From positions 1 through 8,228 of the IMG/VR virus record IMGVR_UViG_2737471869_000029: a stretch of 8,228 bases of DNA. One strand, written 5' to 3'. Below the pieces are notes generated by a model. The model saw nothing but the letters and a program-made list of their open reading frames with translations. It ran no database searches and had not been told where the DNA came from. Made by a program: the position numbers and the translations under genes. How positions within the stretch are numbered: the first letter of the stretch is position 1; each line of letters begins with the position of its first letter. This document shows positions 1-8,228 of this stretch, one piece after another. The stretch is from a virus. Lineage: Duplodnaviria > Heunggongvirae > Uroviricota > Caudoviricetes.

Positions 1-52
1 GGACAGGCCCACCCCACCAGGAGGACCCGCAAAAAAGGCGGCTGCTGCCGCC
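1..52. repeat. Copy A of a conserved terminator-associated element (GGACAGGCCCACC-N3-CCAGGAG-N7-AAAAAAG-hairpin)
   Basis: Positions 1-37 align with 2530-2566: 13/13, then 3 mismatches, 7/7, 4/7, 7/7. Each copy is followed by a different GC-rich hairpin. Confidence 0.55.
31..52 (-). terminator. Rho-independent terminator after the capsid gene
   Basis: Minus-strand read: GGCGGC-AGCA-GCCGCC hairpin (37-52) followed by TTTTTT (31-36), 7 nt downstream of the stop at 59-61. Confidence 0.6.
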
Positions 53-58
53 TTGTTC

Positions 59-1939
59 TCATGAAGAAATCGCTCTGACCATTCCGCGATAATCCAGAGC
101 AGCAACGCCAGCATCAATGCGGACCTTCCAGGCCACACCGTCAACAATAAAGCCCTCCTGCTGCTCAAGGTAAGGCTCGTCATTACCGTCAAGATAAGCC
201 ACCTCAATTGTGTCCGTTCCCTGTGCTGAAAGCATGTACCATTGCTTATCACTGACTTCATCAAGGCGGGGATCGACAATAATATCCAGTTGTTTGTGGT
301 ACGGGTTATATGAACCACTGTTTGTATCGGCACCAAAAGGCGTGGTTGAGTTAACCATTTGCAACGCTCTGTCTTCCAGAGCCGCTGGAACAAGAAGGAA
401 TTTTGGCACAATATTCAGCACCTCACCGTTTTCATCCCTCTGTGTGCGCATTGCACGGCGTGCAATGCCAAGCCCTGTAGTGCTGACTCCGTTATCAATA
501 TCATTTCCGTGTTTTTTGCTGAACAGCGGTATACCGTCAGAAAGCTTTGTGTTTCCTGTCAGCACCAGATGAACCAGATTACCCACCGTTCTGGCGGCTG
601 CTCGCCCCATTGCCTGCGGGATAACGGTTAACTGATTCAGATCATCGTTAATAATCGCCTGTCGGGTAATGCTGAAAATATTACCGTAGGTGGCCAGCGC
701 GATTGGTTCACCACGGTCACTGGTGGTTATGTATTTATATTCCGCACCTTCCGGCACTTTGTTTAATGTCGAGAAGCCATTCAGACCAACACGACGCGCT
801 TCATGGAAGTTTGACAATGAACCTTTTTTCGTCCACTGGCGAAATGTCTCGCCGCTTTGCTCCCATCCGGCAAGCACTGATTTTTCAGCGCCACCAGCAA
901 GGATATAAGTAAAATCGCTGCTGCTGTGGTTGAATGCCGCGTTTACTATCTGCGAGCGTGTGCTGTAGCTGCCTGTGCTTATGCCGCGATGGGTTAATGA
1001 TGCCTGTGCCATATCGAAAAGGCTCATCATGGCGTAAGGGTTTCCGCGTTCTGCCTGCTCGTGCCCAAGACGCGCATTAAGCCCCTGACGCATTGCATCA
1101 CCCGTTATGTTGCCGTTATCCGTATATGCGTAGTAAAGATTTGCAGGTGTGGTTTTGTTTGTCGGTGTCGATTCTTTACCCATAGTGAGTAAAAGACGTT
1201 CGCGCGCATCCTCAACGCTACACCCTGAATCAGCAAGACAACTTATAGCCAGGTCGTTATATCTTCCGTTGAACGTACCGAACAACTCACGGATCCCGTT
1301 GAGTCGTTCCTGTTCTCCGCTGGTCGTTTTCTGGCTGATCATGTTCTTAATATTTTCCGGCATATTTGAAAAATCTCCGATTCGTTTTGATTCAATTCGG
1401 GCCATTGCTGTAATCGCGGGTATAACCTCGTCTGCGAAGCCGTTAGCCTTACACTCATTGCCATCCATCCAGGTTTCCGCCTCCATCATGGCGGTGATTT
1501 CCTGTTTGCTCCTGCCCGTTCTTCCGGCGTAGGTTTCAGCCATCGTGTCGCCCAGCTTGTCCATCAGGTCAGCAAAGCGGCGAACGTCGCCCGACACTCC
1601 GGCAGTAACACCACGGGGGGCATGTATCATCATCATTGCGTTTTCAGGCATAACGATGTGATCGCCACACATGGCAATAAACGAGGCCATAGAAGCCGCC
1701 ATGCCTTCAATGTGTACAATTTTCTTTGCCGGATGATTTTTCAGGGCGTTATAGATAGCCAGCCCTTCAAAGATGTCGCCACCAGGTGAATGGATGCGAA
1801 GATGGATTTCAGACGCATTACCACACGCGTTGATCTCGTCAGTAAGTGCCGATGCTTTTACACCGTACCCGCCGATCTCGTCATAAATGCGCACATAGAC
1901 AACATCTGCCATAGCCTTAATGGAAAACCATGTTTTCAT
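59..1939 (-). CDS. Prohead serine protease (ClpP-like) fused to HK97-fold major capsid protein, 626 aa
   Basis: N-terminal ~190 aa carries ClpP/S14-like motifs (HSPGGD, GMAASMAS with the nucleophile Ser, MMMIHAP with the His). The C-terminal ~400 aa has a phage major-capsid-like tail (FLLVPAALEDRAL ... GFIVDGVAWKVRIDAGVAALDYRGMVR). AGGAG sits 7 nt upstream of the ATG at 1939, and the start overlaps the upstream ORF stop (ATGA). A hairpin with T-tract follows the stop. Confidence 0.7.
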   Translation of the reverse strand: MKTWFSIKAMADVVYVRIYDEIGGYGVKASALTDEINACGNASEIHLRIHSPGGDIFEGLAIYNALKNHPAKKIVHIEGMAASMASFIAMCGDHIVMPENAMMMIHAPRGVTAGVSGDVRRFADLMDKLGDTMAETYAGRTGRSKQEITAMMEAETWMDGNECKANGFADEVIPAITAMARIESKRIGDFSNMPENIKNMISQKTTSGEQERLNGIRELFGTFNGRYNDLAISCLADSGCSVEDARERLLLTMGKESTPTNKTTPANLYYAYTDNGNITGDAMRQGLNARLGHEQAERGNPYAMMSLFDMAQASLTHRGISTGSYSTRSQIVNAAFNHSSSDFTYILAGGAEKSVLAGWEQSGETFRQWTKKGSLSNFHEARRVGLNGFSTLNKVPEGAEYKYITTSDRGEPIALATYGNIFSITRQAIINDDLNQLTVIPQAMGRAAARTVGNLVHLVLTGNTKLSDGIPLFSKKHGNDIDNGVSTTGLGIARRAMRTQRDENGEVLNIVPKFLLVPAALEDRALQMVNSTTPFGADTNSGSYNPYHKQLDIIVDPRLDEVSDKQWYMLSAQGTDTIEVAYLDGNDEPYLEQQEGFIVDGVAWKVRIDAGVAALDYRGMVRAISS

Positions 1940-2130
1940 AGCCAGGCTCCTAACGTTGCCCTGTACCAGTATTCAACCGCGCTGCGTGTGATTTGTCCTT
2001 TCGTGGGTACCGGCATACCCGGGTGATTGTCTTTGATGAACTGCTGATAGCGTTCGATCTTCTCCATAGTTCCGGCGTCTATGTGTACCGTGGCACTTTT
2101 ATCCGGCTTTCTGGTGTTGTTCTCTGGCAT
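1936..2130 (-). CDS. Hypothetical small protein, 64 aa from the ATG at 2130 (track gives 75 aa from 2163)
   Basis: GGAGG lies 8 nt upstream of the ATG at 2128-2130; the ATGATG at 2163 has no SD. Its stop overlaps the capsid start (ATGA), suggesting translational coupling. No recognisable motif. Confidence 0.5.
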   Translation of the reverse strand: MPENNTRKPDKSATVHIDAGTMEKIERYQQFIKDNHPGMPVPTKGQITRSAVEYWYRATLGAWL

Positions 2131-2212
2131 AAATCCGCCTCCGTTTTGATTAACGGGCATCATTATTGATCGATAAAAGTAATAGATAAATCATTTTCTA
2201 CCTGAAAATTAG

Positions 2213-2218
2213 ATTATA
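2213..2218 (-). promoter_or_regulatory. Candidate -10 hexamer (TATAAT on minus strand) for the small-ORF/capsid operon
   Basis: Perfect TATAAT on the minus strand about 80 nt upstream of the ORF start. No good -35 at 17 bp, which would fit an activator-dependent promoter. Confidence 0.25.
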
Positions 2219-2250
2219 TTTTTCTGATTATTCTCAGAGAGGCAAATCCA

Positions 2251-2280
2251 TTGACGCATTTTTGCTATTGAAGCAATATT
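2251..2280 (+). promoter_or_regulatory. Candidate sigma70 promoter on plus strand (TTGACG-N18-AATATT)
   Basis: TTGACG at 2251-2256 and AATATT at 2275-2280. It points rightward into a region with no plus-strand CDS but a strong plus-strand terminator 45-80 nt downstream. Confidence 0.3.
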
Positions 2281-2286
2281 AAGACT

Positions 2287-2361
2287 CGTCATCCTGGCGA
2301 TAAAAACTCCTTTGTCGTGTAAAAGCGCCTCCGGTAACAGCAATCGAGGGCGCTTTTTTTT
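2287..2361 (+). ncRNA. Candidate small RNA (about 75 nt) between the plus-strand promoter and terminator
   Basis: Bounded by the promoter candidate at 2251-2280 and the intrinsic terminator at 2325-2361. No ATG-initiated ORF inside. Purely structural inference. Confidence 0.2.
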
Positions 2362-2375
2362 GCGCCTGTTTTTTT
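2325..2375 (+). terminator. Strong plus-strand intrinsic terminator (tandem hairpins with T8 and T7 tracts)
   Basis: GCGCC(2325-2329) pairs with GGCGC(2349-2353), followed by T8 (2354-2361). A second hairpin GGCGC(2349-2353)/GCGCC(2362-2366) is followed by TGTTTTTTT. On the minus strand the T-tract is only TTTT. Confidence 0.55.
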
Positions 2376-2529
2376 GTAAATGTTTTCGGGAACGCTCCAG
2401 TGATGAACAAAAAACAACCTGATTCGACACTAAAAATTTTTATTCCTCAATATATCAATAACTTATAGTGGTGGTGATGGTGCCATAAAAATCAAAAAAT
2501 GCGCCTTTTTCCGCGCCCGCCCGCCCCGT

Positions 2530-2581
2530 GGACAGGCCCACCAAGCCAGGAGTACCTACAAAAAAGCCGGATTGCTCCGGC
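2530..2581. repeat. Copy B of the conserved terminator-associated element
   Basis: GGACAGGCCCACC (2530-2542), CCAGGAG (2546-2552), AAAAAAG (2560-2566), then hairpin GCCGGA-TTGC-TCCGGC (2566-2581). Preceded by an unusual CCGCGCCCGCCCGCCCC tract. Confidence 0.55.
2560..2581 (-). terminator. Rho-independent terminator after the 90-aa ORF
   Basis: Minus-strand read: GCCGGA-GCAA-TCCGGC hairpin followed by TTTTTT, 20 nt downstream of the ORF stop at 2601. Confidence 0.6.
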
Positions 2582-2600
2582 TGTGTGCTCACTTCTTCGG

Positions 2601-2873
2601 TTATTCTCCAGCGCTTTTAACGTTGATGGTTGTTACCTCTTCCGCTTCGGCAATCTCCCGCTCTGTCAGCGTGGCAAAGTTTGCCGCCGTCGTGGTCATG
2701 AATGCGCTTATCAGTTCGGGATGTGCTTTCGCATATCCTTCCCCCGCATGGCGGTCTATCGTTCTGATTGCCACCTTTAAAGCGTGCTCTGTCATGTCTA
2801 ACGCGCGATATTTCGGTTCTGTTCTGTCTCTGCGTTTTTTGAGTGATTTATTAAATTTCCCTGAAGTGTGCAT
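2601..2873 (-). CDS. Hypothetical protein, 90 aa, immediately downstream of the origin
   Basis: ATG at 2871-2873 with GAGGGGG about 11 nt upstream; own terminator downstream. Ala-rich helical-looking sequence with no motif I can name. Confidence 0.5.
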   Translation of the reverse strand: MHTSGKFNKSLKKRRDRTEPKYRALDMTEHALKVAIRTIDRHAGEGYAKAHPELISAFMTTTAANFATLTEREIAEAEEVTTINVKSAGE

Positions 2874-2919
2874 ATTTATTTTTACCCCCTCGTTTAAAAA
2901 GTTTTGAGTTGTGCCTCCC

Positions 2920-3150
2920 CTTGTCTACCTTATCTACCTTAGTGGCCATCATGCCAGTAATGGCGCGGCTTTCAGCGGGGTAGAGTGCTTTTATCCACTA
3001 TCTACCCCGTGTCTACCTCCCTGTCTGATTCAGGTAAAATCAGGTAGAGAGGGTAGATAGTGGGTAGACAGTAAAAAAAGGCTATCTACATAACTTAATG
3101 CACTGAATTAAATGTATTTTTCTTTACTCAGGTAGACAGGGTAGACAGCA
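2920..3150. repeat. Iteron-type replication origin: at least 10 copies of GGTAGA(C/G/T)(A) in both orientations around an AT-rich core
   Basis: TCTACC orientation at 2924-2929, 2933-2938, 3001-3006, 3012-3017. GGTAGA orientation at 3043-3048, 3052-3057, 3063-3068, and tandem GGTAGACAG at 3131-3139 and 3140-3148. AT-rich segment at 3072-3128. Sits directly 3' of the primase-helicase stop (3162). Confidence 0.65.
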
Positions 3151-3161
3151 ATTACAAAAAA

Positions 3162-4910
3162 TTATAAAAACGCGTCGCACTCGTCTGTTGTTATTGCGTT
3201 AGTCTGCGTTACTCCCTTAACTTTCCGCGTAATATATTCATGTCCGTAAACTTTCGCGGCTGGCTTCATAGCCTTGCCAAAGTCATTTACGTTTAGCGGT
3301 TTGCTCCTGCCTGCGTACGCCATAAACGCCAGATAGACGCGGTAAAGGCTGTTCCTGGTCGTGTACTTCACTGAATCACCACCGCCACCCATCATCAGGC
3401 CGCGCGCTTCCTCCAGAAAATTCAGGAACTGGCAAAACTCAATAACCGGATCCGTCTGTTGCTTTATTGCCAGTGCTTCATCACCGTCACGCTGTTCCAG
3501 TAGTAAAGCCCGTGCCTTCTCAGGGTCGGTAAAGTTCGCCAGCAATCGGCGGATAATGACAGGGATTTCAGCCGCGATCTTTTCCGGTAGCTCCCTGTCT
3601 TTTTCGGCCTCACTGACGATATTGTCGAAACGGAAAATTACGCGACGACGTGACACACCTCCGGCCCGTTCGGTGAATATCATCGGGTTATTGTTGGTAG
3701 CCAGCACCACCGCCCTGATTACCGCCGTAAAACGCTTCTCATATTTCGGGTTTATTTCCACGGGGTCGCCGCCCGTGATTTTCTTGATGCCCGTTCCTTC
3801 GCCTGTATATTTCGGCTGGTCAGCCAGGACGATAAGACGACTCCCGACAACCTGCGCACGTCCACCAGCATCATCAAGCGATGTCATCTCCGCGCTCACC
3901 GTGTTCTGTTTCCCTGCCAGAAGGCTGGCTATGTGCGTGAATGTACTTTTACCGCTCCCGCCGTCTCCGGTGGCCTCAATAAACATCTGCCAGTCGTACC
4001 GGTTCGCCATAATCATGTACAGCGCGGCACATATACGCATCATCTTGCGCGGGTCTTTTCCGGCTGCGTGCTCAAGCCATTTATGAAAGTTTGGCGCGTT
4101 ATCGCGGATGTTCTCCCCAGGTGCTGGTGGCGTGTACTCAATGCCGTTGTGCGTGGTGATCCAGTTCTCCGGCGTGTGCGGGGAAAATTCCCCCGTTTTC
4201 AGGTCAAGCGCACCATTGGCGAACGGCAACAAATCGCCGGACGGCTCGCCCATTGGTTCGGCAATAACTTTTAACGCTTCCACGGCGTTATTGATTACGC
4301 GCTTGCTGAAAGTGGCCCTGTGCTCTGAATAGATCGCCACCATTTCGCGGCTAAGTTCCATTGTGCTGACCGGACACCATACCCCGCCGCGCCATACGTG
4401 AACGATTTCACTTTCCGGATGCACACAAACGCCATCAAATCGACCAGCAAGCATCTGTGCGCGCTCACTGTCTGCCATTTGTGCCAATTGCGTATTTTTC
4501 TGCTCCGGCATGGTAAGCCCTGCGGCAATATTTTCACGCTCAGCATTCAGATAGCGCCGCCAGTTTTCACACTTCTGGACGTGCATTCCTTCGGGGTAAA
4601 AATTTGCGTCCTGAATATCTGCCGCCGCCAGCTTCTGACCAATCTTCTTGGTCTCCACTAAATCCAGTTCTCCGGCCTGGTACAGCCTTACGCGCTTTTT
4701 CCCATCCGGAACAATTTTCAGCGCATCAAGTTCGGCAAGCTGATTTGGCCCAAGCCACACAGGCGGCACATTATCGCCGGATGCGGGGCCATCCTGCTCC
4801 TGCCATTGTTCCGCGTGTGACCAGGCATCACTACCCGCAAAGATAATTACCTCTGTGTCTTTGTGTTTTATTCCGCGTGGCTGTTTTTTTACGTTCGGTG
4901 CCAGTTTCAT
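3162..4910 (-). CDS. Replication primase / SF3 helicase (P4 alpha-like, D5 family; PICI pri-rep type), 582 aa
   Basis: Walker A GDGGSGKST and a downstream hydrophobic-acidic stretch (LIVLAD) typical of D5-like helicases; large N-terminal domain. Start ATG overlaps the upstream ORF stop (ATGA). Iterons lie immediately downstream. Confidence 0.88.
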   Translation of the reverse strand: MKLAPNVKKQPRGIKHKDTEVIIFAGSDAWSHAEQWQEQDGPASGDNVPPVWLGPNQLAELDALKIVPDGKKRVRLYQAGELDLVETKKIGQKLAAADIQDANFYPEGMHVQKCENWRRYLNAERENIAAGLTMPEQKNTQLAQMADSERAQMLAGRFDGVCVHPESEIVHVWRGGVWCPVSTMELSREMVAIYSEHRATFSKRVINNAVEALKVIAEPMGEPSGDLLPFANGALDLKTGEFSPHTPENWITTHNGIEYTPPAPGENIRDNAPNFHKWLEHAAGKDPRKMMRICAALYMIMANRYDWQMFIEATGDGGSGKSTFTHIASLLAGKQNTVSAEMTSLDDAGGRAQVVGSRLIVLADQPKYTGEGTGIKKITGGDPVEINPKYEKRFTAVIRAVVLATNNNPMIFTERAGGVSRRRVIFRFDNIVSEAEKDRELPEKIAAEIPVIIRRLLANFTDPEKARALLLEQRDGDEALAIKQQTDPVIEFCQFLNFLEEARGLMMGGGGDSVKYTTRNSLYRVYLAFMAYAGRSKPLNVNDFGKAMKPAAKVYGHEYITRKVKGVTQTNAITTDECDAFL

Positions 4911-5206
4911 TTTTTACCCCTGAATACGTTAAGCATCTTTTTTATTTCCTGAATATTGGCGCGTGCTTTCTCCCTGCTGGTGGGCACGTTATGCGGCGCG
5001 GTCTGTACAAGAGAAAAATCACGCCGGAACTGATAAACAGGCATCACGCAATCATATTCGTAACCCTCACGGCGGTAAGTTACGCACCGTCCCGCCACGC
5101 CCTTAATCATTACCGTGCCGCCGTACTGGTCGCGGTAAATATCACCGCGCGTAAATTTAGGGTGAGTGTTGCCACTGGCAGTTAAGCCAGAATATTTAAG
5201 TTTCAT
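4907..5206 (-). CDS. Hypothetical protein, 99 aa, coupled to the primase-helicase
   Basis: ATG at 5204-5206 with GGAG about 11 nt upstream; stop overlaps the primase start. No recognisable motif. Confidence 0.55.
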   Translation of the reverse strand: MKLKYSGLTASGNTHPKFTRGDIYRDQYGGTVMIKGVAGRCVTYRREGYEYDCVMPVYQFRRDFSLVQTAPHNVPTSREKARANIQEIKKMLNVFRGKK

Positions 5207-5211
5207 TATTT

Positions 5212-5442
5212 TTATTCTCCGGTGTGGGGCACGTTATTATTTTCGTGAATTGCCATTGCCTTATCCAGTTCATCAATAACAGGCGATAGTAATGTCTGAA
5301 TGGCTGCAAACATTAATACACCTGATTCCTCACCACCTTCCGGCACTTCAATTAATTTAATTAACAACGCATTCATTTCGCGCGCTTTAATTAATGCGTT
5401 TTCAGAGTGGATTAATACTTCAAAAGGGATTTTATGCATCAC
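5212..5442 (-). CDS. Hypothetical small protein, 75-76 aa (GTG at 5442 or ATG at 5439)
   Basis: GGGAG lies 7 nt upstream of the GTG; the start overlaps the stop of the upstream 66-aa ORF (GTGATG / TGA). Helical, acidic sequence. Confidence 0.5.
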   Translation of the reverse strand: MMHKIPFEVLIHSENALIKAREMNALLIKLIEVPEGGEESGVLMFAAIQTLLSPVIDELDKAMAIHENNNVPHTGE

Positions 5443-5639
5443 AAAATTTCTCCCTGGCGAATACGGGCGGCGAATACCATCACGCAGCCATCAGGAGATT
5501 GCTGGCGTGCTTCCTGTTCGCTGGTGGCCTCAATGGTAATCACGCGCGGTTGTGCAGTGCTCAGGGCGATAAAACGCCAGATGTATTTATTCAGGTTGTG
5601 CGAGTCCCGCCCTTGCGGGTGTGTAGTATGATTTCTCAT
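5439..5639 (-). CDS. Hypothetical small protein, 66 aa, first gene of the leftward replication operon
   Basis: ATG at 5637-5639 with GAGGT 5 nt upstream. It is the C-terminal part of the 303-aa track ORF, which I reject as a whole. Confidence 0.45.
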   Translation of the reverse strand: MRNHTTHPQGRDSHNLNKYIWRFIALSTAQPRVITIEATSEQEARQQSPDGCVMVFAARIRQGEIL

Positions 5640-5735
5640 AGCTACCTCGATACTGTTGCTATCGTTGGTGGTTAGAAGCCCGGTTAGTGTTAGCGCACTG
5701 CCGGGTTTCGTCGTTTCTGCACCTTGCATCAACAA

Positions 5736-5810
5736 GGTGTTGAACACCAATTTAAACCTAGGTGTTAAACACGTCAAGTGTTGAACACTTGTTTTTTTTC
5801 CTGCATACTG
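5736..5810. promoter_or_regulatory. Genetic switch: three palindromic operators GTGTTnAACAC over back-to-back divergent promoters
   Basis: Operators at 5737-5747, 5762-5772 and 5778-5788. Leftward promoter candidate (minus strand) TTGACG 5772-5777, N17, TAAATT 5749-5754. Rightward candidate TTGAAC 5781-5786, N17, CATACT 5804-5809. Confidence 0.6.
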
Positions 5811-5838
5811 CATTTGTTTTTTGTGAGGGGGACACAAC

Positions 5839-6018
5839 ATGGCGACAAAAGCAGTAAACGCAAAATCACAAACAGTTGCGGCAAGGGTTCCGCATGAAGT
5901 TATGAACAATGTTGAGGCGGTAAAAATGCCTGGTGAAAGTACAGGGCAGTTTGTAACAGCAGCATTAAAGCGAGAAGTTGAGTACCGCCAGCGCCGCAAG
6001 GCCAAAGAATCAGAATAA
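5839..6018 (+). CDS. Small ribbon-helix-helix-like DNA-binding protein, 59 aa (not in the ORF track)
   Basis: ATG at 5839 with GAGGGGG 6 nt upstream. Sequence MATKAVNAKSQTVAARVPHEVMNNVEAVKMPGESTGQFVTAALKREVEYRQRRKAKESE fits an RHH (Arc/CopG-like) beta-helix-GxS/T-helix pattern. Transcribed divergently from the replication operon. Confidence 0.55.
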   Translation: MATKAVNAKSQTVAARVPHEVMNNVEAVKMPGESTGQFVTAALKREVEYRQRRKAKESE

Positions 6019-6075
6019 TAACTATCATCGCCGTGGTGTGAGGAACTCCGGCGCATTGCTTTACAGGTACACAGA

Positions 6076-6249
6076 ATGACCAACAAAGAATCAACCAATA
6101 CACCATCACCGGCACGGAAAAGACGGCGCAGAAAGATAGAGCATGAATCAGAAAGATTCGCGCCATGTGCTTTTGCCCTTGAGCAATTCCTTAAAGAGTA
6201 CAGGGAAACGCGCTCATTGCAGGTATGGCAACGAACTGAACCAGACTGA
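6076..6249 (+). CDS. Hypothetical small basic protein, 57 aa (not in the ORF track)
   Basis: ATG at 6076 with a weak AGGT SD 7 nt upstream; same frame as the RHH ORF. Arg/Lys-rich N-terminus (ARKRRRRK). A plus-strand terminator follows. Confidence 0.3.
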   Translation: MTNKESTNTPSPARKRRRRKIEHESERFAPCAFALEQFLKEYRETRSLQVWQRTEPD

Positions 6250-6313
6250 TTGCATTGCCCACCAGCCTGATAGCGGCTATCATCCCCGTGCTTATGTTTA
6301 GTGCTTTCCCATT

Positions 6314-6344
6314 GGCGACCGCCCCCGGTCGCCTTTGTTTTATG
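6314..6344 (+). terminator. Plus-strand intrinsic terminator ending the rightward small operon
   Basis: Perfect 8-bp stem GGCGACCG / CGGTCGCC (6314-6321, 6326-6333) with a 4-nt loop, then TTTGTTTTATG. No T-tract on the minus strand. Confidence 0.6.
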
Positions 6345-6360
6345 TGTCATATGCTCCCCT

Positions 6361-6570
6361 TTACACTGCCTTACCTGAATTAATGCGATCCCGGCTTTTA
6401 ACCCATTCCATAACCTCGGACAGCAGCCACCCTACAGAACGACCGCCCAGATTAAGACGTGACGGAAAGCGCCCTTTTTTCTCCAGTTCGTAACGTGTAG
6501 TGCGGCACACTCCAGTTAACTTACGACATTCATCCTCACGGATTACGCGATCTTCATTTATTTCACGCAT
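6361..6570 (-). CDS. alpA: AlpA-family (excisionase-like) transcriptional regulator, 69 aa from the ATG at 6570 (track gives 98 aa from a GTG at 6657)
   Basis: Conserved AlpA core CRKLTGVCRTTRYELEKKGRFPSRLNLGGRSVGWLLSEVMEWV. The 87 bp between 6571 and 6657 is very AT-rich, promoter-like, and has no SD before the GTG, so I prefer the ATG start. Confidence 0.82.
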   Translation of the reverse strand: MREINEDRVIREDECRKLTGVCRTTRYELEKKGRFPSRLNLGGRSVGWLLSEVMEWVKSRDRINSGKAV

Positions 6571-6693
6571 ACAAAAACCTACATAAAAATTACGTATATA
6601 AACTTTTCTCTTAGCTGTAGATATATGAGATCGGATATTACTTAGATTCTTTTTCACCTCTTAAATTAAAAACACAACCATGCTAAAGGCTTT

Positions 6694-6720
6694 GTTCGCT
6701 AAGGTTCGTAGAAGCTCGTT
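6694..6720. promoter_or_regulatory. Three 10-bp-phased direct repeats G(T/C)TCG(C/T)T upstream of alpA
   Basis: GTTCGCT at 6694, GTTCGTA at 6704, GCTCGTT at 6714: exact 10-bp periodicity. Confidence 0.3.
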
Positions 6721-6911
6721 AGTGTTTAAAATCGTGTCACGAGTTTTTAAGCGACGCAACAAAAAATGTCGTCATTTGGCATGACACCTGAATCACCTCA
6801 TTAAAAACAAATAGATAAACCATCAGGTGTTGGAACAATCAAGAAACAGAGAATAAGAACTCAGAAGAAGACATTTCAAATTTTTTCGATAGTTGACACA
6901 TATAAAGAGAA

Positions 6912-6983
6912 GATATTTGCAGATATTCCCCGATATTCTAAGATCTATTCACGGCTGTAATCTCTTAAAGAAAAAACAGCCGT
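6912..6983. promoter_or_regulatory. 10-bp-phased GATATT repeats plus an 8-bp inverted repeat just downstream of the int stop
   Basis: GATATT at 6912-6917, 6922-6927 and 6932-6937, with a degenerate GATCTATT at 6942-6949. Inverted repeat ACGGCTGT (6951-6958) / ACAGCCGT (6976-6983) with a 17-nt A-rich loop. A perfect TTGACA sits at 6893-6898. Confidence 0.35.
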
Positions 6984-6989
6984 AATTTG

Positions 6990-8228
6990 TCAAGAATTTT
7001 GGGGGTAAATTCGCGGGGTCATAACAACGATTTTTTCATCATTGTTCTGGAGAAGCTCGAGACGGTCTACCCATAGATTAAGAGCATCACGTTTTGCATC
7101 AAGGTAGCGGGAGTGGTTATAGACTCGTTGCATCCCTGGCATCTGGTGGGCTGTAAGCTGCTCGACAATATGCGGATCCACGCCTAAATCGTTCAGCATG
7201 GTTGTAAATGTGTGCCGGATATCGTGTAACGTCCAAGGGGCTTGATTAATTCGTCTGTGCGCTGTTCTTCCGTACTCTGCTACCGAAGATTGTCCTTTCA
7301 GTTCACCAAGCAATAAGCCCGTGTGTCTGTTCTGCTCCACCAGTTGCGTGACGAACGGCAAAATGCTTTCCGGTATTGGCCTGAATATGGCGACCTTCGT
7401 TTTGCTGTGCTCCTTCGGTACTGTCCAGAGCATTTCTTTAAAATCCCACTCCTGCACCTCAGAGCGCCTTAGCTCAGTGGTACGGCATCCAAAAACAATC
7501 AGGAGGCGAATTAGGGCGCTGTAGTATGGCGGGAATATTTTGTCATCCAGGGCGCGGAGTAATTCCCCAAGCTCCTTGTTTGTTAGTACGCGCTCGCTCA
7601 CTTCTGCTTTTTTTCCCACATCACCGACAACCATATCATCAAGAACGTTGCTGATTGCGTATCGTCGTTTTCGGCAGTACTTAAGCGCCTGTTTGCATAC
7701 CTGTAGCAAAAATCCGGCAGATACTGGGCTTCGCTTTGCCATCTGGTCAAAACATGCCAACCAGTGCCGTAGCTCGCATTTTTCCAACGGCAAAGCGCCA
7801 ATCTGGCTGATTATGTGTTTATTGATCCGGCTTTTCAGTGATTCGTAGTCAGTGCGCTTTTCCTTTGCATACGATTCAAGCCAGTAAGTGAGCGCTTCCT
7901 TAACTGTCACGGGGGCTAACGCATCCTGTACAGCACGATTAAGCTCATAGCGCGGATTTTTCCCCTCAGCCAGCCAGGCGCGACACTGTGCTGCTTTTTC
8001 CCTGGCTGCTTTCAGGCTCAGATCGGGATAATTGCCCAGTCTCAGACGTTCCGGTGATACCTGCCTACCAGTTCCGGCCCTGTAAGTGAAATACCAGGTT
8101 AACAGGCCGCTGGTGGAATGTCTTACGCTAAGATTGCCACCGTCATTAAAAAAGGCGTTTTTTGTGGTTGGTGATCCGCTTAATTTTCGTAAAAGAGTGT
8201 CGCTAAGTCTATGAATTGCGCTGCTCAT
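6990..8228 (-). CDS. int: Tyrosine recombinase / integrase, P4-type, 412 aa
   Basis: P4-int-like N-terminal arm-binding region (FNDGGNLSVRHSTSGLLTWYFTYR), catalytic motifs LHDIRHTFTT (His-x-x-Arg) and VYNHSRY (Tyr nucleophile), conserved Arg in GCRTTELRR. ATG is at 8226-8228, the window edge. Confidence 0.93.
   Translation of the reverse strand: MSSAIHRLSDTLLRKLSGSPTTKNAFFNDGGNLSVRHSTSGLLTWYFTYRAGTGRQVSPERLRLGNYPDLSLKAAREKAAQCRAWLAEGKNPRYELNRAVQDALAPVTVKEALTYWLESYAKEKRTDYESLKSRINKHIISQIGALPLEKCELRHWLACFDQMAKRSPVSAGFLLQVCKQALKYCRKRRYAISNVLDDMVVGDVGKKAEVSERVLTNKELGELLRALDDKIFPPYYSALIRLLIVFGCRTTELRRSEVQEWDFKEMLWTVPKEHSKTKVAIFRPIPESILPFVTQLVEQNRHTGLLLGELKGQSSVAEYGRTAHRRINQAPWTLHDIRHTFTTMLNDLGVDPHIVEQLTAHQMPGMQRVYNHSRYLDAKRDALNLWVDRLELLQNNDEKIVVMTPRIYPQNS

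Follow-up and report, generated by a model that had tools for sequence, protein, structure and literature searches.

The 8,228-nucleotide stretch of viral DNA analysed here (the window) carries two copies of a conserved element that are very probably two lambda-type cos sites (cosQ-cosN-cosB), placed in direct orientation on a Gram-negative PICI-type satellite, where a helper terminase, and most likely those of two kinds of helper, would use them. We call the copy at the left edge of the window cos_A and the internal copy cos_B. Positions 1-41 recur in direct orientation at 2530-2570, with 83% identity over 41 nt. The pattern GGACAGGCCCACC-N3-CCAGGAG occurs exactly twice in the window, and 0 of 200 dinucleotide-preserving shuffles of the window gave any match to it. 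The repeat had thus been rightly recognized in a first-pass annotation, which described it as a 50-bp terminator-plus-motif unit whose copy A begins at position 1. Neither boundary stood up to comparison: in the closest genome, L001 (96% identity to the window), as well as in 24 related loci, the sequence of copy A goes on leftwards for at least ~200 nt, and this extension is homologous to window positions 2398-2529, beside copy B. The element is longer than 50 bp and position 1 is a truncation rather than an element boundary, the window's own copy A being only a 36-nt stub. Both the window and contig L067 stop 3 nt before the predicted cosN nick, an observation that is ambiguous as to DNA ends.

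Read on the minus strand, on which all the features below lie, each copy consists of an intrinsic terminator, a T-run, a cosQ-like heptamer, a 24-nt spacer, a cosN-like core and about 130 nt of cosB-like sequence. For cos_A the window holds the cosQ-side fragment only (1-36, clipped 3 nt before the predicted cosN), with the spacer at 1-21, the cosQ heptamer GGGTCCT at 22-28 and the T-run at 31-36. In cos_B, the cosQ side (2530-2565, the copy B of the first-pass annotation) comprises the spacer, a degenerate cosQ, AGGTACT, at 2551-2557 and a T-run at 2560-2565; it is followed by a cosN-like core, ACG GGGCGGGCGGGCG CGG, at 2511-2529 (compare lambda ACG GGGCGGCGACCT CGCGG) and by a type I cosB-like segment at 2398-2510, within which the R3-equivalent GGCACCATCACCACCAC lies at 2468-2484, roughly +42 to +58 as counted from the predicted nick. 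The 37-nt motif picked out at first is the part of cos upstream of cleavage, namely the terminator T-run, the 7-bp termination signal cosQ and the 24-nt spacer.

The GC-rich hairpins that follow the copies on the plus strand differ from each other (GGCGGCTGCTGCCGCC, 37-52; AGCCGGATTGCTCCGGCT, 2565-2582). When the minus strand is read, a T6 run comes after each of them, and they appear as GGCGGCAGCAGCCGCC with an 8-pair stem and AGCCGGAGCAATCCGGCT with a 7-pair stem, respectively. These are ordinary intrinsic terminators of two upstream operons, set directly against cosQ. The terminator at 37-52 belongs to the operon of ORF75 and the capsid gene, and that at 2565-2582 to the transcript of ORF90 (2601-2873, 90 aa, phrog_1231, function unassigned), which closes the replication-side operon lying upstream of cos_B. 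Position, hairpin and T6 run all agree with the earlier proposal that they end the capsid (59-1939) and 90-aa ORF transcripts. The same annotation had suspected that the conserved part is a DNA-level site apart from the terminators, and this part is indeed the cosQ-to-cosN segment of a lambda-like cos. Its other suggestion, an RNA processing signal, was rejected. An Rfam scan of the whole window found nothing at the repeats; it gave a weak SymR-like match elsewhere.

By sequence match, the same block is present in 23 phage records. In its lambdoid carriers (1720a-02, CP-1639, mEp460 and Stx phages) it separates the lysis genes from the gene for the small terminase, and in the three records whose annotation was inspected, 1720a-02, mEp460 and mEp460_4F5, it either follows the lysis genes or immediately precedes those for the small and large terminase. 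Over ~59 phage occurrences the order is Rz/endopeptidase, cos, terS, terL, portal. A block placed between the lysis genes and terS is at the position of cos. Of the three DNA-level functions that had been offered, packaging is the one that fits. Since helper phages carry the same block, it is not a satellite-specific element. The mEp460_4F5 record begins at CCACGGGGCGGG, 5 nt before the predicted nick. Among 157 cos cores (from 97 viral-contig loci plus reference loci), the next feature is terS in 59, ORF75 and the capsid fusion in 25 and hyp93 in 24. Against the cos region of 1720a-02, that of cos_B shows 90.5% identity over 167 nt. We found no description of the cos site of these lambdoid phages, Stx-converting ones included, in the literature examined.

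In lambda, the conserved features are the 7-bp cosQ, the CG pairs flanking the nicks and the left half of cosN (PMC4669245). Alignment of lambda, GGGTCCT-N23-ACG|GGGCGGCGACCT|CGCGG, with the element, GGGTCCT-N24-ACG GGGCGGGCGG(G)CGCGG, shows the same layout. The core ACG GGGCGGGCGG(G)CG CGG is found in cos_B and in the cos_A of relatives, its left half being identical to lambda; in L001 and 24 related loci, cos_A runs on into ACG GGGCGGGCGG.. and then into a type II cosB. The cosQ of cos_A is an exact GGGTCCT, 24 nt from ACG|G, in 24/24 relatives. That of cos_B is AGGTACT, with two mismatches as in the window, in 16 of 25 copies and an exact GGGTCCT in the other 9. Lambda cosB is built of R3, I1, R2 and R1, in that order, R3 being a TerS-binding site. 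The likeness to lambda covers the parts and their order: GGGTCCT, 23-24 nt, ACG|GGGCGG..., CG flanks and an A/T-rich stretch. The R3-equivalent stands about 45-60 nt from the predicted nick, compared with bp 50-65 for lambda R3 (PMC9026076), and terS of the phages begins 163-205 nt downstream, compared with 191 nt in lambda. The sites differ from lambda in the length of the cosN centre, which varies from 9 to 12 nt between ACG and CGCGG and, in 15 of 20 loci, is not the same in the two sites of one island, and in their TerS, a 158-aa phrog_141 protein rather than Nu1. The cosN cleavage positions given here are predicted by analogy with lambda.

The window is a Gram-negative PICI-type satellite that parasitises phages in E. 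coli. Its Pfam hits include an integrase, AlpA, a D5-type primase (D5_N/DUF5906) and DUF4222; iterons (ori) lie at 2920-3150, downstream of pri, and the window has no terS, terL, portal or rpp gene. PICIs of the EcCI type are unidirectional islands of ~10-12 kb at a specific chromosomal site, with int, alpA, pri and ori and devoid of lysis, tail and terminase genes. The window belongs to this type, and its gene order is that of EcCICFT073; the L001 island spans at most 10.4 kb between clpS and yljB/cspD. Capsid-forming relatives (cf-PICI) have a full head and packaging gene set, with terS, portal, protease, capsid and connectors. The window is not of that kind, having a protease-capsid fusion only and neither portal nor terS. 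Nor does it resemble the Rpp-dependent PICIs in its cos sites; in those, an rpp gene comes immediately after cos, and cosB is like that of no phage. Here both cosB segments are phage-like in the class comparison, and neither the window nor the complete island of L001 has a homolog of RppA (the 144-aa CFT073 protein, identified via PDB 6hlk, E = 5e-31). The shared cos, the capsid homolog and the occurrence of satellites embedded in helper prophages are consistent with a putative life cycle in which the satellite would be induced, replicated and transferred by a helper phage. The same satellites are embedded, between terS and terL, in prophages of both TerS types described below; they are the ones that bioRxiv 10.1101/2022.07.18.500453 calls helper-embedded.

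Between the two cos sites the satellite carries, as cargo, a 626-aa fusion of a ClpP-like prohead protease and a major capsid protein (59-1939; Pfam Phage_capsid_4, 1e-54, and CLP_protease, 4e-33), which is 51% identical over its full length to a 659-aa homolog in phage 1720a-02. The first gene after cos_B is ORF75 (1936-2163, phrog_4934, function unassigned), which always travels with the capsid fusion and is 96-100% identical in amino acids in 25 loci. It showed no similarity to the helper gpW-like protein or to TerS, and we rejected the idea that it is a remnant of either. PDB sequence searches with hyp93 and with the terS-like protein of L002 returned no meaningful match. In 20 related loci with both sites, a direct cos pair brackets ORF75 and the capsid gene at a constant spacing of 2536-2540 bp, and the backbones of these loci are diverse (36-99% amino-acid identity for Pri and 21-100% for Int). 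The earlier remark that the repeats flank a 2.5-kb capsid cassette thus applies to the window and to the 20 loci alike.

The two sites of an island have cosQ and cosN in common but not cosB. The cosB of cos_B is 0.83 identical to that of type I phages and 0.67 to type II, the cosB of cos_A is 0.86 identical to type II and 0.67 to type I, and within each class cosB identity is 0.93-0.97; the cosN and cosQ side shows 0.76-0.94 over all class pairs. The phage types are defined by TerS, which between types I and II is ~100% identical in the C-terminal half and 57-65% in residues 1-80. By sequence comparison, cos_B bears the cosB of TerS type I phages and cos_A that of TerS type II phages. The two cosB classes track the two TerS N-terminal variants, although cosB adjoins the 5' end of terS, so that linkage rather than specificity could give the same covariation. 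Moreover, types I and II do not differ in the predicted recognition helix of TerS, HRQTVAAR, and the R3-equivalents of both cosB types share a CATCA core; both types may thus be cross-recognised.

From these data we propose that TerS of a lambdoid helper (the 1720a-02 / CP-1639 / Stx-phage / mEp460 group) would bind cosB, that the helper terminase would nick cosN and package the replicated satellite concatemer in the direction cosB, ORF75, capsid gene, and that packaging would end at a downstream cosQ and cosN. The most likely reason for keeping both sites is that either helper lineage could then start packaging of the island. Where the cosN centres are unequal, starting at one site and ending at the other would give mismatched cohesive ends, and the cos_B of the window, with its degenerate cosQ AGGTACT, may terminate poorly.

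Satellites carrying the cos of their helper are known from P4, which has a single P2-type site of 19 nt and an unrelated gene set. In S. aureus, SaPIbov5 also combines the helper's cos with a capsid-protein homolog (Ccm), and two putative cos sites are reported for SaPIbov4, as cited in PMC6092414; these Gram-positive elements differ in having unrelated sequences and an HNH-type cos system. The closest precedent is EcCICFT073, in which two functional cos sites were identified by deletion and plasmid-transfer assays (PMC6092414, PMC6739421). We located its cos1 and cos2 in the CFT073 sequence. The genes of both islands are arranged as int, alpA, DUF4222, pri, ORF90-like, ..., capsid gene, ..., hyp93. 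Each also has a pair of cos sites whose cosQ and cosN resemble those of helpers, and in both a GC-rich terminator with T-run immediately precedes cosQ; the hairpin before cos1, GGCCGGAGAAATCCGGC, is nearly the same as that of copy B in the window and belongs to the same hairpin family. They differ in that the cosN of EcCICFT073 is that of lambda (GGGCGGCGACCT) whereas here it is of the 1720a-02/mEp460 type; that its sites are inverted and flank rppA, whereas here they are direct, 2.5 kb apart, and flank ORF75 and the protease-capsid fusion; and that its cos1 has a non-phage cosB read by an RppA-TerS heterodimer, whereas here both cosB are phage-like and there is no rpp. Helper-embedded satellites carry the same cassette (cos_B, ORF75, capsid fusion, cos_A, hyp93) inside terL of prophages with matching cos, and a 258-bp segment at the cos position was reported to be 90% identical between satellite and helper (bioRxiv 10.1101/2022.07.18.500453). 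Pairs of cos sites that differ in cosB type do not figure in that preprint, and the island of the window is chromosomal, between clpS and cspD, with a different integrase. Since carriage of the helper cos and two cos sites per island are already published for EcCICFT073, the window is a further case of a known trick, in which an island copies packaging sites of its helpers.

It is conceivable, if on balance unlikely, that only one site works and that the other is a relic captured with the capsid cassette, out of a helper phage or a different satellite, and persisting by hitch-hiking. Such satellites are known to capture helper late genes, the cosQ of cos_B is degenerate in 16/25 copies, and EcCICFT073 requires only cos1 for transfer, deletion of cos2 even raising it (PMC6092414), so that a second cos is not necessarily beneficial. 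However, all 20 two-site loci have kept cosN at both sites and a helper-like cosB at each, and the within-class cosB identity of 0.93-0.97 holds despite very diverse backbones. In addition, cos_B is 83-90% identical to phage cos but the adjacent capsid protein only 51%, which argues against a recent joint capture of the pair. A role of the repeats (~75-200 bp, shared with each other and with helpers) mainly as recombination substrates for exchange, duplication or deletion of capsid modules appears unlikely to us. Islands with near-identical backbones do differ between or beside the cos sites: capsid modules alternate, as in L037, whose Int and Pri are 100% and 99% identical to the window and whose capsid module is different, and with either kind of module hyp93 is found past the other cos. 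In contig L061, a junction of phage cosQ with satellite cosB_A has deleted everything between two cos copies, as an event that joins two such copies would do. These cases give substance to the exchange or deletion envisaged by the first-pass annotation, but we saw no related island from which the cassette is simply deleted between cos_B and cos_A. Moreover, the break in homology to the window at 2582/2612, beside cos_B, is an indel of an SSB gene and not a crossover inside cos, and cos-to-cos packaging can equally yield the L061 junction. Recombination at the sites would be incidental to the sharing of packaging sequences, and it leaves the conservation of the block in phages unexplained.

Transcriptional control, with the block acting as a terminator followed by a helper-activated promoter or operator of late-type genes, seems improbable. 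Each copy does have a terminator on one side and the next operon (ORF75-capsid or hyp93) on the other, so a promoter is needed in the 200-370 nt after the terminator. Yet phages have this block ahead of terS, within the late operon, a scan of both copies for sigma-70 promoters gave nothing promoter-like, and conservation peaks in the G-rich cosN core and cosQ, like lambda cleavage and termination signals and unlike promoters. A promoter element was rejected on these grounds; an att or arm site was likewise rejected. We give next to no credence to a host intergenic repeat (REP/BIME-like), which had been named beforehand as the finding that would undo a specific function, or to a chance match. 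The element is GC-rich and stands beside hairpins, but it matches no Rfam family and no shuffle reproduced it, nearly all contexts examined are phage or satellite, and it is present in 342-392 of 5426 complete E. coli genomes (~7%), with 1-5 occurrences in each (median 1), too rare and too low in copy number for such a repeat. These counts refer to E. coli; the 16-base TCCTGGNNNGGTGGGCCTG, used to scan genome contigs, was too short and gave chance matches in GC-rich genomes.

All together, the comparison favours two cos sites of different cosB class. A tentative generalization, which we would sooner doubt than assert, is that E. coli PICI-type satellites might collect cos sites of different cosB specificity, here one for each of two lambdoid TerS lineages and, in islands of the MCP/decoration type, one type II site plus lambda-type sites. 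A single island could then use several helpers of unrelated specificity without an Rpp adaptor. The sites are also asymmetric, cos_B combining an intact cosB with a degenerate cosQ whereas the cosQ of cos_A is perfect, and this asymmetry might split the roles, one site serving mainly as initiator and the other as terminator.

What had looked like a mystery motif is accounted for as ordinary satellite biology. A further outcome is a defined cos region for lambdoid phages of a widespread group, Stx-converting ones included, together with a set of likely helpers for satellites of this family. Should the two sites indeed correspond to two helper specificities, they would represent an Rpp-independent route to a wider helper range, which would bear on the spread of these islands and of nearby virulence genes, such as perC, in pathogenic E. 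coli.

The direct repeat described in the first-pass annotation is real, and its description, with a GC-rich hairpin at each copy, was correct as far as the window permits. Positions 1-41 and 2530-2570 are identical at 34 of 41 positions, and the pattern GGACAGGCCCACC-N3-CCAGGAG occurs exactly twice, with a match in 0 of 200 shuffled sequences, which excludes a chance match. The hairpins differ between the copies and follow each on the plus strand (37-52 for copy A, 2565-2582 for copy B); on the minus strand, the order at both copies is gene stop, hairpin, T6 and motif. The proposed extent of the repeat, however, was too short. In the closest genome (L001), the minus strand left of copy A reads ...GGTGGGTATGAAC ACG GGGCGGGCGGGCGCGGAAAGAAGCGCATTTTTTTGATTTTATCGTCATCATCATCATG..., a stretch homologous to window 2398-2529, beside copy B. 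Since the repeat continues leftwards in L001 and the window starts 3 nt before the ACG of the copy A site (cos_A hereafter), the apparent start of copy A at position 1 reflects truncation. A known RNA family was excluded by an Rfam scan. A host REP-like repeat, the counter-explanation raised in the annotation itself, was also checked and excluded: the element is found in 342-392 of 5426 complete E. coli genomes, at a median of one position in each.

Matches to the region around copy B (window 2380-2600) come from 23 lambdoid phage records; 1720a-02 and CP-1639 rank first (90% over 167 nt), ahead of mEp460-type and Stx-converting phages. In the records whose annotation was examined, the matching segment follows the lysis genes or immediately precedes the genes of the small and large terminase (terS and terL), and the mEp460_4F5 record starts at CCACGGGGCGGG. 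The joined ends of lambda read GGGTCCT-N23-ACG|GGGCGGCGACCT|CGCGGGTTTTCGC, where we take GGGTCCT to be the position of cosQ; the satellite/phage element reads GGGTCCT-N24-ACG GGGCGGGCGG(G)CGCGGAAAAAGGCGC. The position in phages and the alignment to lambda indicate that the repeated motif corresponds to a T-run, cosQ and the cosQ-cosN spacer of a lambda-like packaging site. The GC-rich hairpins are intrinsic terminators, separate from the motif; in lambda and the other phages, the position immediately upstream of cosQ is taken instead by an AT-rich hairpin (ATGATAAnnATTATCAT) and a short T-run (2982-3005 in L003; 260-275 in L008, lambda 48459-48474). The exact GGGTCCT heptamer is present in every copy of cos_A. 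In the copy B site of the window (cos_B, 2398-2565), cosQ reads AGGTACT, as it does in 16 of the 25 cos_B copies, and not GGGTCCT. Between ACG and CGCGGAAA (window 2511-2529; equivalents in L010-L106), cosN has a centre of variable sequence (GGGCGGGCGG, GGGCGGGCGGG, GGGCGGAGGGG, GGGCGGGAGGGG) and variable length (9-12 nt across phages); in 15 of 20 loci, the paired sites of an island do not share the same centre. An unrelated whole contig, L067 (IMGVR_UViG_2778261356_000005), has its first base at the identical cos_A position as the window, 3 nt from the nick position predicted from lambda. The shared start may mark a genuine DNA terminus or a break in assembly within the G-rich run GGGGCGGGCGGGCGCGG.

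A scan of viral contigs with GGTGGGCCTGNNCACGGGGCGGG gave 97 loci, which were annotated by tblastn against reference proteins, and 157 cos cores were classed by the next gene. This gene was a phage terS for 59 cores, ORF75 and the capsid fusion for 25 (cos_B), hyp93 for 24 (cos_A), hyp68 for 16, in islands with a lambda-E-like capsid plus decoration module, and rppA or a terS-like gene for 13. Both cos_B and cos_A were present, in direct orientation and 2536-2540 bp apart, in 20 loci; bracketing of the capsid cassette, as first proposed for the repeats, is thus a conserved design. The backbones with paired sites have primases 36-99% and integrases 21-100% identical to those of the window. Three cores occur in islands with the lambda-E-like capsid plus decoration module (L002 3700-7650; L013, L033, L037, L047, L080-L082, L091, L101). 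One, of type II, precedes hyp68; another, of lambda type, precedes rppA or a terS-like gene; the third is also of lambda type but inverted, and its cosQ side overlaps the hyp93 start.

The same cassette (cos_B, ORF75, capsid, cos_A, hyp93) occurs in satellites that sit inside lambdoid prophages, with TerS of either type, in the stretch from terS to terL residue ~330 (L015, L024, L041, L042, L067, L068, L093, L104, L106). Their integrase is different (21-24% identical to that of the window), and the host prophages have their own cos upstream. Such elements are the helper-embedded satellites of a 2022 preprint (bioRxiv 10.1101/2022.07.18.500453). The satellite capsid fusion is 51% identical to its 1720a-02 homolog over the full length.

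The two sites differ mainly in cosB, with an identity of 0.69 there; across all classes, identities of the cosQ side and cosN range from 0.76 to 0.94. The cosB of cos_B has a mean identity of 0.83 to phages of TerS type I (TerS 95-100% identical to that of 1720a-02) and 0.67 to type II phages (75-77%), and the cosB of cos_A 0.86 to type II and 0.67 to type I. From residue 80 on, the part that in lambda binds TerL, the two TerS types are all but identical; over residues 1-80 they are 57-65% identical, with divergence mostly in residues 30-66. This joint divergence of cosB and the TerS N-terminus is the pattern that would be expected of different packaging specificities, as exemplified by lambda and phage 21 (PMC4669245, PMC9026076). 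The predicted TerS recognition helix is, however, the same in both types, which counts against different specificities, and linkage alone could explain the covariation because cosB adjoins the 5' end of terS.

Alignments of many islands to the window cover 4-2582, stop, and resume at 2612. The interruption is a recurrent indel: an SSB gene of about 420 bp, absent from the window, separates ORF90 from the terminator preceding cos_B in most related islands. For islands with the other capsid module, alignment starts only at 2612; L037, whose integrase and primase are 100% and 99% identical to those of the window, has this other module. The variable module is therefore bounded by terminator and cos on one side and by cos and hyp93 on the other. 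In L061 (IMGVR_UViG_2534681940_000022, 900-1560), a phage cosQ side, with the phage lysis genes and AT-rich hairpin before it, is joined through cosN to a cosB from satellite cos_A, after which come hyp93 and terL residues 330-707; neither terS nor the 5' part of terL is present, nor is the remainder of the satellite. Two events would be expected to give such a junction: recombination of one cos copy with another, or packaging of a helper-embedded composite with initiation at cos_A and termination at the phage cos. The proposal that the repeats could mediate module exchange or deletion is supported in part by L037 and L061, but no island with a cleanly deleted capsid cassette was found among the loci surveyed.

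All long ORFs of the window are on the minus strand: integrase (6990-8228), AlpA (6361-6657), a DUF4222 protein, a D5-type primase (3162-4910), the 90-aa and 75-aa ORFs and the ClpP-protease/major-capsid fusion (59-1939). No terS, terL, portal or rpp gene was found in the window's island. Just downstream of the primase gene, where replication origins (iterons) of PICIs have been reported, a repeat search showed a cluster of direct and inverted GGTAGA(T/C)AG-type units (2920-3150). A sub-threshold Rfam match to SymR antitoxin RNA (5640-5712, plus strand; 32.9 bits against a gathering score of 61, E = 0.003) is antisense to a 303-aa ORF (5439-6350). In the closest complete genome, E. coli OkiPb01678 (96% identity), clpS and yljB/cspD flank the island, which extends leftwards past window position 1 by three further genes, for hyp93, a hypothetical protein and PerC. 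The last of these, a gene for a PerC-family regulator (L001 6674-6976), is found at the island's far end, beyond the window; its homologs regulate virulence, and perC is likewise listed as an accessory gene in EcCICFT073.

EcCICFT073, a Gram-negative PICI with the same gene order, carries a pair of cos sites that each function when cloned; transfer needs cos1, which is recognised via RppA-TerS, and deletion of cos2 increases transfer (Fillol-Salom et al.; PMC6092414, PMC6739421). Each of the two carries the lambda cosN and the exact GGGTCCT in the CFT073 sequence, and they are inverted relative to each other with rppA (identified by its match to PDB 6hlk) between them. The terminator hairpin before the first site is nearly the same as at copy B. 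The window's island differs in its cosN type, in the direct orientation of its sites, in the cargo between them and in its phage-like cosB segments, without Rpp. These differences are variations within an already described phenomenon.

Follow-up and report, generated by a model that had tools for sequence, protein, structure and literature searches.

Genes and features of the window

The analysed DNA, referred to as the window, is 8,228 nt long and matches positions 3712-11939 of an E. coli contig (L014) exactly. All main genes are located on the minus strand (Table 1). They follow the PICI backbone that had been recognized in a first-pass annotation, and every element of that layout (int, alpA, replication operon, ori and a capsid-related gene) is found in the window. 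The annotation was likewise correct in placing the end of the window at the int start codon, the ATG of which forms the last three bases.

Table 1. Position, strand and supporting evidence of the features of the window.
Feature	Position	Strand	Evidence or remark
int, tyrosine integrase, 412 aa	6990-8228	-	Pfam Phage_integrase, Arm-DNA-bind_3; phrog_1
alpA, 69 aa, PICI master activator/excisionase-type HTH	6361-6570	-	Pfam Phage_AlpA, 2.1e-16
Intrinsic terminator	6314-6333	+	stem GGCGACCGCCCCCGGTCGCC then TTTGTTTTAT, plus strand only
orf57, small basic protein, second gene of leftward unit	6076-6249	+	phrog_21027
YlcI/YnfO-family protein, 59 aa, candidate Arc-like ribbon-helix-helix repressor	5839-6018	+	NCBIfam NF041551, 59.7 bits
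Promoter of icd-like/replication operon with operators	5737-5788	-	promoter scan, sequence
Predicted cis-antisense sRNA, ~77 nt, two stem-loops, U-rich tail	5639-5716	+	folding, covariation
icd-like, 66 aa, first gene of rightward operon	5439-5639	-	NCBIfam phage_ICD_like, 70.5 bits
orf76, no assigned function	5212-5442	-	phrog_2196
RgdR homologue, DUF4222, 99 aa, RGD at residues 20-22	4907-5206	-	Pfam DUF4222, 2e-23
Primase/replicase, 582 aa	3162-4910	-	D5_N, DUF5906, Pox_D5, TIGR01613 (primase_Cterm, P4 family)
Replication origin, ten TCTACC iterons	2924-3145		iteron statistics
orf90, no assigned function	2601-2873	-	phrog_1231
Intrinsic terminator, end of replication operon	2565-2582	-	stem AGCCGGAGCAATCCGGCT then TTTTTGTAGG
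cos1, copy of cosN region of lambdoid Stx-type phages	2472-2563	-	sequence match
orf75, no assigned function	1936-2163	-	phrog_4934, 1.8e-51
ClpP-like prohead protease/scaffold/HK97-fold major capsid fusion, 626 aa	59-1939	-	NCBIfam scaf_prot_MCP1, 862 bits
Terminator hairpin and cosQ-side edge of cos2	1-52	-	contig comparison

Int shares 99.8% identity with its counterpart in EcCIIHE3034, 77% with that of EcCICFT073 and 24% with P4 Int. An identical protein is present in 5148 blocks of a public-assembly collection, with cspD adjoining in six of the six places shown. For AlpA, the start of which is set by gene callers at the ATG at position 6570, the corresponding values are 95.7%, 57% and 43% (P4 Vis/ORF88). 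The function of AlpA as an activator has been shown for EcCICFT073 (PMC6092414).

Three small ORFs (icd-like, orf76 and the DUF4222/RgdR gene) are located ahead of the primase. The Icd-like protein is found in 118 of 119 related contigs and is 97% and 98% identical to those of EcCICFT073 and EcCIIHE3034, respectively; orf76 is variable among PICIs (68% identity in EcCIIHE3034, 36% in EcCICFT073). By its sequence, the DUF4222 protein is a homologue of RgdR, which controls motility and LEE type III secretion, with 83% identity to C1493 of CFT073 and 81% to the protein of EcCIIHE3034; RgdR itself, as defined in PMC3378721, is 99 aa long and has its RGD motif at residues 20-22. The primase is 98.8% identical to that of EcCIIHE3034, 90.6% to that of EcCICFT073 and, over residues 141-578, 40% to P4 alpha. 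Directly past its stop codon, two iteron sets surround an AT-rich stretch, a layout equal to that described for PICI origins in PMC6092414. The motif TCTACC occurs 12 times in the window (1.97 expected; 12 copies reached in none of 200 shuffles), and ten of these copies are confined to 222 bp. The adjacent orf90 product displays 67% identity both in EcCICFT073 and in EcCIIHE3034.

The divergent control region

Two small plus-strand genes, ylcI and orf57, face a sigma-70-like promoter on the minus strand. The leftward ylcI-orf57 unit is closed by the plus-strand terminator, in convergent orientation to alpA. Homologues of orf57 are present in 71 of the 119 related contigs; its product is 91% identical in both EcCICFT073 and EcCIIHE3034 and is annotated on the same strand in CFT073. 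The operon promoter reads TTGACG-17-TAAATT (5777-5749, -35 at 5777-5772 and -10 at 5754-5749) and is accompanied by three palindromic operators, O1 (GTGTTCAACAC, 5788-5778), O2 (GTGTTTAACAC, 5772-5762) and O3 (GTGTTCAACAC, 5747-5737). The YlcI-like protein is 98% identical in EcCIIHE3034, where operators and sRNA are the same as in the window. Its family profile aligns with Arc-like proteins that other PICIs encode in the corresponding place (hhalign probability 92%, E 6e-7), which in turn match the Arc repressor 1b28 (E 0.0044). Across PICIs, the -35 element is nearly invariant and the GTG-N5-CAC sites vary together with the divergent protein; in EcCICFT073, the YlcI/operator specificity differs from that of the window (GTGGGCCACAC). 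With operators that change along with it from island to island, the YlcI-like protein is a candidate for the repressor of the icd-like/replication operon promoter.

Opposite the leader of the icd-like gene, the predicted antisense RNA spans the Shine-Dalgarno sequence and the start codon. A -10 element (TATGAT) is located at 5627-5632, and the window copy is the only one of 80 variants to lack the TG of an extended -10. Folding of the window copy yields -37.2 kcal/mol (z -5.3). The consensus folds at -29.2 on the plus strand versus -8.8 on the minus strand, and the plus-strand fold is the more stable one in all 80 variants. In the consensus, 97.5% of all cells are paired, with double changes in four pairs, compared to just 81.6% paired when the structure is read on the minus strand. 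The sole Rfam match is SymR with 32.9 bits, below the gathering score of 61. Resemblance to SymR/SymE consists in an RNA with two hairpins opposite the 5' end of its target, and the immI region of phage P1 (c4 RNA - icd - ant) likewise starts its operon with an Icd-family gene, the ribosome-binding site of which is the apparent antisense target. In contrast to P1 c4, the window RNA is encoded in cis on the opposite strand instead of being processed from the same transcript, and it gives no Rfam C4 match; moreover, the window has no homologue of ant or symE.

The ylcI/icd-like pair is common to the window element, EcCIIHE3034 and EcCICFT073. As the control region agrees gene for gene with EcCICFT073, it belongs to the PICI layout, and the divergent arrangement is standard for these PICIs. 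This bears on the first-pass proposal of a control region resembling that of P4: divergence and small ORFs before the primase are present, but the region is shared with EcCICFT073 and does not form a P4-like switch. Gram-negative PICIs have been described as unidirectional and devoid of a known repressor (Fillol-Salom et al. 2018), and no description of an Arc-like repressor candidate or an antisense RNA in these islands was found in the literature. Comparative sequence evidence suggests that a repressor layer and an antisense RNA layer may both operate in the control region.

The capsid fusion and its cos sites

The gene at the low-numbered end of the window, previously taken for a packaging-related gene, is indeed present; its product, however, is a fusion of ClpP-like protease, scaffold and major capsid protein, and the gene is flanked by two cos sites. 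The fusion comprises CLP_protease (residues 41-173) and Phage_capsid_4 (residues 330-623) Pfam domains and is intact, with the ClpP Ser and His motifs GMAASMAS and MIHAP readable in the alignment. It shares 51% identity over its full length with the sole capsid gene of Stx2 phage yecE, CP-1639, VT1-Sakai and similar phages, compared to which about 35 residues of the linker/scaffold region are missing. In these helper-type phages, the portal gene is followed by the fusion and then by head-completion and tail genes, with no shell gene besides the fusion. orf75, the stop of which overlaps the capsid gene start, accompanies the ClpP-MCP module: its copy in the related element L015 is 100% identical, and EcCICFT073 and EcCIIHE3034 lack it.

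Over 93 bp, cos1 displays 84-85% identity to the spacer that separates Rz from the small terminase gene in VT1-Sakai and Stx2 phages. A cosN-like run (GGGCGGGCGGGC) is located at about 2526-2515, and the cosB side is diverged. cos2 is cut by the edge of the window, base 1 of which is situated just ahead of cosN. In the contig (L014 11906-12107), cos2 is 85% identical to the phage cos over 203 bp, including the cosB side. The duplicate cos pair was also found in L001 (family D1), and two cos sites have been reported for EcCICFT073 as well.

Identity and predicted mobilisation of the element

In the contig, the full element measures 10,355 bp between two copies of an 18-bp att core (L014 3528-3545 and 13883-13900), which differ by one mismatch and read ATGATAGTTAT[C/T]TATCAT in the orientation of Table S1 in PMC6092414; the empty site in K-12 contains a single copy. 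An att site and possibly a tRNA target had been expected just outside the window. The att core is located there, 166 bp past the int ATG, whereas the target is the cspD/yljB-clpS spacer and not a tRNA gene. The flanks consist of chromosomal genes in the order macB-cspD-yljB / element / clpS-clpA and not of a prophage; they exclude a contiguous full prophage, and the element is a satellite, as had been proposed. Genes for terminase, portal, tail or lysis are absent from it. On the capsid side, about 1.9 kb of the element are missing from the window, and a search of the rest of the element revealed no structural, lysis or defence genes. With a probability of roughly 90%, the window represents 79% of an integrated Gram-negative PICI of the EcCI family, inserted into the cspD/yljB-clpS spacer of E. 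coli.

EcCIIHE3034 and EcCI18098, listed in Table S1 of PMC6092414, share the cspD-clpS site and the core ATGATAGTTAT and have similar sizes (10.5 and 10.8 kb vs 10.36 kb). From Int through the primase, the proteins are 96-99.8% identical to those of EcCIIHE3034, with the exception of orf57 (91%), orf76 (68%) and the DUF4222 protein (81%). In place of the lambda-E-type capsid, head-decoration protein and Nu1-type small terminase of EcCIIHE3034, which in addition carries an SSB gene, the window contains orf75 and the ClpP-MCP fusion and lacks TerS. The experimentally tested EcCICFT073 shows 57-97% identity for Int, AlpA, the small regulators and the primase, and the gene maps of all three elements are identical. 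The order common to EcCICFT073 and the window element is int, alpA, leftward orf57 and ylcI, icd-like, small ORFs, rgdR, primase, ori, an orf90-like gene, capsid region, two cos sites and orf93, with PerC in both EcCICFT073 and the window element. EcCICFT073 differs in its att site (ycfD-phoQ), in possessing a lambda-E capsid with decoration protein, and in RppA, which retargets the helper TerS; the window element is devoid of Rpp and its cos2 retains a phage-like cosB side. By homology, the element is an ordinary member of a well-catalogued E. coli PICI family.

The first-pass annotation had instead considered a hybrid or new satellite lineage combining a P4-type immunity switch with a PICI backbone. 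The element is similar to P4 in size, in having an alpha-type primase with iterons and in its use of helper cos packaging. Distant P4 homologues of Int, AlpA/Vis and the primase (only 24-43% identical), the primase match to TIGR01613, divergent transcription units with small ORFs before the replication gene, and a Phage_ASH-family gene in L015 are in keeping with that proposal. An Rfam scan that readily detects the CI (C4) RNA and its targets in P4 itself (C4 74.9 bits, isrK 60.8, c4-a1b1 44.1) found none of them in the window, and protein comparison revealed no homologue of epsilon, the cI region, Sid, Delta or Psu, so that the capsid-size/antitermination module and the CI RNA immunity are missing, as is the plasmid state. 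Because the entire control region is common to EcCICFT073 and EcCIIHE3034, and attachment site, core and Int-to-primase proteins match already catalogued PICIs, the hybrid is refuted at the level of homology and is highly improbable. The resemblance to P4 is historical: the related O157 island OI-51 (CP-933C) was formerly described as 'mainly P4 phage remnants' (PMC3378721). In favour of a decayed, immobile prophage or P4 remnant retained only for its regulators, RgdR and PerC are both encoded by the element and have host virulence genes as their targets, and the SSB gene of close relatives is missing from the window copy. Such a remnant is also improbable, if slightly less so, since the core functions are all intact (int, alpA, primase, iterons, the pair of cos sites, and the att cores at both ends with one mismatch), copies in seven other assemblies carry at most three changes relative to the window, and the close relative EcCICFT073 has been mobilised experimentally. 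Moreover, at the yejM site, L015 has a near-identical capsid-side half (99.6% over 5.5 kb) that follows another integrase, a sign of recent exchange and movement.

A more serious contender, though still doubtful, places the element between classical PICIs and cf-PICIs, as a minimal capsid-forming satellite that would build island-specific, possibly smaller heads on the helper portal. As the fusion is the only shell gene in helper-type phages, one island gene could supply protease, scaffold and shell, and the island copy is intact with a shortened linker/scaffold region. Of the 119 related contigs, 17 contain the module; 15 of these reach 9 kb or more, and 13 of the 15 match neither TerS nor Rpp. 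Furthermore, small capsids in SaPIbov5 are driven by a capsid homologue, and they are also seen with PmCI172. cf-PICIs such as EcCIEDL933 likewise combine their own major capsid protein and prohead protease with int, alpA and primase. They add portal, head-tail adaptor, connector, TerL, TerS and HNH, however, and need helper tails only, whereas the window lacks all of these genes. Since the capsid and decoration genes of EcCICFT073 are dispensable for transfer and interference, the fusion may have no role in mobilisation.

For the ordinary PICI favoured here, induction, excision, replication and transfer can be predicted from relatives. As in EcCICFT073, the chromosomal island would remain silent up to the induction of a helper prophage, which would then switch on alpA; the helper terminase would cut the island cos sites and fill helper-made heads. 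From the similarity of cos (85%) and capsid (51%) alone, we infer a lambdoid Stx-type phage as helper. Because no Rpp or TerS gene was found in the element and cos2 has a phage-like cosB side, packaging would most likely proceed by direct mimicry of the helper cos. Judged from the sequence, silencing of the replication operon is probably two-layered: the divergent Arc-like protein would occupy the three palindromes over the -35 element, spacer and start site of the operon promoter, and the cis-antisense RNA would mask the ribosome-binding site of icd-like, the first gene. On the helper portal, the capsid fusion of the island probably either joins the helper protein in assembly or takes its place.

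Integration site, gene content and family of the island

The exact protein sequences of the integrase and of the capsid gene are also found on many E. coli contigs. The window as a whole is identical to positions 3712–11939 of one of the E. coli contigs compared (L014, GCA_011802445.1), where it lies on the opposite strand, and six further contigs differ from it by at most three changes. Alignment of both element ends with the uninterrupted cspD-yljB-clpS spacer of K-12 located the junctions and delimits an element of 10,355 bp (L014 3528–13900). An 18-bp att core, reading ATGATA[G/A]ATAACTATCAT on the plus strand of the window, is single-copy in K-12 and bounds the insert at either end (L014 3528–3545 and 13883–13900); it is also present at 512–529 of locus L010. 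Extension of the flanks, a check proposed in the first-pass annotation, located these two cores and led into the host genes macB-cspD and, at the opposite end, clpS-clpA, with no adjoining prophage. The same annotation had placed an att site and any tRNA target just outside the window. The att site is indeed there, the int-side core lying 166 bp past the int ATG, whereas a tRNA target has to be rejected, since ARAGORN detected no tRNA gene in the window and the real site is an intergenic palindrome. The int-side core and the stop codon of yljB (24 codons) overlap, and integration leaves this gene intact. The core itself forms an inverted repeat (ATGATAG ... CTATCAT). About 1.9 kb of the element are missing from the window at the end opposite int and comprise the rest of a second cos copy, two small ORFs and a PerC-family regulator. 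Two reference PICIs, EcCIIHE3034 and EcCI18098, of 10.5 and 10.8 kb, both occupy cspD-clpS with the att core ATGATAGTTAT (Table S1, PMC6092414).

Features of the window
Feature	Position	Strand	Remarks
Tyrosine integrase	6990–8228	-	ATG is the last codon of the window
alpA	6361–6570	-	Pfam Phage_AlpA, 2.1e-16
Terminator	6314–6333	+	follows the two small plus-strand genes
orf57, small gene	6076–6249	+	
YlcI/YnfO-family small gene	5839–6018	+	
icd-like gene	5439–5639	-	
orf76	5212–5442	-	
DUF4222 gene	4907–5206	-	RgdR homologue
Primase	3162–4910	-	D5_N/DUF5906 domains
Iterons	2924–3145		ten TCTACC copies
orf90	2601–2873	-	
Terminator	2565–2582	-	
cos-like segment (cos1)	2472–2563	-	
orf75	1936–2163	-	
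Capsid fusion, 626 aa	59–1939	-	ClpP-like protease (residues 41–173) and HK97-type capsid (residues 330–623)

All long genes lie on the minus strand, and int, alpA, replication genes and origin follow one another in the order described for PICIs, as the first-pass annotation had proposed; its 'packaging-related gene', in contrast, is actually a capsid gene, a ClpP-protease/MCP fusion. The motif TCTACC is found 12 times in the window, where 2 copies would be expected, with the origin cluster confined to 222 bp immediately after the primase stop. The 99-aa product of the DUF4222 gene is of the RgdR type, with an RGD motif at residues 20–22; RgdR is a regulator of LEE type III secretion and motility (PMC3378721). 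No defence genes were detected by PADLOC. Close relatives of the element carry an SSB gene between orf90 and cos1 (15614–16060 in the relative L003), a position occupied by only about 21 bp in the window (2594–2614).

Measured against the PICI criteria of Fillol-Salom et al. 2018, with coordinates for the model island EcCICFT073 taken from their Table S1, the element displays a terminal integrase with a specific att site unused by prophages (the 18-bp cores, single-copy in K-12), an AlpA-type regulator just downstream of int, and a primase and, behind it, an origin in which an AT-rich stretch separates two sets of iterons. At 10.36 kb it falls within the small size range (about 8–15 kb) and lacks lysis, tail or full morphogenesis genes, the capsid fusion being its only structural gene, and its packaging signal is matched to a helper, with two cos copies homologous to the cos of Stx-type lambdoid phages. 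The one departure concerns unidirectional rightward transcription: two leftward genes with their own terminator are present, plus a predicted antisense RNA, and the same is found in EcCICFT073 and EcCIIHE3034. The unidirectionality criterion appears to rest on old annotation, because in the original annotation of CFT073 the region was read as a single 428-aa 'icd-like' ORF, c1487.

Gene order, including the two leftward genes, is common to the element, EcCIIHE3034 and EcCICFT073. Protein identities to EcCIIHE3034 and EcCICFT073, respectively, are 99.8% and 77% for Int, 95.7% and 57% for AlpA, 98% and 59% for YlcI, 98% and 97% for the Icd-like protein, 98.8% and 90.6% for the primase, and 81% and 83% for the DUF4222 protein. 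By the PICI core list of SatelliteFinder (int, regulator, primase-replicase, capsid morphogenesis, terS; de Sousa et al. 2023) the element possesses four of the five components, terS being absent, which would correspond to 'Type B'. The cut of the window resembles the delimitation used in that paper, from the integrase to the farthest core component. cf-PICIs, in contrast, encode portal, head-tail adaptor/connector, TerL, TerS and HNH beside capsid and protease; in the window and the rest of the element only capsid and protease are found, fused in one gene.

Accordingly, the suggestion of a hybrid or new satellite lineage falls, as family, att site and gene order were already catalogued for PICIs; this removes a false lead. 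The architecture is real, and the element is an ordinary mosaic addition to a known PICI family at a known site. Family and site having been catalogued already, the family in 2018, the architecture of one more mosaic matters little in itself. The element type is found in hundreds of sequenced E. coli genomes. Among 5426 complete E. coli genomes, 1883 contain DNA matching the window, but coverage reaches 80% in no more than 12, a sign of heavy module shuffling. A related element at the yejM site (L015 3100–12421) shares the capsid-side half, from orf76 to the capsid gene, with 99.6% identity over 5.5 kb. There this half stands behind a different integrase, which demonstrates an exchange of modules between island types, and is accompanied by another regulator set including a Phage_ASH-family protein.

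Control region upstream of the replication operon

The gap of 200 bp between ylcI and the icd-like gene, the first gene of the replication operon, contains the operon promoter, TTGACG-17-TAAATT (minus strand, 5777–5749). Three 11-bp palindromes bracket this promoter: GTGTTCAACAC at 5788–5778 and 5747–5737, and GTGTTTAACAC at 5772–5762. Homologous regions were collected with an 18-nt leader motif from 119 IMG/VR contigs and from E. coli loci. Throughout these regions the -35 element is nearly invariant, and the GTG-N5-CAC palindromes change together with the divergently encoded protein, in at least 15 pairings. Operator GTGGGCCACAC is paired with the CFT073-type protein, operators GTGTAAGACAC, GTGGCTGACAC and TGTGCGCACA with other divergent proteins; a second, short type of protein goes with GGTAATTACC or GTGTACAC. 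At the level of sequence, such co-variation of protein and operator is what one would expect if the protein were an immunity repressor acting on these sites. Searches with the second protein type hit ribbon-helix-helix proteins, the Arc repressor among them (1b28, E 0.0044), and the YlcI-type profile aligns to this second type with 92% probability (E 6e-7). The fold of YlcI is assigned solely through these Arc-like proteins, which occupy the corresponding position; neither YlcI by itself nor its family profile yielded a meaningful sequence hit in the PDB. A motif scan of one genome per species, which is unusable as a measure of host range, returned 11 matches, ten of them chance-like and only that in Edwardsiella hoshinae a true homologue.

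Between the operators and the operon, a structured RNA of about 77 nt is predicted on the plus strand (5639–5716), antisense to the 5' UTR, the Shine-Dalgarno sequence and the start codon of the icd-like gene. Homologues of the predicted RNA are found in two other compared loci (L021 and L022) and in about 119 IMG/VR contigs; the corresponding stretch of CFT073 is at about NC_004431.1 1380775–1380852. The window copy folds with -37.2 kcal/mol (z -5.3), and none of 200 shuffled sequences was as stable. The plus strand is the more stable one in all 80 distinct variants (mean -37.1 versus -22.2 kcal/mol), and consensus folding gives -29.2 for the plus versus -8.8 for the minus strand. Over 69 distinct sequences, 97.5% of cells are paired on the plus strand versus 81.6% on the minus strand, four pairs display compensatory double changes, and 295 G-U cells would be mismatched on the other strand. 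An extended -10, TGnTAT(G/A/T)AT, lies inside codons 2–7 of the icd-like gene in 78 of the 80 variants (window -10 at 5627–5632), so placed that transcription of the RNA would begin opposite the icd-like start codon, and the predicted 3' end is formed by a GC-rich hairpin with a U-rich tail.

Other explanations for this region were weighed against these data. The first-pass annotation had compared it to the P4 central control region, and its impression of a switch with divergent units holds in so far as something switch-like is present, though it is not that of P4. The comparison has a history, because the related O157 island OI-51 was originally described as P4 remnants (PMC3378721). With all window proteins as tblastn queries against the complete P4 genome, counterparts were found only for Int (24%), Vis/ORF88 (43%) and alpha (40% over the C-terminal three quarters), and nothing in the window resembles epsilon/Ash, Sid, Delta or Psu by this search or by Pfam and PHROG. 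Rfam scans of P4 itself readily recover the CI (C4-family) RNA with 74.9 bits, together with isrK and the c4-a1b1 target, whereas none of the three is found in the whole window (E up to 1) or in 5400–6400 (E up to 10). A P4-type RNA switch is therefore rejected, homology to the P4 switch is unsupported, and assignment to the P4-like satellites fails on both their core components and their CI RNA immunity. The only Rfam match of the predicted antisense RNA is to SymR (RF01809); it is full-length, but its 32.9 bits stay below the gathering score of 61, and the target is icd-like rather than symE, so that membership is rejected and a similar shape is all that is shared.

A different reading of the same DNA is a single protein-coding gene, and a 303-aa ORF (5439–6350, minus strand) is indeed called as a gene in many assemblies, c1487 being its counterpart in CFT073. 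This ORF is rejected as a gene because it lies antisense to ylcI and orf57 and continues across promoter, operators and leader. Its length varies between elements (191, 303, 348 and 428 aa), and at another locus, L017, a 1-bp change in an intergenic A-run breaks it while ylcI and icd-like are intact. The 303-aa ORF is almost certainly spurious. Both layers of the putative switch would have stayed hidden behind the single long rightward ORF seen in early annotations.

E. coli PICIs, EcCICFT073 included, may thus carry an unrecognised immunity-type switch in front of the replication operon, composed of a hypervariable Arc-like repressor and a conserved cis-antisense RNA; judged from sequence comparison, the probability of this reading is put at about 0.45, somewhat short of even odds. 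Under such a switch, the operon would be silenced by the Arc-like protein at its promoter and by the antisense RNA over its first gene, the RNA covering the Shine-Dalgarno sequence and thereby masking the ribosome-binding site of the icd-like leader gene. No terminator follows alpA on the minus strand, and transcripts reading through from it would oppose the leftward unit. Gram-negative PICIs have been described as unidirectional, with no global repressor known (PMC6092414), and a full-text search of open-access papers yielded no description of a YlcI-type repressor or of an antisense RNA in PICIs. If true, a repressor and RNA switch would give a concrete answer to the missing global repressor and to what keeps Gram-negative PICIs silent, and it would explain the independence of co-resident islands. 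The control-region findings extend to the whole family including the model island.

At 5624–5632 (plus strand) the window reads TAGTATGAT and is the only one of the 80 variants without the TG of the extended -10, 71 of them reading TGGTATGAT. Since this TG is missing, the window allele may make less of the predicted antisense RNA.

Cos sites and capsid fusion

The sole phage DNA matching the window is a 93-bp stretch, 84–85% identical to the spacer between Rz and the small terminase gene in VT1-Sakai and Stx2 phages, which is the position of cos in these phages. It includes CACGGGGCGGGCGGGCGCGG, which we take to resemble the cosN region of lambda. A second copy (cos2) is situated just downstream of the capsid gene (L014 11906–12107; 203 bp, 85% identity to phage) and extends to the terminase-gene side; window base 1 falls inside it, just before the cosN-like run. 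The two copies are about 2.5 kb apart in the window (1–52 and 2472–2563), the internal one containing only the cosN region and the outer one also the cosB side. Of 5426 complete E. coli genomes, 681 contain related cos sequences, and the best match of cos2 in the complete genomes belongs to another PICI rather than to a prophage.

EcCICFT073 also has two functional cos sites (PMC6092414) and depends on RppA, by which the TerS of the helper is retargeted to a diverged cosB. The present element differs in this respect: neither the window nor the remaining part of the island revealed a TerS or Rpp gene. We infer from the sequence that packaging would proceed by direct cos mimicry through cos2. 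The ClpP-MCP fusion is encoded by 17 of the 119 related contigs, and in 13 of the 15 such contigs of at least 9 kb none of the TerS or Rpp proteins used as queries finds a match. One gene for protease, scaffold and capsid, enclosed by two helper-type cos copies and usually unaccompanied by TerS or Rpp, is a recurring module in this PICI family, which suggests that packaging and capsid formation follow another strategy than the Rpp-based one of EcCICFT073.

The capsid fusion scores 862 bits as NCBIfam 'ClpP-like prohead protease/major capsid protein fusion protein' and is 49–51% identical over its full length to a protein of the lambdoid phages CP-1639, VT1-Sakai, mEp460, cdtI and several Stx2 phages. 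In Stx2 phage yecE, the gene order is cos, terS, terL, a small gene, portal, fusion, and head-completion and tail genes; the fusion is therefore the only shell gene of this phage. In the island protein the Ser and His motifs of ClpP are retained, and about 35 linker/scaffold residues of the helper-type phage protein are missing (around residue 208, in the segment separating protease and capsid domains). The capsid gene of EcCICFT073, c1499, is dispensable (PMC6092414), whereas head size is redirected by capsid homologues in SaPIbov5. PICIs with a CLP_protease late gene are mentioned in PMC10111431. Among the named reference PICIs checked, none with the ClpP-MCP module was identified; EcCI11128, considered as a candidate, was rejected, having a different capsid and a TerS.

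What the sequence itself shows is a replicon complete in itself that is integrated at a specific palindrome, bears helper-type cos copies and has no virion genes beyond the capsid fusion. By analogy with EcCICFT073, a helper phage would turn on alpA, and AlpA would then drive expression of the island, followed by excision, replication and cos-dependent packaging by helper proteins. The helpers are probably lambdoid phages with a ClpP-MCP head and a matching cos type.

The gap between cos1 and orf75 harbors a promoter-like sequence on the plus strand, TTGACG-18-AATATT (within 2251–2375), with a plus-strand terminator (GGGCGC-T8-GCGCC and a T-run) about 90 nt past it. The candidate second small plus-strand transcript at 2284–2378 has a weak fold (z -1.85).

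Follow-up and report, generated by a model that had tools for sequence, protein, structure and literature searches.

The window, that is the whole stretch of 8,228 nucleotides analysed here, makes up about 80% of a 10.1-kb island of Escherichia coli, a classical Gram-negative cos-type PICI whose main genes all lie in the same orientation on one strand. The following features are found in the window:

1 to 30, minus strand: start of cos-B with its cosQ-like part, truncated by the window edge directly ahead of the G-rich cosN-like core (full copy at 11885-12145 of contig L092, see below)
31 to 52, minus strand: intrinsic terminator after the fusion gene, GGCGGC-AGCA-GCCGCC (6-bp GC stem, AGCA loop, T6)
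59 to 1939, minus strand: satellite-type fusion of ClpP-like prohead protease, scaffold-like linker and major capsid protein, 626 aa, assigned by family matches
1370 to 1939, minus strand: protease part of the fusion, about residues 1-190
953 to 1369, minus strand: linker and scaffold-like helices of the fusion, residues 191-329
62 to 952, minus strand: capsid domain of the fusion, residues 330-626
1936 to 2130, minus strand: orf64, small ORF partnering the fusion, 64 aa (a start at 2163 would give 75 aa); an RHH-like fold is possible
2397 to 2563, minus strand: cos-A, another cos of helper type, lying upstream of the capsid cassette, with the cosN-like core CACGGGGCGGGCGGGCGCGG at 2511-2530
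2565 to 2582, minus strand: intrinsic terminator following the 90-aa ORF and adjoining cos-A on its 5′ side
2601 to 2873, minus strand: 90-aa ORF, PHROG 1231, end of the replication module
2917 to 3151, no strand assigned: iteron-type origin next to the 3′ end of the primase gene, with GGTAGAYAG repeats running in either orientation
3162 to 4910, minus strand: primase/replicase (D5_N, DUF5906, Pox_D5), with P4-family primase C-terminal domain
4907 to 5206, minus strand: DUF4222 protein, conserved in these PICIs directly ahead of the primase
6361 to 6657, minus strand: AlpA-family regulator, annotated by gene callers in a 69-aa form
6990 to 8228, minus strand: tyrosine integrase, its start codon being the last base triplet of the window, with the att repeat just outside

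The window recurs with 100% identity at positions 3712-11939 of a public E. coli contig (L092), in which the island is bounded by imperfect 64-nt att repeats lying 10,123 bp apart and is inserted in the chromosome between cspD/yljB and clpS, where it interrupts no helper gene. The gene order of the island is int-alpA-...-DUF4222-primase-90aa-orf64-fusion-93aa-99aa-PerC, the part to the left of the window consisting of the cos site, the 93-aa and 99-aa ORFs and a PerC-family gene, followed by the att repeat and clpS. This end of the island, about 1.9 kb to the left of the window, is seen in the identical contig, in several contigs with 1-3 mismatches and in complete genomes at 96% identity. Besides the integrase, the primase and the fusion, only a doubtful 303-aa ORF with no Pfam match exceeds 150 aa, and neither tRNA genes nor known RNA families were found in the window. 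The gene list of the whole island in L092 contains no portal, terminase, connector, tail or lysis gene; the fusion is, as the initial annotation had stated, the only structural gene, with no other head, tail or lysis gene either in the window or in the remainder of the island. The same annotation had also considered that the fusion might simply belong to a larger head module to the left of position 1. Such a module, that of a cf-PICI or a degraded prophage with portal and terminase outside the window, could not be excluded from the window alone, which ends 58 nt after the fusion gene. The identical contig refutes this proposal, since the 10.1-kb island lacks portal, terminase and connector genes and its leftward 1.9 kb holds only the cos site, small ORFs and PerC before att and clpS; satellites of other genera likewise carry the fusion without portal and terL, and this reading has become exceedingly improbable.

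The island has the sequence features by which Gram-negative PICIs have been defined (Fillol-Salom et al. 2018), namely an integrase at one end with att direct repeats at a specific site; an AlpA-family regulator (PF05930 Phage_AlpA, E 2.1e-16) followed by co-oriented genes; its own primase/replicase (D5_N/DUF5906/Pox_D5, TIGR01613) with the origin immediately 3′ of it, the position of the iterons agreeing with that of the PICI ori described earlier (PMC6092414); a length (10.1 kb) in the range of about 8-15 kb, with neither tail or lysis genes nor a complete head module; and a helper packaging signal, cos, for which there is sequence evidence in two copies. Judged by its gene content, therefore, the island is a PICI and not a new kind of element. 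Of the 'P4- or PICI-type' backbone proposed initially, the int/alpA/primase/iteron core and the PICI part stand, whereas P4 does not. Satellite P4 resembles the island in size (about 10-11 kb) and cos packaging and in having a P4-family primase domain, an AlpA-type regulator and a tyrosine integrase, but a P4-like satellite was rejected on gene content, the island having no Psu-Delta-Sid operon and encoding a capsid protein, while P4 has Sid, Psu and Delta, encodes no capsid protein and uses P2-like myoviruses as helpers rather than the lambdoid siphoviruses that are the probable helpers here. Membership of the cf-PICIs was rejected as well. EcCIEDL933 shares with the island the int-alpA-primase front end and has its own capsid protein and protease (10.1101/2022.09.08.507074), but a cf-PICI has, in addition, genes for portal, head-tail adaptor/connector, HNH, TerS and TerL (10.1101/2022.09.08.507074; PMC10085698), all of which are absent from the window and from the rest of the island.

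The 626-aa protein was recognized at the outset as a fusion of a ClpP-like prohead protease and an HK97-family major capsid protein, and profile searches matched both halves. Pfam places CLP_protease at residues 41-173 (E 3.7e-33) and Phage_capsid_4 (PF25209) at residues 330-623 (E 1.1e-54), with a further match to Mu-like gpT (PF10124, E 2.8e-10); the NCBIfam family NF045540, 'ClpP-like prohead protease/major capsid protein fusion protein', covers the full length at 862 bits against a cut-off of 475, and PHROG 133 matches with E 1.7e-271. Residues 41-177 align with solved ClpP structures, and the catalytic residues S83, H106 and D170 are kept in the motifs AAS83MAS, MIH106AP and FAD170EV. No solved capsid protein was matched by sequence, and the C-terminal part is assigned to the HK97-family major capsid proteins through the profile matches. 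An AlphaFold model, built on 15 sequences that are mutually too similar, is confident for the protease only and, with pLDDT below 50 for residues 325-626, uninformative on the fold, interfaces and T number of the capsid part.

The small ORF preceding the fusion is most likely translated in its 64-aa form, as indicated by a GGAGG 7 nt ahead of the ATG at 2130 (the full ORF spans 1936-2163), and its TGA overlaps the ATG of the fusion (ATGA, 1936-1939), an arrangement predictive of translational coupling. Both the coupling and the terminator initially proposed downstream of the fusion are borne out, the latter as a hairpin followed by T6 at 31-52 on the minus strand; it lies after the fusion stop codon (59-61), and the same arrangement is found in relatives. 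orf64 is matched by PHROG 4934 (E 1.8e-51), and in all six genera each fusion of the satellite type is preceded by a homologue of it (39-70% identity). No Pfam or NCBIfam family matched orf64, nor did any PDB entry when the single sequence was used. Its profile gives only insignificant matches (E about 1) to the CopG/Arc/MetJ group, that is RHH antitoxins, and a low-confidence single-sequence AF2 model (pLDDT 65) has two helices; its fold may possibly be ribbon-helix-helix-like. No similarity was detected between orf64 and either the W-like ORF or the TerS of the helpers.

How the fusion relates to its phage counterparts can be read from their phylogeny. The satellite fusions, which come from Escherichia, Kluyvera, Yersinia, Buttiauxella, Moellerella and Rahnella, are monophyletic in 200 of 200 neighbour-joining bootstrap replicates, with the phage copies, to which they are about 50% identical, as the sister clade. 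They are always accompanied by orf64 and never by portal or terL. The linker between protease and scaffold is 17-23 aa long in all 10 satellite copies and 36-54 aa long in all 14 phage copies. The catalytic Ser and His are invariant in the 24 proteins compared, and the Asp is kept in 10/10 satellite and 13/14 phage copies. Purifying selection acts on the protease, linker and capsid parts alike, with dN/dS about 0.1 (0.05-0.14) at dS values of up to 0.97 between alleles. Tree and identity levels together mark the fusion as a long-diverged, satellite-specific paralogue of the single-polypeptide head protein of a group of lambdoid phages that is very common. By its distribution, the fused architecture itself is not a satellite invention, but stems from the helper phage family, in which it is the standard head protein. 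What is new here is a satellite clade with an obligatory orf64, a short linker and purifying selection, and the two cos sites that flank the cassette of the island.

Phage-type fusions are carried by mEp460, mEp043, mEp213, cdtI, Gifsy-2 and CP-1639, by Stx2a/long-tailed Stx phages and by LESphi3-like phages of Pseudomonas. They belong, like that of the island, to NF045540 and PHROG 133, and are collinear with it over the full length with the same catalytic motifs; the identity is only 47-52%, and, unlike it, they follow the portal gene, precede cement and tail genes, and have a Pro/Ala-rich linker (36-54 aa) and a longer first scaffold-like helix. The phage gene order is TerL-small ORF-portal-fusion-cement-tail.

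A lone capsid gene does not set the island apart, and the unusualness implied by the initial annotation was overstated: a capsid homologue of this kind is the most common late gene of Gram-negative PICIs, being present in 21 of 29 reference elements (PMC10111431). PICIs with a CLP_protease-type late gene had, in addition, been recorded by Tommasini, Mageeney & Williams 2023, whose dataset lists the site C:CLP_protease:110 (PMC10111431). The reference elements EcCIIHE3034, EcCICFT073 and EcCI042 are built like the island: within about 10-11 kb, int and alpA are followed by a variable zone and then by DUF4222, primase, ori and late zone. They also have PerC as an accessory gene, helper-like cosQ/cosN in each of two cos sites, a lone capsid homologue to which a small preceding ORF is coupled, and, close to their end, the 93-aa ORF (88% identical in EcCIIHE3034). 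EcCIIHE3034 also occupies the same cspD-clpS site, with near-identical int, alpA and primase genes. The difference lies in the late cassette, which in the three reference elements consists of a lambda E-like capsid gene (351 aa) and a gpD-like decoration gene, followed by an RppA-like gene or one annotated as small terminase (the latter in EcCIIHE3034), and in the island of orf64 and the 626-aa fusion, with no Rpp, TerS or decoration/cement gene. Furthermore, the 68-aa ORF ahead of the lambda-type capsid gene of EcCIIHE3034 is unrelated to orf64, and both cos sites of the island keep helper-like sequence beyond the cosN-like core. Comparison with catalogued satellites, in which cf-PICIs and P4-like elements had been envisaged, thus leads to neither of these but to EcCIIHE3034, whose backbone recurs in the island at the same att site, while a two-gene cassette of fusion type has taken the place of the lambda-type one.

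The cos sites, which bracket the orf64-fusion cassette, point to the helpers. cos-A matches the cos region of the Stx1 phage CP-1639 (167 nt, 90%), and cos-B matches that of an O157:H7 lambdoid prophage, located between the lysis genes and a DUF1441 terS (204 nt, 85%), that is two lambdoid phage types with the same head-protein family. Satellites of the same type lie in contact with such phages: in E. coli O157:H7 and in strain SCU-171, one is embedded in the terL of a prophage with a phage-type fusion and, in Kluyvera and Rahnella, the satellite sits between the helper portal gene and the helper fusion gene. These helper-embedded PICIs (Tommasini, Mageeney & Williams 2023) are close relatives with the same cassette but a different integrase: its identity to that of the island is 23% where the satellite is embedded in terL, and about 40% in Kluyvera and Rahnella. 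From these associations we infer that the helpers are lambdoid phages with a fusion-type head protein, which is encoded in 2070 of 5426 complete E. coli genomes.

As to how the island might redirect helper packaging, neither an RppA homologue (144 aa) nor a TerS gene was found in it, and its late zone has no ORF of the size expected for Rpp-type redirection, namely a wHTH protein of about 144 aa resembling the TerS N-terminus. The 64/75-, 90- and 93-aa ORFs show no match to solved structures, 6HLK and 6HN7 included, and no similarity to the helper DUF1441 TerS; for the 90-aa ORF, Pfam gave no match either. A DUF1441 TerS, complete or truncated, does occur in related satellites of other lineages. 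With RppA and TerS both missing from the island, the capsid cassette becomes the main candidate for a module of helper exploitation.

We consider it about as likely as not that this PICI, with fusion-head lambdoid phages as helpers, uses a helper-derived fusion cassette whose protein would build or remodel capsids on helper portals. Portal, terminase, cement protein, connectors, tails and lysis functions would all come from the fusion-head phages, whose terminase would cleave concatemers of the island at one or both of cos-A and cos-B and package them. Less certainly, the satellite protein might assemble on the helper portal, alone or mixed with helper subunits, and might process itself through its own ClpP-like protease to give capsids that are specific to the satellite and probably smaller. 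Candidate determinants of specificity or size are the shortened linker between protease and scaffold and the 64-aa partner that always accompanies the fusion. The best mechanistic model for such a role is provided by Ccm of SaPIbov5, a capsid homologue that makes up the pentamers of small capsids (PMC8569155). SaPIbov5, like the island, is cos-packaged with no portal or terminase of its own, and Ccm is, like the fusion, a satellite homologue of the helper HK97-type capsid protein with an N-terminal scaffold-like extension; unlike the fusion, it is only 24% identical to the helper protein, lacks a protease domain and turns prolate heads isometric. Of Ccm-type size redirection, the island shows the precondition, a diverged homologue of the helper capsid protein in a cos-type element. 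PmCI172, which encodes a capsid homologue, does make small capsids (PMC6092414, PMC6893505).

Several published observations stand against a capsid role. In EcCICFT073, deletion of c1499 (the capsid homologue) or of c1500 (decoration) did not relieve interference with lambda (PMC6092414), and, rppA excepted, over-expressed genes of this PICI left lambda unaffected (PMC6739421). Packaged EcCICFT073 DNA was phage-sized and contained in full-size capsids (PMC6092414), which speaks against a change of size, and PICI capsid genes have been reported as not required for transfer, on the basis of one tested case (PMC10111431; PMC6092414). EcCICFT073 is the only Gram-negative PICI in which a capsid knockout has been tested, lambda having served as a surrogate helper.

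A more far-reaching version of the preferred reading, which we put forward tentatively, would make the island a minimal capsid-forming PICI with its own self-processing shell, borrowing only portal, terminase, connectors and tails, with small capsids sized by the short linker and two cos sites that would give it access to two helper types. Since protease, scaffold and capsid form one polypeptide in this phage family, a single gene with its 64-aa partner could give a complete shell of this kind.

The same EcCICFT073 results suit the rather doubtful alternative that the island captured a late gene whose role is marginal or conditional; the fusion would then serve as a backup or for dosage, would leave capsid architecture unchanged and would be dispensable for transfer. 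PICIs repeatedly capture late genes of their helpers, and Tommasini et al., noting that a capsid knockout is tolerated, propose capture with retention of a 'backup copy' (PMC10111431), which could serve, for instance, where the head gene of the helper itself is disrupted by a helper-embedded relative. Relatives of the island do sit inside the helper terL or adjoin the helper fusion gene, and full-size capsids are those in which EcCICFT073 is packaged. The island, however, is chromosomal and interrupts no helper gene, and the satellite clade is old, as its distance from any phage copy, its full bootstrap support and its spread over six genera indicate; together with the derived short linker and orf64 partner and the strong purifying selection, this age is unlike what a recent or redundant capture would show.

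Purifying selection bears equally on the unlikely case of an interference factor, in which the protein would disrupt the assembly of helper heads, either by joining them as a dominant-negative subunit or by premature cleavage of helper scaffold or capsid with its protease, and would lower the yield of the helper while building no productive satellite capsids. Interference with helpers is typical of PICIs, and this one has no recognisable Rpp, Ppi or TerS; moreover, the catalytic triad is retained, and an identity of about 55% to the helper subunit makes mixed assembly plausible. Against this, interference by EcCICFT073 maps to RppA and not to the capsid homologue (PMC6739421, PMC6092414), and all three domains of the fusion are kept at low dN/dS; constraint across the complete capsid domain fits an assembling subunit better than a mere poison. 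That the fusion is a decaying, non-functional remnant, for which the absence of partner head genes is the sole argument, is most improbable given its intact ORF, the presence of the exact 626-aa protein in 218 blocks of a public assembly collection, the low dN/dS at high dS and the conserved catalytic residues.

The fusion-type cassette also offers a clean system for addressing the role of the lone capsid homologues carried by most Gram-negative PICIs, because one gene combines protease, scaffold and shell with no confounding by Rpp or TerS, because candidate helpers (mEp460, mEp043, cdtI and Stx-phage relatives) are common and culturable, and because there are clear derived traits to mutate, namely the short linker, orf64 and the catalytic Ser. 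Since many carriers are Shiga-toxin-producing E. coli (O157, O145, O111, O121, O103) and the probable helpers include Stx phages, the island might affect both the yield of Stx phages and the spread of PerC-family regulators.

The element is a classical Gram-negative phage-inducible island satellite (PICI), an assignment made with high confidence, and its only virion structural gene encodes a 626-aa ClpP-like prohead protease/major capsid protein fusion, which together with the 64-aa ORF directly upstream (orf64) makes up the capsid cassette. A P4 or capsid-forming PICI identity was considered and rejected. The main genes of the window are all encoded on the minus strand, a YlcI/YnfO gene in the variable zone being on the plus strand:

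6990-8228, minus strand: tyrosine integrase
6361-6657, minus strand: AlpA
short variable zone, with the YlcI/YnfO gene on the plus strand
4907-5206, minus strand: DUF4222 ORF
3162-4910, minus strand: D5_N/DUF5906 P4-family primase
2917-3151: iteron block
minus strand: 90-aa ORF, then a terminator
1936-2130, minus strand: orf64, 64 aa (75 aa from the first ATG)
59-1939, minus strand: fusion ORF, 626 aa
31-52: GC-rich hairpin and T-run after the fusion gene

Integrase, AlpA, primase and iterons thus account for the satellite-type core proposed in the initial annotation, and the translationally coupled upstream ORF and downstream terminator, also proposed there, are seen as an ATGA overlap between orf64 and the fusion ORF and as the hairpin with its T-run. 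Some gene finders also call a 303-aa ORF without a family match (5439-6350, minus strand), which overlaps the plus-strand YlcI/YnfO gene where the GC skew reverses (plus-strand ORFs at 5839-6018 and 6076-6249), and where the PGAP annotation of relatives has an Icd-like ORF, YlcI/YnfO and a pseudogene. The 303-aa ORF is probably spurious; the stretch corresponds to what is called the variable 'Bro/immunity' zone in PICIs, and a search of it gave no C4/isrK-type RNA above the Rfam threshold.

The protease-capsid assignment is borne out by several profiles: Pfam CLP_protease covers residues 41-173 (E 3.7e-33), a domain that aligns to solved ClpP structures, and Phage_capsid_4 covers residues 330-623 (E 1.1e-54), where Mu gpT is also matched. 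The full-length protein matches NCBIfam NF045540, 'ClpP-like prohead protease/major capsid protein fusion protein' (862 bits, cut-off 475), and PHROG 133, and the name is routinely assigned by PGAP. The exact protein occurs in 218 indexed blocks of the public assembly collection. An E. coli contig (L092) contains all 8228 window bases at 100%, and four further contigs differ by 1-3 bases. Beyond the fusion gene, these contigs carry, in this order, a cos-like element, a 93-aa ORF, a 99-aa ORF in the opposite orientation, a PerC-family regulator, an att repeat and clpS, while the second att repeat lies just past the integrase, adjoining yljB/cspD, at a distance of 10,123 bp from the first; complete genomes at 96% identity have the same arrangement. 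Neither in these contigs nor in the complete genomes does the island hold any portal, terminase, connector, cement, tail or lysis gene, which refutes the earlier suggestion that the window might be part of a larger head module to the left of position 1 and leaves the fusion as the sole virion structural gene.

The backbone is already catalogued, lone PICI capsid genes are documented and the protein family is curated by name. EcCIIHE3034, a reference PICI (Table S1 of Fillol-Salom et al. 2018), occupies the same cspD-clpS site; its integrase, AlpA, DUF4222 and primase genes are near-identical to those of the window's island, and it also carries the 93-aa ORF (88% identity). The two elements differ in the cassette that separates this ORF from the replication module. 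In EcCIIHE3034 and two other catalogued E. coli PICIs, EcCI042 and EcCICFT073, the cassette consists of a small ORF, a 351-aa lambda E-like capsid protein and a gpD-like decoration protein, and ends either in an RppA-like gene or in one annotated as a small terminase, whereas that of the window's island is orf64 and the fusion alone. The island is a cassette swap inside a known PICI family; alternation of fusion-type and lambda-type cassettes on one backbone was not found described in the literature searched. Among the late genes of Gram-negative PICIs, a capsid gene is the most frequent, being present in 21 of 29 reference elements, and PICIs with a CLP_protease-profile late gene are on record, with integration site C:CLP_protease:110 (PMC10111431). 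The 93-aa ORF (PHROG 1561; L092 12140-12421, just left of the window, and 10444-10725 of contig L087) is 82-88% identical between PICIs with lambda-type and fusion-type cassettes, and in the window's island its position relative to the downstream cos copy is the one that terS would have.

The best matches in the phage collection reach only 47-52% identity and include the head proteins of mEp460, mEp043, mEp213, cdtI, Gifsy-2, the Stx1 phage CP-1639, Stx2a phages of O145:H28 and Pseudomonas LESphi3-like phages. Since it sits there in the order TerL, small ORF, portal, fusion, cement protein and tail genes, the protease-scaffold-capsid fusion is the ordinary head protein of mEp460/cdtI/CP-1639-type phages, and the satellite carries a diverged version of it. 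One genome per species was scanned; of the 77 fusion loci obtained, those with readable gene context divide cleanly into a phage type (TerL-portal-fusion-cement) and a satellite type, with int, alpA or primase upstream and orf64 immediately before the fusion; outside E. coli, the latter occurs in Kluyvera (two loci), Yersinia, Buttiauxella, Moellerella and Rahnella. In an NJ tree the satellite proteins group as a single clade with 200/200 bootstrap support; they are at least 58% identical to one another and 46-64% identical to phage copies. An orf64 homologue (39-70% identity) precedes each satellite fusion; orf64 itself gives a weak ribbon-helix-helix-like signal. The protease-to-scaffold linker measures 17-23 residues in all satellite copies versus 36-54 in all phage copies, a Pro/Ala-rich tether and the beginning of the first scaffold-like helix being missing. 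That the satellite fusions form an old clade of their own, with a constant 64-aa partner and a shorter linker, was not found described in the literature searched.

Comparison of satellite alleles gives dN/dS values of 0.05-0.14 for each of the three parts (protease, linker/scaffold and capsid), and dS reaches 0.97. Of the catalytic residues, Ser and His do not vary among the 24 proteins compared, and the Asp is present in 10/10 satellite and 13/14 phage copies. The window's allele is itself a mosaic: its protease part is identical to that of the allele on contig L001 (dS 0.008) and its capsid part has 86% protein identity (dS 0.76), a contrast from which recombination inside the fusion gene between satellite alleles follows.

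The cos sequences, like the capsid gene, link the island to this phage group. Two copies of a cos-like element flank the cassette, each after a terminator and with the G-rich core CACGGGGCGGGCGGGCGCGG; the same sequence is found in an O157 prophage, with the lysis genes on one side and the DUF1441 small-terminase gene on the other, the interval in which lambdoid cos sites lie. Upstream, cos-A (2397-2563; full copy L092 9350-9815) matches the CP-1639 cos region at 90% over 167 nt; downstream, cos-B (full copy L092 11885-12145, only its first 30 nt, 1-30, being inside the window) matches that of an O157:H7 prophage at 85% over 204 nt. Because the two copies match different phage cos regions, the island may be packageable by two helper types. 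Flanking cos sites of two phage types were not found described in the literature searched; in EcCICFT073, two cos sites were found and shown to be functional (PMC6092414). The 16-mer AGGTTGTTTTTTGTTC follows both copies, and the helper copy is near-identical, differing in the first base (GGGTTGTTTTTTGTTC).

Sequence matches and embedded relatives point to fusion-head lambdoid phages as the likely helpers. In O157:H7 and strain SCU-171, a satellite of the window's type is embedded in the terL of a prophage carrying a phage-type fusion, and the Kluyvera and Rahnella satellites separate the helper's portal gene from its fusion gene. Of 5426 complete E. coli genomes, 2070 contain phage-type fusion genes, and helpers of that type are therefore plentiful. 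In the E. coli contigs L004 and L005, where the satellite is inserted in helper terL, satellite and helper fusion copies are a few kb apart; in Kluyvera (contig L007, 3219-14500) and Rahnella (L074, 2592-14124) the helper fusion match lacks its 5′ end, which suggests integration within the helper fusion gene. Many carriers of the window's satellite lineage are Shiga-toxin-producing serotypes (O157:H7, O145:H28, O111, O121, O103 and O91; hosts H121-H157), and several inferred helpers are Stx phages, so that an effect on Stx phage production is possible.

Related satellites carry terminase-related genes, candidates for an Rpp-like role in redirecting packaging. In E. coli, a second lineage, with a 637-aa fusion (62% identity; 520 indexed blocks of the collection, near-full-length DNA match in approximately 184 complete genomes) in an island of the same kind, has a full-length DUF1441 small terminase (161 aa; contigs L083-L086, 12171-12656) right after the fusion. 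In the same position, Kluyvera and Yersinia satellites have 74-85-aa ORFs (contigs L006, 7382-7639, and L008, 12077-12301) corresponding only to the DNA-binding N-terminus of the DUF1441 terminase (41% identity to TerS of the O157 helper), which is Rpp logic in another form. The window's island has neither. A 199-aa ORF of the Kluyvera satellite (L006 7626-8225) weakly matches lambda tail assembly protein I (26.8 bits, cut-off 23.8), and a tail-related gene would be unexpected in a PICI late zone.

Following the PICI paradigm (PMC6092414, PMC6739421), a fusion-head helper would induce the island through AlpA, the island primase would replicate it from the iteron origin and the helper terminase would package its concatemers from cos. 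With less confidence, the fusion would help to build the particles carrying the island, possibly by making complete shells on helper portals or by assembling jointly with helper subunits. A protease, a scaffold-like region and a capsid domain are all that a shell subunit of this phage type requires, and the fusion appears to have all three; what is lacking are the portal and the completion proteins. As no Rpp, Ppi or TerS gene is found in the window's island, the cassette is its main candidate tool for helper exploitation. The closest demonstrated parallel is Ccm of SaPIbov5, a homologue of the capsid protein that occupies small-capsid pentamers (PMC8569155); the Gram-negative PICI PmCI172, which encodes a capsid homologue, also produces small capsids (PMC6092414, PMC6893505). 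Against a structural role count the data on EcCICFT073, in which loss of the lambda-type capsid homologue leaves interference unaffected and which is packaged in full-size heads with lambda or phi80 as helper (PMC6092414, PMC6739421). A structural or size-redirecting role is put forward tentatively, at slightly less than even odds, and the explanation as a whole, identity and role together, is given a probability of about 0.5.

That the fusion is a captured late gene of marginal use is a less probable reading, roughly a one-in-five matter; that the satellite clade is old and monophyletic and has derived traits speaks against it. A role in interference, as a poison subunit, is less probable still, given the EcCICFT073 data and the conservation of the whole subunit. 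Membership of a larger head module and a decaying remnant, both refuted by context and by selection, retain a negligible share.

The satellite clade, the alternation of cassettes and the two cos types overturn nothing established; they make the function of PICI capsid genes directly testable.

Follow-up and report, generated by a model that had tools for sequence, protein, structure and literature searches.

Positions 2164–2600 of the window (the whole 8,228-nt stretch of DNA that was analysed) probably form the boundary between the replication and the late (capsid) modules of a Gram-negative phage-inducible chromosomal island (PICI). This boundary contained a cohesive-end packaging site, cos1, together with terminators, one of which faced against the direction of the genes and likely acts as an insulator. 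Judged by its homology and position, the cos site would be the packaging site of the satellite and the main content of the gap. The first-pass annotation had presented the gap as a gene-free interval with a plus-strand promoter-terminator pair and thus as the locus of a possible small RNA (sRNA). Rather than being a blank interval around an sRNA, the gap had its most conserved part in the cos site, not in the promoter-terminator pair.

The window was derived from an E. coli PICI with the gene order integrase, AlpA, Icd-like region, DUF4222, primase, small gene, gap, small gene and ClpP-protease/capsid fusion. Every gene was on the minus strand, as had been claimed for the neighbours of the gap and was borne out by the gene annotation of the window and its relatives. 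The island was integrated at tRNA-Pro, adjoining yejM, and measured approximately 10 kb in the relative L001. The primase was of the P4/D5 type, and iterons were located directly 3' of its gene (2917–3151). A replication origin inside the 2164–2600 gap was rejected, since the iterons sit in this neighbouring gap. PICIs of the EcCI type have been defined by features that include a size of 10–15 kb and integration into a specific att site (PMC6092414, PMC10111431). The co-oriented int, alpA and primase genes, the origin just downstream of the primase, the att site and the captured late genes of this class were all found. Gene content and integration site assign the window to the Gram-negative PICIs, with induction, replication and high-frequency transfer by a helper predicted only as traits of that class.

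The description of 2164–2600 as gene-free held up. The region contained no credible ORF, and zero annotation was present there in the 99%-identical island of E. coli 08-00022. The ORFs of 73 aa and smaller in the gap were without any family match, and a coding reading was rejected. This also applied to a 27-codon ORF (2292–2209), the sole ATG-started minus-strand ORF in the stretch: its Shine-Dalgarno sequence was poorly spaced, in L012 only four codons preceded a stop, and an indel at 2219 shifted the frame in most relatives. The gap probably reaches 2131, because relatives annotate the first small gene of the capsid operon (phrog_4934; 1936–2130, minus strand) as a 64-aa gene from the ATG at 2130, with GGAGG at 2139–2143, rather than as a 75-aa gene from the ATG at 2163. 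The promoter-proximal part of the capsid operon with its leader (2131–2218, minus strand) contained (T/C)ATAAT at 2218–2213 and a hairpin at 2140–2157 abutting the GGAGG Shine-Dalgarno sequence. The perfect minus-strand TATAAT described by the first-pass annotation was present in the window, but most relatives read CATAAT; this hexamer may serve as the promoter of the capsid operon. Besides cos, positions 2164–2216 were the sole part of the gap conserved across genera, with 74–77% identity in Kluyvera/Trabulsiella-type and IMG/VR relatives, and a further 134 E. coli genomes matched the gap only over this leader part. At the other end of the gap, the upstream gene had its own minus-strand terminator, as previously noted. 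This intrinsic terminator, which closes the replication (early) operon, was located at 2565–2582 (AGCCGGAGCAATCCGGCT followed by TTTTTTG) and was retained in relatives even where an SSB or PerC gene was inserted between the phrog_1231 gene and the hairpin.

The predicted packaging site cos1 was of the helper type and occupied 2397–2560 on the minus strand, in the order cosQ-side flank, GC-rich core and AT-rich cosB-like segment. Positions 2397–2564 shared 90.5% identity over 168 nt with phage 1720a-02 and 90.4% with CP-1639. Identity of cos1 to mEp460-type phages and many E. coli prophages was 72–76%, and VT1-Sakai-type phages were also similar. In these phages and prophages, the homologous stretch lay between the lysis genes and a DUF1441 terS gene, immediately upstream of terS. 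A total of 23 phage records matched the cos1 stretch, and lambda and phi80 were absent among them. Of the whole gap, only approximately 2397–2560 occurred widely, in 1939 of 5426 E. coli genomes. The cosN-like GC-rich core (2509–2533, minus strand; CACGGGGCGGGCGGGCGCGGAAAAA) was shared by cos2 and phage 1720a-02. The mEp460_4F5 record begins, at its position 1, opposite approximately 2533 of the window, with terS starting at 189, although this phage end is taken from a single database record, other records of mEp460 being permuted. The cosB-like segment enclosed an IHF consensus site (2453–2465, plus strand; TATCAATAACTTA), which was the sole match to WATCAANNNNTTR in the whole 8.2-kb window, and the block around it was conserved in the phage cos alignments. 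Two marks of a phage-derived cos, homology immediately upstream of terS and a cosB-type segment with an IHF consensus, were found; terminase-binding R sites were not identified in the segment. The cos site at 2397–2560 had been overlooked in the first reading of the gap.

A second copy of the site, cos2, was detected through a match of 2472–2570 to positions 6834–6933 of L001 (81% identity), just downstream of the capsid gene. The left edge of the window (1–52, minus strand) contained the capsid-gene terminator (52–37) and the cosQ-side edge of cos2, which runs past the left window end. The aligned copies had the same cosN core, and cosB of cos2 had diverged. A 93-aa gene after cos2 was considered as a TerS/Rpp-like protein and rejected, as it showed zero similarity.

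The strong plus-strand intrinsic terminator that the first-pass annotation had placed at 2325–2375 was confirmed and consisted of two overlapping hairpins. Hairpin 1 with its T8 run extended over 2325–2361 (GCGCCTCCGGT / ATCG[A/G]GGGCGC, 7-nt loop), and its stem-loop (2325–2353) had a dG of −13.2 kcal/mol in the window and −19.2 kcal/mol in most relatives. In most relatives, a G at 2347 closed the mismatch at C2331 to give an 11-bp stem, whereas the window had one C-A mismatch. The overlapping hairpin 2 (GGCGC-T8-GCGCC) with TGTTTTTTT spanned 2349–2375 on the plus strand (stem-loop 2349–2366); it was conserved across the family and is predicted to be a tandem back-up terminator on that strand. 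The region had the parts of an intrinsic terminator (stem, 7-nt loop and U8, followed by the second hairpin with U7), all conserved among relatives. Sites of this strength with a hairpin and a T-run were rare by chance, at 0.45 per shuffled window at dG ≤ −13. All 30 distinct family sequences retained the plus-strand terminator; among them were variants of approximately 83% identity in which the loop was altered and a G-U pair had become G-C, while the stem was kept and the T-run of hairpin 1 remained at least 7 nt long. The earlier statement that the terminator is weak on the minus strand was also correct. Its minus-strand U-tract was short (TTTTAC) and had eroded in divergent variants (TTTGTC, TTTAGT), whereas the T-runs of the plus strand stayed at 6–8 nt. 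Likewise, the upstream gene, having its own terminator, did not need the one at 2325–2375. A covariation test of the hairpin yielded zero double-sided compensatory changes; the sequences, which offered too little diversity for the test, contained only loop, one-sided or pair-creating changes.

The terminator module was present in 142 of 5426 complete E. coli genomes at 83–99% identity. Sister lineages with the same flanks were without the whole promoter-terminator module and had unrelated sequence in its place. The ECONIH2-type relatives L016, L048 and L049, as well as relatives from other genera, carried a minus-strand (gene-direction) terminator 75–122 nt upstream of the small gene. Because sister lineages carry a gene-direction terminator instead, a reverse-facing terminator is no general requirement at this position.

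The sigma70 promoter proposed upstream of the hairpins fared less well. Its hexamers, TTGACG (2251–2256) and AATATT (2275–2280), were present, but this 18-nt register was not conserved, with AATATT becoming AGTATT in most family members, and its strength was no better than chance. The candidate (2251–2280, plus strand) could also be read as TTGACG followed by 17 nt and CAATAT (2274–2279). In this 17-nt register (TTGAC[G/T]-17-CA..AT), the −35 TTGAC, the −11A and the −7T survived in every variant (CAATAT, CAGTAT, CACAAT). In L050, 10 of 30 promoter positions were changed and the key bases of the 17-nt register were spared; the chance of sparing seven key positions was roughly 0.04 by our own calculation. 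Promoter matches at 9 of 12 positions occurred at chance frequency (10 found, 10.9 expected), and the PWM score of the candidate was 8.8–10.9, compared with a median best score of 9.8 in shuffles. A same-strand promoter-like site 20–150 nt upstream of a terminator was found at a mean of 0.075 per shuffled window. A palindrome (TTGCTATTGAAGCAA, 2263–2277) was rejected as an activator site, its half-sites not being conserved in most relatives.

The promoter candidate and the terminator together delimit a hypothetical plus-strand transcript at 2285–2362, approximately 75–90 nt long and ending at the first or second T-run. It was non-coding, as had been proposed, with no conserved ORF in relatives. 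Its body (2281–2320) was the least conserved segment of the gap, with an identity of 0.64–0.66 in two divergent variants and with indels, and no structure upstream of the terminator was found to be shared among relatives. A conserved body, seed or structure beyond the terminator, as would be sought in an sRNA, was not observed. Rfam scans at permissive E-values, covering the gap as well as the entire window, gave nothing near threshold: IS128 scored 22 bits versus 80, and matches to snoRNAs and miRNAs were noise. A symR-like match in another part of the window did not recur in four relatives. The C4 and isrK models were absent at E ≤ 1 in the whole window and at E ≤ 10 in 2130–2620 and 5200–6990. 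The suggested analogy to the immunity RNA of P4-type satellites was unsupported, given the missing C4/isrK match, the opposite strand, the location at the Replication/Late boundary and the lack of complementary repeats longer than 10 nt.

Complementarity to island mRNAs, which the first-pass annotation had proposed to search for, was not significant. The best hit of an RNA-duplex search against nine translation-start regions was the start of the small gene, reached by 1% of shuffles and insignificant after correction, and a word search across the window gave no complementary word longer than 10 nt. An 8-nt pairing of the hairpin 5' arm (CGCCTCCG) with the Shine-Dalgarno region of the small gene was rejected, as a base was lost in L050 without compensation. 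Literature and sequence-string searches found no described sRNA, transcript or cos sequence for this region. On this evidence, the synthesis of a short plus-strand RNA at the gap is possible, but we regard it as doubtful.

In the arrangement that we propose, the minus strand would lead from the replication-operon terminator (2582–2565) through cos1 (2560–2397) and the tandem plus-strand terminator to a fast-evolving spacer (2324–2217) and the conserved leader/promoter region of the capsid operon (2218–2131). The cos1 site would be a copy of the cohesive-end site with which mEp460-, 1720a-02- and CP-1639-type lambdoid phages package their DNA, and through it the terminase of a helper may recognise the satellite DNA after replication, cut it and package it. 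The plus-strand terminator would most likely be an insulator, blocking plus-strand transcription from the capsid side before it reaches cos or enters the replication genes in antisense; part of this transcription may be a short RNA started at the weak promoter-like site (2251–2279). The strand bias and persistence of the terminator are consistent with this role. The sole candidate promoter for plus-strand transcription was, however, of chance-level strength, the sister lineages use a gene-direction terminator instead, and the cos2 copy was without a neighbouring reverse-facing terminator.

The same terminator, real, conserved and specific to the plus strand, could instead end an independent regulatory sRNA of approximately 75–90 nt, acting in trans on helper or island mRNAs, or in cis against read-through from replication to capsid genes, by convergent transcription or antisense pairing as in OOP. 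The retention of TTGAC, −11A and −7T of the 17-nt register in all variants including L050 and the rarity of promoter-like and terminator pairs in shuffles (0.075 per window) speak for such an RNA. Hfq-type sRNAs have a long U-tail and an A/U-rich stretch before the hairpin, and the long U-tail and the A/U-rich stretch ahead of the hairpin seen here would suit this type. A trans-acting precedent in satellites is SviR of the PLEs (bioRxiv 10.1101/2022.04.08.487710). We nevertheless consider an independent sRNA unlikely. The promoter strength was at chance for AT-rich DNA, the indel-containing body was the opposite of a conserved seed, and structural conservation was limited to the terminator, with no Rfam match. 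Moreover, target searches were insignificant after multiple testing, the module was missing from sister lineages sharing both flanks, and no published transcript was found in the literature search.

If the terminator is bidirectional, the minus strand could be the important direction. The hairpins would then back up the terminator at 2565–2582 and shield the capsid operon from early read-through; expression of the operon would need antitermination or an activator-dependent promoter of its own, with the plus-strand T-run in a secondary role. In relatives that have this capsid module, a gene-direction terminator occupies the equivalent place, between cos, or the upstream genes, and the leader block, and for this reason insulation of the capsid operon looks like a common theme. 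The stem is also strong (−19 kcal/mol in most relatives) and is preceded by A8 and followed by UUUU on the minus strand. The short minus-strand U-tract (TTTTAC) was unconserved, however, whereas T8 and T7 on the plus strand were conserved and duplicated, and the C-A mismatch cuts the stem of the window itself to −13 kcal/mol; we therefore hold this reading to be distinctly improbable. Very unlikely, in our view, is an absence of function, with hairpin and hexamers as relics of a mosaic junction at which the capsid module of the satellite replaced the terS of a helper. The phage homology did end approximately 25 nt short of the hairpin, at a point beyond which terS follows in the phages, the module was confined to one young E. 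coli lineage (the 142 genomes with 83–99% identity), and unrelated sequence replaced it in sister lineages. Yet the stem and T-runs were kept in the variants of approximately 83% identity while the adjacent 100 nt drifted to 0.64–0.74 identity, the changes in the hairpin were in the loop, pair-preserving or pair-creating, and no homologue elsewhere pointed to a donor gene. A more elaborate scenario, to which we give little credence, is that in one E. coli PICI lineage the usual gene-direction terminator between cos and the capsid operon gave way to a reverse-facing cassette made up of a promoter, a short RNA and the tandem terminator, and that this cassette controls the late module or protects cos, its transcription or its RNA of approximately 75–90 nt colliding or pairing with read-through from the replication operon until the late phase of the helper.

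With the insulated packaging boundary as the preferred reading, the region is largely ordinary for such an element, consisting of a cos site and boundary terminators. The placement of cos1 and cos2 indicates which phages can package the satellite. Lambdoid phages of the mEp460, 1720a-02 and CP-1639 type would be candidate helpers, and the site also occurs in some Stx-converting phages. The satellite was widespread in Shiga-toxin-producing E. coli, and a PerC-family regulator gene was located at the gap position in relatives and beyond the left end of the window in L001; the shared cos site bears on the movement of such islands between pathogenic strains. Production of the plus-strand RNA would give E. 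coli PICIs an additional level of control, exerted by RNA; otherwise, the terminator would represent ordinary insulation of the packaging site. Should the replacement cassette exist, it would be the first small-RNA or convergent-transcription switch that we found described for an E. coli PICI.

The OOP RNA of lambda is 77 nt long, has its own promoter and intrinsic terminator and is antisense to cII. The candidate RNA resembles OOP and SviR of the Vibrio PLEs in size, in its orientation opposite to the operon and in the combination of promoter and intrinsic terminator. SviR demonstrates that satellites can use sRNAs, and it is strikingly conserved across PLEs (bioRxiv 10.1101/2022.04.08.487710). 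In contrast to OOP and SviR, the RNA considered here is hypothetical and overlaps no coding gene, and its body, unlike that of SviR, was not conserved. Like CI of P4 and C4 of P1 and P7, the candidate would be a small non-coding RNA encoded by a satellite or a phage. CI and C4 arise by processing of a same-strand transcript of the eta/icd (Bro) region, and they base-pair with seqA/seqC repeats close by; the candidate, by contrast, is encoded on the other strand, at the Replication/Late boundary, without a C4/isrK match and without complementary repeats. Immunity RNAs of the C4/isrK type are reported from the Bro zones of several PICIs, and the models are reported to detect P4-CI-type immunity RNAs in PICIs (PMC10111431); none was detected in the present window.

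The island shares the zonal layout of Integration, Bro, Replication and Late with the HE-PICI 11capE. This satellite and its helper 50icd have 258 bp in common at 90% identity at the cos position of the PICI, which is cos in the helper (PMC10111431). Unlike 11capE, which is embedded in its helper, the island described here is integrated in tRNA-Pro. Lambda cos has the order cosQ-cosN-cosB with the IHF site I1 and is located approximately 190 bp upstream of Nu1. The site found here had the same arrangement, in which a putative GC-rich cut site precedes an AT-rich segment that contains an IHF consensus, and in the phage relatives it was located approximately 190 bp from terS; in contrast to lambda, which had no record among the phage matches, the satellite has the reverse-facing terminator module where terS lies.

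A close parallel was EcCICFT073 (Fillol-Salom et al. 2018, 2019), with which the island shares the co-oriented int-alpA-primase block, a capsid homologue, two copies of cos and the absence of terS from the window. In EcCICFT073, cos1 and cos2 are functional (PMC6092414, PMC6739421); its cos resembles that of the helper, and the helper terminase packages the island through it. The two islands differ in cos type, which here was mEp460/1720a-02/CP-1639-like, and in the late genes, with a protease-capsid fusion here and a capsid plus decoration protein in EcCICFT073. They also differ in cosB. While cosB of EcCICFT073 is different and is read via Rpp, cos1 had a helper-like cosB, with 90% identity through the AT-rich part, and no Rpp- or TerS-like gene was recognised in the island. 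Compared with the Rpp-dependent cosB of EcCICFT073, this helper-like cosB suggests a simpler hijack of the packaging machinery.

The minus strand carried every credible gene of the window: an integrase (6990–8228), AlpA (6361–6657), a long ORF with an Icd-like/repressor-like C-terminal part (5439–6350), DUF4222 (4907–5206), a D5/P4-type primase (3162–4910), a small phrog_1231 gene (2601–2873), a small phrog_4934 gene (1936–2163) and a ClpP-protease/major-capsid fusion (59–1939). This is the layout of Gram-negative phage-inducible chromosomal islands (PICIs), which consist of Integration, Bro, Replication and Late zones (PMC6092414, PMC10111431). The island is another PICI of this already known kind, with the gap at the Replication/Late boundary. 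The closest public match (99.3–99.5%) was an island of ~10 kb in E. coli 08-00022, inserted at tRNA-Pro beside yejM and with the same gene order. Directly downstream of the primase gene, the neighbouring gap (2917–3151) is filled with iterons of the form (T/C)(G/A)TCTACC, at least 10 counting both orientations, which probably constitute the replication origin. Rfam matches to 'mir-135' and 'mir-4716' (2992–3075) were rejected as artefacts of this inverted-repeat array.

The first-pass annotation had described 2164–2600 as gene-free. No credible ORF was found there and relatives carried no annotation, so the non-coding character was upheld, but the left edge was moved: since ATG 2130 is the most likely start of the small phrog_4934 gene (64 aa, not 75 aa), the non-coding stretch is 2131–2600. 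This start is preceded by GGAGG (2139–2143), is annotated in relatives and is matched in distant homologues. A hairpin (2140–2157) adjoins the Shine-Dalgarno sequence, and in some genomes an antisense ORF was automatically called over the gene (1936–2163). At the other end, the phrog_1231 gene had its own minus-strand terminator (2565–2582), as annotated. The short stretch between this gene and its terminator (2583–2611) was an insertion hotspot in relatives, with an SSB gene, a PerC-family regulator or PerC plus an extra integrase as cargo (related islands L002, 3500–3922; L003, 3357–3762; L012, 3426–4702), always preceding the same terminator and cos.

The most widespread part of the gap was ~2399–2556, present in 1,939 of 5,426 complete E. 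coli genomes in a sensitive search; most of the gap was held by only 144, and the annotated promoter-terminator pair was not its widely conserved part. In a phage genome comparison, the widespread stretch was 90.5% and 90.4% identical to phages 1720a-02 and CP-1639, respectively, and 72–84% identical to mEp460-type phages, VT1-Sakai and several Stx-converting phages. In these phages and prophages, the homologous stretch had the lysis genes on one side and the DUF1441 small-terminase gene (terS) on the other. The mEp460_4F5 record starts within the GC-rich core, at a base that aligns with window ~2533, with terS beginning at position 189; cos and Nu1 of phage lambda have the same geometry. Read on the minus strand, the stretch consisted of a flank (2560–2534), the GC-rich core CACGGGGCGGGCGGGCGCGGAAAAA (2533–2509) and an AT-rich segment down to ~2397 with the sole IHF consensus of the window (2453–2465). 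A second copy, cos2, followed immediately after the capsid gene's terminator (52–37, minus strand), with window 1–36 as its edge. In L001, a sequence that extends beyond the window's left end, cos2 (6834–6933) shared the GC-rich core, while the AT-rich part had diverged. The capsid operon thus lies between two directly repeated cos sites, ~2.6 kb apart. The model island EcCICFT073 likewise carries cos in duplicate, and one copy is essential (PMC6092414, PMC6739421); for 11capE, a match of 258 bp between satellite and helper (90% identity), located at the same PICI position, was read as cos (PMC10111431). Based on the phage homology, the position before terS, the core and IHF parts, the second copy and these precedents, 2397–2560 is very probably the island's cos1, a PICI cos site of an already known kind. 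The main result is that the gap, empty at first sight, contains an ordinary packaging site. An own DUF1441 gene (helper terS-type) followed the capsid fusion in the E. coli ECONIH2 sister island (L016, 105–590), and none was found in the examined sequence of the window's lineage; the way in which packaging is hijacked may thus differ between the two lineages.

Next to cos1, the annotated plus-strand terminator (2325–2375) was resolved into a hairpin (2325–2353) followed by T8 and an overlapping hairpin (2349–2366) followed by TGTTTTTTT. Among 30 distinct module (2217–2398) sequences from complete genomes and IMG/VR contigs (83–99% identity), the hairpin was kept in all. In most of them, G in place of A2347 closed the sole mismatch, giving an 11-bp stem (−19.2 kcal/mol); in the ~83%-identical variants (L012, L050/L053), the loop was altered and a G-U pair replaced by G-C, with the stem kept. 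Double-sided compensatory changes were absent from the 30 sequences because their diversity is too low. The plus-strand T-run was always 6–8 and was repeated after the second hairpin, whereas the minus-strand tail decayed from TTTTAC to TTTGTC or TTTAGT. Strong hairpin and T-run sites numbered four calls (three separate sites) in the window versus a mean of 0.45 per shuffled window. Together, hairpin retention, T-run bias and rarity in shuffles indicate with high probability a real, constrained, plus-strand-directed terminator, as had been annotated. A bidirectional terminator with the minus strand as its main direction is improbable, given the decayed minus-strand tail. Still less credible is a functionless relic, given the invariably retained hairpin. 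The module occurred in only 142 genomes, travelling as a unit.

The annotated sigma70 promoter (TTGACG, 2251–2256; AATATT, 2275–2280; plus strand) was present, but its strength was at chance level: 10 matches of such quality were found versus 10.9 expected, and its position-weight score was 8.8–10.9 versus a median best score of 9.8 in gap shuffles. The 18-nt register did not hold up, since about half of the distinct sequences read AGTATT instead of AATATT and so lose the critical −11A. In a 17-nt register, TTGAC(G/T/C), −11A and −7T were kept in every variant (CAATAT, CAGTAT, CACAAT), even in L050 with 10 of 30 promoter positions changed; by rough calculation, the chance of sparing the seven key positions is ~0.04. 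A same-strand promoter-like site 20–150 nt upstream of a terminator was rare (0.075 per shuffled window). The kept key bases and the rare pair, set against the chance-level strength, make a promoter plausible on weak evidence.

A discrete regulatory small RNA from this pair, as first proposed, is unlikely. The conserved terminator favours it, but the RNA body (2281–2320) was the least conserved segment of the gap (0.64–0.66 identity in divergent variants, with indels, versus 0.87–0.96 for the leader and 0.88–0.90 for the cos core). No structure common to the variants was found upstream of the terminator, and no Rfam family came near threshold, including C4 and isrK, whose models pick up P4-CI-type immunity RNAs in other PICIs (PMC10111431). 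The suggested target complementarity gave nothing significant within the island: a duplex search against nine translation-start regions was not significant after correction, and no complementary words >10 nt were found. A literature search returned no description of such an RNA, and sequence comparison established no RNA-family membership.

Two other plus-strand features were observed. At 6255–6340, a promoter-like TTGCCC-17-TATCAT (6255–6283) precedes a very stable hairpin, GGCGACCG-CCCC-CGGTCGCC followed by TTTGTTTT (6314–6341; fold z = −5.4). This second plus-strand pair in an island with all genes on the minus strand lies immediately beyond the alpA stop, antisense to the beginning of ORF 5439–6350, and makes a better small-RNA candidate than the pair in the gap. 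A SymR-like Rfam match below threshold (5640–5712; 32.9 bits versus 61; E 6e-4, local search), antisense to about where the Icd-like coding part begins, is accompanied by a plus-strand terminator (5759–5791); four related islands showed no such match.

Sister islands (e.g., ECONIH2-type L016, L048/L049) shared the capsid operon, the leader (2164–2216) and a homologous cos, with unrelated sequence in place of the module and a gene-direction (minus-strand) terminator ~75 nt upstream of the small gene. In capsid-module relatives from other genera, a minus-strand terminator 75–122 nt upstream was followed by a conserved AT-rich block corresponding to window 2164–2216. Judged from these comparisons, insulation of the capsid operon ahead of a conserved promoter or leader is the common theme at this position; what sets the window's lineage apart is a strong terminator facing the other way. 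The block, ~55 nt directly ahead of the small gene, was conserved across genera (ATTAATCTnTTTTTCTGATAnAAAT...ACTTTTAnTGATCAAT; window 2131–2216 and upstream regions of relatives L048, L055, L059 and L064), directly after a gene-direction terminator in most relatives. It contained no good sigma70 match, which suggests an activator- or antitermination-dependent late promoter or leader; the annotated minus-strand TATAAT (2213–2218) was present in the window but was CATAAT in most relatives.

In gene direction, the gap thus comprises the replication-operon terminator, cos1, a reverse-facing tandem terminator, a fast-evolving spacer and the capsid-operon leader or promoter. Upon induction by a helper, the island would replicate, and the helper terminase would recognise cos1 through its helper-like cosB and package island DNA. 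The reverse-facing terminator most plausibly would stop plus-strand transcription from the capsid side, which would otherwise pass through cos and continue antisense to the replication genes; the terminated transcript may be a short one from 2251–2279. Homology, positions, conservation and strand bias were observed in the sequences, whereas packaging, insulation and any RNA are inferred. This insulator role, proposed from sequence, is tentative, and the terminator facing against every gene is the one small unexplained feature left, easy to test.

The suggested analogy with P4-type immunity RNA failed: the putative RNA differs from P4 CI and P1 C4 RNA in model match, strand, location and complementary repeats. 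If such an RNA exists, its form would recall lambda OOP, which is short, encoded on the reverse strand and equipped with a promoter and terminator of its own; PLE SviR is a precedent for a satellite small RNA. In EcCICFT073 the cosB is unlike that of the helper and its reading goes through Rpp, whereas cos1 has retained a cosB resembling the helper's.

Follow-up and report, generated by a model that had tools for sequence, protein, structure and literature searches.

Gene order and distribution of the island

The window, i.e., the whole stretch of 8,228 bp that was analysed, contains ten long ORFs, all situated on the minus strand. An integrase gene, alpA, and unidirectional transcription together with a replication module were thus found, as in PICIs. 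In gene direction, the features are:

6990-8228, minus strand: integrase
6361-6657, minus strand: AlpA
5439-6350, minus strand: Icd-like ORF of 303 aa, with the family match in its last ~50 residues only
between the Icd-like ORF and the DUF4222 gene, minus strand: ORF of 76 aa
4907-5206, minus strand: DUF4222
3162-4910, minus strand: predicted initiator-helicase "pri-rep" (hereafter rep) of 582 aa, annotated as "DNA primase" family
2917-3152, minus strand: putative replication origin (iteron array) with an imperfect dyad centred at 3034/3035, based on repeat counts, homology, and core conservation
2601-2873, minus strand: ORF of 90 aa, with its ATG at 2873
between the 90-aa ORF and the capsid fusion, minus strand: two small ORFs
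59-1939, minus strand: fusion of a ClpP-like prohead protease and a major capsid protein

The part from 2600 to 3400 matches 1,513 of the 5,426 complete E. coli genomes, 447 of which cover at least 80% of it. The closest full-length relative (locus L018; E. coli OkiPb01678, positions 7000-17400) is 96% identical and constitutes an island of around 10 kb between clpS and cspD. Concerning the integration sites of other islands, EcCICFT073 lies between roxA (ycfD) and phoQ, and the island of strain Nissle lies beside a tRNA-Pro gene and possesses an unrelated integrase. A reading as a capsid-forming PICI, suggested by the protease-capsid fusion, was dropped, as the closest complete relative comprises only around 10 kb and has neither a portal nor a large terminase gene.

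At the position of the Icd-like ORF, a short Icd-like gene, a pseudogene, and an opposite-strand YlcI/YnfO gene are annotated in relatives. Just upstream of the Icd-like part, a symR-like Rfam match (5640-5712, plus strand) reaches 32.9 bits, under the gathering score of 61. In the Rfam scan of the whole window (E up to 1), this weak match was accompanied by sub-threshold miRNA-like matches on the palindrome of the array (see below), and an RNA element was rejected. Some 90 bp at 2472-2564 are 85% identical to unannotated DNA of Stx-converting phages (VT1-Sakai and Stx2a phages), and a terminator-like hairpin is situated at 2565-2582 (minus strand).

The iteron array and its symmetry

The gap of 288 bp following the stop of rep (2874-3161) is filled by an array of short repeats (2921-3148), which is located immediately 3' of the initiator gene, with 13 bp separating the rep stop from the nearest iteron. 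The hexamer GGTAGA, or TCTACC on the other strand, occurs 12 times exactly in the window (1.90 ± 1.38 expected from 200 shuffles, maximum 7), and ten of these copies fall within 2924-3145. They start at 2924 (-), 2933 (-), 2979 (+), 3001 (-), and 3012 (-) in the left part, and at 3043, 3052, 3063, 3131, and 3140 (all +) in the right part. A density of at least ten hexamers per 230 bp has a probability of about 5e-20 (Poisson estimate), and the original prediction of at least ten iteron copies within around 230 bp 3' of the gene was right in number and position. An eleventh hexamer (3085-3090, minus strand) is degenerate in the window (TCTACA); in relatives, it reads exactly TCTACC. The iteron consensus is R-GGTAGA-(C/T/G)-A-G, and the single sites, together with two further elements of the gap, are as follows:

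3140-3148, plus strand: iteron GGTAGACAG, first site past the rep stop and member of a tandem
3131-3139, plus strand: iteron GGTAGACAG, second site of the tandem
3091-3130, no strand: AT-rich spacer of 40 bp (78% AT), presumed DNA-unwinding segment, based on composition, stability, and its slot in the P4 ori
3082-3090, minus strand: degenerate inverted iteron TGTAGATAG, with an exact GGTAGA in EcCICFT073, Nissle, UM146, and GPEC464
3063-3071, plus strand: iteron GGTAGACAG
3052-3060, plus strand: iteron GGTAGATAG
3043-3051, plus strand: iteron GGTAGAGAG
3021-3029, minus strand: possible decayed twelfth site (CTGTCTGAT on the plus strand), weak; the equivalent in relatives is TGTAGA (GPEC464) or GGTAGC (EH53)
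3009-3017, minus strand: iteron GGTAGACAC (minus-strand reading)
2998-3006, minus strand: iteron GGTAGATAG (minus-strand reading)
2979-2987, plus strand: iteron GGTAGAGTG, the only left-arm site in inverted orientation, mirroring 3085-3090
2955-2968, no strand: conserved non-iteron block of 14 nt, CAGTAATGGCGCGG (also given as CCGCGCCATTACTG), within a GC-rich spacer (2939-2978)
2930-2938, minus strand: iteron GGTAGATAA (minus-strand reading)
2921-2929, minus strand: iteron GGTAGACAA (minus-strand reading), last site, 48 bp short of the ATG of the next gene

The perfect tandem GGTAGACAG-GGTAGACAG that had been predicted is found at 3131-3148. The predicted orientation of the arms, TCTACC on the left and GGTAGA on the right, holds overall, except for one opposite site in each arm (2979, plus strand, and 3085, minus strand). 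Read from the rep stop in gene direction, with a for TCTACC, b for GGTAGA, and numbers for start-to-start distances, the order of sites is a-9-a-46-b-22-a-11-a-9-a, then b-11-b-22-a-46-b-9-b. Ten of the 11 sites form exact mirror pairs about the dyad at 3034/3035, and the decayed twelfth site at 3021-3029 completes a 6+6 pattern. The self-complementarity of 2917-3152 amounts to 53%, compared to 25 ± 4% in shuffled sequences.

An AT-rich core of 57 bp had been predicted between the arms. Such a stretch exists (3072-3130; 59 bp, 76% AT vs 52% in the whole window), but it lies inside the right arm, between the triplet of sites at 3043-3071 and the tandem pair at 3131-3148, whereas the segment actually situated between the arms (3018-3042) comprises 25 bp with 60% AT. 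The stretch is thus flanked by sites, as in PICI origins, with two of them on one side and nine on the other, and is off-centre with respect to the dyad. Within it, 30-mers of the AT-rich spacer are about 2.4 standard deviations less stable than the window mean, although even less stable DNA is present elsewhere in the window. It is present on one side of the dyad only, whereas its mirror counterpart (2939-2978) is GC-rich (42% AT) and conserved. The block at 2955-2968 therein shows no variation among GGTAGA-type origins, the remainder of which is around 77% identical, and is absent from TGTTCACC-type origins. Neither a promoter, nor a significant fold, nor a second copy was found for this block, and single-strand folds of the GC-rich block and the AT-rich spacer were non-significant on both strands (z from -1.15 to +0.68).

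Concerning host factors, a search for IHF and DnaA boxes in ten related origins revealed no conserved site. The sequence TTATCCAC at 2991-2998, which overlaps the flank of an iteron, matches eight of nine DnaA-box bases. It is limited to close relatives (EcCICFT073, Nissle, UM146) and missing in EH53 and GPEC464, such that the likeness is probably incidental.

The Rep protein and the covariation of iterons with the replicase

The protein encoded at 3162-4910 exhibits the following parts:

aa 1-135: Toprim-like N-terminal domain, without HMM match
aa 151-280: D5_N
aa 314-415: DUF5906 SF3 helicase
aa 485-574: Pox_D5 C-terminal domain
aa 486-577 (3180-3455, minus strand): C-terminal winged-helix domain, presumed iteron reader (phmmer against PDB 1ka8, E 7e-7)

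PDB 1ka8 is what we take to be the origin-binding winged helix of P4 alpha (presumably that of Yeo et al. 2002). Rep and P4 alpha share 40% identity over 438 aa, and the helicase core of Rep matches PriRep5 (PDB 7ola, E 6e-15). The C-terminus of P4 alpha is closer to Reps of the TGTTCACC type (47% identity, 103 bits) than to the window Rep (32%, 47 bits).

Concerning the N-terminal part, HMM searches for a Zn-ribbon and a Toprim domain gave no match in the window Rep, whereas P4 alpha gives both. The first 135 residues are modelled confidently (pLDDT 86.6). In an hhalign comparison of the Rep N-terminal alignment with P4 alpha, only the D5_N part aligned, with no sequence link to the Toprim domain of alpha, and the usual Toprim acidic residues appear, by eye, to be replaced. 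With low confidence, the domain is probably a degenerate Toprim, with priming dependent on the host, since the protein lacks recognisable primase motifs. Given the missing Zn-ribbon and Toprim matches, the predicted label "primase-helicase" overstates the gene, which is better called a helicase-initiator. The annotation of such Reps as "DNA primase family protein" may therefore mislead about primase activity.

The comparison was based on around 15 fetched loci. A search for related loci with one genome per species yielded three loci, and homologue searches with N- and C-terminal fragments of Rep retrieved, for the most part, incomplete proteins of E. coli and Shigella. P0113, the only C-terminal match with 65% identity, was left out, since its metagenome contig contains many errors and frameshifts. 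Among four lineages with gap identities down to 77%, 55 of the 66 hexamer-core columns are invariant, compared to 62 of the 170 non-core columns (Fisher p 5e-11), and the sites agree in number, order, and orientation even where the DNA is 77% identical. This conservation of the cores rules out neutral decay.

In sister islands that share the DUF4222 gene and the downstream gene but possess another replicase, other repeats occupy the same gap:

605-aa alpha-like Rep (L011, L012): repeat CTGTTCACC, 9-11 copies
DUF927 replicase (L009): repeat TAACCCGCA, 11 copies
RepA-type/AAA_25 helicase (L010): repeat AAAGTGAGG, array split by IS3
Serratia relative, 53% identical: repeat CTGTTCAC
Morganella relative, 52% identical: repeat TGTTCAT

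In L010 (E. coli O145 RM8988-C1), the IS3-family element occupies 3914-5127 in the middle of the AAAGTGAGG array, presumably inactivating that origin.

The DUF4222 protein does not track the iteron, since the window and L010 share 89% identity in it despite different iterons, and the downstream protein remains 83-93% identical across iteron types. The origin of the Nissle island corresponds to that of the window site for site, with 11 exact GGTAGA, yet its AlpA is only 27% and its integrase 21.5% identical. Within Rep, the N-terminal domain is 39% identical to that of GPEC464, which has the same iteron, and 67% identical to that of L011, which has a different one, whereas the D5_N, helicase, and C-terminal domains are 98, 96, and 81% identical to those of GPEC464 and 35, 54, and 32% to those of L011, as in a natural domain swap. 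Among Reps of the GGTAGA group, the C-terminal domain shows 81-99% identity, compared to 32% towards the TGTTCACC group, and group-specific substitutions are visible. The iteron type hence tracks Rep residues 151-582, including the homologue of the P4 alpha origin-binding domain, and not AlpA, the integrase, DUF4222, or the downstream gene. Specificity presumably resides in the C-terminal domain; this assignment is correlative, and covariation with the iteron extends to D5_N and the helicase. Fixed cores amid diverging flanks, together with the covariation of iteron and replicase, support an initiator-specific origin. Such natural swaps of iteron and initiator at one syntenic slot could be used to map the DNA-recognition residues of P4-alpha-type winged-helix domains.

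Function of the array and comparison with EcCICFT073, P4, and SaPIs

The gap 2874-3161 aligns without any indel to the gap between pri and the next gene in EcCICFT073 (288 bp; CFT073 1377749-1389210, locus L007), with 274 of 288 positions identical (95.1%) and all iterons in register. The Pri-Rep of EcCICFT073 is 90.6% identical to the window Rep, and 98-99% from residue 151 on. Fillol-Salom et al. (2018, ISME J, PMC6092414) compared pri-ori, pri-delta-ori, and delta-pri-ori plasmids of this island and found maintenance at the restrictive temperature to be impaired by both deletions. When the intergenic region was removed from the pri-ori plasmid, replication-dependent colonies were "significantly reduced"; abolition is not stated (PMC6092414). 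According to their primers, the delta-ori construct ends 4 bp past the pri stop and the pri-ori construct extends ~20 nt into the next gene (PMC6092414), such that the tested "ori" is the exact homologue of 2874-3161. The published primer for the deletion of pri includes the same tandem iteron with its flanks.

Both islands carry the origin immediately 3' of pri-rep, and they share the neighbouring genes, i.e., DUF4222 on the upstream side and a small gene on the downstream side. Despite this likeness, there are some differences: The N-terminal domain of Rep is 70% identical only, EcCICFT073 possesses an exact site where 3085-3090 of the window is degenerate, and the fusion of ClpP-like protease and major capsid protein in the window stands against lambda-like capsid and decoration genes, SSB, and PerC in EcCICFT073. 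The contrast is illustrated by 59-1939 (minus strand) of the window and 8669-10071 of L007, where unlike cargo accompanies a nearly identical replication module. It points to modular exchange between PICI types.

Taken together, the region 2917-3152 is very probably the vegetative replication origin of an EcCI-family E. coli PICI (int, alpA, Icd-like, DUF4222, pri-rep, ori), a function assigned from the EcCICFT073 homologue. The original prediction of a satellite or PICI origin with its own initiator is thus supported by the 95.1% identity to the EcCICFT073 origin and by the covariation of iteron and replicase. The need of the region for pri-dependent plasmid replication was demonstrated in the 95%-identical EcCICFT073 homologue only; homology, site conservation, and covariation are the results of the present analysis. 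This type of origin is already known, having been described and tested in EcCICFT073 in 2018, and the finding is correct but ordinary. It confirms that a functional origin, together with its class of specificity, can be recognised from raw sequence, but adds little new biology.

A mechanism may be outlined after the analogues P4 alpha and the SaPI Reps (PMC9371898). Following induction, Rep would act as a hexameric SF3 helicase and recognise the R-GGTAGA-YAG iterons, probably by means of its C-terminal winged helix, the sites being spaced by 9-11 bp and thus by about one helical turn. The array would consist of a pair of half-origins in mirror image, each with about six sites in the geometry of the P4 ori, and one helicase ring might assemble per half. 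The AT-rich spacer (3091-3130) beside the rep-proximal pair would then melt and the helicase load itself, with priming probably left to the host.

Other functions have to be weighed against that of an origin. Directly 3' of P4 alpha lies crr, not ori, and iterons commonly have control roles in iteron plasmids; the array might accordingly be a crr-like cis element for copy control, handcuffing, or enhancement, with initiation taking place elsewhere. The complete islands (EcCICFT073, Nissle, and the closest relative), however, hold a single GGTAGA cluster and hence no second candidate for an ori, the spacing of the sites fits the P4 ori and not the crr unit, and rep plus the region alone maintained a plasmid in EcCICFT073 (PMC6092414), all of which renders a crr-like role quite improbable. 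A slightly fainter chance is given to the repeats being operators of AlpA, PerC, or another island regulator, controlling the 90-aa, capsid, and interference genes downstream, without any origin. The array is indeed located immediately upstream of the next gene, the last site lying 48 bp before its start codon, which is preceded by an invariant stretch of 22 nt. A scan of 2550-3450, though, revealed neither a sigma70-like promoter on the minus strand nor a terminator following rep, and the downstream gene remains 83-93% identical where the repeats differ entirely. Moreover, AlpA of the Nissle island has diverged (27% identity) while its origin matches site for site, the repeats co-vary with the replicase, and replication requires the homologous region (PMC6092414). 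The missing promoter, the covariation, and the published replication phenotype disfavour regulation of the downstream genes.

Arrays of repeats can also serve as TerS-binding sites, and the weak miRNA-like Rfam matches reflect the hairpin potential of a palindrome that might in principle have arisen by chance and be decaying without function. Against a packaging site (pac), the repeats track the replicase and not the capsid or terminase genes, and the same origin is combined with different capsid cargo in the window and in EcCICFT073; a chance palindrome is contradicted by the conservation of the cores. Packaging and chance are therefore practically excluded, and replication initiation remains the preferred function of the array.

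In the P4 record, TGTTCACC is annotated as the type 1 repeat and occurs 11 times, whereas GGTAGA is absent. The window array, with GGTAGA as its repeat, thus differs from the P4 type I iteron, which the original prediction had given correctly, and the change of the iteron with the replicase bears out the distinct specificity proposed there. The initiators have D5_N, the SF3 helicase, and an origin-binding domain of the winged-helix type in common. The sites are arranged as a-10-a-43-b-22-a-11-a-10-a in the P4 ori and as a-9-a-46-b-22-a-11-a-9-a in each half of the window array, with the AT-rich spacer in the same slot of 43-46 bp. This likeness in geometry, present though the iteron sequence differs, had been missed in the original prediction. 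The TGTTCACC and TGTTCAT origins (L011, Serratia, Morganella) match the P4 ori geometry, too. Besides these similarities, ori and crr are separate in P4, around 4.5 kb apart, whereas the window has one dyad of two halves beside the gene, and a single GGTAGA cluster is found in the complete islands L007, L018, and L001 (EcCICFT073, the closest relative, and Nissle). Furthermore, alpha possesses a Zn-ribbon/Toprim primase region, to neither part of which the window Rep gives an HMM match.

The SaPI ori is situated immediately downstream of rep and consists of 6-12 short iterons around an AT-rich region, and SaPI Reps bind iterons via a C-terminal winged helix, with the helicase loading itself (PMC9371898). 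The window shares this architecture and a homologous helicase core with SaPIbov1, SaPI1, and SaPI5, by analogy and not by DNA homology, none of which is detectable. Iteron sequences and hosts differ, and the AT-rich region of the window is off-centre in its dyad array.

A unifying scheme may tentatively be proposed, although we consider it somewhat doubtful as a whole. P4-alpha-type initiators might share a fixed scaffold (two sites, an AT-rich part of ~44 bp, one inverted site, 22 bp, and three sites, i.e., six sites per hexamer), which enterobacterial PICIs would have mirror-duplicated into a 6+6 platform for two hexamers. Pairs of iteron and winged helix (GGTAGA, TGTTCACC, TGTTCAT) would be swapped without change of geometry, CCGCGCCATTACTG would bind a further factor or signal priming, and the "primase" would function as a helicase-initiator that retains a dead remnant of Toprim and needs host DnaG. 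A literature search for the iteron string returned nothing relevant. The identity in geometry between the PICI half-origin and the P4 ori may be unreported. The shared exact geometry links two satellite families, PICIs and P4, that are treated as distinct in the literature.

Follow-up and report, generated by a model that had tools for sequence, protein, structure and literature searches.

Three conserved small genes heading the replication operon of an Escherichia coli PICI-type satellite, and a putative antisense RNA over the first of them

The three small open reading frames (ORF1, ORF2 and ORF3) that precede the primase gene in the window, an 8,228-nt stretch of viral DNA (IMG/VR record IMGVR_UViG_2737471869_000029), are genuine, conserved genes that open the early/replication operon. 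As proteins they are unexceptional and fall into known families. The new point is a putative antisense RNA that probably covers the start of ORF1 and that may therefore control the chain down to the DNA-replication gene. The features of the region are summarized in Table 1.

Table 1. Features of the early operon and its upstream region in the window.
Feature	Position	Strand	Remarks
Primase, 582 aa	3162..4910	-	D5_N and P4-type primase C-terminal domain; end of the coupled chain
ORF3, 99 aa, RgdR orthologue (DUF4222)	4907..5206	-	stop overlaps primase start (ATGA)
ORF2, 75 aa (ATG 5439) or 76 aa (GTG 5442)	5212..5439 (GTG: 5442)	-	phrog_2196; predicted helical hairpin
ORF1, 66 aa, Icd-like	5439..5639	-	leading cistron of the leftward operon; NF033153; RefSeq annotation Icd-like
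ORF1 Shine-Dalgarno sequence, GAGG	5648-5645	-	
Putative extended -10 of the antisense RNA	5624..5632	+	TATGAT at 5627-5632; upstream triplet TGG in relatives, TAG here
Proposed cis-antisense RNA, ~80 nt	5638..5720	+	complementary to ORF1 5' UTR, Shine-Dalgarno sequence and start-codon edge; fold, covariation
Hairpin 1 of the proposed RNA	5648..5664	+	CGATA/TATCG stem, variable 7-nt loop; compensatory change
Hairpin 2 of the proposed RNA and U-rich tail	5675..5719	+	5675-5689 with 5696-5709, tail 5710-5719; terminator-like
Promoter-like site	-35 5777-5772; -10 5754-5749	-	promoter scan
Three GTGTTNAACAC palindromes	5737..5788 (5737-5747, 5762-5772, 5778-5788)		surround the promoter-like site
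YlcI/YnfO-family gene, 59 aa	5839..6018	+	divergent; NF041551, 59.7 bits against a threshold of 30

We found the 66-, 76- and 99-aa ORFs on the minus strand at the coordinates given in the original prediction. The stop codon of ORF1 (TGA, 5441-5439) shares bases with either candidate start of ORF2, as GTGA with GTG 5442 or as TGATG with ATG 5439, and the stop codon of the 99-aa ORF overlaps the primase start codon (ATG 4910) as ATGA, both as had been claimed. The overlaps of the proposed coupled chain are thus present at these outer junctions; the ORF2/ORF3 junction, where TAA (5214-5212) is followed after 5 nt by ATG 5206 without overlap, is a spacer that the prediction did not mention. The arrangement of the ORFs in one chain with the replication gene inside a satellite island was borne out, and a promoter-like site with three GTGTTNAACAC palindromes lies upstream of the ORFs, in agreement with the predicted leftward promoter under operator control. 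The palindrome matched three times against 0.26 matches expected by chance and had 0 matches elsewhere in the window. The YlcI/YnfO-family gene is found at this divergent position in all annotated relatives, and its product is likely a repressor that acts on the palindromes. Inside 4907-5639, promoter and terminator matches were not more frequent than in shuffled sequence. A 303-aa ORF (5439-6350) in the frame of ORF1 was rejected as spurious because it spans ylcI and the promoter in antisense orientation and takes in a remnant of a BRO-N gene; an upstream ATG within it (~5722) has no Shine-Dalgarno sequence.

The order Icd-like gene, one to five exchangeable small helical ORFs, DUF4222 gene and replicase was observed in 125 of 133 related loci. 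A lack of conservation across related islands had been named as grounds for abandoning the original prediction; all three ORFs are conserved, so that this test does not refute it. The statement that none of the ORFs has a nameable motif was wrong for two of the three, namely ORF1 (NF033153, Icd-like) and ORF3 (PF13973, DUF4222). The remote-homology searches and structure predictions that had been suggested gave a family for each ORF (NF033153, PF13973 and phrog_2196), a helical hairpin for ORF2 and a basic beta-barrel for ORF3. In sequence searches against solved structures, no relative was found for ORF1, ORF2 or ORF3.

The score of ORF1 against the NF033153 family HMM was 70.5 bits (cut-off 25; residues 19-62), and that of P1 Icd itself was 52.6 bits. 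ORF1 and P1 Icd were 37% identical over 43 aa in a pairwise BLASTP comparison (E 1e-7), and P1 was not reached from ORF1 at E 1e-3 by tblastn against the whole phage collection. The profile and pairwise matches mark ORF1 as a homologue of phage P1 Icd, which belongs to an Icd-type cell-division inhibitor family; a literature match of "icd" to isocitrate dehydrogenase was discarded. The overlap with the start of the next gene (TGATG/GTGA) is that expected of an Icd-family first cistron. The reading frame of ORF1 is unbroken in ~100 related loci, and the pN/pS value of codons 19-62 was 0.20 among 71 unique ORFs. Searches of phage proteins with ORF1 and with ORF3 each gave a single match, in a small satellite-like record.

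The strand opposite ORF1 shows several features of a structured RNA. The plus strand of 5638-5720 folded at -37.2 kcal/mol (z -5.08), whereas the minus strand folded at -20.5 kcal/mol (z -1.52). Synonymous divergence in codons 1-18 of ORF1 was 0.022 against 0.203 elsewhere, a tenfold suppression, which could instead come from a constraint on translation initiation or from the recent spread of a recombination module. The 5' arm of hairpin 1 overlaps the anti-Shine-Dalgarno sequence by one base (C5648); its loop varies in sequence among the island variants, and its stem shows a single compensatory change from A-U to C-G (L061). Hairpin 2 is more stable on the plus strand in 52 of 53 unique variants (mean -23.8 against -17.2 kcal/mol), and each variant contains 1-4 G-U pairs. 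Helix 2 is 98.7% paired, with changes on both sides at three pairs. In the covariation analysis, 95.2% of the cells were paired against 87.8% in the shuffles (0 of 500 shuffles) and 25 cells carried double changes against 7.3, counts that are not independent events because the loci are mutually related and were gathered by a pattern inside the proposed RNA. G-U pairs occupied 74 of 537 cells, in which the opposite strand would have A-C mismatches. The module boundary coincides with the hairpin.

We also considered that the plus-strand structure is not a regulatory RNA and is either a terminator that insulates the operator region against stray antisense transcription or a hairpin acting at the DNA level, such as a site where the primase initiates on single-stranded DNA. 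On this view, the scarcity of synonymous change in codons 1-18 would stem from a constraint on translation initiation or mRNA structure. DNA hairpins also tolerate G-T wobble, and a terminator-like element by itself does not prove a dedicated promoter. No clear -35 sequence was found for the putative -10 box, and the TAG that replaces TGG before the -10 of the window is unique among 131 occurrences; the putative antisense promoter may therefore be weak here. A GC hairpin within ORF1 (5606-5619) that is conserved without compensatory change also fits this alternative. Against these points, TGGTAT[G/A]AT or TGGTATATGAT is found in 125 of the 131 occurrences in differing N-terminal coding contexts, and the distance from the -10 hexamer to the complement of the start codon is fixed even beside unrelated upstream coding sequence (L055, Sakai type). 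A U-rich tail follows hairpin 2 in all variants despite their differing flanks, such as GCTTTTTTAAG in relatives, and the tail of the window itself is interrupted (GUCGUUUCUG). Furthermore, the geometry resembles that of SymR-symE, and the Rfam SymR model (RF01809) aligned end to end at 5640-5712, with a score of 32.9 bits (E 0.003) that lies well below the gathering score of 61. We consider the non-regulatory explanation unlikely on this evidence.

The SymR model gave 33.3 bits in L006 and no match in the other variants, which have other hairpin-2 loops. Membership in SymR was rejected on the score; in addition, the gene opposite the proposed RNA is Icd-like and not symE. The searchable supplement of an Hfq-crosslinking study lists no sRNA at the homologous Sakai position (NC_002695.2, ~1597429-1597509, minus strand). 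In the window, C4 RNA (RF01695), RF03163 and RF01394 gave no match at E values up to 1. In related islands, canonical C4 and IsrK RNAs share an operon with Icd-like genes: in L005 they lie upstream of the Icd-like gene, and in L006 they fall within a stretch that is annotated as another, second Icd-like gene.

The slot between the Icd-like and DUF4222 genes is the sole variable position of the operon, and here it holds ORF2. ORF2 matched positions 1-70 of 74 of the phrog_2196 profile with an E value of 2.5e-8 by HMM search, a family that has no curated cut-off, and a typical member of its cluster matched with an E value of 8.4e-42. By these profile matches ORF2 is a divergent member of phrog_2196. 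The start codon, which had been left ambiguous between GTG 5442 and ATG 5439, is settled for ATG 5439 because the full-length homologues have 75 aa and start with M-[H/N/K]-K; in strain IHE3034 the ORF2 homologue overlaps icd by 8 nt and the GTG is absent. The homologues form 87 clusters, of which the named ones are exclusively from Escherichia or Shigella, and their substitutions are largely conservative (I/V, E/D and K/R). Only 12 representative clusters were found among 1.84 billion proteins. The AF2 model (pLDDT 80.7) consists of two helices (residues 6-30 and 36-68). Comparison with the PDB by fold and sequence gave no significant match, and the fold matches, with a best E value of 1.5, were generic helical hairpins only and were set aside. 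The cluster containing ORF2 is present in 70 of the 125 loci, mostly as the final ORF before DUF4222. Profile comparison of ORF2 with ECs1579 and ECs1580 from the Sakai slot gave a probability of <1%, and the idea that the slot proteins are a single family was therefore dropped.

The original prediction regarded the three ORFs as candidate helper-sensing or anti-helper factors that interfere with or hijack the helper, like P4 epsilon or the early genes of PLE and SaPI elements. Their conservation and early position in a satellite agree with this proposal, and a variable middle slot fits conflict genes. In ECOR61 and ECOR15, transposon insertions in Icd-like genes and adjacent small ORFs abolish the cell death that phage accessory genes trigger, and removal of the Icd-like gene abrogates cell death in ECOR61 (Silas et al., bioRxiv 10.1101/2023.04.06.535777). 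By the published gene order, an Icd-like gene is followed in these loci by small ORFs that overlap and by a DNA primase gene, as here; unlike ORF1, the Icd-like protein of ECOR61 bears a long N-terminal extension (122 aa). The family identities argue against the proposal. The likeness to interference proteins of P4 (epsilon), PLE and SaPI did not hold up in searches of PADLOC, Pfam, NCBIfam and PHROGs: none of the PADLOC defence models matched ORF1, ORF2 or ORF3, the other three databases returned only the NF033153, PF13973 and phrog_2196 families, and they detected no homologue of P4 epsilon, kil, eta or cII here. The Icd-like and DUF4222 genes form an invariant frame of the operon and are therefore not as expected of arms-race factors, the published activity of RgdR is on host LEE1 and motility, and the literature credits helper sensing in Gram-negative PICIs to activation by AlpA. 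The proposal is thus supported only in part, and a helper-directed role of the three ORFs appears doubtful.

ORF3 matched PF13973 (DUF4222) with 82.1 bits (gathering score 27; residues 16-68) and was 85.9% identical to ECs1581 across 99 aa, above the >77% homology to ECs1581 that has been used as the yardstick for RgdR orthologues (PMC3378721). It keeps RGD at residues 20-22 and K35 (FTRGDIY and MIKGV). On these grounds ORF3 is assigned as an orthologue of RgdR/ECs1581. Its homologues form 368 clusters, and a genome scan at species level with ORF3 gave two loci only. In the model, a small, basic beta-barrel is followed by a C-terminal helix. RgdR activates LEE1 and type III secretion and represses motility (Flockhart et al. 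2012, PMC3378721), and ORF3 may act likewise on LEE and motility.

The start codon of the replicase overlaps the DUF4222 gene as ATGA in 120 of 123 loci. The N-terminal 100-160 aa were common to all 119 of the 119 replicases downstream of DUF4222 irrespective of the type of the C-terminal part; judged from these alignments, the replicases that follow DUF4222 have an N-terminal domain in common and a variable catalytic part. This near-invariable link suggests a native role of RgdR in the satellite's own cycle, which, if true, would place a known EHEC virulence regulator in a new frame. It is improbable that ORF3 is instead a virulence "moron" that regulates host genes for LEE type III secretion and motility and stands before the primase by chance: the published RgdR phenotypes do concern host transcription and virulence genes and not a helper phage (PMC3378721), and the nearest island relative, from an O145:H28 EHEC host, carries a PerC-family regulator, but DUF4222 is present in 125 of the 133 loci and is inherited together with the replicase N-terminal domain, LEE-negative strains (UPEC, NMEC and commensals) also have orthologues, and arginine 20 of the RGD motif varies within the DUF4222 family (L, N, P and H).

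The DNA is a PICI-type phage satellite of E. coli located between cspD/yljB and clpS, where int, alpA, the primase and a capsid gene are found; strain 16003 has an island of ~10 kb between yljB/cspD and clpS. As in the definition of Gram-negative PICIs (Fillol-Salom et al. 2018), int, alpA and the primase/replicase have one orientation, the site is specific, and lysis and tail genes are absent. A cf-PICI of the EcCIEDL933 type is not indicated, as a ClpP-protease/major-capsid fusion is the only recognisable morphogenesis annotation in the window and in the related locus L001; unlike these, the Sakai element has a full morphogenesis set. Induction and transfer by a helper via alpA are predicted from the PICI class. 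The region matched 1870 of 5426 complete E. coli genomes, with up to 6-7 matches within one genome, and no match to its DNA was found among 50,697 phage records.

The explanation that we favour, and consider reasonably probable, is an early operon of a PICI-type satellite organized as a coupled chain that is gated by a repressor and an antisense RNA. In the resting island, the leftward promoter would be repressed through the three palindromes by the divergent YlcI/YnfO-family protein, and the opposite-strand RNA of ~80 nt, made constitutively, would pair with the ORF1 ribosome-binding site. Since the cistrons lie so close together (TGATG, 5-nt gap and ATGA), a block of ORF1 translation should lower all downstream cistrons, including the primase, through lost coupling and possibly also Rho-dependent polarity. 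Once a helper phage activates the island, the transcripts would exceed the antisense RNA and the chain would be translated. The Icd-like protein may then arrest or harm the cell, and RgdR may act alongside the replicase or on transcription.

More tentatively, the observations may be read jointly as follows: the RNA would represent a new cis-antisense family of ~80 nt with a SymR-like design that masks the ribosome-binding site of an Icd-like leader/toxin gene and gates the early operons of Escherichia PICI-type islands; the hairpin-1 loop and hairpin-2 types would define specificity groups, by which co-resident islands are controlled independently; and DUF4222/RgdR would serve specifically as partner to the replicase N-terminal domain, with the LEE effect as a side activity. 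This combined reading is possible, and we hold it with less confidence than the gated operon itself.

Such islands are very common and shuttle virulence regulators (RgdR and PerC-family) between strains. If the antisense RNA is real, it would give Gram-negative PICIs, for which AlpA activation alone is described, a second level of quiescence that is based on RNA, would account for the tolerance of a toxic Icd-like gene, and would be relevant to the satellite-borne cell death in ECOR strains. Should the replication operon work as a relay that starts at the Icd-like cistron, a direct test of the first step in satellite activation would become possible.

The closest counterpart of ORF3 and its surroundings is the Sp7 element (CP-933C, O-island 51) of E. 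coli O157:H7, in which the 99-aa RgdR shares the RGD motif and K35 with ORF3 and its gene lies directly upstream of and overlaps the primase gene, in an island with the order int-alpA-primase as here. Sp7 differs in having a full capsid and packaging module, in contrast to the protease-capsid fusion gene here, and in its slot content and operator sequence. The left operon of P4 is also an early operon of a satellite with a primase at its end, and it is checked by a small RNA acting on its leader, as proposed here; the P4 CI RNA, however, is processed out of the sense leader and brings about premature termination via the seqA and seqC sites. In regard to SymR-SymE (RF01809), the proposed RNA has a similar length, two hairpins and a full-length alignment to the model, is antisense to a small, potentially harmful gene at its Shine-Dalgarno sequence and start, and would be transcribed from a promoter within the first codons. 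ORF1 is unrelated to SymE, and the resemblance is one of design, with no claim of homology. The gating logic proposed here is the same as that of P1 immI, in which C4 antisense RNA precedes icd and ant1/ant2. The P1 C4 RNA lies upstream on the same strand and is processed, whereas the RNA proposed here is a cis-antisense RNA from the opposite strand, without C4-type control, and the downstream cargo is an antirepressor in P1 and small ORFs with a replicase here. The P1 record places C4 RNA sites over the icd start, gives an ATGA overlap of icd and ant1, and states "Icd apparently required for expression of ant". The two systems have in common that the chain begins with a small Icd gene running into the start of the gene behind it and that an RNA, known in P1 and proposed here, is complementary to the icd ribosome-binding region. 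Relatives of the island hold true C4 and IsrK elements.

The three small ORFs ahead of the primase were located on the − strand at the coordinates summarized in the table, and the original prediction of a chain with the primase was borne out. The ORF1 stop codon (TGA, 5441–5439) overlaps both candidate ORF2 starts, GTG 5442 and ATG 5439, and the ORF3 stop codon overlaps the primase ATG (ATGA), as had been predicted; the ORF2/ORF3 junction is a 5-nt spacer with no overlap. In regards to the ORF2 start, homology favours ATG 5439 over GTG 5442, because full-length homologues are 75 aa long and begin with M-[H/N/K]-K and because the RefSeq annotation of ORF2 is 228 nt. A 303-codon open frame (5439–6350, − strand) enters ORF1 in frame and covers the promoter region, the antisense of ylcI and a decayed BRO-N remnant (about 6018–6350). 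At the corresponding site in related loci, RefSeq has long reading frames or pseudogenes named "Icd-like" or "ash family" (e.g. a 477-aa CDS in L007; pseudogenes in L006, L010 and L012), and the long frame is probably an annotation artefact.

Coordinates of the small ORFs and the primase in the window
Feature	Positions	Strand	Length
ORF1	5439–5639	−	66 aa
ORF2	5212–5442	−	76 aa from GTG 5442, or 75 aa from ATG 5439
ORF3	4907–5206	−	99 aa
Primase, downstream of ORF3	3162–4910	−	582 aa

By sequence comparison, ORF1 is Icd-like. It matched NCBIfam NF033153 with 70.5 bits (cut-off 25). Phage P1 Icd also matches this model, and a pairwise alignment of ORF1 to it (E 1e-7) covered 43 aa at 37% identity. 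The pN/pS value of codons 19–62 was 0.20 among 71 unique relatives, which indicates that the ORF1 protein is under purifying selection. Homology likewise identifies ORF3 as an orthologue of RgdR: it matched Pfam DUF4222 with 82.1 bits (cut-off 27) and over its full length of 99 residues shared 85.9% identity with Sakai ECs1581, which is RgdR, a 99-aa prophage regulator that binds DNA without specificity and acts positively on the LEE1 promoter and type III secretion and negatively on motility, with orthologues in CFT073, ED1a and IHE3034 (PMC3378721). ORF3 keeps the RGD tripeptide (20–22) and K35; R20 is not constant in the wider DUF4222 family. Its AlphaFold model is a five-stranded small barrel with a C-terminal helix (pLDDT 74.8 overall, about 90 over residues 21–70). 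ORF2 had no match in Pfam or NCBIfam and matched phrog_2196 (E 2.5e-8). Its family is narrow: there are 87 clusters, the named ones all from Escherichia or Shigella, and a set of 1.84 billion proteins yielded 12 representative clusters. ORF2 is predicted to be a helical hairpin (helices 6–30 and 36–68, pLDDT 80.7), and the model had no informative structural neighbour. All three ORFs belong to known families, routinely labelled Icd-like, hypothetical and DUF4222 in RefSeq; that of ORF3 has been characterised since 2012 (PMC3378721).

The comparison covered annotated E. coli relatives and IMG/VR loci gathered with a DNA pattern. The Icd-like gene was present in 132 of 133 sequences, and DUF4222 followed on the same strand, 200–1300 nt away, in 125 of the 133. 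The intervening ORFs clustered into a handful of small helical protein families: a cluster whose representative matched phrog_5146 (89 loci, frequently as tandem copies), the phrog_2196 cluster that holds ORF2 (70 loci, mostly as the last gene ahead of DUF4222) and a cluster whose representative matched phrog_15327 (27 loci). The stop codon of DUF4222 overlapped the replicase start as ATGA at 120 of 123 loci, and the first 100–160 residues were common to all replicases downstream of DUF4222 (119/119), labelled primase, DUF927 protein or RepA-family helicase in RefSeq where examined. These results indicate that the Icd-like gene and DUF4222 form a fixed operon frame, with ORF2 in an exchangeable slot. 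BLAST matches in E. coli genomes begin exactly at the ORF1/ORF2 junction (5452), which fits a recombination boundary. The shared N-terminal domain reads MK.APN.K.QP...TEVIIFAGSDAW... in the primase of the window; it remains with DUF4222 while the catalytic part of the replicases is swapped.

A relaxed-threshold Rfam scan gave one notable match, to SymR, on the + strand at 5640–5712, a position precisely antisense to the ORF1 5′ UTR and Shine-Dalgarno sequence; its score, 32.9 bits (E 0.003), is below the gathering score of 61, and SymR membership was not assigned. The + strand of 5638–5722 folds at −37.2 kcal/mol (z −5.08, 0/200 shuffles) vs −20.5 kcal/mol (z −1.52) for the − strand. Hairpin 2 with its tail was more stable on the + strand in 52 of 53 unique versions (mean −23.8 vs −17.2 kcal/mol), each containing 1–4 G-U pairs, whose counterparts on the mRNA strand would be A-C mismatches. 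Even where the flanks are unrelated, hairpin 2 is followed by a T-rich stretch, e.g. GCTTTTTTAAG in Sakai. In a 30-sequence alignment, 95.2% of cells paired vs 87.8% in shuffles (0/500), both-side changes numbered 25 cells vs 7.3 (0/500), and slid controls paired at 57% or less, counts that are supportive and not probabilities, since the sequences are related and were collected with a pattern inside the element. Helix 2 was 98.7% paired, with the exchanges A-U/C-G, C-G/G-C/U-G/U-A and G-C/C-G. The 7-nt loop of hairpin 1 (5653–5659) differs among island variants on a constant stem (CTGTTGC, CTTTCGC, CGCTTTC, CTCTCGT, AATCTTG and others), and there are up to 6–7 matching places per genome. Loops of this kind set specificity in antisense systems. 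A GC-rich hairpin in ORF1 codons 7–11 (CCCGC CCTT GCGGG, 5606–5619) hardly varies among relatives; the rare variants lose pairs with no compensatory change and give no sign of selection for this structure.

The putative −10 box TATGAT (5627–5632) lies seven nt upstream of the expected start of the proposed antisense RNA and is preceded by TGG (extended −10) in relatives. Of 131 occurrences, 125 have TGGTAT[G/A]AT or TGGTATATGAT, among them loci with different upstream coding sequence. The window alone has TAG for TGG at 5624–5626, with A at 5625 (+ strand) where 130 of 131 have G, as does its nearest relative, strain 16003; the change loses the extended −10 TG and is synonymous in ORF1 (ACT for ACC, Thr5). 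Synonymous divergence in ORF1 was 0.022 in codons 1–18 vs 0.203 in codons 19–62, a reduction that an overlapping nucleic-acid signal would produce. Many genome matches stop at 5705–5740, which indicates that ORF1 and its leader behave as a single module. The putative antisense gate adjoining ORF1 is thus a computational lead with good support. Rfam 15 has no entry that matches the element at threshold, and the element is absent, at its Sakai coordinates, from the EHEC Hfq-crosslinking supplement. Neither it, nor the universal coupling of DUF4222 with the shared replicase N-terminus, nor the cassette-like slot is described in the papers and libraries that could be searched, an absence that is no proof of novelty.

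The proposal that the three ORFs are helper-sensing or anti-helper factors is partly supported, by satellite precedent (Silas et al.). Death-suppressing insertions in ECOR61 mapped to an Icd-like gene and to a neighbouring pair of overlapping small ORFs, and those in ECOR15 to the integrase, AlpA, Icd-like, hypothetical and primase genes of a P4-type satellite; the trigger of death was a phage accessory gene, and rebuilding the ECOR61 effect needed six linked genes, including a primase, and removal of the Icd-like gene abolished it (bioRxiv 10.1101/2023.04.06.535777). Such satellite operons are therefore capable of anti-phage action. Against such roles here, ORF1–ORF3 had no homology to known interference proteins in Pfam, NCBIfam, PHROGs or PADLOC, two of them (Icd-like and DUF4222) are invariant frame genes, and RgdR, the sole family among them with experimental data, acts on host promoters. 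The finding of the ORFs is in itself ordinary.

The closest genome, E. coli O145:H28 strain 16003 (99.7% identity over the 2-kb stretch compared), carries an island of about 10 kb bounded by yljB/cspD and clpS, with genes for an integrase, an AlpA-type regulator, a divergent YlcI/YnfO protein, ORF1–ORF3, the primase, a ClpP-protease/major-capsid fusion and a PerC-family regulator. This layout is that of Gram-negative phage-inducible chromosomal islands; the capsid-forming type (Sakai Sp7/CP-933C) has a full packaging set, whereas the strain 16003 island does not. Parts of the region matched 1870 of 5426 complete E. coli genomes. The PerC-family regulator and RgdR place two LEE-related regulator families in one satellite of an EHEC serotype. 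In the window the fusion gene spans 59–1939 (626 aa), and there and in the related locus L001 (noted region 5993–6295) it is the sole gene with a recognisable morphogenesis annotation. The AlpA-type ORF (6361–6657) is 98 aa from GTG in a mechanical ORF list and only 69 aa (210 nt) by RefSeq in the near-identical genome. In the long form, the Pfam AlpA domain extends over residues 36–86. Just 3′ of the primase stop, at least nine direct and inverted copies of GTCTACC/ATCTACC (2917–3151), including a 38-nt imperfect inverted repeat (2980–3017/3052–3089), probably form the island replication origin (iterons); these repeats explain spurious miRNA-like Rfam matches there.

Three GTGTTNAACAC palindromes were found near the leftward promoter, vs 0.26 expected. 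In the resting island, the YlcI/YnfO-family protein probably represses this promoter via the palindromes, and the proposed antisense RNA would block translation of leaky ORF1 transcripts and, by extension, of the closely spaced cistrons that follow, the primase among them. On induction, sense transcripts would outnumber the antisense RNA and the chain would be translated. Of this scheme, the analysis shows the gene identities, the operon architecture and its overlaps, the conserved strand-specific structure and the conserved −10 box; the transcript, its effect, the assignment of the repressor and the protein roles are inferred. In two relatives of the island, canonical IsrK, c4-a1b1 and C4 antisense RNA elements score above the Rfam gathering thresholds. 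They lie at L005 3353–3541, upstream of the Icd-like gene, and at L006 1750–1954, inside what is annotated as a second Icd-like gene; these islands are from E. albertii and E. coli FORC_069, and the latter has the C4/IsrK unit and the cis-antisense type together in one operon. In the P1 record, C4 RNA binding sites are annotated over the icd ribosome-binding region, the icd/ant1 overlap is ATGA, and ant expression apparently requires Icd. On the basis of these annotations and the C4/IsrK elements of the two relatives, we propose that the present island follows this logic by means of an RNA encoded in cis.

Follow-up and report, generated by a model that had tools for sequence, protein, structure and literature searches.

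In the immI region of phage P22, the RHH repressors Mnt and Arc act at the divergent promoters Pant and Pmnt, each protein having one operator of 17–21 bp, and the target is an antirepressor. Plasmid copy control combines an RHH repressor with a countertranscript, as in CopG and RNAII of pMV158, with which CopB and CopA of R1 may be compared. In phage P1, immI specifies the c4 RNA, which acts on the translation start of icd, a gene coupled to ant. SymR is a cis-antisense RNA of approximately 77 nt located over the ribosome-binding site of symE. For the Gram-negative PICIs, the paper which defined the group in 2018 described the activator AlpA alone and left it unclear whether a global repressor exists (PMC6092414).

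Gene content of the satellite and the divergent intergenic region

The window, by which is meant the whole 8228-base stretch of DNA that was analysed, is part of a PICI-type phage satellite of approximately 10 kb from E. coli. Its positions 5400–6700 (the 1.3 kb queried) are 99.8% identical to an island of E. coli O145:H28 strain 16003, which sits between clpS and cspD. The features that characterize Gram-negative PICIs were found: int and alpA, a primase module with a probable origin downstream, capsid-related genes and a chromosomal location, in an arrangement that agrees with that of EcCICFT073. When 50,697 phage genomes were searched by BLAST with the region and by TBLASTN with the 59-aa protein described below, no match was obtained. 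The features discussed here, by position in the window, are as follows.

59–1939, minus strand: ClpP-protease/major-capsid fusion gene, Icd-like operon
3162–4910, minus strand: P4-type primase gene, Icd-like operon
5439–5639, minus strand: gene for the 66-aa Icd-like protein, first gene of the PL operon (NCBIfam NF033153, E = 9e-20)
5640–5718, plus strand: candidate cis-antisense small RNA of two hairpins and a U-rich tail, supported by covariation
5679–5978: swappable immunity cassette of approximately 300 bp (operators, both promoters and RHH codons 1–47)
5720–5739: 7-bp inverted repeat CACCTTG/CAAGGTG, which abuts operator A and shares its GTG; present in many, not all, operator classes
5737–5747: operator A, GTGTTGAACAC, covering the predicted PL start point (approximately 5742)
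5749–5777, minus strand: PL candidate, leftward; -35 TTGACG (5777–5772), 17-nt spacer, -10 TAAATT (5754–5749)
5762–5772: operator B, GTGTTAAACAC, filling the PL spacer and sharing the last base of the PL -35 box
5778–5788: operator C, GTGTTGAACAC, containing the PR -35 box
5781–5809, plus strand: PR candidate, rightward; -35 TTGAAC (5781–5786), 17-nt spacer, -10 CATACT (5804–5809)
5839–6018, plus strand: YlcI/YnfO-family gene, 59 aa, predicted RHH repressor (NCBIfam NF041551, E = 2e-16)
6076–6249, plus strand: basic ORF, 57 aa, following the RHH gene in one operon (PHROG 21027)
6314–6343, plus strand: intrinsic terminator of the rightward operon, with a T-run on the plus strand only
6361–6570, minus strand: alpA (Pfam PF05930, E = 2e-16), reading towards the RHH operon and PL
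6990–8228, minus strand: integrase gene

The Icd-like operon specifies, in order, the 66-aa Icd-like protein, a 76-aa ORF, a DUF4222 protein, the primase, two small ORFs and the ClpP-protease/capsid fusion. Stop and start codons overlap at 5439–5442 (Icd-like/76-aa ORF) and 4907–4910 (DUF4222/primase), and the RefSeq annotation has a one-base overlap between the Icd-like CDS and the next; these overlaps suggest translational coupling along the Icd-like/primase operon. Just 3' of the primase gene, at 2917–3151, are approximately ten iterons of the GTCTACC/GGTAGAC type, some in each orientation and accompanied by long inverted repeats. This array is probably the replication origin of the satellite, PICI origins having been mapped just downstream of the primase gene (PMC6092414). 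Spurious miRNA matches obtained with Rfam at a permissive threshold fall in the same iteron/inverted-repeat region. The 57-aa ORF is very basic, with a PARKRRRRK motif, and accompanies the RHH gene in many E. coli elements while being missing from many others. A PerC-family regulator gene ends the O145:H28 island, as it does EcCICFT073 and EcCIMP1, which ties these satellites to virulence regulation, a connection that has been reported for EcCIMP1 (PMC11773190).

The sequence-only reading had noted three palindromes centred at 5742, 5767 and 5783, and exactly these centres were recovered when the DNA was read again. The 13-mers are GGTGTTGAACACC (5736–5748), GGTGTTAAACACG (5761–5773) and AGTGTTGAACACT (5777–5789). 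A search of the 8228-base window for GTGTTNAACAC with at most one mismatch returned exactly three sites where 0.26 were expected, and none of 200 shuffles reached three, which excludes chance. With two mismatches allowed, two more weak matches appeared elsewhere in the window, which is the chance level; since no above-chance matches were found elsewhere in the window, the sites are confined to the intergenic region.

By their consensus boxes, PL is the candidate promoter of the Icd-like/primase operon and PR that of the RHH gene. The PL -35 box (TTGACG/TTGAAG) is conserved across operator classes. In the window PR scores 8/12 against the consensus, under the cut-off of the scanner; in most relatives its -10 box is TATACT, located at -36 from the start codon, a position fixed in most class representatives. 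The -35 boxes of PL and PR are 3 bp apart. The proposal that the palindromes overlap back-to-back divergent promoter candidates is borne out by this arrangement, with A on the predicted PL start point, B touching the PL -35 box and C holding that of PR. In a transcript from PL, the inverted repeat at 5720–5739 may fold into a 5'-terminal hairpin.

With 35 aligned homologues of the 59-aa protein as the starting point, 191 loci were retrieved, their sources being species genomes, IMG/VR and metagenomes; among the 174 having enough upstream DNA the layout was kept in 172. Site A lies at approximately -102 from the RHH start codon in all operator classes, site B at approximately -77, after which comes (G/T)TCAA as the PL -35 box, and site D directly after the -10 box TATACT at -36. 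Site C was found in the TTRAA class only, the other classes using site D just past the PR -10 box. The lineage of the window has no D and carries C on the PR -35 box instead; Klebsiella-like TTRAA members carry both. All these sites have the form GTG-N5-CAC, a 5-1-5 (pseudo)palindrome, and the core falls into about ten classes across approximately 170 related loci. The cores seen include TTRAA, TYAGC, TGGYC, TCTTA, TCGGA, TCAGA, nCGGA and GAnTC, and variants with CTG...CAG flanks also occur.

Covariation of the operators with the 59-aa protein

Residues 9–17 of the 59-aa protein and the operator 11-mer correspond one-to-one, with 26 strand/site combinations and no conflicts. Five of the pairings are given below, and the remaining operator classes obey the same strand/site rule.

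KSQT[VIL]AARV: operator GTGTTRAACAC
KS[KR]KLEARV: operator GTGTCAGCCAC
KSQ[AS]LK[AS]RV: operator GTGTGGYCCAC
KSQSVTARI: operator GTGTCTTACAC
KSKRFDVRV: operator GTGTCGGACAC

The adjusted Rand index with operator class was 0.86 for the RHH strand and 0.19–0.26 for clusters of the Icd-like protein. Class information totals 2.83 bits, of which residue 14, the most informative, conveys 2.62 and residue 12, the next, 1.70, while R16 is invariant. RHH copies at least 90% identical to that of the window occur in the TTRAA class only (92/92), whereas equally similar copies of the Icd-like protein, primase, DUF4222 protein, AlpA and 57-aa protein are each distributed over two to four operator classes. 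When loci of the same class but of different genera were paired, the operator columns were 91–100% identical in six of the eight pairs and the rest of the intergenic DNA approximately 50–60%.

The binder of the palindromes is most likely the adjacent 59-aa protein, because the operator class tracks its residues 9–17 and the alleles of its neighbours mix classes. Since the operators adjoin the coding region of the RHH N-terminus, part of this co-inheritance is linkage; the argument for the binder consequently rests on the joint change of all copies in each cassette, and on the way in which residues 12 and 14 track the class in diverged backgrounds.

Membership of the 59-aa protein in the YlcI/YnfO family is clear (NF041551, 59.7 bits against a cut-off of 30), and RefSeq annotates the identical gene in the same way. 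An RHH fold is likely, judging from several features of the sequence, and the case for this protein as binder is independent of it. Residues 9–17 alternate between polar and hydrophobic, and, as expected of an RHH strand, alternate residues (12 and 14) appear from the covariation to set the bases. The G-x-S/T/N turn that precedes helix 2 in RHH proteins is present as G32-E33-S34, without exception among the 35 homologues; a Pectobacterium copy recovered afterwards carries D at position 32. Hhalign against a small, hand-entered alignment of seven RHH sequences returned the RHH register (P = 0.009, probability only 4.6%), pairing KSQTVAARVP with KMPQFNLRWP of Arc and GES with GRS, so that residues 12, 14 and 16 fall on Q9, N11 and R13 of Arc. 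These three are the base-contacting residues of Arc. Pfam gave sub-threshold matches to PSK_trans_fac and CB_ParB_C, which we take to be RHH-type families.

The AF2 model of the monomer (mean pLDDT 80.7) has helices at 19–28 and 35–58, with residues 8–16 of low confidence and not forming a strand; the missing beta-strand might be expected in a model made without the dimer partner. Foldseek of this monomer model against the PDB gave nothing significant, a profile of the RHH alignment searched against the PDB returned no RHH protein and nothing relevant, and a further large-scale search for homologues from that alignment found close family members only, without Pfam domains. In K-12, YlcI is specified by the lambdoid prophage DLP12, where its gene is divergent from nohD, a homologue of the terminase small subunit, and near the packaging region. 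No obvious GTG-N5-CAC array was seen in the ylcI region of DLP12, and the role of the YlcI/YnfO family in phages may differ.

The prototype EcCICFT073 (NC_004431.1, approximately 1,377,930–1,388,654), examined for this module over 1377930–1381052, has the same RHH/operator/Icd-like module with different operators. Its gene order is int, alpA, a homologue of the 57-aa ORF, the YlcI/YnfO gene (C_RS30120), the Icd-like gene (C_RS30125), small ORFs, DUF4222, primase, SSB, PerC and capsid. The intergenic region contains GTGTGGCCCAC twice and TGTCCCCCAC after TATACT, and the RHH strand is KSQALKARV. C_RS30120 and C_RS30125 are later-series RefSeq tags, which suggests that these genes were added on re-annotation. 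In the helper prophage of CFT073, a 60-aa ORF that precedes the terminase gene proved to be unrelated. Compared with EcCICFT073, the window shows 37–70% identity at 5679–5978, between 90–100% at 5499–5678 on one side and 63–100% at 5979–6248 on the other, where six of nine 30-base windows reach at least 90%; over most of the two flanks the identity is 83–100%. Such a core of low identity between conserved flanks is what an exchangeable immunity cassette would show. The operators and the predicted DNA-binding domain would be exchanged as one unit, and at least ten operator/strand specificities are found across the Enterobacterales.

The module is mentioned neither in the defining paper (PMC6092414), nor in a 2023 survey of PICI gene content, nor in the section consulted of the EcCIMP1 description. 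Searches of open-access papers and bioRxiv using the operator words, RHH together with PICI, and Gram-negative PICI repressor returned nothing relevant. An operator-repressor switch had been called unusual for such an element. In terms of rarity this no longer holds, the TTRAA-type cassette being present in 487 of 5426 complete E. coli genomes and EcCICFT073 having a copy of its own; in terms of description it stands, as within the searched literature the repressor layer is apparently undescribed for Gram-negative PICIs, EcCICFT073 included.

Other explanations of the palindromes were considered against the same data. The sequence-only reading had left the choice of binder between the RHH protein and the 66-aa ORF, and had likened the region to a lambda OR-like bistable switch, in which these two proteins would compete for the three operators in the manner of CI and Cro. 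The RHH half of that choice is supported by the covariation over approximately 170 loci. The 66-aa Icd-like protein finds no support as binder: it shows no covariation with the operators, one of its alleles spanning four operator classes and a second allele also four, and AlphaFold (mean pLDDT 70) gives it a small beta-beta-alpha-beta structure in which no DNA-binding fold is seen. Against the PDB this AlphaFold model gave insignificant matches only, the best being small protein-binding inhibitors, and the homologue search found close relatives only, leaving a model of moderate quality. The PHROG families that match the 66-aa protein are labelled 'transcriptional repressor', and three operators do lie between divergent promoters; NCBIfam nevertheless places the protein among Icd-type cell-division inhibitors, and the operators are of one type with no sign of a second specificity. 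A bistable switch is therefore highly improbable: all sites are of one kind, a single cognate regulator was found, and one protein predicted on both promoters makes an autoregulated repressor and not a two-repressor switch. It is also most unlikely that AlpA, or a host or helper-phage protein, is the binder and that the covariation with the RHH protein is mere linkage. AlpA is the only regulator shown experimentally in such elements (PMC6092414), and the operators are co-inherited with the adjoining RHH N-terminus; however, AlpA copies at least 90% identical to that of the window are spread over two operator classes, within one class the identity of AlpA ranges widely, a host factor cannot account for about ten operator classes in one species, and from genus to genus the class keeps to RHH residues 12 and 14 even as the surroundings diverge to approximately 50%.

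Many antitoxins are RHH proteins which autoregulate through palindromes, and the 57-aa ORF is next in the operon, so that the two proteins could form a type II toxin-antitoxin pair whose operators serve autoregulation only. We regard this as extremely improbable, as the 57-aa ORF is missing from many RHH/operator loci, including all 17 with the site B core TTGAA, two of the three sites lie on PL and not on the RHH gene's own promoter, and the 59-aa protein is without a C-terminal toxin-binding extension. Equally hard to credit is the notion that the palindromes are hairpins (terminators or attenuators) or origin iterons and not operators for a protein. A terminator scan matched site C followed by T8, and also site A on the minus strand, but the cores TCAGC, TCTTA and TGGCC are not self-complementary, and it is their sequence and not their pairing that is conserved. 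As for iterons, a separate GGTAGAC/GTCTACC array exists just 3' of the primase gene, and the primase alleles do not follow the operator class. With these alternatives weighed, we consider it probable, from the sequence comparisons, that the palindromes are operators of the adjacent 59-aa, likely RHH, repressor, which would act on the PL operon and on its own promoter.

A candidate antisense RNA opposite the Icd-like gene

The plus strand at 5640–5718 is antisense to the Icd-like gene over its 5' UTR and ribosome-binding site. Hairpin 1 pairs 5641–5646 with 5667–5672 and 5648–5652 with 5660–5664, and its loop holds an anti-Shine-Dalgarno CCTC; hairpin 2 pairs 5675–5684 with 5700–5709 and is followed by the U-rich tail. 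In 31 diverse loci, compensatory changes were observed in 12 of the 21 pairs, and pairing cells amounted to 96.2% against 83.2% in shuffles (0/500), slid controls collapsing. The plus strand pairs in 96.2% of cells, 112 of them G-U, and the minus strand in 79.6%, which identifies the plus strand as the functional one. The minimum free energy of 5640–5718 is -37.2 kcal/mol (z = -5.2). At a permissive threshold, Rfam gave a weak match to SymR (RF01809; 32.9 bits against a gathering score of 61, E = 0.003), and otherwise chance miRNA/snoRNA matches only, with no match to C4.

At 5621–5632, approximately 7 nt 5' of the RNA, most E. coli copies read TGgTATGAT, an extended -10 box, while the window and its near-identical O145:H28 twin read TAgTATGAT; judged by these letters, the RNA promoter may be weaker in the window than in most E. 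coli copies. At 5775–5799, operator C and its flanks (CAAGTGTTGAACACTTG) followed by T8 have the shape of an intrinsic terminator on the plus strand. This terminator-like operator could keep read-through from the antisense candidate from reaching PR.

The candidate RNA probably adds a translational block on the Icd-like gene. As the Icd-like stop codon overlaps the next start, and DUF4222 and primase likewise overlap, a block at the first gene could spread downstream. Such spreading from a first gene is known from c4/icd/ant of phage P1.

Proposed regulation and comparison with described systems

In the proposed mechanism, each 5-1-5 (pseudo)palindrome would be occupied by a single symmetric dimer, which would place its N-terminal beta-ribbon into the major groove. 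The variable core would be recognized by residues 12 and 14, and the GTG/CAC flanks by the invariant R16, K9 and S10 together with the N-terminal arm. Since A and B lie on the PL start point and spacer, their occupancy would silence PL and keep the Icd-like/DUF4222/primase/capsid operon off. Occupancy of site C on the PR -35 box, or of site D at the PR start in other classes, would limit the RHH protein's own synthesis. The module would thus serve as the immunity or maintenance repressor of the satellite, and possibly as a copy-control repressor too.

AlpA is necessary and sufficient for induction of EcCICFT073 (PMC6092414), which counts against the repressor reading. Our favoured guess for how repression would be lifted is that AlpA-dependent transcription from alpA would read through the RHH operon into PL territory; it could do so because the sole terminator between alpA and the RHH operon has its T-run on the plus strand. 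Such read-through would be antisense to the RHH mRNA and would enter the Icd-like operon regardless of PL. Alternatively, a helper-phage anti-repressor would lift the repression.

Among the closest described systems is immI of P22 (Mnt/Arc, Pant/Pmnt), in which small RHH-type repressors also act through short symmetric operators on the -35, -10 and +1 positions of back-to-back divergent promoters, one of them the repressor's own. The satellite differs in having one RHH protein and three to four identical 11-bp sites, in directing them at a replication and packaging operon and not at an antirepressor, and in showing no detectable sequence homology beyond the Arc register. With CopG/RNAII of pMV158 (compare CopB/CopA of R1) it has in common a small repressor on a replication-initiator operon and an antisense RNA on the leader and ribosome-binding site. 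Its repressor, however, is divergent from rep and not co-transcribed with it, several operators are present, the satellite is integrated and depends on a phage, and the antisense RNA is so far a structure supported by covariation.

The lambda OR region (CI/Cro) resembles the satellite in its three operators between divergent promoters and in the swapping of immunity regions as cassettes; in the satellite the sites are of 11 bp and not 17 bp, the predicted fold is of RHH type and not helix-turn-helix, and no second regulator was found on the sites. At the level of RNA, P1/P7 immI (c4 RNA-icd-ant) offers an Icd-like first gene whose start is targeted by a small structured RNA with downstream coupling, but c4 is encoded upstream of its target whereas the satellite RNA is encoded opposite, and does not match the C4 family of Rfam. 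SymR, like the candidate RNA, is cis-antisense over a ribosome-binding site; the match being far below the gathering score, this likeness is an analogy, possibly a distant relationship. Stl and Rpr of SaPIs and Gram-positive PICIs also are regulators divergent from the excision/replication operon, which act in the intergenic region and keep the island quiescent (PMC6092414). Stl is a large helix-turn-helix protein with helper-sensing domains, whereas the satellite protein has 59 residues and no visible sensor, and AlpA is present as well.

The mechanism itself would be an ordinary device, an autoregulated small repressor with exchangeable specificity. A wider proposal is put forward tentatively, and is somewhat less likely than not: that the master repressor so far missing from Gram-negative PICIs is the 59-aa YlcI/YnfO protein, the functional counterpart of Stl, with at least ten exchangeable specificities, acting together with an antisense RNA on the Icd-like leader and lifted indirectly by the helper through AlpA read-through or an anti-repressor. 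If this were true, the AlpA-only model of EcCICFT073 would be incomplete. The locus provides a concrete candidate gene, with its operators, for a Gram-negative PICI repressor, a probable function for the YlcI/YnfO 'y-gene' family, and a residue-to-base recognition table that is open to swaps. The antisense RNA, if real, would be a second layer of control, and the exchangeable cassettes suggest that co-resident satellites may avoid cross-repression.

Follow-up and report, generated by a model that had tools for sequence, protein, structure and literature searches.

Immunity in the phage satellite P4 is RNA-based, and to our knowledge no gene has been described opposite its eta gene. In the P4 record (NC_001609), vis (ORF88) is followed by a 214-codon ORF that corresponds to eta, with kil nested inside it. 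Residues 161-208 of P4 Eta, which are equivalent to Kil, match the model NF033153 (E 1.4e-20), and residues 37-161 constitute a Phage_ASH domain (PF10554, E 4.5e-23). The passages of PMC10111431 that concern this gene place a constitutive promoter inside eta and describe Kil as a truncated Eta (Forti et al. 1999, J Bacteriol 181:5225, via PMC10111431). According to the same passages, full-length Eta comes from the upstream late promoter only, and its translation is coupled to that of the alpA homologue; translation of eta prevents termination, and the late transcript consequently reads through, promoter included (PMC10111431).

Other described systems share single components with the locus reported here. 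In capsid-forming PICIs (cf-PICIs) alpA is needed for induction, and the paper reporting this describes no repressor, the word 'repressor' occurring in it zero times (10.1101/2022.09.08.507074). Proteins of the YlcI/YnfO family (NF041551; Pfam DUF3950) are listed in cf-PICIs as 'prophage-associated protein', the name appearing in tables only (PMC13612085), and no function is assigned to the family in the literature that could be searched. None of the P4-like satellite papers listed by our search mentions ribbon-helix-helix (RHH) proteins, and our literature search returned no description of an eta/kil-type ORF with an antisense repressor operon. By analogy with P4, we present the locus described below as a new variant of the eta/kil device, in which a repressor operon would be embedded antisense to the long ORF. 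The reading that we favour, and consider rather likely, is that the region 5839-6344 is used on both strands, with a repressor operon on one and a translated, eta-like anti-termination bridge on the other.

The DNA analysed, referred to as the window, is a stretch of 8,228 nucleotides that represents part of an island; the packaging-side content that it covers is a protease/capsid fusion. With positions 5400-6700 as the query, an island in the chromosome of E. coli O145:H28, adjoining cspD/yljB, gave 99.8 % identity, and 1803 of the 5426 complete E. coli genomes contained partial matches. A DUF4222 protein is also encoded on the minus strand of the window, according to the ORF list and the family scans. 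As in capsid-forming PICIs of the EcCIEDL933 type, int, alpA, primase and the element's own protease/capsid gene lie together in one small island, the combination by which cf-PICI/P4-like satellites are recognized. This gene content identifies the window as a capsid-encoding phage satellite of E. coli that is related to P4 and belongs to the cf-PICI type. We compared it with 15 related E. coli/Shigella loci (70-94 % nucleotide identity) and with a second set of 80 IMG/VR loci, 34 of which are non-redundant. The features of the window are collected in the table.

Features of the window, ordered by position (strand. denotes a feature without strand assignment)
Feature	Position	Strand	Description or basis
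ClpP-protease/major-capsid fusion	59-1939	-	ORF list and family scan
Primase	3162-4910	-	ORF list and family scan
Icd/Kil-like gene, 66 aa	5439-5639	-	Nested in frame, own Shine-Dalgarno (SD) sequence (GAGG); NF033153, E 9e-20; WP_001244088.1
Eta-like bridge ORF, 303 aa	5439-6350 (6350->5439)	-	Stop-free frame, just after alpA
Candidate cis-antisense sRNA	5640-5712	+	Two hairpins, of which the second is a terminator; faces the 5'UTR and SD of the icd-like gene
Three operators (O1, O2, O3)	5737-5747, 5762-5772, 5778-5788	.	Repeats GTGTT(G/A)AACAC; covary with ORF1 type
Predicted early promoter	5749-5777	-	-35 TTGACG, 17 nt, -10 TAAATT; would drive icd-like through primase; consensus scan only
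Putative ORF1 promoter	5781-5809	+	-35 TTGAAC overlapping O3, 17 nt, -10 CATACT; by eye
SD of ORF1	5825-5831	+	GAGGGGG, 7 nt before the ATG at 5839; sequence
ORF1, 59 aa	5839-6018	+	YlcI/YnfO family (NF041551 match), RHH-like; proposed repressor of the divergent promoters
Hairpin in the ORF1-ORF2 spacer	6028-6054	+	Possible attenuator or processing site; consensus fold
ORF2, 57 aa	6076-6249	+	Putatively accessory to ORF1; same frame as ORF1, offset 237 nt
Chi site GCTGGTGG	6259-6266	-	Offset conserved in most relatives
13-bp palindrome GATAGCGGCTATC	6269-6281	.	Poorly conserved
Intrinsic terminator of the ORF1-ORF2 transcript	6314-6343	+	8-bp stem (7 GC pairs) at 6314-6333, then TTTGTTTTAT
alpA/long-ORF junction	6348-6363	-	alpA stop TAA, SD AGGGGAG, ATG of the long ORF, 10-nt gap: TAA-AGGGGAGCAT-ATG
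AlpA-family regulator alpA, P4 Vis homologue	6361-6657 (RefSeq start 6570, 69 aa)	-	PF05930, E 2e-16
Tyrosine integrase	6990-8228	-	ORF list and family scan

The window resembles P4 in gene order, which comprises an AlpA/Vis homologue, an adjoining long ORF, a Kil/Icd-like sequence of ~65 aa as its in-frame 3' end, and replication genes. The two also have in common a promoter (in the window a predicted one) inside the long ORF, a coupling layout, and Kil and Vis homologues; AlpA of the window is 43 % identical to P4 ORF88/Vis (E 1e-19). Since a BLASTP comparison with P4 Eta found only a weak match to the long ORF, confined to the Kil part (E 0.31), the assignment of Kil homology is based instead on the shared NCBIfam model, which matches residues 19-62 of the 66 in the Icd/Kil-like protein. 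In contrast to P4 Eta, the long ORF of the window lacks the Phage_ASH domain, and its body is the antisense of a protein-repressor operon, its operators and a candidate antisense sRNA. A search of the window for the Rfam C4/isrK family (CI/seqA RNA) gave no match at E <=1. As neither an ASH domain nor a C4/isrK RNA was found, the P4 immunity mechanism is not simply copied.

The junction of alpA and the long ORF is, judging by the order and spacing of its signals, a translational-coupling layout. Of 48 distinct junction sequences, at least 14 are comparable, in that the stop codon of alpA or of a Bro-type gene is followed by a G-rich SD and then, 8-19 nt away, by an ATG; the junction in Proteus is an ATGA overlap. 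From this start the ORF runs antisense to ORF2, ORF1, the operators, both predicted promoters and the sRNA candidate. Its in-frame 3' end is the Icd/Kil-like gene, which is the first gene after the predicted early promoter (a consensus match). The Icd-like gene is in frame with the long ORF in 11 of the 15 relatives and also in Proteus, and 52 of 80 open frames in IMG/VR terminate as an Icd-like C-terminus. The preliminary description had dismissed the 303-aa ORF as a track artefact, a view that does not agree with the identity of its last 66 codons or with a frame that is free of stops in nearly all relatives. Its argument that such an ORF would have to read through promoters loses its force as well, because P4 eta does exactly that in the part of PMC10111431 cited above.

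These observations could be taken to mean that the long form of Icd/Kil functions as a protein, for example in the targeting or timing of cell-division inhibition, and that its extension is fast-evolving or disordered and has no role in anti-termination. The open frame, continuous with Icd in so many loci, is consistent with this explanation; so are the GenBank records that call forms of 303-366 aa Icd-like protein (the exact bridge sequence is present on 427 contigs) and the fact that in P4 the product of eta is a protein too, one that carries an ASH domain. However, the long ORF ends shortly before the next gene, with no in-frame fusion, in Klebsiella and in 4 of the 15 E. coli/Shigella loci. 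In addition, the sequence of the extension is dictated by the opposite strand; its residues are not conserved, replacements in the minus frame are radical as scored by BLOSUM62, no Pfam, NCBIfam or PHROG match was obtained upstream of the Icd domain, and no domain or conserved motif independent of ORF1/ORF2 was found in it. Its composition is as odd as the preliminary description had noted, the N-terminal 237 aa being rich in Cys, Ser and Thr and poor in Glu (C 5.1, S 11.0, T 10.1, E 1.7 %, compared with C ~1, S 4-7, T 5-7 and E 6-7.5 % in the capsid, primase and integrase of the island). We regard a role of the long isoform as a protein in its own right as unlikely.

If the ORF serves instead as a translated bridge, as in the two-strand reading that we favour, selection would maintain the act of translating it and not its sequence. 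The bridge frame is open over 253-628 codons in 15 of 15 E. coli/Shigella loci, which between them carry six ORF1/operator types, and the open stretch covers the spacer, the promoter region and the terminator as well in all of them, while the other two minus frames contain about 20 stops per kb. It is also open over 207-307 codons in the 40-45 % GC DNA of Klebsiella, Proteus and Xenorhabdus. In the 80 IMG/VR loci the median open stretch is 331 codons, compared with medians of 32 and 31 for the two remaining minus frames, and in 75 of these loci the frame stays open throughout the interval from -150 to +280 relative to the start of ORF1. Of the exceptions, one runs off its contig and four have a stop in the operator region; with four such cases among 79 complete loci, openness is not absolute. 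In order to obtain a null model, we resampled synonymous codons in the plus-strand genes and dinucleotide-shuffled the noncoding parts. The probability of zero stops was <=0.002 per lineage, and 9 of 9 tested lineages were open, whereas the other two minus frames had 10-29 stops over the stretches tested.

The same data bear on the possibility that only the plus-strand operon is functional and that the minus-strand ORF upstream of the 66-aa Icd-like gene is a chance 'shadow'. The minus frame has its wobble positions in common with ORF1 and ORF2. Its openness within the coding parts is not improbable, and an exact calculation with the plus-strand proteins given puts it at 0.16-0.82 for ORF1 and 0.27-0.83 for ORF2. 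The odd composition, the unconstrained residues and the lack of a domain upstream of Icd would likewise be expected of a shadow. Yet ~120 codons of the window (operator/promoter region, spacer and 3' region; more in some relatives) are noncoding on the plus strand and stop-free, as they are in nearly all relatives, and the low null probabilities, the 75 open IMG/VR loci, the SD and ATG placed directly after alpA and the precedent of P4 eta all argue against a shadow. That stops are avoided specifically in the bridge frame even where the plus strand is noncoding would be difficult to account for if this frame were not translated. We consider the shadow explanation to be more doubtful still than a functional long isoform. 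The bridge frame is selectively kept open, though not for its amino-acid sequence, and we infer that the ORF is translated. The preliminary description had named relatives that keep the minus frame while breaking the plus-strand ORFs as the outcome that would speak against its own view; the relatives do keep the minus frame, but they leave the plus-strand ORFs unbroken.

As the wobble positions of ORF1 and ORF2 coincide with those of the minus frame, the strands cannot be separated by variability at third positions, and we relied on the variability of the first versus the second codon position and on BLOSUM62 scores. Indel lengths were considered as a strand test and dropped, as multiples of three are uninformative about the coding strand. 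Site variability in ORF1 increases from the second to the first to the third position (0.145/0.245/0.392), the order expected for plus-strand coding, and pN/pS is 0.39 in the plus frame; when the plus strand is read out of phase, pN/pS is ~1 for both ORF1 and ORF2. Replacements in ORF1 are conservative when read in the plus frame (mean BLOSUM62 +0.07) and radical in the minus frame (-1.21). For ORF2 the corresponding means are +0.05 and -1.08, pN/pS is 0.35 in the plus and 0.49 in the minus frame, and the third position is the most variable. The start positions of ORF1 and ORF2, the 57-nt spacer and the shared frame are constant in 15 of 15 E. coli/Shigella loci, and in 52 of the 80 IMG/VR loci the ATG of ORF2 lies exactly 57 nt past the ORF1 stop. 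These patterns of variation establish ORF1 and ORF2 as genuine protein-coding genes and uphold the two-gene, same-frame operon that the preliminary description had proposed. The GAGGGGG sequence that it had recognized as the SD of ORF1 is present at a spacing of 7 nt rather than the 6 nt given, and a purine-rich, SD-like run occurs at the corresponding position in every ORF1 type. That the 303-aa minus-strand protein represents the sole genuine gene, with ORF1 and ORF2 as its antisense shadows, is scarcely credible, even though the long form has a database name and some RefSeq/GenBank records annotate minus-strand features alone (that of O157:H7 strain 1130, where the long form is intact at 314 aa, annotates neither plus-strand gene), given the codon-position and BLOSUM patterns, the plus-strand SDs, terminators and fixed start and stop positions, the membership of ORF1 in a curated family across Enterobacterales and the covariation of its residues with the operators.

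ORF1 is not unlisted, as had been claimed: in the 99.8 % identical O145:H28 genome RefSeq annotates it as WP_000201463.1, 'YlcI/YnfO family protein'. Labels in public records are otherwise uneven; RefSeq has three mutually inconsistent ones for the stretch of bridge and operon, and other records place a minus-strand pseudogene fragment over ORF2. The match of ORF1 to NF041551 extends over the full length of the model (positions 1-42 of 42; 59.7 bits against a cut-off of 30; E 2.1e-16), ORF1 also matches phrog_949, and one diverged relative matches Pfam DUF3950 (E 1.6e-6). Homologues are found in Salmonella, Klebsiella, Serratia, Pectobacterium, Proteus and Xenorhabdus. The AF2 model of ORF1 (pLDDT 83) has residues 11-18 extended, followed by helices at 19-28 and 35-58, which is the strand-then-two-helices order of RHH proteins, and the predicted fold is in this sense RHH-like, as suggested in the preliminary description. 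Comparison with known RHH families, including Arc/Mnt of P22, CopG, MetJ and RHH antitoxins, gave no significant match by sequence or by Foldseek; a sequence profile search of the PDB returned chance matches only, Foldseek against PDB and BFVD returned no significant match, and tblastn of ORF1 against the phage collection returned none.

ORF2 is narrower in distribution. Its homologues form 40 protein clusters exclusively from E. coli/Shigella, and genome contigs searched for ORF2 carry it at a single locus only. Proteus and Xenorhabdus lack it, and its place in Klebsiella is taken by an unrelated 84-aa ORF. The protein has a conserved core (ERFAPCAFALEkFLKEY), its indels are in frame, and it matches phrog_21027 (E 1.2e-13); taken with the codon statistics above, ORF2 is under selection at the protein level. 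Its AF2 model (pLDDT 71) consists of a basic N-terminus, which is probably disordered, and one helix. Annotation of ORF2 is sporadic (e.g. WP_157918692.1 in strain CS5L).

Variability in the spacer between the two genes has no period-3 signal. The consensus of the conserved spacer hairpin has 10 pairs, none of them with compensatory changes; all 13 sequences contain one G.U pair, which favours the plus strand. The plus-strand terminator that the preliminary description had placed at 6314-6344 holds up well, folding at -17.5 kcal/mol (z = -4.2), with 0 of 200 shuffles folding as well. On the minus strand the same positions do not form a terminator, because the T tract is missing after the stem. 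Every relative has a plus-strand intrinsic terminator after the operon, and three unrelated sequence versions of it occur. The palindrome reported between ORF2 and the terminator is likewise present; it is intact in the window, in a near-identical RefSeq copy (L001) and in two other relatives (L006 and L014), has one mismatch in another (L004), and is replaced by unrelated sequence in the remaining relatives. A promoter-like match at 6255-6283 was dropped from consideration, as it is not conserved and the three promoter-like matches found compare with a shuffle expectation of 1.5.

The three operators listed in the preliminary description are all present. O2 lies within the spacer of the predicted early promoter and O1 near its predicted +1, and the -35 element of that promoter (CGTCAA) is conserved in several types. 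The putative ORF1 promoter has 8 of 12 consensus matches, which is under the threshold of the scanner; other types keep a -10-like TATAyT after a T-run. In a comparison of 98 loci, every variant of residues 9-20 of ORF1 is paired with its own upstream repeated motif. Relative to the ORF1 ATG the repeats keep constant positions, near -102, -77 and -31, the third site being at -61 in the type of the window. There are about 10 variants of the predicted beta-strand (residues 10-17) in several genera, and the same pairings of variant and repeat recur across genera. The variant KSQT[VIL]AARVPH, from E. coli and other relatives, is accompanied by GTGTTNAACAC; KSQSVTARIAH by GTGTAAGACAC; KSKKLEARVPH, in both E. 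coli and Proteus, by TGTCAGCCA; KSKRIDARVPL by TGTCGGACA; KSQMTTVRIPH by GTGTATTTCAC; and KSAKKNIRFPH by TGTGCGCACA. This recurrent pairing demonstrates, at the level of sequence, that the beta-strand and the operators covary, and because of it ORF1 very probably represses the divergent promoters, a role for which it had already been named the best candidate. Repression by ORF1 would set it apart from the YlcI/YnfO family as described so far, as would its position adjoining a divergent promoter whose operators covary with it.

The candidate sRNA lies opposite the start of the Icd-like gene. Like SymR, which acts on SymE, it would face the gene of a putative toxin-like protein (here a cell-division inhibitor), lies beside the start codon and over the SD, and ends in a terminator hairpin; unlike in the SymR/SymE system, the Icd-like protein is unrelated to SymE, and the match to Rfam SymR (RF01809; 32.9 bits, E 0.003) does not reach the gathering score of 61. 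The consensus fold from 14 loci in 5 genera has 23 pairs, 7 of them with compensatory changes, and its G.U pairs favour the plus strand. Just upstream there is a conserved -10-like element, TGGTATGAT.

In the mechanism that we propose for the two-strand reading, ORF1 would bind the three GTGTTNAACAC operators in the resident state, with GTGTTGAACAC as the proposed binding sequence, and shut the early promoter that serves icd-like through primase; it would also regulate its own promoter. The terminator would halt the ORF1-ORF2 transcript before alpA, and ORF2 may act as an accessory small basic protein of the operon. By analogy with P4, a helper phage would activate a promoter upstream of alpA, RNA polymerase would read through the region, and ribosomes on the bridge ORF would keep Rho-dependent or other termination away. 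The replication genes would then be expressed regardless of the repressor, and convergent transcription together with antisense RNA would silence the repressor operon.

A more far-reaching view, which we regard as possible rather than probable, is that ~0.7 kb is translated on both strands and that the overlap itself is the switch, the bridge being selected only for translatability while specificity modules have been swapped repeatedly with the frame unbroken. In the quiescent state the plus strand would then make the RHH-like repressor, ORF2 and the antisense sRNA, and on induction read-through from the alpA promoter would both bypass the repressor-controlled promoter and extinguish the repressor operon.

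With the switch proposed here, phage satellites of the cf-PICI/P4-like group would gain a concrete repressor-operator system with exchangeable specificities, and the description of the capsid-forming PICI family would gain a repressor switch. The locus also provides an unusually well-supported case of a long antisense ORF whose open frame is maintained by selection in several genera although the encoded protein is free to drift, which bears on how overlapping ORFs are judged and annotated. Finally, the P4 principle of translating in order to read through would be extended to elements that use a protein repressor.

The reading frames antisense to the ORF1–ORF2 module were compared with a null model in which synonymous codons were resampled in the plus-strand genes and noncoding DNA was shuffled. 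Between 5640 and 6360 of the window, minus-strand frames 0 and 1 contain 18 and 10 stop codons, against 7.7 and 9.3 under the null model. An excess of stops in the two minus frames other than the bridge frame (the 303-aa antisense ORF) was found in most of the nine lineages modelled, and the excesses in the other lineages are similar to or larger than that of the window. In four IMG/VR relatives (L038, L054, L060 and L069) the bridge frame itself is interrupted by a stop codon lying 25-82 nt ahead of the ORF1 start; they may be copies in decay or variants that are tolerated. In the Klebsiella loci L017 and L018 an unrelated 84-aa ORF stands in place of ORF2; its start, as placed by the gene caller, coincides with the final nucleotide of the ORF1 stop codon, and it is read in a different frame from ORF1. 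The bridge frame is nevertheless open across this ORF.

Annotation of this region is inconsistent. RefSeq labels for positions 6014-6299 (minus strand) of the window and for the related loci L002, L004 and L103 disagree between genomes, the variants being a plus-strand YlcI/YnfO gene, a minus-strand pseudogene fragment termed "hypothetical" or "Icd-like", Icd-like proteins of 66, 116 or 135 aa and, in GenBank, full-length "Icd-like" proteins of 303-366 aa. The start of alpA, on the minus strand, is ambiguous: the mechanical ORF from a GTG at 6657 encodes 98 aa and the RefSeq ATG at 6570 gives 69 aa; the Pfam domain is compatible with both.

A candidate cis-antisense sRNA was identified near the Icd-like gene. 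It has a sub-threshold match to the Rfam family SymR (32.9 bits, E 0.003) and folds into two hairpins, the second being a terminator, and this fold is kept from E. coli to Xenorhabdus. Compensatory changes are present in 7 of its 23 base pairs, and the G.U pairs favour the plus strand. Elsewhere in the window, a long hairpin lies directly downstream of the primase gene; its weak Rfam matches, of microRNA-precursor type and on both strands (E 0.2-0.75), probably reflect just an extensive inverted repeat, for example part of an origin or a terminator.

Features located in the window and in related loci
Feature	Position	Strand	Remark
Candidate sRNA	5640-5712	+	~75 nt; opposite 5'UTR and SD of Icd-like gene
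-10-like element of candidate sRNA, TAGTATGAT	5624-5632	+	resemblance to -10
Hairpin	2992-3075		
Chi	891		
Chi	3862		
Chi	4123		
Chi	4976		
Chi	5520-5527	+	flanks ORF1 module
Chi	6259-6266	-	flanks ORF1 module
Chi	8109		
Region with mosaic boundary	5985-6075		also in homologous parts of L002-L015
Duplicated module	L007, 579-1704		
84-aa ORF	L017/L018, 2692-2946	+	in place of ORF2

Chi (GCTGGTGG) occurs seven times in the 8.2 kb of the window, against 0.2 expected from shuffles. The offsets from ORF1 of the two sites flanking its module are unchanged in most related loci, and their orientation is such that RecBCD loading at a break in the interval that they enclose would be stopped.

In one E. 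coli relative the whole module is tandemly duplicated, giving two ORF1/ORF2 pairs in series. Among the E. coli and Shigella relatives, the type-specific part comprises the N-terminal ~45 codons of ORF1 and the operators. What the types have in common is ORF2, the tail of ORF1 (RRQRRKAKExE) and the 57-nt spacer, including the hairpin in it. The mosaic boundary falls within ORF1, and this pattern suggests that only the specificity part would be swapped by recombination.
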